Of a stretch of 64,000 nucleotides of DNA, positions 1 to 64,000 are shown in pieces. Every line of letters starts with the position of its first letter. Position 1 is the first letter of the stretch. This stretch comes from Hormiphora californensis (Eukaryota; Animalia; Ctenophora), in contig CM035353.1 of the NCBI GenBank assembly GCA_020137815.1, positions 992,001-1,056,000 of the forward strand, read 5' to 3'. The translations under genes were made by a program, and so were the position numbers. The notes under the pieces are model-generated. The model saw only the letters and a list, made by a program, of their open reading frames with translations. It ran no database searches and was not told where the DNA came from.

Positions 1-389
1 TCAAAAATTAATTCATCTAAAATGTTCCTGGAACATTGTTCCACTTCTTAGCAGTACATGTTACAGGAAAAGCTATAACTAACTGTGAAACGTGTTTTAA
101 TTACACTTTGGTCTTTTTGAGGTGTGCACTGCTGCACGTCTAACTGTGACAATAATTAGTGCAGTATGAGCCCCCCTCGTGTATTAAACTCTGCAACTCT
201 GTGTTTGTACTTGTGCTGCCTGGAATATTAGAACACGTGATATTGCATTGGAAGATCCATAGTTGCGGCCATGGTATGATCTTCATGTTTTGTTCAAACA
301 AGTCGAACAAGGCAAATTTAAGTCCTATTACTTTTGGGACGTTTTGGGTGGTGTGTTTCGGTTAATTAGAATTCTGCGCTGTTCTGGGA

Positions 390-1056
390 CACGGTGCCCC
401 TTAAGGACGTTCCACCTCGACCGAGTCCCCCAGCAAAACGAACGGTTGTGTGACCTAAAGGGGACCTCTGGGAACTACGCAGGACCGTGGGGGAATTAGA
501 TATGAAAGTAGCCAAAGGAGAAAATCACATTTAGGGCAAAAAACCCCAAAAAACGCCATTTTAACAATGTTGCCGTGGATTTAGAGTTCCAATTCCAGCG
601 GCAATCGATTCGGCGTGTCAAAAAACCCTGGGGTGACTTGATTTTGGTCGAAAAAAAAATAGATTGGAAAATTTGGAATGTAGAATTTGGTCATTTTTCT
701 CACACTACATTCCAAATTTTCCAATCTCAAATCCTTAATCCCCATTTTGCGGACAGCTTACTCGTTGGACGAGTTGAATGGCGAAGAGGGCAGGGAAACG
801 TAGCATTATGGATACATAATGCAAATAATTCTTGTTTTTTCGACCAAAACCAAGTCACCCCAGGGTTTTTTGACACGCCGAATCGATTGCCGCTGGAATT
901 GGAACTCTAAATCCACGGCAACATTGTTAAAATGGCGTTTTTGGTTTTTTTTGTTGCCCTAAATGCGATTTTCTCCTTTGGCTACTTTCATATCTTTTCC
1001 CCCACGGTCCTGCGTAGTTCCCAGAGGTCCCCTGGAACGTCCTTAGGGGCACCGTG
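390..1056. mobile_element. Non-autonomous TIR element (MITE), Chapaev/CMC-like
   Basis: Termini CACGGTGCCCC...GGGGCACCGTG. Inverted arms of ~220-265 bp (390-655 vs 835-1056; the left arm has an extra ~45 bp). 4-bp direct repeat GGGA at 386-389 and 1057-1060. CAC..GTG ends with a 4-bp TSD is the Chapaev signature. Confidence 0.75.
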
Positions 1057-1552
1057 GGGAGTATAGTTGTGTACCCCCTCACAACAACTGTTCTGGGAGT
1101 TCAAAGGACAATTGGATAGTATCAAAATGTGTTTGTACCATGAGATATTCAAGAAGCCTCATACATGGACACTGTAATTGAAACTAGGAGACTTGAAAGC
1201 GTTGAAAGGGAGAAGCATATGAAATAGTTAGAAATACATAGACTGAAAGAGAATTCTTAATGCTGCTCGAGCCTATAAATTATTACATATACAATTATGA
1301 AGCTACGAGGGTGTGAATTCCGAGTCAAATATCAAAGTTTCAACCGGGTAGTATTCCGTGCGTTGCAGACTAAATTCCTTTTGATAAAATGCGCTTTGTT
1401 CCTTTTTATTATAGTTTAGGTTTTACATGTCTGTATAATATATTAAAGGTCAGCACCATTTCTTGAATCCATATCGTTCACTTCATAAACTAACCACAAC
1501 TTCACTTATTTGTTTAAAGTATGTGAGTTGATAAGTTCCAGTCTATGTATAG

Positions 1553-4500
1553 ATGCTACTTAGTTACCGCTATTACGAAAAGAAAACAGAACCACCCCCT
1601 GTTCTTGTTATAATCAAACACAAAAATGAAGGTAACAATATATGCTAGTAAATTTTCCAATTATTCAATTTTAGTTGTTTTCAATTAAATTCCCTTGATC
1701 TATGTGATTTTATCGCCCGTATAGGTTCTGCGGGGATACGGAAAGTTCAGTTTTTGTCAGTTGGTAATAAGGACGAGGCGGATCAACCAGGAAGTAGCTC
1801 GGAAGATGCCGGCCCCGTTCTACCCAACGAGACTGACTTCTCAGTTAACTTAGGTATTTAGAGTTGATTATAATTAAATCATATCAAATTATATATTAAA
1901 TGTTTGTTGTTTCCAGTTGTGTGGGATTTACAGAAACTCGATTCTTCGGGCGAATATAAACCCCAAATCCTCATTGAGGATTCCTCGTGATTCATTCCTT
2001 TTTTCAGATTTTGCAACAGAACTAGATAAAATAAGTAAAAGTGAACTTCAAGAGCGCCTGAAAAAGTTGGAAAGAGCAAACTCAGGAATTTCTGACAAAA
2101 GTACGAAAGCTGTGCTAAAAAAGTCACTAAAAGAAAAGTAAGACTGCGATCAGTGCACCTCACAACTTTAAATTGCACAACTCTTCTGATCCCGAAGTTA
2201 TCACAATTACCCGGAATATAGTTGCCTAGCTAGACTGTGTTAGAACATAACAAGAATATATAGCTGGTCTTTTAGATTTAAATTCATCCAATTGTTTCAG
2301 GTGTCCCGGTATATTTGCTTGGTATAAGAGGCACAAGAAAATGTTACGAGAGGCGTGGAGGATCGTCAGTATTTCATTTGTTAACTTCCTATACCTATCT
2401 TTTGGTTACTTCTTCTTTACACACTTCCAGGGAAGCCAAGTCAAACAGTGTGAGTGCAACAATTCCAACTGCTACTGATGATTGCAGTGTCTCCTCGTGA
2501 GCACCATGAAACTGCAAATTGGTAATGAAATTACCCCTCCGCGTTATAATAGCTCACGGATATTGTACAACATAATAACAGGGGTGACTTTCGAACGCAC
2601 CCTAGAACACCTTTCTATTCCTTCTAATTGCCGAGATCTGCATACCCCTTATTTTGACTGTTTTTCGCGTCCTACCCTTTATGGGTTTGGGTACGGCCAT
2701 CGCCGCACCCCGTATACGTCGCGGGACCTCGAGCCCTTTCCAACGAGCCATAGAGATCCTCTCTACGACTTCAGGGGCTTTATTAAGGGCCTGTCGGCTC
2801 GGCCCCGTTGTTTTAGGGGGGATGGGTTGAGTTTGGTTTAGATTCGGGTCGGGGGGGGGGGGGGGGGGGGGGGGCTTGCCATGCCCCGAATACCTCTTAT
2901 TTTGATGATTGTTTCAGTAAACAACGACCACTCTCAAAAAGATGAACAACTTACAAAGATGCTGAGTGGTTTTGGCTTCATTACACCGCTCAATAGCACA
3001 GGTATGTAACAAGTGCGTTCCCTGCCGGCCTTTACTCAACATGAGGAAGCCCTTACTTTGTTCATGCATGCATGTATGTAGTACATTACAATGTGCATGC
3101 ATGCATATTGCATGTACATAAAACACAGTAGCAGGGTTTGGAAATTTTAGATTTTCATGCGAATCCATAATATTCAATAAATATTAGAAAAAATAGAACT
3201 ATTTTCACCCTTTCAGTGTATAATAAATTACTGAAGATTGGCAAGCTAAAGTGTATGTTGAATAAAAAGAAGACATCTTTTTGGACTAGTTTTGATTTCT
3301 GCGTATCAGTGATGACAACCGTAGGTACAGAGTACGTATTAAACAGGAATTAAACAGGAAATAAATAATAATAAACGTATACAAAAACACTTGTACATTA
3401 TGTACAATAAACAATAATCACACTACCGCACTACTCAATGGGTCGAACTCATATCAAAAATGAACCTTGGATGTATAATTGTTTTCATGATTCCATATAT
3501 TGTATATATCTGTTAATTGTTTAATTCAATCCTCAGGTTGGGGCTATATATACCCAAAAACGGTTGTGGGGAAGATGTTTTGTATTATCTACGCATGCTT
3601 GGGTGTTCCTCTTTATATCGTTGTGATTGGGATCAAACGGTAACTAACATTTTGTAACATTTGCCTAGCTATAGACTGTCTTTTGGGTTGAACAAAACAA
3701 GTTTTTCTTGTACAAAATTACTTTTATTTCTTAATTCAAACATCTTTTCAATATTGTAATTAAAATCTCAATTATCTAGGTCAGTTTATTGGGTATTTGG
3801 CCCATAAATGTGAGTTTGGGTGCCGTGTGAGACGAATCAGTACTCTCATTCAAAACAGCCGCCTGGTGTACTGTGAACTGTTCAGCAAGTACATTATCGT
3901 TACCCTCCTAGTCGTTCTCTTCATCATCGCATACGCTTGTAAGTACACACCATATAATAACCAATAGATAGTAACAATGTTACTAACAATTAACATATCC
4001 TATCAATAATCTATCATGCATGATACATGTATACATACAAGTGCAGATCTACCAACCAATATGGAGAGTGGAGACATCCTATAATAGGATCGGATATTTT
4101 TTAAGTTCCTGATACATGCCCCTCCCTCCAGGTAGTGTCTATATTAATTCACGGGGTGGTTCTAATCACGATGATGAAAACTTGTTACATTGGACTTGGT
4201 TTGAGAGTCTTTACTATGCTCTCATCTCCCTGACAACCATAGGATTCGGAGATTATTTCATGCCTTCCGCATCAGACAAACATGAGGTAATGTTTCATAA
4301 TGTTATAATGTTTCATATCAAGATCTCTCTGTTTTGGAATATTATCCGTTTTATTTCATTGAAAACACCTCGTCCCAATTATATTATTAATTAATAGTAA
4401 TTATATTAGTAATTATAGTAATGAAACATCCATTTGTTTCAGTTTTACAACTGCATGCAAGGTTTGTTGATTGTCATCGTCATTATCTTTGGTTTCGGGC

Positions 4501-6037
4501 TCTTCACCTACGCCTTCAGCGAGTATACAGAGGCCTCAAAAAGGCAAATGAAGGTGTTGAGGGAGCGATATGAAGAACTGGCTACCAAAAATGCAATCCT
4601 TGCTTTCACCCAGGTATGTACTGCAATCAGGAACCGACACAAGTCACGTGACTGGTTATCAGCCAATCAGGGACCAGTATTCCCTGATTCGGTCGGTTCC
4701 TGATGTACTGCAACCAAATACACTACATGAAGTAGAGTATATTTCAGCTTGTTTAGAATATCTTTAACCCTGTAATTTAGCATTCCTCTGAGGGATGGCC
4801 ACTACCGCCACTACCTCCCCTCGTTATAATTGAAAATGATTATTCCTTTCAGCTGTATACTAACTCCGAGTCCTTTATGGAGAGGTCACAGCAAGCTATG
4901 AAGTCAGGATCTCAAAATATTAGAAAGATATCGTCGGCTATTGAAGAGGTACATATGTGATATTATGATGCTTCAGTATACAACTTCAGTGATATGATAA
5001 TAAATATGATGATAAAGTAATTACGAATGATGATGCTTCAATGCACTTCTGAATAGGTGAAATTAAAGTAAAACTAAATTAGTAAACACACACACACACA
5101 CTCTACTAATAAAACTAAATTACTATTTTCAGTTTAAGAGTAAGTCATCGATAAAGTCAATGAGCCGGGCTGCTTCTGATGTAATGTTAATAAACAAGCT
5201 TTCAAAACGAGCACAGAAACAGAAACAGAGACCAAGGTAAATCGATGAAAAAAAATAACTAATTCCTGTTTTTTTGAAATTATAGCTCAAGAAAGTTTAT
5301 CGTTTCAGTGATGCGGGGATAGAGCGGTGCGGGTCCAGTTCCCCACTCAATATCTCCCCAACCATATCAGTCAACTTTGAGGAGCTTGAGGAATTGGACG
5401 TAAGAGCTGTAGCAAAATTTCATGTCTCGATCTCTCGATCAAGATCTGGCGGGGTTGACCCCGTTTTGATTCTCCTAGATACAGGTCGGCACCTGACATA
5501 TTGAATTAACAGCTCATATCCTTGCAGGTGAAGGATTGTCCGCAGCCCGTAGCGGTTGTACACGATTATGACAGTGATCCGAGTTCTAGTGACATCCCCC
5601 TGCTTGTCCGACAACGCTTCCAAAACAACTTTATACCAGAGCACGATCAAGACTCACTGCATCGACCCAATATCCGCCTTAAAACTTTTTCATCCGAGTC
5701 GGACAGTTCGTACAAGTCACTAACAACCAAATCACCGCCTCTCACCGCCACAAGAAGGAAACCAGTCTGGCCTCTTCTAAACATGTCGGTCACGGAAAAT
5801 CCATCTGTTGTAATCGAACCACCATCAGTACTGAGAGTGCGACCGCCTCCTGTGTCACCAACTGAGGTGGTGAGATCACCAATCACCCTGCAGTCTCCCT
5901 CGCCAATCCTGGTCAGATCACCATCAATGATCACCAGACTCCAATCCCCATCTCCTGTGTTGGTTAAACCGCCCCGGGTTAATAAAATATGGGAGGGCCC
6001 TGCAACCATCACTGTGCAGAGATCACATGACCGGTGA
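1553..6037 (+). CDS. Two-pore-domain potassium channel (K2P/KCNK-like), paralog A, ~688 aa, 14 exons; 1-nt frameshift in exon 7
   Basis: GT-AG exons 1553-1631, 1725-1853, 2008-2137, 2301-2449, 2918-3001, 3217-3324, 3537-3639, 3780-3938, 4132-4286, 4443-4613, 4853-4948, 5133-5236, 5309-5399, 5528-6037. Phases are consistent except after exon 7, which is 103 nt and needs 102. TM1 FLYLSFGYFFFTHFQ; P1 WTSFDFCVSVMTTVGWGYIYPKT; TM2 GKMFCIIYACLGVPL; P2 WTWFESLYYALISLTTIGFGDY; TM4 IVIIFGFGLF; Ser/Pro-rich tail. Exons 1-3 are less certain. Confidence 0.88.
4626..4704. mobile_element. 79-bp mini inverted-repeat element in a K2P intron
   Basis: 13-bp TIR ATCAGGAACCGAC / GTCGGTTCCTGAT; 8-bp direct repeat GTACTGCA at 4618-4625 and 4705-4712. 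Confidence 0.75.
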
Positions 6038-6950
6038 GGGGGGTCATGGGAACATGCGATAATGCGATATAGCAATCCGACTAAGTGCAGCGGGATGTTC
6101 GATCAGTGCAGAAATCTTGGATGATTTGAAGTTAAAATTTGATGATAAATCCAGGTGCCGTGGTACAGATGAACTAATTATAAGCGCATCTTTTTTATAT
6201 GGTAACTTTTTTATTCATTCTAACGCCTAACTGAATCTATTTACGACGAAGTGAAAATTGGCAAGCATATAATCAAATGTCCCGCGCATCAAGGTGTCAT
6301 CGATAACACTAAAAATGTGGGAAACATTAGCCACTCACTGCTTCGAATCTCTAATTTATATTTATCTTTCCTCCATCATATGTCTCACAAAATACTATTA
6401 GCCACTGCGCCAGGACGCCAGGTCTAACTCTAAGGCATAGCGTCCTCTTGGTGCAGCTGGTGTTTGTAGCTATAACAGCTGCGTGCCGATATGTTACAAC
6501 ATAATATGTCAACAGCGGTCCCGGACCATTCCTTTCTTGTTCCGGCTAATAAAAGCGAGCTGTGGTCGATATCAGCTCAGCATGGAGCTGCGACGTGTAA
6601 TTACTTGTGAATGAAGTGGACATCTACAGTTGGTTGTAAATTGTAGCCGCGTTGCTGCGTGCTCTCTATTTCTAACGGAGAACGGTGGTGATAATTCGTA
6701 GTATTGGATGTTATGGATTTATCGAAATTGCTTCTATTCTGGGCTAGCTCTATAGTGTGAGATTACAATTAGCACCAAGCACCCAGACCCCAATTTAAAT
6801 ACTCCGTTATTTTCAGTCCATCACCACCATATTTTAATTTCATGGCTTTGACTTCAGCACCTTCTTAAGAATTGTTGTGTTGTTTGGTACATTGTTAGTT
6901 GAAGAAGATGTGAGTGCGGGTGGTTAAAACAATTTCCTTTCCTCACCTTT

Positions 6951-7138
6951 GTGAGCTTTCAGTGTCAGAAGGAGAGAGTGAACAGAGATAGAGATAGAGA
7001 GGAAGAGGGGTGAGCTTTCAGTGTCCTGCCAGAAGGAGAGAGTGAACAGAGATAGATATAGAGAGGAAGAGGGGTGAGCTTTCAGTGTCCTGCCAGAAGG
7101 AGAGAGTGAACAGAGATAGAGATAGAGCGGAAGAGGGG
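6951..7138. repeat. Three-copy tandem repeat, 64-bp unit (one copy 59 bp)
   Basis: GTGAGCTTTCAGTGTC(CTGCC)AGAAGGAGAGAGTGAACAGAGATAGAGATAGAGAGGAAGAGGG starts at 6951, 7010 and 7074. Confidence 0.9.
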
Positions 7139-7885
7139 AGGAGAGAAAGAGAGAGGAGGAGGGATAGAGATAGAGAAAATGAGGAGAGAGATATAGAGAT
7201 ATAGAGGAGGAGTGAAAATGTATGTATTGTCGATTGATGTACCTCAACCCCTTGACTATAGTTCAGCTTGACATATTGCCATATTGGTGACATTGACACC
7301 TGAGTGAGATCGGTCTCACATAGAAAATAGGTTGTAATGGACATGGATCCAACTTGATACACATTACACATCTTCTGATTCATGAGAACTTCTGAAAGTT
7401 ACCCCCCAGCACCTGCTATAATAGTGCTGCAAGAAGGTGTTGATTCACAGTTACCTCTGTTCAGATATATTACAACCTTTGATTTAGCTTTCTGTCAACA
7501 ACAACAACTCAGCTCTTCTGCTCGACGCGGCATTCGACACTACTCCAATTGACGTGTCGTACAAAGCAGATGTTGGTGAGGTATAGAAATCATGCCGCTC
7601 TTTGTTAAGATTTGCAGACAGCACATCTCAGGGGGACCACATACAGCACCGGTGCGAACTCCAGATCGTCGCACCACATACTGTCGGTGGAAACTTCAGT
7701 ACAGTGAGTGTATGTGGTGCCTCTTATCTGATCCAGGTTTTAGGTTCGCGCGCAATTGTAGTGCTGTCGGTCACAATTTATTAATCATGATGCATCGCGC
7801 GTTCCGGTGACGGTTTGAGCAGCCTGAAGCCGCGTGAACGGTATACAGTCATGTTCCTTAATCATATATAACATACTATACCATA

Positions 7886-8238
7886 CAGTCGGACCCCGGC
7901 CCCGATTTACCAAGATGCTCATGCTCCGGGGAAAGCGCTTCGCCCGGTAAATCGGGGTGAAATATCGTTAAATTTCTATATCAGTGAGCATTTATTTTCC
8001 CGTTAAATCGGGGTTAGGCTATTTAATTTATTACAGATTTGATTGTTGTGAAGTGTCTACACTTATGTCTTAATTATATTCAGGCCGATTTTGGCCGCCA
8101 CCTGCAGCAGTTCGACAGGAAGAGACGCCTTGTTTTTAAATTTTAATTCTGGAAGTATTGAAAATAAGTAACTTAACGTTACATTGTGGTTCCGGTAAAT
8201 TGGTAAATCAGGGCACGGTATAAGTTGGGGTCCGACTG
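7886..8238. mobile_element. Tc1/mariner(pogo)-type MITE
   Basis: TA|CAGTCGGACCCC ... GGGGTCCGACTG|TA. Internal CCCGATTTACC/GGTAAATCGGG repeats. A partial copy of the same family starts at 28572. Confidence 0.8.
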
Positions 8239-8342
8239 TATATATTTTAATTAACTTTTGTAAACTGAAAAGCAATGTTTGATCAAGTTTGGAAATAAAA
8301 ATAATGAAAATTACAAAAAATACACACATAACCAGTGATCCA

Positions 8343-11327
8343 TCATTGCCCTAAATCGAGACGGGCCCTAATCCTCTCTCTCTTTTCATGCCCCGGTGTG
8401 TCTGTAACTGTTCCACCATACTCTGGATCAGTAGGTGGAGTATCGGGCTCTTCTATCAGATCGCCTGTCCTGATCATAAAGTTGTGGAGACATACACATG
8501 CCGCTACGACAACGACAGTTTTCTCCACCGTGTAGAAAGGAGCGAGTTTCACAAGGACCTTCCATCTAGACTTCAAAACCCCAAAAGCTCGCTCCACATG
8601 GCCGCGGGCCTTGGAGAGCTTTTTGTTGAACGCGGCCTTGGAAGTGTCATTCGAGGTATGTACTGTGGCATACCCCTTCATCAGTCCCTGACTTAGCGCG
8701 AACGCTTTGTCCCCCACTAAATGGTGATCTTTGTCCAATTTCCGCACAACCTCTGGTAATTCTGAAGACTCGAACACCGTGCTGTCACCCTGCCTTCCAG
8801 GGCAGCCCACGTCCGCAAAAACGAACGAAAGGTCCGGGGCCGCTACTGCCAGCAGAATAATGGTATACTTCTTCTTGTACACTGTGTAGTAATCCTCTCG
8901 TTGTCCACTGTAAACCTGAAATGCACAATAAATTATCAACAATGATGACTTTACGACGCCTATCAGTACGAGATACAGATTGGTGACATCAGTTATACCC
9001 CGTAAAAACGAAAATATTTCCGTGATGGAGGGGTCAATCGTAACCGGGAAAAGGCGAAATGCTCACAGAACTATTCTCTACTAGCTACAACAATATTGTT
9101 CAATTCTGTGTCGGTCCACTGTCAAGTTCGATCTCAAAATGTGCACTACGTGTAAGGAAGGATTGCCTCCCTCATCCATGTATCAAAATTTTGAAACAGG
9201 GTTGTAAACAGGGTTTGGAAAAATCAAAATTTACACACCTGGACAGGGATGTGGGACCCGTCCACAGCACCAACCACACCCGGAAATCCTGATCGACGTT
9301 CAAACTCTGCGGCGTCATCATTTCTTCGCTGCTCATCCATTGCTGGCCATGGTAGAAGCTCGGTAATAAGGTCGCACATCTCCACAACAATTTGCCGCAC
9401 AGTTGACTCGGCGATTCCGAACAGTTTCGACATTGAATGTACAGAGTCACCATGGGCAAGCAAGTACAGCGTCATCTAAACAAAATAGTGTAAAATGTAA
9501 TATTGTATCTGGCATGGTGATTCGCTACACCATATATACTGACCGACCTGCGAAGCAGGAAGTGCGGTATTCCTATCATTTTTTTGGAAAACGATACATT
9601 GCAAGCGCTTGCAAGCTATCGGCTATCCGTAGGATGGCCGCGACTCTTAGTATTTATTGTAAGTAATGCCACCATAAAATATTAATTATTATATTGATAT
9701 TAAAGTGAGAGGTGCACGAAAACCAATAATGTCTAACCAATTGTGTGTAACATTCCTTGGTGTCCCATGGGGGGGGGGGGGGGGGGGCTGAGGTTTTTGA
9801 AGTCGAAAATTCAAAAACTTCAAAAACCTATAAACCAAGAATTAGAAATGATCGAAATTTCGGCTTGATTTTGTCCGTATGATTTGAGTTTCGAAACTTT
9901 CAGGAAACTTTTTTTCTATAAAAACCGATGGAGAGCACTAATCAAAGTGTTGAGGATCATTCCGAAAAAAATTATTGGTGTCAACTTTTGAAGTCAACTT
10001 TTGAAGTGAATTTTGCCGAAAAATGTGTGTCTCATGATATGTATTAACATGTTAAACATGTCTGTGCCCTGTAAAAAGCTTATAAAATTGTTTTAAAAGC
10101 GCTAATAATGAATTATCAAATATGTACTTTTGAAGTTTTTTTTCAAAAACTTCAAAAACTAAAATGGGTAGGAAACTTCAACTTCAGCCGCCCCCCCCCC
10201 TGTCCAATAAAAAATTTGGTGAAAAGAATAAAGATGACGTCTCCATATTGTGTTTGAAATTCATTCGTAATTAGGAACGTGCGTCGTGCATGCATGTGCG
10301 AGCTTCAAATACAAGAAAGCAGCATGGGACCTTCACTAAAATTTGGTAACGCAATTACCCCTACATTGCGGGCACGCTAAAATGTGCCTTACTATCGCAA
10401 TGCCCTATGTATCTACAGAGGGGTAATTTCGTTTCCAACACTAAAGTGTTCCATGCTTTTGTTTGAAGCGTAACATAGAGACGTCATTATTTCACCAAAC
10501 TTTTAATTGGACACGAAGGAATGTTACACACAAAAGGTTTAGACATTATTCCAACTTTCTTTTTCGTGCACCTCTCACTTTAAAGGAATCCCCACGCAGC
10601 AGTAGCCCTGACTTGGGTTTTGTGAAATTTCTCACGGCCATTGCTCCACCCATTGATAAGATTAAAACATGAAAGTTGGAGGCTATAAAGAAATCGACAT
10701 GATAAGCCTAGCCTCAACATCTAAAGTTACCATCTCATCAGGGGGTGAAGCAATGGCCGTGGGAGTGGGGGCTATTATTGCTTGGATTTTTACTTAGATC
10801 TGTCTTTCTGTACTTCGAACACAATTTGCTTATCGGAACAAAATTTTAATATACAATAATACTGTTCACTGGCAGCTAATCTTGCTTTCTCTCTCACATT
10901 CACAATATACAGATGTACTTACTTTCAGTCTGAAATCCATGGAGTATGCTTTTCTCATGACCGTATCCTTTTTTGCAAATGGCTGCAAAAGTGTTAGCAG
11001 GTGCTGGAAAGTGTCCCTGGTTACACGGTAGTCCCCCTTAAAATCCTTGTCCGAACATGAACTGCTTGTATCCGCAAATGGTGGGCGGTCTTTCGATTGT
11101 GTCTGTAACAGATAATTCATAGTAGGTATTATTGGCCCCTTTTTTACTCTTTACAGGCGATTTGGTAAAAGGTTTGGGTGTCATCGCATCTATCTACGTC
11201 TAAGATCCCGAATTGCCAAACTTACCGTTCGGATGTAACTTCTCGGTGGAGAAGGTGGAGGGGGTGGTACAAATGTATCGACGACCATGTCATCATCGTC
11301 CGTAGCTAACGTCAGTAACAAATCCAT
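8343..11327 (-). CDS. Harbinger/HARBI1-like DDE transposase (DDE_Tnp_4), ~363 aa, 4 exons, intact
   Basis: Exons 11327-11226, 11102-10923, 9475-9239, 8915-8343 (all introns phase 0, GT-AG). Motifs DFKGDYRVTRDTFQHLL, HTH region SKLFGIAESTVRQIV, GFPGVVGAVDGSHI (D), GCPGRQGDS, LVGDKAF (D), FNKKLSKARGHVERAFGVLKSRWKVL (E), ACVCLHNF. Confidence 0.93.
9704..10579. mobile_element. Kolobok-type MITE in transposase intron 2
   Basis: TTAA|AGTGAGAGGTGCACGAAAA ... TTTTCGTGCACCTCTCACT|TTAA; long imperfect inverted arms. Confidence 0.75.
9766..10202. mobile_element. Insertion nested in the left arm of the Kolobok-type MITE
   Basis: CATGGGGG(n)CTGA ... TCAGCCG(C)nTG ends flanked by duplicated (TG)TCC. Removing it restores colinearity with the opposite arm (GTGTCC-AATAAAAAATTTGGTGAAA). 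Confidence 0.7.
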
Positions 11328-11602
11328 CAGCTAGTCCTAGAAGCATAGAATACAATATGAATAAATAAAGATTTTTGAGATAATCAGACCTCGATATTCA
11401 GTTGGATTAAAAAACTGTCCACTCCTTTTTTGCACTCCAGGTTTAAGGTTACAAATCGTGATAATATATATGCTTTGAAATATGCAGTAAGCAATATTAT
11501 TCCTAATTTTTCATTGCCTTCTAATTTTAGGTCCCGACCTTATCAGGAACCTGGAATATATCAAATTTTCTAAATACGGGAGGAGAAATTAAAACAAATC
11601 TA

Positions 11603-11870
11603 CAGCACACACCTACGCCAAAATCAAAGTTTAAGTTTTGATTTTAAATCCAGACACACCAGCGCTGTTAAAAAGTTTTCCTCCCCTATACTCACAGTAA
11701 CAATCTCGCATGCCATTTTGCCGTCTAACGCTAAATTTTGCAAATCGTCAAAAATTTAGAGCCACGAAAAATGAAGTGCGAGATTGTTACTGTGGGAATA
11801 GGGAGAAAAATTTTAAACAGCGATGGTGTGTCTGTGCTTAAAATTTGTATTTTGGCGTAGGTGTGTGCTG
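11603..11870. mobile_element. Hairpin MITE
   Basis: CAGCACACACCTACGCCAAAAT ... ATTTTGGCGTAGGTGTGTGCTG with ~100-bp imperfect arms; TSD unclear. Confidence 0.7.
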
Positions 11871-11907
11871 ACCCTTATAACCTACAATTTACTACTTCAG
11901 GAGAGAG

Positions 11908-12440
11908 CAGTGCAGGTTAAGAAGGATGTAGCAGGTTAAGGAGGATGTAGCAGGTTAAGGAGGATGTAGCAGGTTAAGGAGGATGTAGCAGGTTAAGGAG
12001 GATGTAGCAGGTTACGGAGGGAGTAGCAAGTTAAGGAGGATGTAGCAGGTTAAGGAGGGAGTAGCAGTGCAGGTTAAGGAGGATGTAGCAGGTTAAGAAG
12101 GGAGCAGCAGTGCAGGTTAAGAAGGATGTAGCAGGTTAACCCTTTGAGGCCCAGAGGGTCATATATGTCCAAAAGTTTGAGGCTTCGTAGCGTCAAGCCT
12201 GATTAAGTTTTGGCCTAAAATAAAATGCCAGGTGATAGCTTGAACGATTCTCTATCTAAAAATCGGGACATTTTCATGCCAAATTGTATGAGGAAGTTCC
12301 TAATTAGGACTAAATGAACCCCACTTCGGTCAGGTTTAAGGAGTGAGCAGCAGGTTAAGGAGATAGCAGCAGGTTAAGGAGATAGCAGCAGTGCAGGTTA
12401 AGGAGGATGTAGCAGGTTAAGGAGGGAGCAGTAGGTCAGG
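11908..12440. repeat. ~19-bp tandem repeat (GCAGGTTAAGGAGGATGTA), interrupted at ~12140-12335 by a fragment starting TTAA|CCCTT (piggyBac-like end)
   Basis: Direct reading. It lies immediately 3' of the minus-strand L2 fragment and may be that element's 3' UTR. Confidence 0.85.
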
Positions 12441-12485
12441 GATGCAGAAGCAGGTTCAAAGGGAAAGGAGGAAGGTCAGGGGAAA

Positions 12486-12850
12486 TCAGCAATCGTAGGC
12501 CATTCTAAACAAACAGGTCTTCAAAGATTTCTTGAAAGAAGACAGTGTTTCTAAGTTGCGTATCTGCTCAGGAAGGCGGTTCCACATTTTTGGAGCGGCT
12601 ACACTAAAAGCTCTCTCTGTTGCTTTGTAGTTGCATGTACTGTGAACCTCTTCTAGTCTCGTTGCATCAGTATCCACTCGCAGACATTTAGCCGTTGGTT
12701 TCCGCTTTTGAACCATGTCTGCCATATATCCGGGTGTGTCGTTGTTAAGTGACTTATAGACTAGCAGACATATCTTGTACTCAATTCTGTGTCTAATGGG
12801 TAGAAAGTGGCACTTCCTACACTTGAATTGTGTGTTTGTCACCTTCATTA
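12486..12850 (-). mobile_element. 5'-truncated L2-clade LINE (ORF2 C-terminus)
   Basis: HFLPIRHRIEYKICLLVYKSLN...RAFSVAAPKMWNRLP...FKKSLKTCLF, clearly homologous to the C-terminus of the ORF at 32815-35754. Confidence 0.88.
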
Positions 12851-14176
12851 TCTCTGTGTAGCTCCAACCTTCTTGGCCACCCCAAAAATGGAAAGAGATC
12901 CGGGGCTTGAGGTCAATTTATAGAGCAAACTTAATACAAATCTACAACTCCACCTCTTCTATCAATTGCAAAGTTTGGTGCTTGACATAAATGTCCTTTT
13001 CTTCCAGATTTCCAAAAAAGGCCCTATCGCAAGGCGTCAGAAGACAACTTGCTATCATTTTTTATTATCATTGAGGGTTGGATCCTATATAAGGTTTGGT
13101 TATATAAGATTTGGGAAGTCGTTCTAAAGAGAGCAAAACAAAAGTTCACAATTTTCTTTTAAAAAAAACGAATTTGAAAAAAATTATGTCCTCATCTCAG
13201 CTTGGATTCACGAATCCTTTCAAAAATCTCCACGCGCGGCGTGTGTATGTAGCGCGCAAATCTAAAAACAGCGCCGCGCATCCCCTACTTCGCCACTGCG
13301 CGCACGATTAAGTCTACTCCGCAAACAACCCATGTCCATCTCCAACGTTAGGAATGCGAACCGCGGTTCGCATTTCACATTCCTAACCGCGACTTTTTTC
13401 TCTGCTTCTGTTGTATGTTGTCTTAGCTCTGTTTCCAAATAATATACTAATAAAACTGAAGTATTATTTATGTTTATTTCTCCACCCAGTTTTGAACTGA
13501 AAACGCGACGAGTGAACACACGCATACGCACACGTAGAGCAAGCCTAATTACGCTATTCTGCGGTGGAGTTGGAAGGGCTGAGGTCCTAACAAGTTATGC
13601 TTGACCATTGCTTAATCTTTGGTGGTCTATGAGATCGATATCACTGTTCTAGCTTTATAGTTTATTGAGATTGTGCCTTCCCTCAATGATCGATGGATGT
13701 GACTTGTGAGGTGATTGAGGGCGAACAGAACTGTTGTTAAGAGATGCGTGGGCGGGAGAGAAACAGTGAGATTTTGACTTTGAGTGTAGGGCTAATAGAC
13801 TTGGCTCATAGGGGAGCGGGTTCACTGCCAGACCGATGCGAAGAGAAGAACAACCGATGTACCGACGAAAATTAGGATACCCAGGATTTGAAAATAGAAA
13901 TGGATGTGTAGGGCACAGCTCAGTTGGCCTACACGTACAGGGCTGTTGAGAAGGATGAGATTGTAGTTTTTAGAAAGTAAGGGGGAGAAATTAAAAGACA
14001 ATTTTCACAAAAACATAAGAGAAGTACGAAAAAGAACAGAGCAAATTATATTGGGATGGAAGGACTTCTGACTATGATTCTCTCAATCTCGCTTTTTTAA
14101 CAGGTCACACTTTACTTTTACAACAATACATGATAACATGGTAGACGTACAAAAAAGCTATATTACAGCCAGCACT

Positions 14177-15158
14177 TCACAGTTTATCTAAGATTTGTTT
14201 AAGCAGAACATTTCTTTCTCTCATGATATCCTGGATCTGTGTGTTATGGCGTTTCTGTTCTTCTGCCATGTTACCATGAATCTCCTCTATCGTCTTCCTC
14301 CGGATTGCCTTCTGAAGTCGGCCATTCGGTCCCGTCGTCAGTCGGGCATCAGGTTTTATCAGGGCACTGGTTCCAAGCTGTTGGTGTAGTGTCTTGAACC
14401 AACCCGGTTCTTTCTTCGATTCAGCTCCTGAAGTAAAATATTTGTTAGTGTGTTAATGTACATCTCCATGAGAGGGGTGGATGATGAGAAGTTTAACTTG
14501 TTTGATGCAACAGGTGGAGGGGGTTCAGTGGGCTGAGAAATCTACACGAGACAATTATCGACTACACAGTTGACTCCCCACATTTGTACCTGTATCATTG
14601 CCCCTTTTCTTCATTACTTCAAAATAGTGCTTCCTGACCGCTGCCCACTTGTCAACCGCGGCCTTGCCAGATAGGGAGTGTCCGGGGTTCGCTATAACCA
14701 GTTCATTAGCGATCAGACCCATGATATGGGCCTGGGAGTGTGTTTTTTTCATTGCAAGGTACTTATCTGAAAATATCAACTCCACAAAATCCTTGACTAC
14801 GATTTCAGGCCATGGAAATCTCTTAACACTGCAAAAACGGATTTTGGTTAGATCAAACCCTACACTTATTACAGTTTCGAAATGAGGTTGTCAGTATATA
14901 ATTCAAATAACGAGATGTCACAAACATAGTTGGTGAACTTTTTCTGTTTGGTAGAGTAAGCTAGAGCAAAGAGGAGCACTCATTCATTGAGTAAACAGAC
15001 TAAACAACTTACTTATTATACTGAAAACATTGAGTAACCTACCTCTCTGACTCGTCTTGGTTTGTTGCTGAAGACGTTCCCTGGGCCGTAGTAGCTGCTT
15101 TTTGCTTCCTAAACATGTATTGATTTAATAATTTGTTGTACCAATAACTAATAAAACA

Positions 15159-15228
<70 letters not shown>

Positions 15229-15669
15229 ATTTATTTGAAACCCAAAAATAACCCCATAATCTGTATTTTACATAGGTATGTCATGACAAAGTAAAACGTA
15301 CCCTTTTGATTTCAAGTTCTTGATCCTAACCGTCATATCGATATTTTCCTCATCCAGAGCTGTACTTTTCCTGCAAAAATTAGGTTAGTTTGATATGGGT
15401 GAATCAATGAAATAAGCGAAACTCTGTTTTGTCTGTTAAAGCTATGTCTGTCTGTCTTTCTTATAATTTGCCATCAATGACTTCATAACTCTTCCAGAAT
15501 GAGGATAATACAAGTATGTGATCTTCACTTACGATCCAGTGGTCTTCCCCGCAGCTTTCTTTGGCAAACTTTTCCTGGCACCTGCAGTTATAGTCCTACA
15601 AAAGGTAAATTGTGAGGCTACAATATGAGCAGCATGTTCAGTCTGTCTGTCTGTCTGTTTGTCTGTCTA

Positions 15670-15714
<45 letters not shown>

Positions 15715-15720
15715 ATAGTA

Positions 15721-15758
<38 letters not shown>

Positions 15759-15792
15759 ATTGTCTGTCTGTCTGTCTAACTGTATGTCTGAC

Positions 15793-15823
<31 letters not shown>

Positions 15824-15995
15824 ATGTCTGTCTGTCTGTATAGTATGTCTGTCTGTCTGTCTAATTGTCTGTCTGTCTGTCTGTCTGTATAGTATGTCCG
15901 TCATGTCTGTCTGTCTGTCTGTCATGTCTGTCTAACTGTATGTCTGTCTAACTGTATGTATGTCTGTCTGTCTTTCTGTCTAATTGTCTGTCTAA

Positions 15996-16058
<63 letters not shown>

Positions 16059-18113
16059 ATGTCTGTCTAATGTCTGTCTGTCATGTCTGTCATGTCTGTC
16101 TGTCATGTCTGTCTGTCTGTCTGTCTGTCATGTCTGTCTGTCTGTCTGTCATGTCTGTCATGTCTGTCTGTCTGTCTGTCTGTATAGCTATATCTCTCCC
16201 TACCACGCTCCTTATATCGGGGGGGGGGGGGGGTGCCATCTCTCTCTCTCTATCTCCCTATATCGCTTGCACCCATCTTTCCTTTTTTCTATCTCTTTTT
16301 ACCTTGTTTTCAGGGTGCTGGAAGTGGAAGCCTCACCATTGTCAACGGGGGCTGTGGCTGCGGGTACCGTTATGCCTCTCTGTGCCGTCTTCCTGCAAGA
16401 AAGAAGGTAAGACAAAATGTATAATGGGACGGTCTATTATAGGTCTGTCTGTCTGTCTGTCTGCATGTCTTTTCGTTAGTTAGATGCTTTACCTCTTTTT
16501 CAAAACAGTTGATAACAGCCCAGTCTCGTTTGTTCTCTTTCTGTTGATAAGATGAAGGTTAATAATATAATATTAATATTGCTGTTTCTCTCTCCTTCCC
16601 TTCCTCCACCTCATTCCTTTCCTACATTTACATCTACATCTATAACTTCCCTCCCTCCGCCCCTCCTTCTCTCTACTTATGTGGGGGCTGCTGCGGAAAC
16701 CTCATTGTTTTTAAGACAACCAGATCTTACTACTACATACTCGCAAAAAAAGTTCGATTTTTGGGAAAACACAAGTATTGTTTGTTGTGGACTGGCAGAT
16801 TCGGACAGGCCTAGACAGTGGCGAGGAAGGGGGTAAAGAATTACCAAAAATCATTGACGTTCTTTTTGAATCGCCCCTTAACCTAAAAATCGCAAATGAG
16901 ACATGATTTTCTTGCGGCAGCCCCCCTTCCTCCCCATCTCCCTGTATATAGCTATATCTCTCCCTACCGCTCTCCTTATATCGCTCCCTCCCTCTATCCC
17001 TACATCGCTCCTTGCCTATAAAATCGCTGTCTCCATCTTTCCTTTTTTCTATCTCTTTTTACCTTGTTTTCAGGGTGCTGGAAGTGGAAGCCTCACCATC
17101 GTCAACGGGGGCTGTGGCTGCGGATACCGTTGCGCCTCTCTGCGCCCTCCCGCTGCAAGAAATGAGGTAACTACATGGAATGTATAATGGGACAGAATGT
17201 ATAATGGGACAGTCCAAGAATAATTCGGCATAGATATTTAGTATAGCTACTTCAGAAAATTAAACTATCATTTAATTATTACCTGTTCACCATCTTTTGA
17301 AGCTCCTCCAATAGCTTGTTTTTGTCCTTGATGTTGCGACTGAAAGAGGTGATGGAGTGATAGATATTAGATAGTTAAAGTTCTATTTACCACCCACGGG
17401 GCTAACAATTCTACGGAATTAGGATAAACAGCTGGGGAGGGGGGGGGGCATGAACTTACGTTAGTTTAGTTATCTGGATATCTGCGTCCGTCACGTCATC
17501 TTGCCCAGGTGTGTCACTGATTATAAAAAATATCAATGGCAGCTCAATTTAGGAAGGAAGGGGGTAGCTACGTGTGTATTGTCAGGGGATTAAAGTGAGA
17601 GTGGACCGACACAAAATTTGACAAGGTTGTTGTAGATAGTAGATACCTTATTTCTCTGAGCAATTTGCTTTTTTCCCGCTTAAAATTGACCCCTCCATCA
17701 CTGAGATACTTTTGTTATGTTGGGAGCATGACGTCACGCATCTGTCTCTGTATTCTCTCTGTAGCCTGTAGGTAGTACATCGAACATGCCCGGGCACGCA
17801 CACATACAGAATACAAGAGATAGATACGTGACGTCATACTCCCAACATAACAAAAGTATCTCAGTGATGGAGGGGACAATTTTAAGCGGGGAAAAAGCAA
17901 AATGCTCAGAGAAATAATCTCTTCTTCTAAAAACCTTCAAATTTTTTTCGGCCCCTATTTTAAGTTTGGGGAAAATGTTATTCTATTCGTACCTTGAAAG
18001 GTGTGAGGGTGGCTGTGGCTCTTCTTCTTCCTCTTCGTCATCCACGAGGTCATCAGTGTTGTTTGTTGTGCCGGAACTGAACAGATCTTCCTCCAGTTCC
18101 TCCTCAAGAACTG
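14177..18113 (-). CDS. Harbinger Myb/SANT-like (trihelix) DNA-binding partner protein, >=11 exons; 5' end lost in low-quality sequence
   Basis: Exons ~18113-17993, 17516-17460, 17339-17283, 17152-17063, 16540-16493, 16392-16303, 15595-15533, 15370-15302, 15108-15043, 14828-14590, 14427-14177 join in one open frame with GT-AG sites. Domain FPWPEIVVKDFVELI...IANEL...SGKAAVDKWAAVRKHYFEV...TGAESKKEPGWFKTLHQQLG, then a coiled-coil-like C-terminus. Confidence 0.82.
15640..16185. repeat. (TGTC)n microsatellite (intronic)
   Basis: Direct reading. Confidence 0.95.
17648..17917. mobile_element. Hairpin MITE in an intron of the Myb-like gene
   Basis: ~110-bp inverted arms TTATTTCTCTGAGCA...TGCTCAGAGAAATAA. 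Confidence 0.75.
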
Positions 18114-18659
18114 GGGGGCTTTTTTTCTGTTTTTTTTCCCCCCCTTTTTCTAAAATTTTCTTCGTTTTTTTCTTCCCCCGGCTTTCCCCCTCTCTCTCCT
18201 GGCTCTCCCCTTTGCTCTCTCCTCTCTCTCTTCTCGGCTCTCGTTCCCCCGCCCCCCCCAAAAAAAAACCCCCCCCCCCCCGGGGGCCCCCCGCCCCCCA
18301 ACCCGCCCCCCCCCCCCCCCCCCCCCCCCTTTTCCTTTTCTTCTTCCTCCCTTCCCTCTTTCTCCCTTCTTCCTTTTTCTTCTTCTCTTCTCTCTTTTTT
18401 CCCCCTCTCTCTTCTCTCTTCTTTTTTCTTGTCTCTCTCCCTTTCTCTCTTTTTCTCTTCCTCTCTCGCTCTCCTCTCTCCCCTCTCTCTTTTTCCCCCT
18501 TTTCTCTTCTCTCTCTTCCTCTCTCCTCTCTCCCTCTCTCTTTTTCTTTTGTTGTAATATAACCTTCGGAAAAATATGGGGAGGGGTAACCCTTTACCTA
18601 GGTGTAAACTTTGTCAAGTCCTCTGTTGGATGTTTGTTCACTTTAAAAATTGTTTCGAT

Positions 18660-20372
18660 GGTTAAGATGGAGAACGGTTTGGAAAAAATTGACAAAAAAA
18701 TGGGGGGGTTGGGGGAGGGAAAAACTGGATTGGTCCCCTTTGTGTGGGGGGCTGGAGAAACATTGGTCTTTGCATAAAATGTGGGGGGAGAGTGGAGATG
18801 GAGGGAAAAAATTTGACAAAAAATGGGGGCTGGAGCTGGATTGGTGCAATTTGATGAAAATGTGGGGCTGGAGAACGGATTGGTAACAAATTTGACATAA
18901 AAAGTGGGGGGGAGAGGGGAGAACGGATTGGTGCTTGCAAAAATGTGGGTGGAGAAATGGTTGGTGAAATTTGTGGAAAATGGGGGGTGGAGAAACTGGT
19001 TTTGGTAAAAAAATTTGACATAAAATTGGGGGGGAAAAGGGGGGAAACGGGATTGGTGAAAATTTAATTGGGGGCTGGAAAACTGGATTGGTGAAAATTT
19101 TGAAAAAAAAAAGTGGGGCTGGAGCTGGTTGGTACTTTTTGATAAAAAAATTTGTTTGTCAAACCCTCCTTTATTTTGTAACACAGTCTAGCTAGGCCAA
19201 AAAAAAGGGTGGGGCTGGAGAACTGGATTGGTAGCAAATTTGATAGAAAATGTTGGGGCTGGAGAACTGGATTGGTAGCAATTTGTTTAGAAATGTGGGG
19301 GGTAACTGGTTTGGTAGCAAATTTGTAAAAAATGTGGGCTGGAGAACTGGATTGGTAACAAATTTGATAGTGGGGGAAAATGGTTTGGGTTCAACCCTCT
19401 TTACATTTGGGGTAAACCCCGGTTGGTAAGCAAAGAAAAATGGGGGCTGGGAGAACTGGATTGGTAGCAAATTTGATAGAAAATGTGGGGCTGGAGAACT
19501 GGATTGGTAGCAAATTTGATAGAAAATGTGGGGCTGGAGAACTGGATTGGTAGCAAATTTGACATAAAATGTGGGGCTGGAGAACTGGATTGGTAGCAAA
19601 TTTGATAGAAAATGTGGGGCTGGAGAACTGGATTGGTAACAAATTTGACATAAAATGTGGGGCTGGAGAACTGGATTGGTAACAAATTTGACATAAAATG
19701 TGGGGCTGGAGAGTGGAGAACTGGATTGGTAACAAATTTGACATAAAATGTGGGGCTGGAGAACTGGATTGGTAGCAAATTTGATAGAAAATGTGGGGCT
19801 GGAGAGTGGAGAACTGGATTGGTAACAAATTTGACATAAAATGTGGGGCTGGAGAACTGGATTGGTAGCAAATTTGATAGAAAATGTGGGGCTGGAGAAC
19901 TGGATTGGTAGCAAATTTGATAGAAAATGTGGGGCTGGAGAACTGGATTGGTAGCAAATTTGACATAAAATGTGGGGCTGGAGAACTGGATTGGTAGCAA
20001 ATTTGATAGAAAATGTGGGGCTGGAGAACTGGATTGGTAACAAATTTGACATAAAATGTGGGGCTGGAGAACTGGATTGGTAGCAAATTTGATAGAAAAT
20101 GTGGGGCTGGAGAGTGGAAAAACTGGATTGGTAACAAATTGACAAAAAAGGGTGGGGCTGGAGAACTGGATTGGTAGCAAATTGATAAAAATGTGGGGCT
20201 GGAGAACGGGAGGGTAAAAATTTTTGAAAAAATGTGGGGTGGAGACTGGTTTGGGTACAAATTGACTAAAATGTGGGGGGTGGAGAATGGATTGGTACAA
20301 ATTTGAAAAATGTGGGGGGGCTGGTTGGGGTAAAAAATTTGCTAAAATGTGGGGCTGGGTGGAGGGAAAAAG
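18660..20372. repeat. 43-bp tandem satellite inside the Harbinger element
   Basis: Unit AAAATGTGGGGCTGGAGAACTGGATTGGTAGCAAATTTGATAG with a GACAT variant and occasional +7-bp copies. Clean at ~19450-20180, degraded at the flanks, and runs into the N gap. Confidence 0.92.
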
Positions 20373-20472
20373 NNNNNNNNNNNNNNNNNNNNNNNNNNNN
20401 NNNNNNNNNNNNNNNNNNNNNNNNNNNNNNNNNNNNNNNNNNNNNNNNNNNNNNNNNNNNNNNNNNNNNNNN
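20373..20472. other. Assembly gap (100 N)
   Basis: Run of N. Confidence 1.
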
Positions 20473-22551
20473 CAGCGTGTGTAAAAATGTTCTGTGGGTG
20501 TGGGCCACCTCAGTAGACGTGACGCGCGAGCCCTCCATTGTGTACAAAAGACCTACAACTTCGCGCGCACATCGCCTAGAATTGTGACGCTAATTGGTTC
20601 TTGGGGTTTTTACACCAGCCAATAGACGCCGTTTTCTTGATGGAGGGGTTAAATTCCATAAAAAAAAAAAACAAAGACAGCCACATCCCAGCTCACGTAC
20701 TGATCTGATTTGGGACTATCAGTACGTAAGATTGTGTACTGATAGTCCCACCGACATTTATCAGTAAGAGGCACCACATACGGCAGTGCGTACTGGAGTT
20801 TGCACCGAAAGTGCTGTATGTGCTAGTGAGAACTGAAGTTAGAGGCACCACATACGGCGGTGCGAATTTCAGTACAGTGCTGTATGTGGTCCCCCTCAGT
20901 TGTCTGTCAAGTATTGGTTGTTGTTGTAGTGACAGCTTTCCGATCCCAAGAGAGCTTTGCAGCTGTGATATCACGACAGGAGATAAGGAGAGTACTTACT
21001 TTTCTATATCTTGTTGAGTACTTGACAGCTAAGAGATATTGACAGTTATATCTTGACACTTATCAGAACTAGTTATATTAACTGATTTCTATAGGTGTTA
21101 TATCATACTCTCCGTGGGATGTAATATATCAGTCATTTCCATTTTATATTTGCTTTACATGTGACGTGCAATTATTTTTATAGTTTATTTGTATGGATGC
21201 AATGCATGTACTCAAACTATTGTACAAGTATACAATTCCTAGAAATATTCAAATTGTATGTTCAGAGAACTTTGATAAATTGTAGCTTGCTTGCGGGCAA
21301 TTATAGATTCCACTGACAAAATCCACATTATAAATTATCTATCGGATGTGTGTCTCAGAAACTTTAGAGCTCTATATAGCTGCCCTCTCTCATACAGCTT
21401 ACTGACTAATGATATTGATATCAGCTGGCTAAGTATAATTACAATTCTGAGCTACCTATAATTCGCAATAGTTATATAGCACTTAATCAACCTTCAGACT
21501 ATAGCGGAGTTCTGTCTCCGGCCGCTCTTGAGTTCCTTCCATATAGCTACTTGAATTAATATATTATTATTATTATGGAGGATTACTATAGTTCTCTCTA
21601 GGAAGCTTAGCTTATCACATGGTCATCATAAAACTAATCGATCGTTTATAAGAGATGATTTAATGTTATAAAGGCATCTTGCTTTCTCATATAAAGCTTT
21701 GGATTCTCTCTTATAGACCTCCACAAAAATGAATTTAAAAACGAAATTTCAAGATGTTCCAGAAAACTGCAATTATATTGACAATATATTGCAGCTTTCT
21801 GGAAAAATATTATCGTTTTCTTGAAATGCGAGGATTTCAGTTAAGCTTCTCACACATAGCACTATAGGGACCTAGGGCATTGCTTTTTCTTCTTGATGGC
21901 ATTATTACAGAAAATCAAGTTTCATACATTTTAGTACGTCTATAGGTTCTTTAAGTACGAATCCGATTTAAGACTTTAAACACATGTATAATACACATAT
22001 TGTTTGAGCCGCCATGGAACTCTGGATATATTAGTGAAGCCAGTTAAACACACTATACTACATATGTCATGGGTATAATATACAGTAGTGATTTACTATG
22101 AAGCTGTGAGAAGGCCTGTAAATTGCAGTGTAATGACTCAAGTCTAAGTTTAAATTTAAACTTTCCAGTGAATTCTACTGTTATAGTGACTCTAGTTATC
22201 TACATTCCGTATATAGTGACTCTAGTTATATCTACATTCCGTATATGATCTACAGTTCTCATGCCTATAGATGTTTTAGTTAACTACTCGATTGACACAA
22301 TCTTATTTGATAAGAGCGGTTGCCATGGGCTTGAACCCCTTTCGGGGACCCTACGCAGTACGCACGATCAGGACCAATCACAAAATGATATAACCAGGTA
22401 GAATTGACATATATCGTCTTGTAACTTGTCTGGTTCGGTTATAGCTTCTTTGATCCATTCCCAAAGCGCACGTTCACACTTTCACACTCTCTTAGATCAC
22501 AGAAACATACAGTAATATATGTCTATCTCTATATCCACCTGTCTCTGTCTT

Positions 22552-22596
<45 letters not shown>

Positions 22597-24672
22597 TTCT
22601 ACCCTTTCTACTATCCGGCAAGTCCTTGAAAATTTCTGTATAAATTATTTACGTCTCGAAAACACTGACTACATATAATATCATGCCCTGAGTAACATCC
22701 TCTGCAGTTATAGCTGACACCATCAATATTTCTGACAAACTTCTTCTTTTAGTTATAATTCTATCCTAATAGTCAATATTCATGTGTGTATTATTATAAT
22801 TATTAGATAGAACTTACTTTTTGTATTCTGTTTTCCGAATGAACGACTTATCACCATCAAAAAGTCATACACATCACAAGACCGACACATATAATCTCCC
22901 TTCTAAATCTCTGGCGAGCTTTTATTGTGATTCAACATCAGTGTTTAAACGCATGTTTCGCGAGCTTCTAAACGCTTTATTATACCGTTTAGCCGGGTCC
23001 GTTTAACCACTTAAAACATTATATAATAATCTCCTACGTGTGACTAAGAGGCACTTTGATTTACTCAAGAGCTCGGCAGATCCAGTGCAATGAGCGGCAC
23101 GTTTTGCGTTCTAAATATACGTTATTTTTAAAAATTACCAAAAAAAACTTTTGTTTTAAATGAGATTGTTTTGATTAGATGAAATTTAATTTAATAAATA
23201 AAAGCGAAAGTTGGGTTTGGGAAATTGATGTAAGTCAATTAACTGTGTTGATTGATTGAAAATTAATATACTTCGGTAAATGGGTTTTCAAACGCTTAAA
23301 AAATACTGCATGATAAAGATTCTTATTATCATTTATAAGGGTCGAGAATACAATTTCTTTTCTCTCCCTTTTTCCCCCCTCTTTTTCTTCCCCGCTTCCT
23401 CTCTCACCTTCCTTTTTTTCTCTCTTTCTTTTATCCCCCTTCCCCTTTTTTTCCCCTTTTTTTACCCCCATAAAAATTTTCTCTCTCTCTTTTTTTCCCC
23501 TCTCGCCCCCCAAAAAAATTGGGGGAATTTTTTAAAAAAGGGGGGATGGGAAAGAGGGGAAAAAGGGGCCCAAAAAAAAGTTAGGGGGAAAAGGGAGGGG
23601 GGAAAAAAAAAAAAGAAAAAAAGGGGGGGAAAAAAAATAAAGGGGGAAAAAAAGGGGGAAAAAAGGGAGGAGGAAGGGGAGAAAAAGGGGAAAAAAGGGG
23701 AAAAAAAGAAGGGGGGAAAAAAAAAGGAAAAAGGAAAACAAAAGGGGAAAAAAAAAGGGAAAAAAAAGGGGAAAGAAAAAAAATGAAAAATTTGGAAAAA
23801 GACGGGTAAAGTTAATAAGAAAAACACGACGAGTGAATGGATGAAAATGAAATGGTCCCGATGTAAGAAATTGATTATGAGACCGATCTCAGATTTATAT
23901 TACACTGATGCAATTCGGGCCCCGCCCGCAAAAGGCTGGGCCCGTTGCTCACACTCTCTCTATCTCATCAACTCAAACAGAAATCTGGGGAATAAGAAAC
24001 CTTGGAAGAAAAAAAAGAATGATAAAAATGTAAGATGATAATTGAGTGGGGGATAAGTTGATGGGAGGATTCGATACTATGATGAAGTAATTTAGTAAGA
24101 TTGTAAGCAGATGGTTTACAAGTACATAATTAATACATGATCATGATCAGTCAATATGTCTGCAAGAGCATTTGTGATAGGCCATGTGAAGAGGCAGAAA
24201 ACGAAGAGGAAGAGATATCTGATGCGAAGAAATGAAAGAGAGAGAGGAGCAGAGAAGAGAGAGGAGAACGCGAGAGAGAGAAGAGGGGAGAGCAGAGAGA
24301 GAGAGAGAAGAGGAAAGGAGAGAGTAGGAGAGCAGAGAGAGAACAAGAGAGAAGGAGAGAGAAGGGAAGAGAGAGGGGGAATCAAAAATGAAAAGAGATG
24401 AAAAAGAGAGAGCGTACGAGAAGAGAGAGAGAGAGAAAAGAGAGAGGAGAATAGAGAGAGGAGAGAGGAGAGAGATCGAGAGAGATAAGAGAGAGAGAGG
24501 AGAGAGAGAGGACGAAGAGAGAGAAGACGAGAGAGAGGAGAGAGAGCCGAGGACGACATAGTAAGAGCAGAAAGAGAGCAAAGAGCGAGAGAGAGCGGAA
24601 TGATATAGAAGAGGAAAGAGAGGAACTAGAGAGACGTACCGCTACGTAGACAAGAGAATTCTCTCTCTCTCT

Positions 24673-24785
<113 letters not shown>

Positions 24786-24822
24786 CCCCTCTTTTTCTCC
24801 CCCTTTCCCCTTCTTTTCCCCT

Positions 24823-24856
<34 letters not shown>

Positions 24857-26370
24857 CCTTGCATATTATGTTCATACCCTTTTCTTTATCACATCTCCAT
24901 GTATTGGATCAGGATGTGTATTATAAGAAAGTCCATATTGCCATCTTGAGTTGCCTGTTTCCGTGCTCATATACATGAACAATTCAAGGAAATGGCCAGC
25001 TTTTTCTTTAATTATATAATCAATCCCGGTCCAACTCTCTAAACGATATAATACACTAGGAAGTGCAGTTCTTGGCTAGATACCATGTCTTGTGAGAGAT
25101 GATTGATATATCTTGATTACTGCAAGTTTAGGTATAAAAGTGGATCTGTTTAGCTTGTGTTTATAATTTAAATAGTTTTCTCTCTTATTTGAAATTGAGT
25201 TACAGTCAGTACATGTACAAGTCAAAAATAGGGTCATCATTCATCAAAAGTATTGATTCAACAAGGACCCACTGCGTTATTTCCTATTTGGTTTCAGATT
25301 GGAATAGTTGTATGAGATCGCACCGTATTCCAATTTGGTTCAAGCCAATATATGGCAATGATTACTATTATATATACTTGTATAGTATTAAAAGTAGTAT
25401 ATTACAGAATCAGTGTCATATAGAGGCCTAGGCCAATAAGCTACTTTGCAATTTAAACTGGTTTAAAGGTGTGAAGAAAAACAATTTTGCAGCGACAATT
25501 TTAGCAATTGTCACTTCTTGTAAGTTTGTAGGTAATATGCTTGTTCCGTTCGAAGGGTGCATTGTTCAAGAACAAAATTCTTAAGAATTAAACACGCATC
25601 GGTTTGTTGAGTATGCAACATCTGGTGGTGTTACATAATTAGGTGGGGTGACATTATAATACGTGACCTGTAATAATAGTGTGAACGAACTATTATTCAG
25701 TATACATGCGTATGAAAGTAAATATACCTTATTACTCATGTATTCTACACACGCAGGTCGCAGCAGCGCTATATAATATTGGGTGTTTTACATCAGTGTA
25801 ATGAATGTATCAAGTAGATGATATTGATGTCTGCATTACAGATGAATAGTACTATAGTAGTAGTAGTAGCTTATACACGAGTATAATAGTACTCGTTATG
25901 AGTCTACAGCATTTAACAATAATATATCTAGATAGTGTACTACATTCAATTGCCCCGGCATACTATATACAAACTTGTAATGCTGTATAAGTCATATTGT
26001 TTCAGGATCTATACCATTGAATTGTCATTCTCGTAGTTTTATTTACTATTTATTTACTATTTTGTTTGCTATTTATTATTTAGTATTCTTCTGCTTATTA
26101 CATAAATATATATATTGCAGTGGAAATAGGGCCGTGGCAGCCGACCCTGATGTTCAGGCACGACTATTTCCCTCAAAACTAGTCTACTTCTGTTTACAGA
26201 TACTGAATTCCCTCTGGTATACAGAATTAACAGATACTGCATTCCCTCTTACTTGCTGCAATACCACATATAATTGGTTATCGTTCTAATTGTATATTTT
26301 CTGATTTCTCGTATATTTTATACAGCTATAATATACAATACTATTCCTACAGCAGCAGCAGTGCAACACC

Positions 26371-29300
26371 ATGGCTCCGGATATTGTAACTTCTGTTATT
26401 TTGTTAATTGTAAACATAGCTTTCCTATGTTTTGGAGGCCTTATTTTCAGTGTCATTGAGTCCAACGCCCTTGATAAACAGGTGAGCTGTACAACAGTAC
26501 TTTCTAAATCTATATGGCCGTGAAAAGAACAATATAATATATCTCAATCCCACTGATGCTGTTATTCTCAAAATCAAATTCCTGCAGCTGGCGCGATATG
26601 CGGAGATTAGGGGCCAAATGCACGCAGCAGCGGACAGACCCGGTTACCCAGGGTAAGTGTATATAAACCTATTAGGCCCCCTCTAGGTAGGGTAGGCCAG
26701 GTAGGGTAGGGTAGGGGAGGTGCATATAATCCTATTATAATGAACCTATTAGGGCCCCCTCTAGGTAGGGTAGGCCAGGTAGGGTAGGGTAGGTGTATAA
26801 TCCTATTATAATGAACCTATTAGGGCCCCCTCTAGGTAGGGTAGGCCAGGTAGGGTAGGGTAGGGTAGGTGTATAATCCTATTATAATAACAGTTGCTGT
26901 CTGATGGCTCCGACCCCGTTTCGATTATCGAGCGCTGCCAGACTCTAATTGACCTTTGTGATCACGCAGTATTTTGATGCTCTGTACTGTTTAGGCTTGA
27001 TTATCTGGTGAATAACGCGACAGTGAAATGTGGAAATGAACGTGTAGTGCCGTGGACATACGGTCAGTCCTTTAACTTCGCCCTCTCGATCGTGACTACT
27101 GTTGGTACGTATATAACTAGCTATTAATGTATGATAATGATGTGATACTAAATAATTATACCAGGCTGTGTCATGTCCTAACTTTACTCTTTCCTGTCTA
27201 GGTTGGGGAGTCATGTCCTAACTTTACTCTTTTCTGTCTAGGTTGGGGAGTCATGTCCTAACTTCACTCTTTTCTATCTAGGTTGGGGAATCATGTCCCC
27301 GTCTAACTTTACTCTTTTCTGTCTAGGTTGGGGAGTCATGTCCTAACTTTACTCTTTTCTGTCTAGGTTGGGGAGTCATGTCCTAACTTTACTCTTTTCT
27401 GTCTATAGGTTGGGGAGTCATGTCCTAACTTTACTCTGTCTAGGTTGGGGAGTCATGTCCTAACTTTACTCTTTTCTGTCTAGGTTGGGGAGTCATGTCC
27501 TAACTTCACTCTTTTCTGTCTAGGTTGGGGAATCATGTCCCCGTCTAACTTTACTCTTTTCTGTCTAGGTTGGGGAGTCATGTCCTAACTTTACTCTTTT
27601 CTGTCTAGGTTGGGGAGTCATGTCCTAACTTCACTCTTTTCTGTCTAGGTTGGGGAGTCATGTCCTAACTTTACTCTTTTCTGTCTAGGTTGGGGAGTCA
27701 TGTCCTAACTTCACTCTTTTCTGTCTAGGTTGGGGAGTCATGTCCTAACTTTACTCTTTTCTGTCTAGGTTGGGGAATCATGTCCCCGTCTAACTTCACT
27801 CTTTTCTGTCTAGGTTGGGGAGTCATGTCCTAACTTTACTCTGTCTAGGTTGGGGAGTCATGTCCTAACTTTACTCTTTTCTGTCTAGGTTGGGGAGTCA
27901 TGTCCTAACTTTACTCTTTTCTGTCTAGGTTGGGGAGTCATGTCCTAACTTCACTCTTTTCTGTCTAGGTTGGGGAGTCATGTCCTAACTTTACTCTTTT
28001 CTGTCTAGGTTGGGGAGTCATGTCCTAACTTTACTCTTTTCTGTCTAGGTTGGGGAGTCATGTCCTAACTTTACTCTGTCTAGGTTGGGGAGTCATGTCC
28101 TAACTTTACTCTTTTCTGTCTAGGTTGGGGAGTCATGTCCTAACTTCACTCTGTCTAGGTTGGGGAGTCATGTCCTAACTTTACTCTTTTCTGTCTAGGT
28201 TGGGGAGTCATGTCCCTGTCTAACTTCACTCTTTTCTGTCTAGGTTGGGGAGTCATGTCCCCGTCTAACTTCACTCTTTCCTGTCTAGGTTGGGGAGTCA
28301 TGTCCCCGTCTAACTTTACTCTGTCTAGGTTGGGGAGTCATGTCCCCATCTAACTTTACTCTTTCCTGTCTAGGTTGGGGAGTCATGTCCTAACTTTACT
28401 CTGTCTAGGTTGGGGAGTCATGTCCCCGTCTAATTTTACCACAAAGGCTGTGGTGTGTATATATGCCCTCCTTGGTATACCTGTATTTGCTATGCTCATC
28501 GGACTCATCAAAGATAAATGTGGGAGGATGTTCAGGAAAATGGTAAGTTGCATCTAATATACTATCTAATACAGTCGGACCCCGATTTACCGGGAGGATA
28601 ATCTTCCCCCGAAATAGGAAATTAACAGTATTTGACCCCGATATACCGGGCATCCCGATATACCGGGCAAAACCCTTTCCCCCGAGCATCCCGGTAGAAT
28701 TAATTTCATTACCAAGGATACACTACGATTCTACTATATGTTAATTCTCTCACTCTCTCTGCAGGTTAAGGTATCCCGTGATGTTAGTTGGTATTGGATC
28801 CCCCTTAGCTTTGTCATTTTTGTGACTGTCTTTGCAAATATCGCCGTCAACATGGGCTTAGAGATGGGGAAACAGAAACTAAAGGACATACTGGGCTTTG
28901 AGTGCACTGTCATTGAACCATTCAAATATTGGCAGGTCCGGTATACTAACTATTACATATATAGGGTTGGCTCCATTGCAACCTATTCTCGCTCCGCGAA
29001 GAATGTATGTGAGATCGATCTCAGTCGCGCGCGACGTCGATCTCACTCAGGTATATCATGTCAATGTGGCCAACATATAGGGCTTATCTCCATCTAGTCT
29101 TTCTTTGAGTAAAGAATTGTAAAACTATAACTACTAAAAGAGTTTTCCAAATTCGAATATTTCAGGAGAATTCCTCTATTTGGGACGCTATTTACTTTGG
29201 ATTTATTACAGTCAGTACGATTGGTTTCGGTGATACATATCTCAGGTAATATCTCATGAGAGTCATGATCAGGGATCCCTTAGATATTCATGTTCATGTT

Positions 29301-29789
29301 TGTTTTGTTATAGGTACATAGACAATTGTTAAGACTGTCTTGTACTCGGTACATGAGCAATACAAAATACATACTGGTAATTTTGTTTGATTAATTAATG
29401 TTAATCGAATATGCGTCGACCTAATTACCCCATATATTTATAGGGTGAGTGAGTGCAAAGGAAACAGTGCAGACAGCGTCGTTTCTGCTATCACTGGATT
29501 CGTCCTATTCTCCTATCTCCTAGGTAAACAAGATTGATTAATAATTACGAAGCTGTAATAATTTGTAAAAATAAAACACACTTTTGGCTACATAATATAT
29601 ATTTGATTTAGTTGAACACCCCCCTCACCTCTTATATCTGTTCCAGGTATGATAGGACATCTGTTTGATGTGCTTAGTGAGAAGTCCCAAAGTGGATTCA
29701 CCCGACTCTCAGCCAGACTGTCCAAGAGATACAGTGATACAGAATCAAGCTCTAAGGGAACTACAGAAAACCGCCGGTATGGCGGGTAA
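26371..29789 (+). CDS. Two-pore-domain potassium channel (K2P/KCNK-like), paralog B, ~297 aa, 8 exons
   Basis: Exons 26371-26481, 26588-26652, 26995-27104, 28409-28542, 28765-28935, 29166-29245, 29444-29523, 29647-29789 join in frame. TM1 AFLCFGGLIFSVIE; P1 WTYGQSFNFALSIVTTVGWGVMSP; TM2 KAVVCIYALLGIPVF; P2 IWDAIYFGFITVSTIGFGD; TM4 AITGFVLFSYLLG. The 3' end could extend further. Confidence 0.88.
26666..26890. repeat. Three-copy G-rich tandem repeat (~70-75 bp) in K2P-B intron 2
   Basis: AACCTATTAGGGCCCCCTCTAGGTAGGGTAGGCCAGGTAGGGTAGGGTAGG...TATAATCCTATTATAAT three times. Confidence 0.88.
27170..28430 (+). repeat. 40-bp minisatellite (35/42/45-bp variants) built from the intron-3/exon-4 junction of K2P-B; 31 AG|GT junctions
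   Basis: Unit GTTGGGGAGTCATGTCCTAACTTTACTCTTTTCTGTCTAG. I counted AG|GTTGGGGA junctions from 27201 to 28408. Only the last continues into the full exon. Confidence 0.95.
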
Positions 29790-29917
29790 CCATGGTAACC
29801 AGTAACCATGGTAACCATGGTAACCGTGGTAACCATGGTAACCAGTAACCATGGTAACCATGGTAACCATGGTAACCAGTAACCATGGTAACCATGGTAA
29901 CTGCATGGTAACCATGG
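29786..29917. repeat. (GTAACCATG)n 9-bp tandem repeat
   Basis: Direct reading. Confidence 0.95.
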
Positions 29918-30316
29918 TCCTTTGCCGCGATGTTGTCAAAAGTGCAGGTTGAAGACTATAAAGGAGCAGTTTATTTTTTGTGTGATATAAAACTGACTCA
30001 GATACAAATTTTAATTGGAGTAATGCACTACGAAATGCCTTGGGTTTCTCGACAAGTTGGCCTTCCAATGACAAAACTTAGAGGGAGGTACTATATAATT
30101 AGACATTTCAAAAACTTTAAAACATTTCAAACATGTTAAATGCTGTGATTATATCAAGAACTTTTCGATTGTGCTTTATTGATTTCTGTTGGTAGTCATG
30201 TATTCATTATATTACACTGATATAATTTATCGAGAGTGAAAATAAATTGAATTCAAGGTTGATGAAGTACCTATTAACATGATGTGTAACCGTTCAGCTG
30301 ATAAATACCCGGCTTC

Positions 30317-30622
30317 TTGGTGACGCAGTCACCCTTAGGCAGCGGATTACGGGGGCCCGGATGAGACGCCCGTACCAGTCGCCCGTACCAGTCGCCCGTA
30401 CATTTGCTTTGCGCATTACGTTTCACCACAACAAAACACATGTGCGTAACGCGCATGTACCTTATTTGTGGTGAAAGTGCGATGAAACGTAATGCGCAAA
30501 GCAAATGTACGGGCGACTGGTACGGGCGATCTATACGGGCGATCTATTCGAGCCCCCGTAATCCCCCGTGTTACAACTCGCGCGCGTAGCGCGCGAAAAC
30601 GAAGCCCGCGAAGCATCACCAA
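30317..30622. mobile_element. MITE with 9-bp TSD (Mutator-like)
   Basis: CCCGGCTTC|TTGGTGACGC ... GCATCACCAA|CCCGGCTTC. Strong internal hairpin (CGCCCGTACCAGTCGCCCGTACATTTGCTTTGCGCATTACGTTTCA and its reverse complement). Confidence 0.7.
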
Positions 30623-31702
30623 CCCGGCTTCCATTTGGTACTGGAAGAGATGGAGCTTTTTATGTCGTATAATAGTCGTGATATTGCCTCGACCTCATCA
30701 GTGTTATAGTTGCATCATCAAAATGTGTATATTAGTTATTTTATTTACTTCCATTATTTTAACATTCATCACTAAAAAAGCGCTTGTGTTTGCTATCGTT
30801 TCATGTGTATCATCAAGAAAATTGGGCCAAGTTTGCCGCAAAAGTTGTTAAAACGTAGCTCCAATGTCGTGTATATCATAATCCGGCGCTGACAATTGTA
30901 TAGCTTTCTCATGGAAACTCGAGAATTCGGCTAATAGGTCGGATACGAGAGTTAACTGGTCTAAATTCCATAGTAGTGGTAGGGCCAGGGTGCCGGTAAG
31001 CGGTAAATGTAGATATGTGATTATATATTTTGACAAAAACTCAGCCATTTCTTGACCGATTTGCAATCTTGGGCTCATTGGAAAGAGGACATTGAGCTCT
31101 TTCAAATGAGCCGAAAGAAATGAAAATCGTCGCAGACAGACAGACAGAAAGGGGCGTTGCAGTTTTGATCCTTTGTAATCCCCTTTGTAATACTTTACGC
31201 CTTTACGGGGTGCAGTAAAGTAAGGTCGAGCAGGTCGATCAACTTTTAAAAAGTTGTCGCTTTCTCTTTTCTTTTGCTTTATCCTTTGGGCTTTGTTCCA
31301 TATGAGTGTGCGGAATCGTACGTAAGTGCTAAGTGCTGTTTACAAAATTCTACGTCCACGTGACAGAAATTCTTCTACGTGACAGAAATTCTTCTACAGA
31401 GTCTTCGATCAATTCAAATCATGATTTTGCTGTTACTTTGTCTTGGCACCCTAGTGGACTGTGAAACAACACAAAACACAAACAACACCGTCCAACAGTT
31501 CAGGGGGTGTGCCGCATTCACCCACTGCAGCTGGGACAGGTCGTGAATGCCCCATATCTAGTATCAACGAAGAGTTCCTGGTTCGTAAATGTCCCAATAT
31601 ACGCCAATTGACAACGATGCAAAACTTCACCGGACAAAGCTCGATGCAGAGAATGTCTTGCATTGGCTCGCCCACATTGAGTTTTGATATAATGAAGACA
31701 CA

Positions 31703-31802
31703 NNNNNNNNNNNNNNNNNNNNNNNNNNNNNNNNNNNNNNNNNNNNNNNNNNNNNNNNNNNNNNNNNNNNNNNNNNNNNNNNNNNNNNNNNNNNNNNNNN
31801 NN
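31703..31802. other. Assembly gap (100 N)
   Basis: Run of N. Confidence 1.
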
Positions 31803-32708
31803 GTACAGACGTGCTTGAGACGAGTTTTGGGCAAAGACGGCCACGGGTTTGGTTTCCGTCTGATTTCAGGGAGTTCCGTCTGATTTCGTCGAACACCGTC
31901 TGATTTCGTCCATGCTGGATCAAGGTAATTGCTCAAAAAATGACACAAAAAAGGCACATAACATGCAGACGCTGATTTTTCATCTCAGCGCTGCAAATAG
32001 CCGCCGCGCGGCGCGTGTATAACATATTCAAAATTTAAACTTGGGTATGAAAAACAGCGCGGCGTTTGCCAAGTTTACGTTTCTGGTTGGAATGCGCTGC
32101 AGCCCCCTCATGCGCGCACCCCCGCAACGAGGGGACTGGAGGGAATGCCGCGCGCGCGTTTGGCCTGATCCCGGCTGGGTCGAAGATAACTTTGCGGTCG
32201 AAAAAACGGCGGTGCCTATAACTTTGGCTCCTGAAGTCCGTTTGACTTGATTCTTTCACCAGTTGTTAGATCTGACGATTATATACCTTGCTGTTTTTGA
32301 GAGAAGTTAATTGGACTTAAGGAGGCTGAGCAATAGCCGTTGAAAGATGGGTTGTTTTCAAAAAGTGACGTCACAGATTCTTGCAGGGACACCATTTTTA
32401 AAATTTCATTCAAATTTCGATTTTACCGCACTCGATTTTGCGGAGTTTGGTTCATATCTCCTGTTCCTGATAAGATAGAGACTTGAAACCGGTTGCATTT
32501 GAAAGCTGTTATCTTCCTCTTTCCAACGCTACCAAAACGATTTCTGTACCTTATCTGGAACCGGAGATATGATTGATTATGTATTCCCCCCTAGCGCGGT
32601 ATTCCCTCCAGGCCCCTTATATTATATTATAAGGGGCCTGCAACGTATGCCAACGTTTCTGGCCAGCGTTAAAATCTGGGTGTTTTGGGAGTGCTGACAA
32701 ACGGTTTT

Positions 32709-32766
32709 TTAGGGTTAGGGCTAAAGTAGGGTTAGGGTTAGGGTTGGGGTTTGGGTTGGGGTTAGG
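32709..32766 (+). repeat. Degenerate (TTAGGG)n telomere-like tract
   Basis: TTAGGGTTAGGGCTAAAGTAGGGTTAGGGTTAGGGTTGGGGTTTGGGTTGGGGTTAGG. Confidence 0.8.
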
Positions 32767-32769
32767 CCT

Positions 32770-35700
32770 TGACATTTCCTACCAGATAAACTTTGAATTA
32801 GCTTAAACGGCTGAGTGGTTCGGCGGTGGCATGAGACTGGAGCGAAGGGTAAACAAGGTTGTAGGACTTTAAGGATTGGGCTCGGAAATTGCTTTTCCCT
32901 CCGAAATAAGGTTAACTCGGTCCTGGGTATGATGGTAGAGAATGATTTGGACATCTTAGCTCTAACTGAGACCTGGTTAAAAACGGGAGAGACTGCTGTG
33001 GAAGCCGAAGTTGCAGAGTGGAGGCATAAATTAGTAAGTGCTCCACGGAAAGGGAAAAGAGGGGGAGGGGTTGCGTTTATGATGAGGAATAAGATCAAGT
33101 ACTCTCGATGTAACACTTCCCAAAAGTCTTTTGAGTGCTTGGAGATTTTCGTGAAAGGGACGGTTGGTGTTAGACTTGCGGTTGTCTATCGAACGGGGAA
33201 TGATTACGGCCATTTCATTACGGAGTTTGGGGCATACTTGAACTCATTTCTGTCTAAAGGAGGTACTCCAGTCATATTGGGTGATTTTAATGTAAGGTAC
33301 CAAGATGATTCTGATCGCTTTACTCAAAAATTCAAGGGACTTTTATCGATGGAGGGATGGTCTCAGCATGTCCTGGGAGCGACACATATCAGAGGTGGTT
33401 TACTGGACCTGATTCTAACCAGGGATACGGATGGTACGAACCTTACCGGGCTGGAGATTTATCGGTCACCTGTTCTTCCTGATCACTCACTCGTTAGTTT
33501 TTCTATGGATGTAGCTGGTTTCAGTGCTAATAAGGCCGTTAAGGTTGTACGAAGTCGTAAAATGAAGGACTTGGATATCGAGGATCTCAAGGAGGACATT
33601 CTCCAATCTGACCTGTGTGATGAACTGCCCAACGATCTGGATGACTGTGTAGAACTCTACAACTCCTCACTTACTTCTTTCATGGACAACCGAGCGCCTG
33701 TAATAACTAGAGTGGTTAGTGAGAGGGACGAGCAATGGTTTTCAGAGAACTATGAGGTATGCCAGGCTGCGAAAACTGAGAAAAGGAGAAAGGAGAGGAA
33801 ATATCGTGCTGTACTCAAGACGTCAACAGATCCTGCTGAACTTGTTAAACATTTTAACGCTTCAAAAGAACAGGAAAAGGACTCCGAGAAAATCTTGAAT
33901 GAAACGAGGGAAAAGTTCTTCTCCAAAAAACTTGAATTACAGAAGGATGATCCACGGGGAACATGGCAAACAACGCACCATCTAATGGGGACTAAGAGGG
34001 TGGAGGTTATGCCGGGACACATTGAAAAGGACAGGCTCGCAGACTCTTTCATGGCGGCATTCAAGGGTAAGGTTGATAAAATCTATCGAAAAATGGAGGA
34101 GAAGCTACGAAATGAATCTGATGGTCGTGAATTACAATACCTAACTCAATCTCCAAATGCACCGCGAGTGCCATCATTCAAATTTCAACCGGTGTCTGAT
34201 ACAGTCTTAAGATCGACCATTATGGAGATGGGAACGAAACATTGCGAGCTGGATCCTATACCCACTTCTTTTGTCAGACGATTATTTGGAGAACTCCTCC
34301 CGGTCCTATCTAAGATAGTGAACGACAGCCTATTATCTGGTAAATTCCCTACTGCTTTGAAAACTGCTCTTATTCGTCCTTTGATTAAGAAGTCAGATCT
34401 TGACGCCGATGATCTGGGTAACTACAGACCTGTCAGCAACCTACCATTCCTTGGCAAGCTCATTGAAAAGTGTGCAGCTGATCAGTTCGTCAAGCATCTG
34501 GAAGATAACAACCTTCTATCGAGACATCAATCTGCATATAGACAGCATAAAAGCTGTGAAACTGCCACCCTACGCATATTTGACGATTTGCTAACACTGA
34601 CGGACGAAAGATCGAAGGTGGTGCTCCTGTTATTAGACTTGAGTGCGGCTTTCGATACGGTGAACCACTCGACACTCCTCAAACGATTGGAGCAGCTATA
34701 TGGTGTCAGTGATACCTCTCTTGACTGGTTCCGGAGTTACCTTACGGGTAGGGGTGCTTCTGTGATGGTGGGTGAGTTGAAATCGGCTTTTACTGAGTTG
34801 ACTATTGGAGTGCCTCAGGGATCGATCCTGGGTCCTATTCTGTTCATATGCTACACGAAGGAGCTGGAACTAATTGCTGAGAAACACGGAGTAGGTATCC
34901 ATTTTTACGCAGATGATACCCAGGTGTACGCTGCATATTCAGCGGATGACTTCTCTGATATTGAACAGAAGTTGCAGGCCTGCGTTTCGGATATACAGGC
35001 CTGGCTCACGACTAATTTTCTCCAACTGAACCCTACAAAGACTGAAGTTATGATCCTATCTCCCAGAGGAAGTACCTCTGTAGACTCAGTACAGCTGTTC
35101 AAAGAGGGCACACCCACTGTGGTCACGAACTCGGCAAGGAATCTGGGGGTGTACTTTGACTCTAAACTCTCCATGGATGAACATGTGTTGAAGGTGGTCA
35201 ATGCATGTAAGTCCACTCTGGTTAATTTATGGAGAATCGCCGGGAAGTTGTCGCGAAGACTAAGAACATTACTAGTCTGCAGCTTGATCCACTCCAAAAT
35301 GGATTACTGTAACTCCCTGATGACCGGAATGACAAAGAAGAACGTACAAGAGCTTCAAAAGATCCAAAATGCCGCATCACGTTTCATCTATGGCCAGAGG
35401 CGTTGGCGAGGTACGACCCAGCTACGGAAGGAGCTTCATTTCCTCCCGGTCTCTGAGCGAATTGAGTATAAAACCTGTGTTCTGGTATTCAAATGCTTAA
35501 ACGGACTTGCACCCGACTATCTTAGTGGTCGCCTGCTTAAGAGGAAAACAAAATCAATAGGACTGCGTGCAGATGGAGATAAACTTTTGCTTGAAATCCC
35601 CCATCCAAATTACAAGACAACTGATCGTGCATTCAGCGTATCGGGACCTCGACTATGGAACAAACTGCCAAGAGAATTGCGTGAATCAGAGACTCTAAAA

Positions 35701-36074
35701 CGTTTTAAAGTGGATCTAAAGACGTTTTTGTTCTGTAGGGCTTTTGGTGTGTAAGGAGCTGAAATGTCCATTGTGAAAATAGGAATCCGTTGAATTTCTA
35801 GAGTTAGTAGGAGCCAGGAGATATAGAGGAGGTTGTTTGTGTGTCTGGTGGTCAGTTGTATACTTATTATTGTGTGTGTTCTAGGAAGTGGAGATTTGGG
35901 AGTTGATTGGTTTCTTTTATGTGACGGATCCCCAGAACTCGGTAAAAAAAGAGCCTGGGTTAAAAAATCAAAAAAGCAAAGAAAAAAAAGAAAAAAAAAA
36001 AAAAGGAAAAAAAAAAAAAAAAAAAAAGAATCAAAAAAAATCAAAAAATCAAAAAGAGGCAATAATAAAAAGAA

Positions 36075-36111
<37 letters not shown>

Positions 36112-36145
36112 CCCACCCTTCTTTCTCTCAACCTCTTTTCTTCTA

Positions 36146-36222
<77 letters not shown>

Positions 36223-37288
36223 TGTATGTCTGTGTGTGCGTGTGTGTGTATGTATGTATGTGTGTGTTTGTTCTCTTTCTCGAGCGGTTAAGGGAACAGG
36301 ATCTTCACTTCATCTGGACCTTATTTGGCATGGTTCTAAGAAGTTTCACTCTATCATGGCCATGGGCCATACTGGTAAACGGACTTTCACCCAGGTTGTA
36401 TCTTCTGTATCATTGCTCGGCTTTTTACCTAGGTTTGGGTATAGTCCAATTTTCTACTCGAGTGGCGGGGTGCCGGGCACTTAATTCTTTTCTCTGGTCT
36501 TGTCTTGGTGGTATGGGGCTTGATCCTGGTATCACTGGATAGGTCTCTGCCTTGTCGAGCGTCACTGGTTCAGCCAGTTTCTCATCTGTTTAGCGAGTTG
36601 GTGTGTGGCGACCTGTCGCTTGAGTGGGAAATTGGACTTTAGTTTGTATTCTGCTATCTTTGGATCCCTTGATCCAAGAGCGTTTTATATCTTTCTGAAC
36701 TGCATTTGCAGTTGTGGTTGCTCTTTCAATTTTCGTTTCATGTAGAAATCTATCAACTCTCTATTCACAGGATATCACATCACAATGTTGCCAAAAGGGA
36801 TTTGAAGTCTTATCGTTCACTATCATACTCTGCAAGACACGAGTAAACCATTTTTCAAGACCAAGCTCAACATTAAACCTGATTAAGACCTCATCTTTTC
36901 CATGACGTGCACACCTTATTGAGACTGGTGTAGTAATTTTTTACGTTGAGATCTATGGCCTCTGTTGCGCTATATTTTTGTAGACTTTTGTATGATTCTA
37001 TCTTGTGGATATTCAGTGTTCAGTTTATGCTGTTTTGATTAACTTATTAACTATTTATTAACTATTTATTAATTATATGTGACAGTTTATGCTGTTTTTT
37101 AATTAACTTATTATGTATGTATTTAATTATATGACAACGAGGACTTTCGGAAGGACATTGATACGAAGATGCGCTTTAGAAAGCGAGTTTTGATCGAAAG
37201 GACGCTTTAGTATAAGTCGATCGAGATAAACACTTTTCGCTCAAAAGCGATTTATAAATGTTAAATGTTATTGTTATTGTTATTGTTA
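32770..37288 (+). mobile_element. L2-clade LINE including a probable ~1.5-kb 3' UTR
   Basis: ORF2 followed by non-coding sequence ending AAAGCGATTTATAAATGTTAAATGTTATTGTTATTGTTATTGTT, which resembles an L2-type 3' tail with a short tandem repeat. No ORF1 seen; 5' boundary approximate. Confidence 0.65.
32815..35754 (+). CDS. L2-clade (CR1 group) LINE ORF2: apurinic-like endonuclease plus reverse transcriptase, intact
   Basis: 979-codon ORF. APE motifs GNCFSL, LALTETWL, RGGGVA, ILGDFN, LDLIL, PDH. RT motifs NYRPVSNLPFLGKLIE, LLDLSAAFDTVNH, GVPQGSILGP, YADDTQ. L2-type C-terminus HFLPV..RIEYK..RAFS..GPRLWNKLP. True start codon uncertain. Confidence 0.96.
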   Translation: MVRRWHETGAKGKQGCRTLRIGLGNCFSLRNKVNSVLGMMVENDLDILALTETWLKTGETAVEAEVAEWRHKLVSAPRKGKRGGGVAFMMRNKIKYSRCNTSQKSFECLEIFVKGTVGVRLAVVYRTGNDYGHFITEFGAYLNSFLSKGGTPVILGDFNVRYQDDSDRFTQKFKGLLSMEGWSQHVLGATHIRGGLLDLILTRDTDGTNLTGLEIYRSPVLPDHSLVSFSMDVAGFSANKAVKVVRSRKMKDLDIEDLKEDILQSDLCDELPNDLDDCVELYNSSLTSFMDNRAPVITRVVSERDEQWFSENYEVCQAAKTEKRRKERKYRAVLKTSTDPAELVKHFNASKEQEKDSEKILNETREKFFSKKLELQKDDPRGTWQTTHHLMGTKRVEVMPGHIEKDRLADSFMAAFKGKVDKIYRKMEEKLRNESDGRELQYLTQSPNAPRVPSFKFQPVSDTVLRSTIMEMGTKHCELDPIPTSFVRRLFGELLPVLSKIVNDSLLSGKFPTALKTALIRPLIKKSDLDADDLGNYRPVSNLPFLGKLIEKCAADQFVKHLEDNNLLSRHQSAYRQHKSCETATLRIFDDLLTLTDERSKVVLLLLDLSAAFDTVNHSTLLKRLEQLYGVSDTSLDWFRSYLTGRGASVMVGELKSAFTELTIGVPQGSILGPILFICYTKELELIAEKHGVGIHFYADDTQVYAAYSADDFSDIEQKLQACVSDIQAWLTTNFLQLNPTKTEVMILSPRGSTSVDSVQLFKEGTPTVVTNSARNLGVYFDSKLSMDEHVLKVVNACKSTLVNLWRIAGKLSRRLRTLLVCSLIHSKMDYCNSLMTGMTKKNVQELQKIQNAASRFIYGQRRWRGTTQLRKELHFLPVSERIEYKTCVLVFKCLNGLAPDYLSGRLLKRKTKSIGLRADGDKLLLEIPHPNYKTTDRAFSVSGPRLWNKLPRELRESETLKRFKVDLKTFLFCRAFGV

Positions 37289-37739
37289 GAGCCGTTTTAG
37301 TGAATCAACGTTTTAGCAGGGCGCACCTGTAAACAGGCCACCAAAACACCCAGATTGTAACGGCGCCCAAGTTTCTTCGAAAAAAAACGTGAATAAACAC
37401 TTCTTACTTTTCGCAACTTTCCACGCAATTTGTCGGCCATGACTAAACTTTATTCGTGTCACGTGTGAGTCAATATACATCAACATACATTTATTATACA
37501 TTATTACCAAGCTTTCTATCACAAACAATAAACTAACACTAACAAAAAGATCATCTCCGGGTACTTTTCAACATCTTGGTCCTCGATCCGTGAATCTGCT
37601 TTCTTGACGACTTTGATGAATTCATCTCCATGGCCTCCTGTTGTCGATAGGAGAATGACCTTCGACTTTTGATTTATTTCGTCGGGCGTGGTTAAGCGTG
37701 TCACGTGTGAGTAATTAGATATTTTAAATTTGTTTATTA

Positions 37740-38693
37740 ACTACTCCAACGGCCTACACCGTCGTAGGCCAAACACAGCCTCTTCGGTGTAACCCAAGTT
37801 TTCAAGTTTTGCACTCCCTTTTTTCTGCCTCCATAACGTGGCAATTTACATACTGTCCGTCGTACATTACTCTCTTCGCGTGGCAGTGGATCATCCACTG
37901 TGGATGTACCAGGTGTACCAGATACCTATAGCAACACTTCTTTCAGACTCTTTAAAATCGTTTTTGCCAAATCCCGACCGGTTTGTTTCCACTAGCTGGA
38001 TGGCTGATGATACCAAAACTGAAATAAAAAGTACCTTAGTAGGCCTTAACCAAGGCGTAGGTAACTAATTGATTATTAAACAAATCATAATCGTATTCTT
38101 AAACAAATAGTATACTAAATAGTATACTATACTGTAGCAGATATTTAGTGGCAGCTGACCTAAATCGATTAGGGGAACGTCACATACTTTTCTGCGCTGG
38201 TAATATGTTTGACGGAACCTCGGTGGCCCGAGAGTGTGTTCAGCAACCGGGACCACCTGGTTATCCTTTTTCCATTGGCATGTCTGTACGGCTCTGTTAT
38301 TTCTCGAGTTTCTTCACCATCTGGCAGTGCCCATCGTGGTTTCTTGGGACAAACCCTACATGTCACGACGTTCTCGTTTTCCTGCAATCATTTCAAACAT
38401 GAAAAAGGTAATACTTTAGTCCTAATACCCTATCATTCCTTGTACTAGGTAGATACAGGAATCAGGATACTAGAGTACCTACTACCTACTCCCCAATTTA
38501 AAAATTAAAATATTTGTGACCCGTGTACTCACCACTTTCTCGAATTCAGGGAACTCATTCCTGAGAGATTCCATGGACTCGCAACTGGTGATGGTTCGTG
38601 GGCATTTCTTCGGCGTCTTCTTCACCGGCTCAGCCTTCCTCTTCTTGGAGTTTTGTTTCAGCTCCTCCAGAATGGCTTTGTTCGACTCCAAAA
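37740..38693 (-). pseudogene. Decayed intron-containing hAT-like transposase
   Basis: Exons 38693-38533 (KKRK basic patch) and 38381-38188 (VTCRVC...LSGHRGSVKH, TTF-type zinc-finger-like). Frameshifted remnants HPASG..TGRDLAKTILKSL and YDGQYV align with the 62826-63360 exons. Confidence 0.55.
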
Positions 38694-39533
38694 CTGAGAG
38701 ACAAGAGGTAATTCATAATTCATTAGAATTACACTACATTTGAGTTTGTTTAATTACACTAACAACTAACAAGTGACACATGCTCGTGCAATTTGATCAG
38801 TGACCACAACACAGTTTCTAGTCTCTAGTTCTCTCTCTGTGATTCCTTAGTTCTAATACTTTCTGACGGGACTTTGTTAGGAACAAGGGTGAACTGCTCT
38901 GAATCCGATGATGTGGCACTGGCACTGGCACTGTTGTTGGGGCCGTTGGCCGGACACCCTGTACTACTCATATTCTGTTCCTCCCTACTCTCTCCATTCC
39001 TCATTTCCATCCTCATTTCATACTTTGTTGGTGGGGCAATGTTCCATATATGTTAATTATCTTCCTTTTAATTTATGTACATGACTTTACAGCTCTTTTT
39101 GGTTCTGTTGAATGTCTACTGTATATAAATACTCCTAGATGATGTTCTCCAGTCGGGTGAGAGCTTCCAATGCCATATCGACTGTGTCGCGGGTGGCAGT
39201 CTTTTTAGCTGCTTCTAGGATGGTGCAGATCGCTGAACTGTAATCCTCGCACTCTCTTGACGACGGTGATGAGTCGATTTCGAGGGTTTCGAGGGTTTAC
39301 CCTCTTCCCGATCACCTCCTTCGCAGTGGTCGGTAGTGGTTGGGCCAGCAAAACTCCTCTTTGATGTCGTTGGGGCTCAGATGGGGATCTATCGTCAGTA
39401 TAGCCTTCTACTACTTAGATTCTGTTCCTGTTGATGTAGGTTCCCTCCCCTTTCTTTACGAATGAACGAAGACAGGTTTCCGGGAACTAAAACTTTCTAA
39501 AAAGGGGAATTTACAAGGTTAATAAACATAAAG

Positions 39534-39573
<40 letters not shown>

Positions 39574-41374
39574 AATATATATATATATATGTATGAATAG
39601 ATGAAAACATTTCAAACACGCTCAACAATACTTTACTTCACTCCCTCCACTCTCCATTCCTCACCTCCATCCTCATTTCATAGTTTGTTGGTGGGGCAAA
39701 GTTCCATATGTTATGTTTTCTTTTTTTAATGTATGTACATGACTTTTACGGCTCTATCTTTGTGCTGTTGTATGAACAATACAACTCTATCTATCTATCG
39801 AGGATGATTATCAAATATCAATGAACTACCTCAGCTCTTTAGTCCCGTTGAGTTAGTATACTGGTACGTCTTGTTCGATCAGGGAATTTTCAAGTTCCAC
39901 GAAGTCCGGGTCCTCAAGCGCTATGAGTTCCTGGCTATAAGCCCTAAATTGTCTACCTCTGTGCTGTCGCATTAGGCGTTGCTGGGGTGTCATTCGCCTC
40001 ATGTCGCTAAATGGGGAGATTGGTTAGTTAACACTGGGAATTAAGCAACTTGACAGGGTTTTGGCAGCGTAGCAGTCAGTTCCATATATGTTATATACAT
40101 TATCTTCTTTTTTAATTTATGTAAATGACTTTTACAGCACTTACCACACTTTCTGGGTGTGTCCCCGAGTTCCACAATAGTGGCACACTGGCTTTGGAGT
40201 TTCGGTTGGTGGGGGTGGAGTGTTGGCCGGTGGGGTCTCTGGGGTGGGTGCGGGGTGCCACTAGCCGCATCTAATTTGGCGGCGACGGCAAAGCCCTTCA
40301 CTACAGCTTCCAGGAACTCCATGCTAAAGATATACATAGTTAGTAATAACGTAAAGGGGGTGGGCAAGGGCAAATATAATGTCTTATTCCGTTATGAAAT
40401 TGGGGATCGATCTGCCGTCGCTGCATCCATTTTAGCCGCGATGGCAAACCCCTTGATAACAGCCTCTACAAATTCCATGCTAAAGATAGAGATACATAGT
40501 TAGTAATAACATAAGGGGGGGGGGGCAAGGGCAAATACAATATCTTATTCCGTCATGAAATTCGGGATCGATCTGGCTTTTATGATCTGGCTTTTTGAAA
40601 AAATGCCTGGCACAAATATATACTATACAGACTGAGAGAACGTTGTACATACCCTCCCTCTTGTGTTATCACTATATATTAACAAGATAGACAACGATAT
40701 AATGGTACTAAATACTAAATATTAAATACGAAATATTAAATTCAGCCCCCCTAAGGTCTTTCCAAACAGCCCCATGCCCCCAGAGTGTCCATATTGAGCT
40801 CTAATACTCCCTCGTTTAATTAATAGCCTCTTTTTGTTAAATGAATCAATCTTATAAATCTTGTTTAGTCTCTTCAAATCAATCTTTAAAATCTCAGAAA
40901 CAGTCTCTAATTTGTCCCATCTGAAAGAAAACATTTGATCAGCCGGGGGTCAATGGGTCTTAAAAGTCACTTTTGAAATAAGGCCCTGTAGTTAGAGGTA
41001 GAACTAAACATTTCAATTTACCAATACACTTACTTAGTCGTATCAGGCTGTAAGCTGTGTCGGAGGTATTTCACAACCCTCCGACTATCCCTCTCTATCC
41101 CGGTTTCACACTTTCCAGTCTTTCCTAATAATAAATAAAGACGAGTTCTTAGATTTCTTTATTGAGTCAGGATATCTAATTCTGACAGAAACTTCAAAAA
41201 TTTAGAATTGTTAATGTGTGAGTGGAAGCGTTTATTATTATTTGGGGGGGGGGAGTGCTCCCGTAAACAATCTTTAATGCTGAGAGTTCTCAGTTGTTAA
41301 ATAAATGCGCTCTTGCGCTAACACGTCAGATGAAATAAATTACTAAACAAACATATATATCGTCCGTTGTGCTC

Positions 41375-41640
41375 TCTACTCGCCCACCTCTATATCCTCT
41401 GAGTGAGAGAGTCACACTCCTCAACATTGAGAATGAAAGCTTCAGACGAATGAATCGAATACATTTGTTGTAATTGTTTTTTGTTTTCTTAGCTTTCAGT
41501 TCCGCAAGCCGTTTTACAAAGGTTGAGAAATCTTTTCCCATCCCTCCGGTGGTTGACATCACCAATGGTGTAAATGACCCCTTTTCCACTTCCAGCACCC
41601 GATGAAGATAAGCTGTCCGTTTTGTTGCTTCAGTGTTTAT
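41375..41640 (-). mobile_element. 3' fragment of a CRE-like non-LTR retrotransposon (restriction-like endonuclease C-terminus)
   Basis: KRTAYLHRVLEVEKGSFTPLVMSTTGGMG...KRLAEL...IRLKLSFSMLRSVTLSLRG matches the conserved C-terminal pattern of animal CRE-clade elements (from memory of the family pattern). Confidence 0.75.
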
Positions 41641-42961
41641 TGCTGTTGTGTTTATTGCTGTTGAGAGCAGTGTTAGGTCTCCTGGTAGCTTGTAAGGATC
41701 TTCATAGCTGAGACCCGCTTCCATTTGAAGATCGGCTAGCAGTGGCACGGTCCCTTCTAACAGGATCAAGTTCTTCTTGTTATTGTAGCGCCAATATTGG
41801 TGAGTGAACCAGTACCTGTCCACCTCACCGACTGAGTATTGAGTAAGGGTCCGTTCGCCACCCTCAGCATGCATGGAAGGTAGAGCCTTGCTAGCCAACG
41901 GGCATAGACCCGAGCTCCTCTTTCATGGCCACCAGGTCTACAGGGAACCATGTCCTACCCATTCAAGTGTCCAGATAGATGGGGCAGTTTTTTCTGGTTC
42001 GATACTTTTTGATCTAGTATTGTCTGTATTATCCAATATAATAGATAACAATCCATTAACCAAGATTTCAACTATGTAAGATGTAAAAAACAGTTTTTAG
42101 TATTTCAGTGACCGTTCGGCTTCCAAATGTTTGAATGTTGCACACACGCTAACACACGCCAGACCAGTTCGGAGGTCCAACAGTGGCCCCCACTCCAAGC
42201 ACTAGTCCTGCACTTTGATATTTCTCACTTTCATTGTCCTCCTAGACGCGTGGCCTCTGGACCATCTTGAATAGCCGATTCACATATTCCCTGTTTCTCT
42301 GGATCTGTGCGGTTTAACTTCACTTGCTCTGCTTTGATCTTTTCTTCATTCAAGGCTGCCAGTGCAAGTTGTTGCCTATAATACCTGTAGAGATATAGCC
42401 AGTCGCTTCCATATAAATGTCGAGTTTGTCAGAGTGACAGTCTTCAAAGTGGGCTCTTTCGTTGTACTGCCAACCTTCTAATGTACAGCCAGGCACTTTG
42501 CACTCAATGATATAGTTCATAGAAGGTATCCTCACGGACAGCAACAAAATTATATTCCGTTTTTTAGTACTAAAAGGGTACCCAGTTAAATATATTATCG
42601 ACAGTTTAAAAATTAAGGTGTAGGAGGGTCGTGCAGCACAGGAGCCACTCCAGCGGGTAAGGTGGTGTGGGCGCTCTGCAGAAGCTGGCCATGTAATGTT
42701 CAGGGACTGGGCTAGTGCTGATAGTTTAAAAATAAAAATGAATTCAATGAGTTGGAAGTTCCAGACATCTATTTCCTCCAAAGCGTCGGAAAACATAGTG
42801 CTAACAAACTGTTAAGGAAAAGAACTGTTGTTACTATGCAAATGTTGTTTTTCTTTGACCAAGCTCCTTCATTCTCGCCTTCACAGTAAAATTTCGGAAT
42901 TTAGACATTATCAGGAGTCACTATGTGGAGAGGTTCTGTTATGTTATTGATTTTAGAATGA

Positions 42962-43146
42962 TGTTGTAGTGCGGTTTTAGATACTAGAACGACAAGAAAG
43001 ATGGTGTGCGGAACCGAAGTTCTTGAACTCAATTTTAGTCAACCATAAATACCAAATCGATAGACTAAACAATATCTTTAAACATGTATGCTATTGCGAC
43101 TCTGACGTAGAGCCTCAACAGCATCACATAGAACCAACCCATAACA
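42962..43146. repeat. 185-bp direct repeat, copy 1 (copy 2 at 46552-46736)
   Basis: TGTTGTAGTGCGGTTTTAGATACTAGAAC...GAACCAACCCATAACA appears identical at both sites by eye. Confidence 0.9.
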
Positions 43147-43218
43147 TATGCCCCTAAAAAAAGAAAAAATATTTCTCTGGCTCTTTCGAGTCTGAGGAAT
43201 ATTTTTAACACACTTTAA

Positions 43219-44606
43219 GGGTACGCTAACCAAAATTTGGTTAGATGCAGGGAAATCTCTCACCGTAGGGTTGTAGGCCATACCAAGGAGACCTCAAATA
43301 TGCAATTTTAGCCCTTAAGTCGAATTCATATTTTTGCTACAGCTGTTTAAAAAATGTCCTGAAAATACGTTTTTGGCATCTCAAAATTTTTTTTTCAAAG
43401 ATAGGAGCATGAAAATTTGGGGATTTGAAGAGGACATGAAGGTGAATAACCACAAAAAATTTTTTTGCAATCCGAGCTGATTTCCGGTCCTGAGATGGAT
43501 TTCTTTTTTTCCACTTTAACGCCCTATTTGGCAAAGTTCCGAAAACATGTGAAAGCTGTAAATTGGTGAAAAGTTGCGTCTAACGATTATCTAAGTGGCC
43601 ATAAATTTTGGGCGTGTCCTTATTTGAGATAAGCTGTACGGAGTTTTTTTTGTGAAAGCCGTCATTTCAGAAATAAATAAATTCCCTGTATCTCAAAAAC
43701 GGCTGATCGTAGAGACCTGAGACTATGCTTAAACGATTCAGAAGGTCCGATTTTGGGGGGGTCTTCTGAGAGACATTTTGCTCCTACTTCAACCGTTTTT
43801 GCTGTAATTGCGAAAAACAATAACCCATCTTCGCCATCGTGGATTTTTTGTGATTTTGTTTTTGATGATTATAGGGACCCATATGGACCAAATAGTGAAG
43901 GAATTAGCTTGTTAAACATTTTTCCATAGTTTCGGTCCTTTCTTAGCTAAAATTCCCTAATTACAGGATATTGGAGTTTAGCTTTTGCCCTTTTCATAGA
44001 ATTTGTTTTTCGCAATTACAGCAAAAACGGTTGAAGTAGGAGCAAAATGTCTCTCAGAAGACCCCCCCAAAATCGGACCTTCTGAATCGTTTAAGCATAG
44101 TCTCAGGTCTCTACGATCAGCCGTTTTTGAGATACAGGGAATTTATTTATTTCTGAAATGACGGCTTTCACAAAAAAAATTCTGTACAGCTTATCTCAAA
44201 TAAGGACACGCCCAAAATTTATGGCCACTTAGATAATCGTTAGACGCAACTTTTCACCAATTTACAGCTTTCACATGTTTTCGGAACTTTGCCAAATAGG
44301 GCGTTAAAGTGGAAAAAAAGAAATCCATCTCAGGACCGGAAATCAGCTCGGATTGCAAAAAAAAATTTTGTGGTTATTCACCTTCATGTCCTCTTCAAAT
44401 CCCCAAATTTTCATGCTCCTATCTTTGAAAAAAATTTTTTGAGATGCCAAAAACTTATTTTCAGTTCATTTTTCAAGCAGCTGTAGCAAAAATATGAATT
44501 CGACTTGAGAGCTCAAATTGCATATTTGAGGTCTCCTTGGCATGGCCTACAACCCTACGGTGAGAGATTTCCCTGCACTCGAAAAAAATTTTTGGTTAGC
44601 GTACCC
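43219..44606. mobile_element. Large foldback MITE, Kolobok-type
   Basis: TTAA|GGGTACGCTAACCAAAA ... TTTTGGTTAGCGTACCC|TTAA; ~600-bp near-identical inverted arms. Confidence 0.88.
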
Positions 44607-44679
44607 TTAAGATTACTAATAAAAATGCTAACCCACTCGTACCCACATAACCCAACTACTAAAATTACAATTATAAATT

Positions 44680-45025
<346 letters not shown>

Positions 45026-47202
45026 TAGGTCTATTTTTGGTATTTTCTGATGTGAAATACGATGTAAGACGTAGTAGAACTTGTAAAGACCGTCAGAAAT
45101 CGCTAAAATACGAAAATTTAAATTTTGACGTCATTTTGACGTCATAGTGTGACGTCACGACGTTATAACGTCTTGCTAATGAAAAATTATTATCAGGCTC
45201 ATCTAGATAAAGATGCTGACCAAGTTTGAGATCGATTGGACAAGATTTGAGGTCGCTATGGCGAAAAACGCACTATCGTCACTATCTATTTTATACAGTC
45301 TTAAAACTTCAGACGCGATTTAAGACCCTTGGAAATAGAGTTTCAAAAATTCGCGATATAGTTTCTGAAAGTTTAGACGATTATCTTTCATAAGTGTGGT
45401 CTCCATTTTTCAATCAGAAGCCGTCTTCAGGGTGTAAATTGAGCTCAAAGAAATTTGGTCGATTTGAAAAATACCTTAACTTTATGACAGTTTTTAAGGA
45501 CGTTCTGGTAAGACATAGAACATGAAAACCCTCCAATAACACAATCCAAACGATTATCTTTCGAATGCAACAAACGAGAAGTGTCTATCTCTTGTAGTTT
45601 TTCCAGAAAATTGTCTGCAAATTGTGTAAAAAAGCGTCTATATGTATGTATGTATGTATGTATGTACATGTATATATATATAGACACGGACATTTATTGC
45701 TTTTTTCACCATGTCATAACTCTAAAACTAAAAGAGATAGAGACTTGCCCTTTTAAACTCCAGTAGATCTAGTCTACGTGACACTGTATACCAAATTTTA
45801 GACCGATTGGTGCAGTGGGGGCCTCGCTATGGGCGTCGCAAAATGCCATTTTTGGCTAAAAACTGAAAAAACTTATTACTGCTTTCTGGCACGCGCGGCT
45901 GGGGGAGGTGGTGGTCACCTTTGCGCTTGCCAGCGCAGTGAAACACACACTTCAAAATCTGTCTTCTTATCCGCGAGATTCCACTGGTCCATCCACAAAA
46001 GCTTCGTACGTTGGAATATCCTGCCTGTTCCCGTCTAGGCCTAGCTAGGTTAACAATGGCCCAGAGAAGTACCAATGTGTAAATTGCTCCCTCGGCAACA
46101 ATGGCGTAAATTCCCCGTGGCTGCTTCAACTGGAACTCGCGCCTCGTGCGCTCACTATCGCCCCCTTACACATCAGCCAGCCCACGGGTACATCACGGGA
46201 AACAGAACAGTCTTCCTCCTCAGTAGTCCACTCAGCATCAAGAAACCAGTTGGTCGACGGATAGAAACCCAGGAGTCCATTACCCTTCCGTGAGACAGCC
46301 TAGCTCCTCCAAACTGGGTGTTGGTGAATCCCCGGGGCAGTAAATGCCATGTCACTGCGTACAATACAGGACCTTTCCCACGTAGATAGGTGCAACACGG
46401 GCACCGTGCAGGACTCGCGCCTCGTACGCTCCACGCCCTGAAAAATCATCCACGGGTACACGCGGGGTCAGCCGAAAACCACAGCCTAGTTGCTCCGTCC
46501 ACTTCCGGGTAGCAGGAACATCCTCAGGTTCGATTTGTATCTGGCTCCATTTGTTGTAGTGCGGTTTTAGATACTAGAACGACAAGAAAGATGGTGTGCG
46601 GAACCGAAGTTCTTGAACTCAATTTTAGTCAACCATAAATACCAAATCGATAGACTAAACAATATCTTTAAACATGTATGCTATTGCGACTCTGACGTAG
46701 AGCCTCAACAGCATCACATAGAACCAACCCATAACAATGACCACACTGCAGACCAGCATTTGGAAACGATAGTCGGTAACAATTTTACATATTTATGTAC
46801 ATATTTATGACGCAAAAACTGCGAACAGTGAACTGTGAACCGACCGGAGAAGCAAAACATCAACCTGGGTGGTATTTATTTACCTTATAGGTATGAGGTG
46901 GATGGTTGTTCAAGGTTTTCCAGGCGGAAGACATGTATCCTTTTGACTTCTGATCCTGAAAGATGGTGGGCGAGGCAGGATAGCCAATACCCGAGGTTCG
47001 TACTGCACCTGTACGAGGGCAGGAAGTGCTGTGGGCACTGGGGGCGCTGGAGGAGTAGGTGGTGGGGTCCAGCTGCCCCCACAATACCGTGCGGCTGAAA
47101 CGAAATAAATGTGTTAAATCGAATAAAATAATATTACATGACAATCATTGTTATTGACACCAATTATCTATTATTTGAATTTTATCAACCGGGGCATGGC
47201 CA

Positions 47203-48012
47203 AAGGGTGTGCTATTTTTCCAATTCCTAATTTAATTCAAAATTTCACTTGGTATCGGGTTAAATGAGCTCCTACGATCATTCTAAAACATTTTATCACA
47301 AAGTTTTGGCTCCACCATGGCCCAATTACGTTGGCACGAGCTATGCCCATATATGGGCATATTCATTTCAAAAAGTCTGTTTTAGGGCGTTATTTCGAAC
47401 AAAACACACATATCAATCGTCTCGTGACATCTTATACAACTGTTACTTTCAGTTTGAGCCTTCAGATATCCACTTTATGAACAAAAATAGAAGATTTTCT
47501 CCCTTTTTTTCTTGCTAATTTTACCAACTTGCAGAATTGTGGGGACGAATTTTAATTTTTTTAGTTTTTTCTTGGTGGAAAGCAAATTTCGGTTGTAATT
47601 GACTAATTTTGGCCTGCGGAACACGATCCCGTTCATGAAAAAGCTCTCAAAATTGAAGAACATGTCCAAAATGAACATTTTTTGTCAAAAATGAACATTT
47701 TTAGGTCAAAAATGAACTTTAGCATCGTTTAATGATGCATATCAATTCCTGTCAGTTTCGAGGTGCTGAACACAATCCTGACCATAAAAAGTTGATATCA
47801 AGAACATGTCAAAAACTGGTGAAAACCACACATATTTTCCTGTTTTTACCATTTTTCGGTTAAAAACTACACTTTTTAAATCGCGATGCCAACGTAACTG
47901 ACAAACACTATCCCGATTCTGTTTTGCTGATGTGATAGAGAATTGTCCATAGTTTCACATTAGCTAGATACTGAATGGCCTAGTCGAAAAAAATTTGAAA
48001 TAGCACACCCTA
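47203..48012. mobile_element. Old hAT-like MITE
   Basis: AGGGTGTGCTATTT ... AAATAGCACACCCTA inverted ends; no intact TSD. Confidence 0.5.
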
Positions 48013-49362
48013 CCATACCTTCCATAGAAGTCCGTCATAGTGGCGACCCTCATCGTGTTCAGTAATGCTAACACGTTCAGGTCCATGATGCTGTGTGGCA
48101 TTAGAAGTGTTATGATTTGAGTGAGATAATGAAAATCCCACATTTTATCTTCATTTTATCAATCTTTGAGATATTTGTGATCTGTAGGTGAAGCCGGAAA
48201 ACAGGCAAACATGTCCATGTCAGCCATCGTGGCTACCCGGAAACCGTTTAAAAGGCTCAAGACATTTATATCCATCCTATGTGGAATAAGTATGTTTAGA
48301 CTATGAGTGGAATAGGAAGATCCTAACTTGGATTTTTTTAAATTTCTCAATGTCACAGGTCCTGAGACAGAGACTTGAAATATATACATTGTCACTAATT
48401 GTACAAAAATACACTCTATGATAAAAATGAGTAACATCCCAGTGTCCAGATAGACGAGGCAGTTTGGTCTAGTTCGGTATTATAGAGCTAGTATTGTCTG
48501 TATTACCCAATTAAATTTAAATAAGTATAATACATAACATTCCATTAACCAAAATTTTAGCTTAATTTGTATGAAGCAATCTTGTTAACCATAAAATATA
48601 AAAAGTCATATAAAGTTATAAAAAAATATAACCATCTCCAAAACAATGTTTCAAATAAATTAAGATGAAAAGATGAAGATCAAATGATAAAGATGAAATG
48701 ACCAAGATGTTAAAGAACAAAAGATGAGAATTACCAAAATGTAAAAAAAAAAAGTTTTTAGTCTTTTAGTGGCTTCTAACAGTTTGAATGTTGCTGGGAA
48801 GAGTTCCTGGTTAACACTGTCCTTACCTTGATTGTTCCCCCTAAATGCCTAGCCATGGATCCCCATGGACCACTTAGAACAGCTTTTTCACATAAACGAT
48901 CCGGGTTTTACAGTATTAATTATTGTTAATGGAGAAAAATAGAATATTACCAGTTAGGTATTCATAGGGAATGCCATCTTCAATCCAGAAGTTAATTTTG
49001 CACACTCGAGGGCACAAGCGCCCGAGGACGTAGAAGGAGATTAAGTGGTCTTGGTCGTTCTTCTCTTCGTGTGTCTCGTCATCGCTACACCTAACCGACC
49101 GCGAGGGCCGGGTTGGAAGTGTTGGACCCGCCACATATCGAAAAACATAATTGTCTCTACACTAGTTTCTAATCATTCATTGTTCAGTAATGCCGCCTCG
49201 ACCTCGTCAGTGAGAGGTCCGTCCCCTGATTGTCATCAATCTGCATCTCACCAGTAATGCTATCAGGACTTGGGGGGCGGAGAGTTCTTTGGGGTGGTGG
49301 TCCATTAAACAAATTAGGGTGATTTGCGACACTTATGTGTGAATTGGTCGCGTGAAGATATA

Positions 49363-50561
49363 CAGGGTGTCCCACTGTCTTTGCGTGACCTGTGATTTTG
49401 GGTGATGAGTGGGTTCCATTCAAATGCTCATAACTCATCGAAAAATAGGTCAAAACGGCTCAACCAAAAACAGTGTTGTGGAGAATTGTCAGGCGAACAC
49501 TAGGGTACAAGATTGATGTTCCAAGTCTTACCAACCGTCAGATATATCGTCTTAAAGTCAAAAATACGTGTTCATGAAATCCGACCGGGGTTCACGTTTT
49601 GAAAAATTCACAAATGCAAAGTTGCTCGGATCACATTGCATCCTTCATAAGAGTTGTAGGAAATTGTCTGGCGGTCATTTTGGTACCCGGGTTTTTGTCT
49701 TAGCTCAATGTTTAGAGTGTCCTATGACTGTCAGAACTGGAATTTTCACAAAAGTGGTCTCAGGTATCGCATTACATTTTGCCCTGTTATGAAGCTCATT
49801 GCTGCTTGAATAACATCTTAGTGCATGATAGGGTTGAGATAGACCACTTGCGTATCCTACACATTAACAGGGGCCTTGCCAAATCGTCATAACAACCCTG
49901 TCAAGTGTCTAGATGAAATTGAGACGATATGTGCTGATTATCATGGGATTACACACGACACCGAGCCACCTAATTAGGGGTTGTGAGCCGATACCAACTA
50001 AGACTCAGCATAGAAAAATCTTCATGTTCCTACAGTCATAACGCAACTAAAACGTAGAGCTATGGAAAAAATCATGGTATCAAAATGAACCTTAGACGAT
50101 TCCAATGAAGCTCTTATAAATTTCAAACCATTTTACCGATTTGTTGATGACACGTGATCCCCTCAAAAATGTTGGTTGAATTTCGTCTTTAGACAGTCAT
50201 AAGACACTCTAAACATTGAGCTAGGATAAAAACCCGGGTACCAGAATGACCGCCAGACAATTTCCTACAACTCTTATGAGGGATGCAATGTGATCCGAGC
50301 AACTTTGCATTTGTGAATTTTTCAAAACGTGAACCCCGGTCGGATTTCATGAACACGTATTTTTGACTTTAAGACGATATATCTGACGGTTGGTAAGACT
50401 TGGAACATCAATCTTGTACCCTAGTGTTCGCTTGACAATTCTCTACAACACTGTTTTTGGTTGAGCCGTTTTGACCTATTTTTCGATGAGTTATGAGCAT
50501 TTGAATGGAACGCACTCATCACCCAAAATCACAGGTCACGCAAAGACAGTGGGACACCCTG
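49363..50561. mobile_element. Tc1/mariner-type MITE
   Basis: TA|CAGGGTGTCCCACTG ... CAGTGGGACACCCTG|TA; ~370-bp near-perfect TIRs. Confidence 0.9.
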
Positions 50562-50908
50562 TATAACGTCAGCTAGAAGTGAAAGAGATTCCTAGTTTGT
50601 TAGAGGACTGTCTAAAATAAGGTAAAATACACGTCTAAAATACGTAGAAGTTTTTTATGTGTTTACCTGGGTAACGTCCTTCACCTTTTTTTGTTTTCTC
50701 CAAGAGGAGCTTGCATTCTCTGTCCCCTTCAAGGGTGTCTGCGAGATGTTTCAATATATCATTCATCTCCTTCTCCATTACCTTTCGTTTAAAGGTAAAC
50801 ACAACCTTTGCCTCCTATGGAAATATGATATGAGGAACACAGAGAGGGAAAAGTGTCAGTTTGAAAACAAAAGTGTTCGCTATCTTATTTCTGTTGGTTA
50901 ATGTTGGT

Positions 50909-51727
50909 TAGGGTGCTCCAAACGCCCCGAAAATTTTTTAATTAGCTGATCTTTTGTCCAAGTGTGACAAATGACCTCAAATGAAAAAGTACAAAATTTT
51001 TTTGAAATCGGACTTAATTTGGACTAATCGCATTTATTATTATAATTAATTATGATTTTACCTGTTGCACGAGCAAAATGACCGTTTAAGTGACTTCCGG
51101 GAAGTTTTGGCGTTTTTCTTCAACAGTATCCGATCCGGAATAGCCATGTTTATATACGACTTATGAAGCAACATGTGGTCTAAAATGCTTTGTTTTGGAG
51201 CTAGGAGCGATTTCCTGTTTGATAACTTAGTCACGTGACATGTAGCTTACTGGGCATAAAATCGCCCGTAGCGCCAAAACTAAGCATTTTAGACCAGATG
51301 TTGCTTCACAAGTCATATATAAACATGGTCATTTTGGAGCGGATCCTTTTGTCAAAAATCAATTTGGTCCACCCAATTAGCCCCAATCAGCAAACCCACA
51401 CGTGTGACGTCATAATTCACTAATTCGTCCATAACTCCAAAACTAAGCATTTTAGACCATATGTTGCTTCATAAGTCATATATAAACATGGCCATTCCGG
51501 ATCGGATACTGTTGAAGAAAAACGCCAAAACTTCCCGGAAGTCACCTAAACGGTCATTTTGCTCGCGCAACAGGTAAAATCATAATTAATTATGCGATTA
51601 GTCCAAATTAAGTCCGATTTCAAAAAAAATTTGTACTTTTTCATTTGAGGTCATTTGTCACACTTGGACAAAAGATCAGCTCTTGAATCAAAAATTTTAA
51701 AAATCATGGGGCGTTTGGAGCACCCTA
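50909..51727. mobile_element. hAT-type MITE
   Basis: TAGGGTGCTCCAAACGCCCC TIRs, long inverted arms, 8-bp TSD ATGTTGGT. The empty site is seen in the duplicated flank at ~52780-52800. Confidence 0.92.
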
Positions 51728-51746
51728 ATGTTGGTTTGGCATAATA

Positions 51747-54700
51747 CTAATAATAATAAGTGGGTGATATCCGTAACCGTAACCGTTTATCGTCAATGGC
51801 ACACAGAGCTCGTTTCAGCTGACGTCTCTCATGGACAATGTGTGCTCGAGATTGTATTGTATGCTGATATACTGTCTTTATTCTCTTTCTACCCGTAACG
51901 ATTTCATAAAAGTTCTCATGCTCAATTTCCCTGTCAGCCACAGCACGTTTCACCCCTTCTTCCATCCAAATCCTTTTCTGTTGACAACCTGGTTAGTTTC
52001 GGTCGTCCCATCGGAGGAAGAATTAACGGACCCAACTTCTGGGGAAGTTTTGGCCGATCTGCTTCCATGCATTGATGTCACTGACACATCATGTCAGTAT
52101 CACGACTGGGTTTATAGTTGCAGATGTAAAAAGAAAAGATGAAAATATGAAAAATAACAATAATATTGTTACAATATTCAGATCTTTAGAAAAGTAAGAG
52201 GGTGGAAAGGGTCCTCTGCCCAGAAGAAGTAGCCCTGTTACCCATACTCGAAATATGGAACACATACTTTAGATATACTTAAAAAACAAAACGGCAGCAC
52301 TGTTACACATACTTCTGTTTTAGATATTTAAAAAATACGTTATAAACAATATAATATTGTCTTAAAATAAAGTGGGGTTCTTCCATCAGCCATCTCAATA
52401 TAATAAAGCGAAGTCGGGTACGGTGCACCCTCTCTTTACAGATCTTCTAACCGTTAAAGATAGTGGGGAGAGATATACCTGATCATCTTCAGAGTCATCC
52501 ATGACGCTAACCCCTAGTTATATACGCTAATCTCTCTCTCTCTCTCTTGCTATTCGTCCCATGATCTCTCCTAATTATCTCTGCTCCCGGGATTGCAAAT
52601 ACCGAGCACAGATACAAGGGGGGGGGGTGAAAATAGAGACAACTAACACAGAGAGAGAGAGAGGATGCACTAGCCGGGATAGTAGACATACAGTAGACAG
52701 GCCCTCGTACAATATTTCTCCAACTATTTCTCACAAACAGACTCACCAACAAACAAACCAACATACACCATATTTCAGTTGGTTAATGTTGGTTTGGCAT
52801 AATACTAATAATAATAAGTAGGTGATATCCGTAACCGTTTATCGTCAATGGCACACAGAGCTCGTTTCAGCTGACGTCTCTCATGGACAATGTGTGTCCG
52901 AGATTGTATTGTATGCTGATATACTGTCTTTATTCTCTTTCTACCCGTAAAAAACAAAACGGCAGCACTGTTACACATACACCTTCTTTAGATATGTTTA
53001 AAAAACAAAACGGTATAAACAATATAATATTGTCTTAAAATAAAGTGGGATTCTTCCATCAGCCATCTCAATATAATAAAGCGAAGTCGGGTACGGTGCA
53101 CCCTCTCTTTACAGATCTTCTAACCGTTAAAGATAGTGGGGAGAGATATACCTGATCATCTTCAGAGTCATCCATGACGCTATTGGGATTTTACAAGCGG
53201 GCTTAGTGTATAACATGTGAATGAGCCACCATTGGAATGAGAGATTAAAACTATTTTATAGGCTGTAATTGAATTAAGAGTTATATAAAAAGTTAAGTTA
53301 TATTATAAAAAAGAATTTTCTCAACAAATAAATGAACATGTTATATTTACCCACGACTCAAGCAACTAGCACCCTCTATCTCACTCACACTTGCCCCCAT
53401 CCCGAACTAAACGTAGCGTGTGCAATAACATGAGACTGAGAGAGACAGCGCAGGAGAATAGAAGAAAGAGGGGATATCATACCCAAAGTCAGAAGTGGGT
53501 GGTCCATGACTGGTTTTGGTCTAAATTGTCCATTCCATAAATGGTATAGCAGTTTTGGTACGCCCCTAAAGGGACATACCCGTCGTTTAGCAAGGCCGTG
53601 TTCAAGGGTGAAGTGGGTTGGTGGAGAGTCCTGTTTAGTTTGCCGGAAAGGTAGCCCTGTTCGTTCTTCCTACTTCATTTCAGTCACCGTTGAGTTGAAG
53701 GTGAAAAAGGATACAGATATCTCAATGTCTTTGAAGCCTCGACTAAACGGTGACTGAAATGAAGTAGGAAGAACGAACAGGGCCACCTTTCCGGCCAACT
53801 AATTTCAATTAGTTTTTGCTCTAATAAGTAAACAGTTTTACGTTGTAGTTGATGACAGTTTGAAGTTTCACAAGATTGCTTCTAAACATACCTCTCTTAA
53901 AATCTTTCGTATTGACCCTAGCCGCTACTGGTGATGTTATGTCCCCCGTCATCAAGTTAATCTTACCCTTTACGGCCTTCCTTTTTCCCGTACACGTCGG
54001 TGTTGTGTGGAACACTCCACTTTTCCATCGACTTGCAACTGCATTAACCCGGGCAGGTAAAAAATAACAATAATATTGTTACAATGTTCAGATCTTTAGA
54101 AAAGTAAGAGGGTGGAAAGGTCCTCTACCCAGAAGAAGTAGCTCTGTAACACATACTCGAAATATGGAACACATACTTTAGATATACTTAAAAAACAAAA
54201 CGGTATAAACAAAGTTTCTGACCGATCTGCTTCCATGCATTGACATGTCAGTAACACGAAACAAACGGTATAAACAATATAATATTGTCTTTAAATAAAG
54301 TGGGATTCTTCTATCACCCATCTCAATGGAATGAAGTGAAGTGCGTGATACCCGTAACATATACTGTTATATCATGGATAAACAACTGGGGTAAACCTAA
54401 CTACATGTCCCAGAACAGATACACAAATGACAATTCACATTCATGGCAATCATAGCTTGTTCTGATATTTTCCCGACTTTAGTTGAGAAATGTCTGGCGG
54501 CTCAGAACAACGTCTTACAACTTTTGTTACTCAAATAACTAATCTAATATTCAAAACCAGATGACATTGACCCATGATTGGGTTATCACTGTTATACATA
54601 CGTCTGCTTTAGATGTTTAAAAAATACGTTATAAATAATATAATATTGTCTTAAAATAAAGTGGGGTTCTTCCATCATCCATCTCAATGAAATAAAGTGA

Positions 54701-55330
54701 AGTGGGTGATACCCGTAACAATTTGATAAAAGTTCTCATGCTCAATTCCCCTATCAGGCACAGCATGTTTCACCCCAGCTTTGTCAATATGGTATTTCAG
54801 ACGCTGTGATTGTGCCGTTTCGTCTTTAATCGACTGAACAGTGTCGTCCATATCAGTGTCAACCTGAGAAAAAGGCGTGTTTGTATGGTTACAACGACTT
54901 ACAGACTACAGTGTTTGTTAAAAAGAATAAATGTTGGACAAATGTTTGACAAAACGATACATCTCAGGGTTTACAGTTGGGTTTACAGTTGCAGATGTAA
55001 AAAAACAAAAGATGAAAATAGAAATATGAAAAATAACAATAATATTGTTACAATTATATTCAGATCTTTAGAAAAGTAAAAGGGTCCTCTGCCCAGAAGA
55101 AGTAGCTCTGTTACACATACTCAAAATTTGGAACACCTTCTTTAGATATATTTAAAAAACAAAACGGTATAAACAATATAATATTGTCTTAAAATAAAGT
55201 GGGGTTCTTCTATCACCCATCTCAATGAAATAAAGTGAAGTGGGTGATACCCGTAACAATTTGATAAAAGTTCTCATGCTCAATTTCCCTATCAGCCACA
55301 GCACGTTTTACCCCAGCTGTTGACGTTTTC
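51747..55330 (-). pseudogene. Multiply duplicated fragments of a Polinton/Maverick-type protein-primed DNA polymerase B C-terminus
   Basis: 51965-51780: GVKRAVADREIEHENFYEIV...VYQHTIQSRAHIVHERRQLKRALCAIDDKR (pPolB KGV...IRS..H...K.ALS..DDKR pattern). The copy at ~54865-54710 reads VDTD..IKDET..KAGVKHAV. Further partial copies at ~52790-52950 and ~55250-55320. Confidence 0.7.
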
Positions 55331-57677
55331 ACACTTCCTTCACCCATCTCCATACTGATCTTCAGTCTGTACTTTCTCAGGAACGCTTATAATGATTCTA
55401 TGCCTGATTCTATGCCTGCTTCTATTCCTGATTCTATGGGCTCTACTTCTCCATTTAATGAAAAAGTTGACAGAACCCACTTTCCTCTCCATCTTTTCCG
55501 CTAGCTCGTCCAGTTTCTTCTTGCTTTCGATGAATCTTGGTATTGTCTCCACTCTCATCGTGTAGTAAGTGGTCGTCAGATTCACTATCTTCCATAGACC
55601 GTCAGGAACTAGTTCAACGTCCTCTCCGATGAAACCTGCGACTTTTATACACCTGGCGCCCAGGACCCACGTCCTCCGTTGTATCATAATTCTCTGACAT
55701 TGCTTCACTTGTTTTTGAATAAGTATGGAGACTATAGACCTTCAAGGTCATATAAATAAAGATTAAACAATGGAAAGCACAGTATTCAGTCTCATGGTCA
55801 TGAGTTTCAATGATATCATATTTTTTAGCGTACCGTTTCCTTCAGCACCAATTGATATGCTGAGCAGCTGGACACGTTTCTCTTCTTTGATGTCAAGATC
55901 TTCACAGGCTATTGTTCCAACCATTCTTTTAGGTCCTCGGATTTACCACTCCCATTGCTCCATCTGGAGTTTCTTGGATGCTGTAGCCATTGTAGGTTCG
56001 GAATTCTCGTCGCCAATTGATGTGTTTGGGATCGGGTTGAGACTTGATAATCCTTGTAATTCTTGTCAGGACCTGGAATTTTTGGGGGGCAAGCTAATTT
56101 TTCACCAAATGTTACCCAAGGGTCCCCTGAGCCACCACAAAAAAGTCTAAGAGTGAAGTCCTTGCGGAGAGGTCATTTCCGGGCCACGCCCCTATTTACC
56201 TGCATTATCAGTCATAATTCCAAAATTATGTAAATCCTCTTAGGAAAAGAGTAGAGAAAAAACCAAGGGCACTAAAGTGATCAGCGTCCTCACATTAGTG
56301 GGGGTAGGTGCAAAAATTAAGTTTCTATCTGGTCGCGTTAATGAGTTAATTGGATAATTAGGTGCACGAATAACCGTTTTTGGCCATATGGCTATAGCCA
56401 CTTGTTGTTGTTGTTGTTGTTGAAAGCGGTTGGTGCATTTTGGGGCCTTTGTTAGGGGCCCACGGTTGACCATGGAAGGCTTCCCGGGTTTGGGATTAGC
56501 CACCGCTGGGGGTTACAAGTGCACGTGAATAAATGGACTGAAGAACTTGGTTACCACCGGGATGTCGAGTTGCCGTGAGGCGTCTCGGTGGGTTTGTTGT
56601 GAGATGGGTGAGGACCGGGGCTACCCCATGACAAGGTGAGGAGTGAGGGGGGGCGCCCCGGTATTTTTATTTTCAAGCTTTTTGGTTTCTTTTATGAATT
56701 CCAAGAATGTGTGTCATCTCTTGGTGGTAGATTAGAGTCTCGTCGTCATAATCCTTAGAGATCACCGCCCTTTGGGTAGGGGTTCGGGTACCTGTGGAGG
56801 TAAGGTCTGGTCAGGGAAGATTTAGAGGAATATTGCAAGCAATGGAGTTAACTGAGGGTGTTACTTTGTTAGAGTTTATTTTCTATGTCTAGTCTAGGTC
56901 TTTGTATACTAACCGAGCATTGTGAAAGCAGAACACACACAAGAATGCAGTAAAACAGAAGTGGTGCCTAATATTAGGATTGCTCTCCCTCTTCAGGGGT
57001 AACTTTCTAGAATTATTACGTCACTGCTTTGTTCTTGGAAGATTCTATGTAATCCTATCGCGCGTGCCTATCCGCGCTCAGGGAGTATGGACTTTCGTTT
57101 GGGCTGGGGCTTCGCGCCTTACAGATGTGCACCCTATTTATGACCAAGATTTAATGTTATTTCTTAACATGTTTACTTATATGTTTGGGGACGAGGTAGG
57201 GGGTTTTAGTTAGTTGACTGATGTATGTTAGACAGGGGGGTATGTTCTTACCGTGTGTGTTTATAGTCTGTCCCGATTCGTGGGTCTGCACTCCTTTGTC
57301 TTGGAGGGTCGGAAATGGGGTTTGCGTTGTCGCTTCTTCCATGCTTGTGTACACGGTAGCAAGTATTATCAGAGACAGCAGAAGTGATAGTGTCGGGTCT
57401 GTGTCCCCTTCTGTAACGCGTTGATAGCGTTTCGATTTGACTGCCATTTTCGGATGGTGATCCTAGAGATAGCTAGGGGATGGGGGAGGGTGTTAGCATG
57501 TCTTACGTTGTTTTAACCTTTAGTAGGGGGGTTTTTGGAGGGTATCCAGTGTTTCTCGACTTAACATCTTAACTCTGTCGATACATACTGACGGCAAAGT
57601 TATTTGTTTTTTATGGGTCCACTGCGTTTTAGTGACACAGATCGGGTATAAGTCCCCTAAGAATTTTAGAAATCTAT

Positions 57678-57745
57678 CTCCGTAATGGCCGAGTGGTTAG
57701 AGCGCCTAACTTTGAGACGTGAGGTCCAGGGTTCAAATCCCGTAT
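57678..57745 (+). other. tRNA-derived sequence (pseudogene or SINE head)
   Basis: A-box TGGCCGAGTGGTTAG and B-box GGTTCAAATCC at tRNA spacing; acceptor and anticodon stems do not pair. Confidence 0.6.
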
Positions 57746-57797
57746 AAAAAATTTACTTTTTACTTTAAAAATTTTCAACGGCTATTCTGTTCTTAAG

Positions 57798-58023
57798 TTT
57801 TTTGTTTGAACGTTGTGCAGTCAGGCTCCACTGGGGGGGGGGGGGGGGGTGGTAAACTGTAACTACTGGGTTGGGGGAGTGGGAGGGAAGAAGTTGACAG
57901 GAGGTGTAAAAAGTTTTTTGTTTGAACGTTGTGCAATCAGGCTCCACTGAGGGGGGTGGTAAACTGTAACTACTGGGTTGGGGGAGTGGGAGGGAAGAAG
58001 TTGACAGGAGGTGTAAAAAGAAA
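57798..58023. repeat. Two-copy tandem duplication (~110 bp)
   Basis: TTTTTTGTTTGAACGTTGTGCA.TCAGGCTCCACTG...GACAGGAGGTGTAAAAAG twice. Confidence 0.85.
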
Positions 58024-61000
58024 GTGAAAATTTGGATACATCGGTTTCACATAATTTCCACATAATTACCACGTACAGTTAAAACATCTCATAAAAACTC
58101 TCTTTGGACACAACCGCTTCACCTGATTTTCTCGTAAACATTAACGTCATTTATTTTTCAGTCATCCCATTTTGGGCACCATCCCTATTACAGGGTACCA
58201 TCCCGTTTCTGGGCTCCATCCCGTATTTGGGCTCCATCCCTTTGCAGGGCGTCATCCCATTTCTGGGCGGATCCTTAGCGTTAGCTTCGGGCAGAGGGGG
58301 GGGGGGGTTGGTATCGAGCCAAGGTACTTGGGCCCAGTGCACTACTAACTGGGGTACTGGTGTACACCAACCCAATTTAGAGTGAGCAGTTTAATGTCAT
58401 GCTCAGGAGATGTCTCTTATCTTACGAGAGACTAGTTGTGATTTGACCGCAATCTTTGGACCATCAGCCAGTAAGGCCCGCGGCAGTGGGACTGGACCAT
58501 AAGACAGACATACATGTAGACCTACATACCACAACATAGTACAGAACAGGGTCCAGCTGGCACGAAGAACTCATTTCTAAGTTCCCCCCACTGGCTATAG
58601 CCACTTTGGAATGGTTTAGAGACTTTTCACTGGTGCCATTTTGTAGGCAATGGCTAACTTGTGGGGGGTCGTGGTCGGACTTTTAAGCTCTATCTTCAAC
58701 TATTGAGTCCATAAACGCATACGGAAATACACCTTTTCTGTACAGAAGCGGTGCAAGTTCCAATTTCTGTATATTCTCTGGAATCTCTGGAATCTCTCTA
58801 TCAAGGTCCATTTTGGTTCTGCTAATGAAAGGGTCCTCATTTCCAAATCCAGGAATCTCGAATCTCGATTGAAGGTGTCGACCACCCTCATTGAATGAGT
58901 ATGCATATCATCGTCTTCACAAATATACCCGACCGGAACACGTGGCATGTTGTCCGCAGTAAGCATGAGTGAGCGTCCCTTTAGCACGCCTTCTAGAACA
59001 GCTTTCCCGACCGGATCTGTGCCTGGATTCCGTGCAACAATAATGTTCATATTTATATTTAAAATGAATAGTTCATATATACGAATTTAATAAAGAGTAT
59101 ATTAAAGAATATAATTGTGCCGGGTAGAACGGAGCCCGGGTAGAACGGAGCCCTCGGAGGTGTACAAAGCAATAAATGATGAGGTGGCTCCGTATTCTCT
59201 CATGTAAGGAAGACTAAGCTGTTTTAATAATACTTATATCATAATCAATTTTACTTTTAATTAAAGGTGCTGCTATCAAGTGAGCGGAACATATACTGAA
59301 CGATACCACTCTCACAATGGGAGCGTTATCTTCTATATGATAATTAATAAATTTCCTTTTCTCCTTTCTCTCCACTGCGTTGGTGGCGTTGCAGTTGGTG
59401 GTGTCGAAAACCATGGCCACCGCGTTGTCTCTGCAGTTCCAATCATCTTACCTTGCTAATTTGGGGGCCTACTAGATCCTGTGAAAGTGCTCCACATGTT
59501 ACCTTGCTAATTTGGGGGCCTACTAGCTCCTGTGATTTGTGTGAAAGTGCTGGTACAGCTAGGAGTTTAATACATCCCTAGATGTAGGGTGATTCAGCGC
59601 CCCCAATCAATGCTTTCACTAGGTATTGTATAATGAGGTGTGTTGGACGAAATTATCGACTTACAAAAGTTGTTACATTCGTATATTTCCGGTATGGGTT
59701 TGCCACCTTCTCCACATATATATTCCCCGTCCCTTACTGCAATCACCTCGGCTTGGAGTAGTGTACTTTTCAACTTCTCCTTTATCTTCTTCCCTAGATC
59801 GGTGCACTTCTTCAGTGGATCTGCGGAAATTGACATTGCAGAACTGTTCTAAACTTTTCCCTGTATATTACATGAACTATAAGTATAACACCCCTTTGTC
59901 CTAAACTTCTGTTTATATGTCAAGTGTCAACAATGTGTTTGTTGACAACTAGAACCTCTGCCAACAGGTATATTGGGCCACCACATGTAGCTTATTGGGC
60001 CACCATGCAGTTTTCTCTTTCTTTTCTGTTCAGTATCCATGACATTGCTTGTTATGAAATGAGTATGGGGAGACCATCACATGGTCATATAAACATGGTC
60101 ATATAAACATGGTCATATAAACATGATAAATAATTAATTAAACAACAGAAAGTGCAACATCAGTCTCATGGCCGTGAGTTTCAATGTTATTATTTATCCG
60201 ATACATTTCAAGGAAAGCGTTTTATTAGAAAGTTACCGGGGGGATAAAATCATACTGGCACTGTGATCTGAATTCCTCCAAATCCATTTTCTTGGACACA
60301 AAACCTTTCGGGGAGGGATGCACTGGCTTTTTCACAAAAGCAACCAGATTTCGACTCGGATTCCCTCGTATAGCACTTGATTCCTTCCTAAGAGGAACCC
60401 CCACTCCCTTATCACCTTCGCATGATCTCGCATCAACTATTATACGTTATATAATGTTTTAGAATTCAGAGGATTCTGAGGTAAACTTGACTCCATCTAA
60501 GTTCATCCATGTTCATCCATGTTGCACATCGCTCGCTGCACATCTTAGCTATACAACGAGAACATTACAGCATTTATCATACCTGTAGGAAGACCCTCGC
60601 GACACGTTTTCGTACGCTACAACATACACAAGTTGGTCAGCACAGACCCGGAATAAAGTTCCTTCCCAAAGTATGCCAAATTGGCATGGTGGATTGTGCC
60701 GGCGGTGTGGGTTTTGTATTCCCTAATAATATCCGGGAGAAGATGGCGCTTTTTGTCCCATCCGGGTTCTCAACCGCCTGGTAGTACGGGTAGCCAGTAC
60801 CCTTCTTGCATATGGCGTACCGGACTCTTCCCGCCACTCGCCAGTTCTCCTACTTAGATGAGCTGCAGAAAATTGAAAATCGTCCTAATACAAATTCCGG
60901 GCCATTAGCGAAGTGATAACTGGTTCGTTATTCGAATTCTTTTTATCTCTTTACCTCACTCCTCACTTTGCCCCATTTATGTGTACATGTATGTATTTTC

Positions 61001-61050
61001 GGATGGAGGACCAGTGATTACTGATTATGATATTGTATGTTGAACTACTA

Positions 61051-61368
61051 TTAGTTTTGAGACCCGTTATATACTTGTTTTAATTGGTATCCAAACCGTG
61101 AAAGGTTAAAAGAGCTAGACAGGGTATTACATACAGAATGTTTCAAATCATTAGTTTTCTCATTTTTATCATGTTTTAGACCTGAAATAACAATGGTTGA
61201 TCGGCGACTGTACTGATCTGTTTTCGCACACTCTTTCTCAAGTTCAGCGATTCTCTCTCTCTGCTCATCTAAACGCTTGTCCTGCTCACTGATTTTGGTA
61301 CAAAGTAATGTGAACAAAGCTAGAACTGGTGGAGCAATATTACTAGTACCCTTACTAAGATCATCCAA
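61051..61368 (-). mobile_element. LINE ORF1-like fragment (coiled coil plus start of the RRM)
   Basis: Coiled coil ISEQDKRLDEQRERIAELEKE followed by DQYSRRSTIVISGL, the (D/E)QYSRRxxxxIxG motif typical of CR1/L2/L1-type ORF1p; truncated. Confidence 0.7.
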
Positions 61369-62649
61369 TTTAGACTGGAGATCAGGATCACATGGAATAG
61401 GACTAGCCGGATCAATATTTGAAGCAGTATTAACTTGATCTTTACCCTTCTTAGGAGGAACCTGTTTTGTGTTTTCCCAGCGGTATTACGTGTTTCTATT
61501 ATCATAATACCCAGTTATTACCCCTCAAATTAATTAACTATAGTAGGATATAATTGAAATATAGTGTGTAACAAGTATGGGGAAAAGAAAAAGATTCTGG
61601 AGTGTGTGCTAAAAAGCAAGGTTGCAGTGGAGAGCAGGAGCAACCAAAGGGGGACAATAGGAAGTAGACAGATATGATATATAAAAATATGATTACTTTT
61701 CAAAATACTAAGACTATACTTCTTCAGAATTACTACCCCTTAGCTTCCACGCAGTTGATTTACATGCTGTGGCCAGCTCCTTTAGGCTCTTCGTCGCCCA
61801 TCTTTGCTCTCCCAATAACTCTCTCCCGAGACCGCCAGTAATTGTCATTACAAGGATAGTAAACACTCCACCATCCACTTCCAACACCCTATGATTTATC
61901 CCGTCTTCTTTTCGTTTTCATGTTTTATGAATGTTTGGGGGATCGAAAAATTAAATTTATCTTCTATCATAATTCAAAACTTATTCTCTTGGATCATCAT
62001 CTTCACCTGTAAACAGTACCGGGTGGTGTTGTGTTGATTGTGGTAGGTTACTCCTTTTACCCAGTTAAGTGAGTTGTGAAAGTGAAACATTTTGAGACCA
62101 TTGCACTGCCTCTCCACCGCATCTCGTCGTCACAAACACGAAGCATACTTCTTCCCACAAGTCCTACAAATGGAAGATACGCCCATGATTTTGAAATCAT
62201 TTGCACTGCCTCTCCACCGCCTCTCCTACGTGTCCTACCTGGGAGAAACAGTCAGGAAAGTATCCTCTTCATCGAGAGATTTATTTATTTGTCCTTTTAA
62301 TCTTATGAATCGATATCTAAGTGCTCCACGTCATATGTGACAGGTAGATGTCTGGTAGGTCCAATGTCCATACAGGAGAAATCATTTACCCAGTCCAACC
62401 TATGGTATATATGTTTTAATTAATATCAGTTGATACATGAGTTACTAGTTGTTGCATTTGTCTGCTTCTTTTCTTCGGATGTATAGCTGCTGTTCGAATG
62501 GGTCTTGCTTATCTTTGACTAGTATAGCATGTTGCTCCAAGATAGCATTTCGTACATTAGCAGTGTCCAGTTTTCGGGTGCACTTGTATCGTATTCCATG
62601 TGCATTGTCCCCTCATGTCAGTACATACAGAAGACTTCTATAACACAGG

Positions 62650-63660
62650 TACTCTGTTTCGAACTTGTCTGAATTTCGTCAGGAAATTGTTTGGGGGGGG
62701 GGGGGGGGGTCTCTGGACAAACTCCATGTCCTGAAATATTCAAATATCAGATTTGTTCAACTCTACAGACTACACTATAAAATCTGGTCTCTGGATAGTG
62801 GATTGTTAAATGTAGTAGTTAGTACTTTGTATTTATTTATTGTCTTGACTGGGATCTTCAGTCTCTCTCCAATTTTGAGGGCAGCCTCATAGATGGTCGG
62901 GTTCTTAAAGAAACAGGCCAAATCCCGAAGGATGGTGTAAGTCCTGGTGAGGGTCTCGCAGTCATCTCTGGCGTGACGGAATGCCAGTTCGATGATATGG
63001 GCCCCGTCCCAAATCCAAATGATCCTTATCCGGGGGATGCCTGATAGAGACAAACAACGAATTAAATTTGAAGCTCAAAGGAAGAATCAAGACATAGACA
63101 ATAGGTTGTTGTTTAACTTACCAAACTGGTCAGCTATGTGTTCGGCGTAATGAACACCAACAACCGCCCCATCGAAAGCCCCGCCAGTAAACCTCATGAG
63201 CTCAAGCTGGGGCATCCTCTCCCTGACTGTTTTTGTCAGCAACTTGGCCAGGCCCAACCCAGTTTGATCAGTGGCTGCAGGGTGGCCAAGATAAATAATC
63301 TCAGTTAACGGGCCACTTCCGGTCAGGTTGATGATCTTTATTGACAGGAGGCACCGTTTTCTGAAAAGGGAAGGTTAATAAATCATGAAGATCGAGACTG
63401 GTAACAAACTGCTCATTAGTGTCCAGCCCTAAAAAAGCTAAAGGTACCCTGATTTTGGTCGATGGCTTTTTTTAAGGCTGGACCCCCCCCCCATGTATCA
63501 TTTCTCTCCTTTAATCTTCATTATGAACCCTTTTTTGGCTGGAACTCCCCATCTATCCCACGAATAAGAGCGTTCTTGTGACATTGTCATGACAACCAGG
63601 GCAAGTTGTAACGGTTTATCTTTTTCGCAATTTCTTCAGTAATTCTACATACATGTGTTT
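62650..63660 (-). pseudogene. Intron-containing hAT-like DDE transposase, partial or degraded
   Basis: In-phase exons 63360-63122 (IYLGHPAATDQTGLGLAKLL...GGAFDGA) and 63040-62826 (WIWDGAHIIELA). The xDG and (C/D)xxH motifs are in hAT order; flanking exons are disrupted. Confidence 0.65.
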
Positions 63661-64000
63661 TCCTAACTCCAACTAAACACAACGCATTCGGTAATATCCT
63701 TCCCCGTTATCCCACCCTCAACTTTCCCAGAATCCACCAATGTATAGCAGATTGGTAACTCAGCAGATTGGTAACTCAGCAGCCCTTCTCTATCTCACGA
63801 AGAACTATCATCGGATATAGCTGATGTTCGAATGGTTATTTTTTATTGGTGATCAAGGGGTTAGAACATAACATAGCAAACATAATGTCATAACAAATCT
63901 TGATTGGCTCCCCCGTGAAAATTGTATATTGATAAGTATTTGCTAATGATATGTTAGTTTATTTAAATTATCAATTATCAAACCAATATATTTTTAGATT

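Follow-up and report, generated by a model that had tools for sequence, protein, structure and literature searches.

A polymorphic, derived splice-acceptor minisatellite at the filter codon of a predicted K2P channel gene in Hormiphora californensis

The third intron of a predicted K2P channel gene in Hormiphora californensis ends in tandem copies of its own 3' splice site, placed directly at the selectivity-filter codon. Here, we demonstrate that this array is a real, polymorphic and derived splice-acceptor minisatellite of the mirage kind. The closest known kind consists of the amphioxus (lancelet) "mirage" minisatellites together with the human CBS 844ins68 allele. The locus lies in a window of 64,000 nucleotides, by which we mean the whole stretch of DNA that was analysed. 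What sets it apart is that its 31 acceptors, placed at a filter codon, have not decayed and that its alleles differ in reading frame. How the gene would be spliced is a matter of graded probability, and on balance the sequence argues for direct use of the last acceptor.

A predicted K2P gene and its acceptor array

The host gene was modelled by eye from open frames as eight predicted exons on the forward strand, running from 26371 to 29789. Exon 1 (26371–26481) starts with a predicted ATG and carries M1; it is a by-eye open frame without a Pfam match. Exon 2 (26588–26652) is followed by exon 3 (26995–27104), which encodes pore helix 1, matches PF07885 at positions 19–40 (E 0.036), and contributes its last base as the first base of the filter Gly. 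Exon 4 (28409–28542) supplies the remainder of the filter and M2, matches PF07885 at positions 40–74 (E 1.1e-4), and ends at the donor ATG|GTAAGT. The profile is thus left in exon 3 at position 40 and re-entered in exon 4 at position 40. The model is completed by exon 5 (28765–28935), exon 6 with pore 2 (GFG; 29166–29245; PF07885 E 4.1e-7), exon 7 with M4 (29444–29523), and the coding part of exon 8 up to TAA (29647–29789). The pieces in exons 3 and 4 each score under the curated cut-off of PF07885, and exon 6 scores over it. Two pore domains and four transmembrane segments, the hydrophobic segments being read from the translation, lie in one frame, as in K2P channels. This frame is of 297 aa when intron 3 is taken as 27105–28408 (1304 nt), the other six introns being of 106–342 nt. 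Intron 3 is predicted to be of phase 1 and to split TTV-G|WG. A homolog search with exon 4 as the sole query left none of three candidates passing.

Other repeats are present within the gene. Intron 2 holds a tandem repeat of three 71-nt copies (26666–26888), and a 9-nt tandem repeat begins at the stop codon (29785–29918). MITE-like short elements of very high copy number (summed depth 1e4–1e6) occupy 28570–28696 in intron 4 and about 28985–29078 in intron 5. Both are common to a relative, organism B, whose intron 3 seems to contain the start of the 28570–28696 element.

A second predicted K2P gene sits 20 kb upstream on the same strand, at about 1727–6037. Its model was also made by eye and is provisional, as the frame slips at two upstream junctions. 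It has GWG in pore 1 and a long Ser/Pro-rich tail. The same phase-1 intron (212 nt) is found in this paralog, within about 2918–6037, and the exon behind it also begins with GTTGGGG, without an array. Two of its introns, predicted and frame-consistent, are of 49 nt (5237–5285) and 43 nt (5485–5527). The caveat in an earlier note on this DNA, that 35–45 nt is shorter than the other introns here, is therefore weaker than it was claimed to be.

The array itself begins behind a unique 5' part of intron 3 (27105–27169, forward strand), which carries the donor GTACGT and was delimited by splitting the sequence at the junctions. TRF places the repeat at 27170–28425, with a period of 40, 31.2 copies and a score of 1874, the highest of 84 rows for the window. 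There are 31 TAG|GTTGGGG junctions, whose AG ends run from 27201 to 28408, in line with the earlier report of 31 tandem copies of the 3' splice site in the intron of the filter Gly. A partial first unit (27170–27201, forward strand), made of exon-4-derived letters from 9 on and then the acceptor tail, ends in acceptor 1. The 30 full tandem units that follow (27202–28408, forward strand) end in acceptors 2–31; they are defined by TRF and the junction split and are backed by a depth match in sample X1 and a 45-nt contig in sample X5. Eighteen of them are 40 nt long, six 45 nt, five 35 nt and one 42 nt. Every one of the 30 starts with GT, contains CTAAC and ends with TAG, in keeping with the anatomy that had been described.

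The long unit has its template in exon 4 nucleotides 1–31 (28409–28439, forward strand), the source of the GT, the GGGG run and CTAAC. Over about 31 nt, long units differ from these letters at one or two positions, and an acceptor tail of 9–14 nt completes them. The GT of each unit is the completion of the split Gly codon, and the branch-like CTAAC is the Ser-Asn coding sequence of exon 4. This composition, exon start joined to acceptor tail, agrees with the proposal that the array is a tandem duplication of an AG|GT junction. Long units are grouped beside the real exon (units 27–30) and appear again at units 4, 10 and 16, a spread that would be expected of block duplication.

The predicted consequences for the reading frame differ among units. 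Acceptor 31 opens the full 297-aa frame of the predicted gene model, and acceptors 1–30 (the decoys) all lead to a premature stop, after 101–146 aa, as the earlier note had it. In 23 of the 30 units a stop follows directly on GWGVMS; reading continues through the six units of 45 nt, and the frame is shifted in unit 29. The claim that 35- and 40-nt copies give GWGVMS and a stop fails for unit 29, which is 40 nt long and lacks that stop. Read-through of 45-nt copies was rightly described, with six units in frame, but the exact 15-residue string quoted for it occurs in none of the six, each being one residue off. The quoted string fits a unit found in X5.

Samples, haplotypes and the origin of the array

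Nine sequencing runs were listed, seven with part of the stretch and none recorded as RNA. Five of the nine (X1, X5, X7, X8 and X9) were compared at the flanks, using assembled contigs only. In X1, a contig at depth 18.5 joins exon 3 to the array. With a depth of 209, the major 40-nt unit of this sample reaches 11.3x the array-linked haplotype, and the 35-nt unit, at 84, reaches 4.6x; a k-mer simulation from the window sequence gave 12.6x and 4.0x. Two rare units stand at about 2x where 1x was expected, and a contig at depth 23.5 fits the junction of units 3 and 4. X1 may be the assembly's own sample, and this depth match thus tests for an artefact and not for the spread of the array.

The array is real and no assembly artefact, while its exact unit order and total count rest on the assembly. 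An assembly artefact had been named beforehand as an outcome that would undo the finding, and the unit depths in X1 do not support it. It is barely credible that the array, or most of its length, was created by assembly. In favour of this reading are N gaps and contig ends of low complexity in the assembly, an array that is spanned by no contig, a unit 6 to which none of the listed contigs corresponds, and two rare units at twice their expected depth. Against these points, the depth of the common units in X1 is within about 15% of that in the window, the junction of units 3 and 4 has its own contig, and X5 holds units independently.

X5 is another sample, from another study. Its 45-nt unit, which is in frame and without an exact equal in the window, has a contig at a depth of 1050, compared with 86–112 per haplotype. 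A first-unit haplotype is present at depth 85.9. The 40-nt unit is absent among the seven matched contigs of X5; since contigs lose variants and the filter drops some, this indicates a different make-up rather than a strict absence of 40-nt units. In one X5 haplotype, AG is inserted behind 27167, leaving a CTAG|GT-like remnant to the left of the partial first unit. This remnant may hint at a decayed earlier unit or at the original acceptor.

A second haplotype of intron 3 was found in X1 (depth 17) and in X5 (depth 111.6), with unrelated sequence after 27115. That sequence is found nowhere else in the window and is perhaps an insertion. As the unit depths in X1 fit a single haplotype, the second one would likely carry few or no units. 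Within a single species there thus seem to be segregating alleles whose units differ in frame. The two remaining runs add little: in X9, taken to be RNA by guess, a single 47-nt contig matched a dispersed repeat and exons 4–8 had no contig, which says nothing on expression, and X8 (organism C) was uninformative, with no contig matched at the flanks.

The polarity of the array was set with one outgroup, organism B (X7). A 285-nt contig of B passes from exon 3 across 133 other letters to a single acceptor and into exon 4. Intron 3 of this organism is 146 nt long, and depth across the junction is 25–44, without a pile-up. Having a single acceptor in this relative implies that the array is derived. 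In two contigs of B, the identity of the intron is limited to the last 10 and the last 4 letters before the exon. It follows from this poor match that the exon-like letters at the left edge of the array would be a truncated copy and not older microhomology. The microhomology between intron end and exon start, which had been proposed as the seed of the array, seems instead to have come about through the duplication. The array could go back to a single duplicated junction, multiplied afterwards by slippage or unequal exchange, and the 40- and 35-nt forms would stem from two 5-nt deletions. At 28434, the other X1 haplotype shares a C with the units.

In exons 3, 4, 5 and 7, comparison with X1, X5 and X7 lists 30 distinct coding differences, every one of them synonymous, where 22% would be expected of random changes; 26 further difference rows lie outside this count. 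Exon 3 accounts for five listed differences, all synonymous, and those listed in exon 5 are likewise. Seven synonymous differences look derived on the window lineage (one of them polymorphic in B); under neutrality, P would be about 3e-5. Such changes may have arisen before the array did, and they consequently show no decay but do not prove expression of the array allele. Selection keeping the AGs intact was considered and set aside as not needed: if about seven point-like events fall on 45 positions, the AG is spared by all of them with a probability of 0.73.

Choice among the acceptors

Splice sites were scored with small PWMs, built from 16 donors and 15 acceptors of both predicted K2P genes, the introns of which are unverified. 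On this scale the array acceptors score 5.4–9.3, compared with a leave-one-out median of 6.5 for the 15 other predicted acceptors, and the gene must indeed skip 30 good-looking acceptors, as had been claimed. Acceptor 31 scores 7.7 and is not the top of the 31. It is neither locally stronger nor more accessible than the decoys, which counts against the explanation that we favour. A hairpin acting as acceptor selector was rejected, as the folds of the units do not surpass those of shuffled sequence (z −0.5 to −1.1) and acceptor 31 is no more open than the decoys. In folded units, the unpaired probability of CUAAC is 0.03–0.34 in short units and 0.25–0.49 in long ones.

It is nevertheless reasonable to think, with somewhat more confidence than doubt, that the spliceosome takes acceptor 31 in one step by exon definition and that leak is removed by NMD. 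Acceptor 31 would be favoured as the sole one abutting a complete exon 4, the unduplicated 100 nt or so included. It would pair with a strong donor 134 nt downstream, the decoys having no usable donor of their own. This exon 4 donor has a leave-one-out score of 4.73, the fourth of 16. Exon lengths counted from the decoys range from 169 to 1341 nt, and only acceptors 30 and 31 give a length within the 65–199 nt that predicted internal exons have in the two models. Distal choice may be aided in a CBS-like manner by the GGGG run of every unit, and transcripts leaking to decoys would meet a premature stop and likely be degraded. If the spliceosome passes over the upstream acceptors in this way, as seems likely, the gene would tolerate the array as a repeat within its intron. 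In vitro work by Reed and Maniatis in 1986 reportedly found that the full exon beside a duplicated acceptor decides acceptor use. In genes with short introns, pairing of splice sites across the intron is common. The other predicted introns of the two K2P models are short (43–342 nt), and such pairing would therefore favour acceptor 1, with its 97-nt intron, and counts against distal choice.

One clearly less probable reading, although one to be taken seriously, accepts the same origin and holds that the array makes a leaky or null allele, splicing often halting at acceptor 1 or another decoy. The mRNA would then hold a premature stop or, where 45-nt units are involved, inserts of 15 residues in frame behind the filter. 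Such an allele would be kept in heterozygotes beside array-free haplotypes. Decoys that score level with real acceptors are what this reading needs, and the 97-nt intron ending at acceptor 1 would be of normal length. X1 moreover looks heterozygous, the other intron haplotype having a depth of 17 against 18.5, and a paralogous K2P gene stands 20 kb upstream. It is at odds with the intact frame in the window and the 30 listed coding differences, none of which changes a residue, and with the presence of the array in two samples from two studies with differing left borders and unit types. Splicing is also normal in published mirages. A segregating array that sets K2P channel dose allele by allele is unlikely. 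If it did so, arrays of 35- and 40-nt units would send leaked transcripts to NMD, and subunits lengthened by additional 15-residue repeats after the selectivity filter would come from 45-nt arrays. The allele series (none, 45-nt, about 30 mixed units) would then measure how the last among 31 equal acceptors is chosen, possibly by stepwise removal.

Recursive removal or intron gain is less probable still. The 97-nt intron would be taken out first and the regenerated GT would serve as donor, the array leaving either as one 1.2-kb intron or as serial mini-introns of 35–45 nt. The intron-like anatomy of all 30 units and the predicted 43- and 49-nt introns nearby suit this scheme, and introns have been demonstrated to arise by duplication of AGGT (PMC3443670, PMC4974935). 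The regenerated donor, TTG|GTTGGG, weighs on the other side: on the small PWM from unverified introns it scores −2.3, under all 16 predicted donors (lowest −1.8), and being weaker than all of them it counts against recursive splicing. It has T at +3, found in 0 of 16 predicted donors, and 29% of the 4030 GT sites in the window score at least as high. The same donor would arise at the real exon 4 and at the array-free paralog exon, where its use would remove the exon. The junctions do have AG followed by GT, an arrangement shared by 6 of the 15 other predicted acceptors and therefore nothing unusual in these genes, and the only GT start in the duplicates is this weak donor. Recursive splicing is described for long introns with conserved sites (PMC5126111), whereas this intron is of 1304 nt and has no internal sites in organism B. 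The last step would still require distal choice. The mini-introns of the earlier note thus find little support, and its suggestion that copy number acts as an NMD dial fares no better. Such a selected rheostat, in which copy number and unit frame set productive versus NMD-targeted or dominant-negative channel mRNA, would explain why the array sits at the filter codon with all decoys intact and is polymorphic, yet we consider it very improbable. The array is missing in B and probably also from one X1 haplotype, the main unit is frame-breaking in X1 and in frame in X5, AG integrity is expected by chance, and two more tandem repeats in the gene (those in intron 2 and at the stop codon) are blind to function.

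Known systems and neighbouring sequence

Amphioxus mirages are described from the globins BflGb6 and BflGb9 and from Adh3 (PMC3087553), with troponin C (TnC) and PGBD5 added later (PMC3902484). Splicing of the Adh3, globin and TnC mirages was normal, and somatic instability was reported for Adh3 (PMC3087553, PMC3902484). As in the BflGb6 mirage, the present array is a tandem duplication of an intron's 3' end together with the 5' portion of the next exon. Amphioxus mirages have units of 10–160 bp, many with AG/GT, allele-length differences, and edges unlike the interior. The array has all of these features: 35–45-nt units lie head to tail in 31.2 copies, each made of the exon 4 start and acceptor tail across the intron-exon boundary, with AG/GT signals in 30 of 30 units, and its make-up differs between X1 and X5, with a second intron haplotype, lengths being estimated from depth only. 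BflGb6, as described there, has 6 and 3 units and AG/GT is not kept in all, whereas here there are 30 units and 31 of 31 AGs are intact. The branch-like motif here comes from exon codons, unlike in the amphioxus mirages. Normal splicing was checked in amphioxus, and the present array is known from DNA alone.

The human CBS 844ins68 allele likewise is a duplicated intron/exon junction that segregates. There, the distal acceptor of the duplicated junction is used, promoted by G runs (PMC2630376, PMC1802585). There is one extra copy of 68 bp there, compared with 30 of 35–45 nt here. The distal choice in CBS is experimental and from a mammal, and acceptor 31 here has the same surrounding G runs as the decoys.

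Intron gain via AGGT duplication (PMC3443670, PMC4974935) is a more distant likeness. Here, as in the potato case, AG|GT lies within the duplicate, and the duplicate extends over an intron-exon boundary. A new intron needs a working donor, and the sole GT start here scores under all predicted donors. Recursive sites and zero-length exons share YAG|GT junctions within an intron. Those described in PMC5126111 are conserved, lie in long introns and read GTAAGT in Drosophila, unlike the lineage-specific GTTGGG sites 35–45 nt apart in this 1.3-kb intron.

The locus offers a clean test case, with all 31 acceptors intact and about equal in strength and with a relative that supplies the pre-duplication state. 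It bears on exon definition in a short-intron animal, and on whether minisatellites at splice junctions are carried along without effect or give rise, unnoticed, to loss-of-function alleles.

Several other features lie in the window. A 43-nt minisatellite of about 20 copies (19437–20317) extends up to a contig end of low quality, which is followed by an N gap, with no recognised gene there. Exon-like open frames on the reverse strand at 55340–55741 and 58700–59086 are without a Pfam match at E 0.01. A piece of DDE_Tnp_4 (Harbinger-type) transposase lies on the reverse strand at 8343–9062, with possible companion frames near 10866–11150 and 14177–14890. A non-LTR retrotransposon frame on the forward strand (32815–35754) is uninterrupted over 979 aa and covers endonuclease and reverse transcriptase, its closest database relatives being 64–66% identical.
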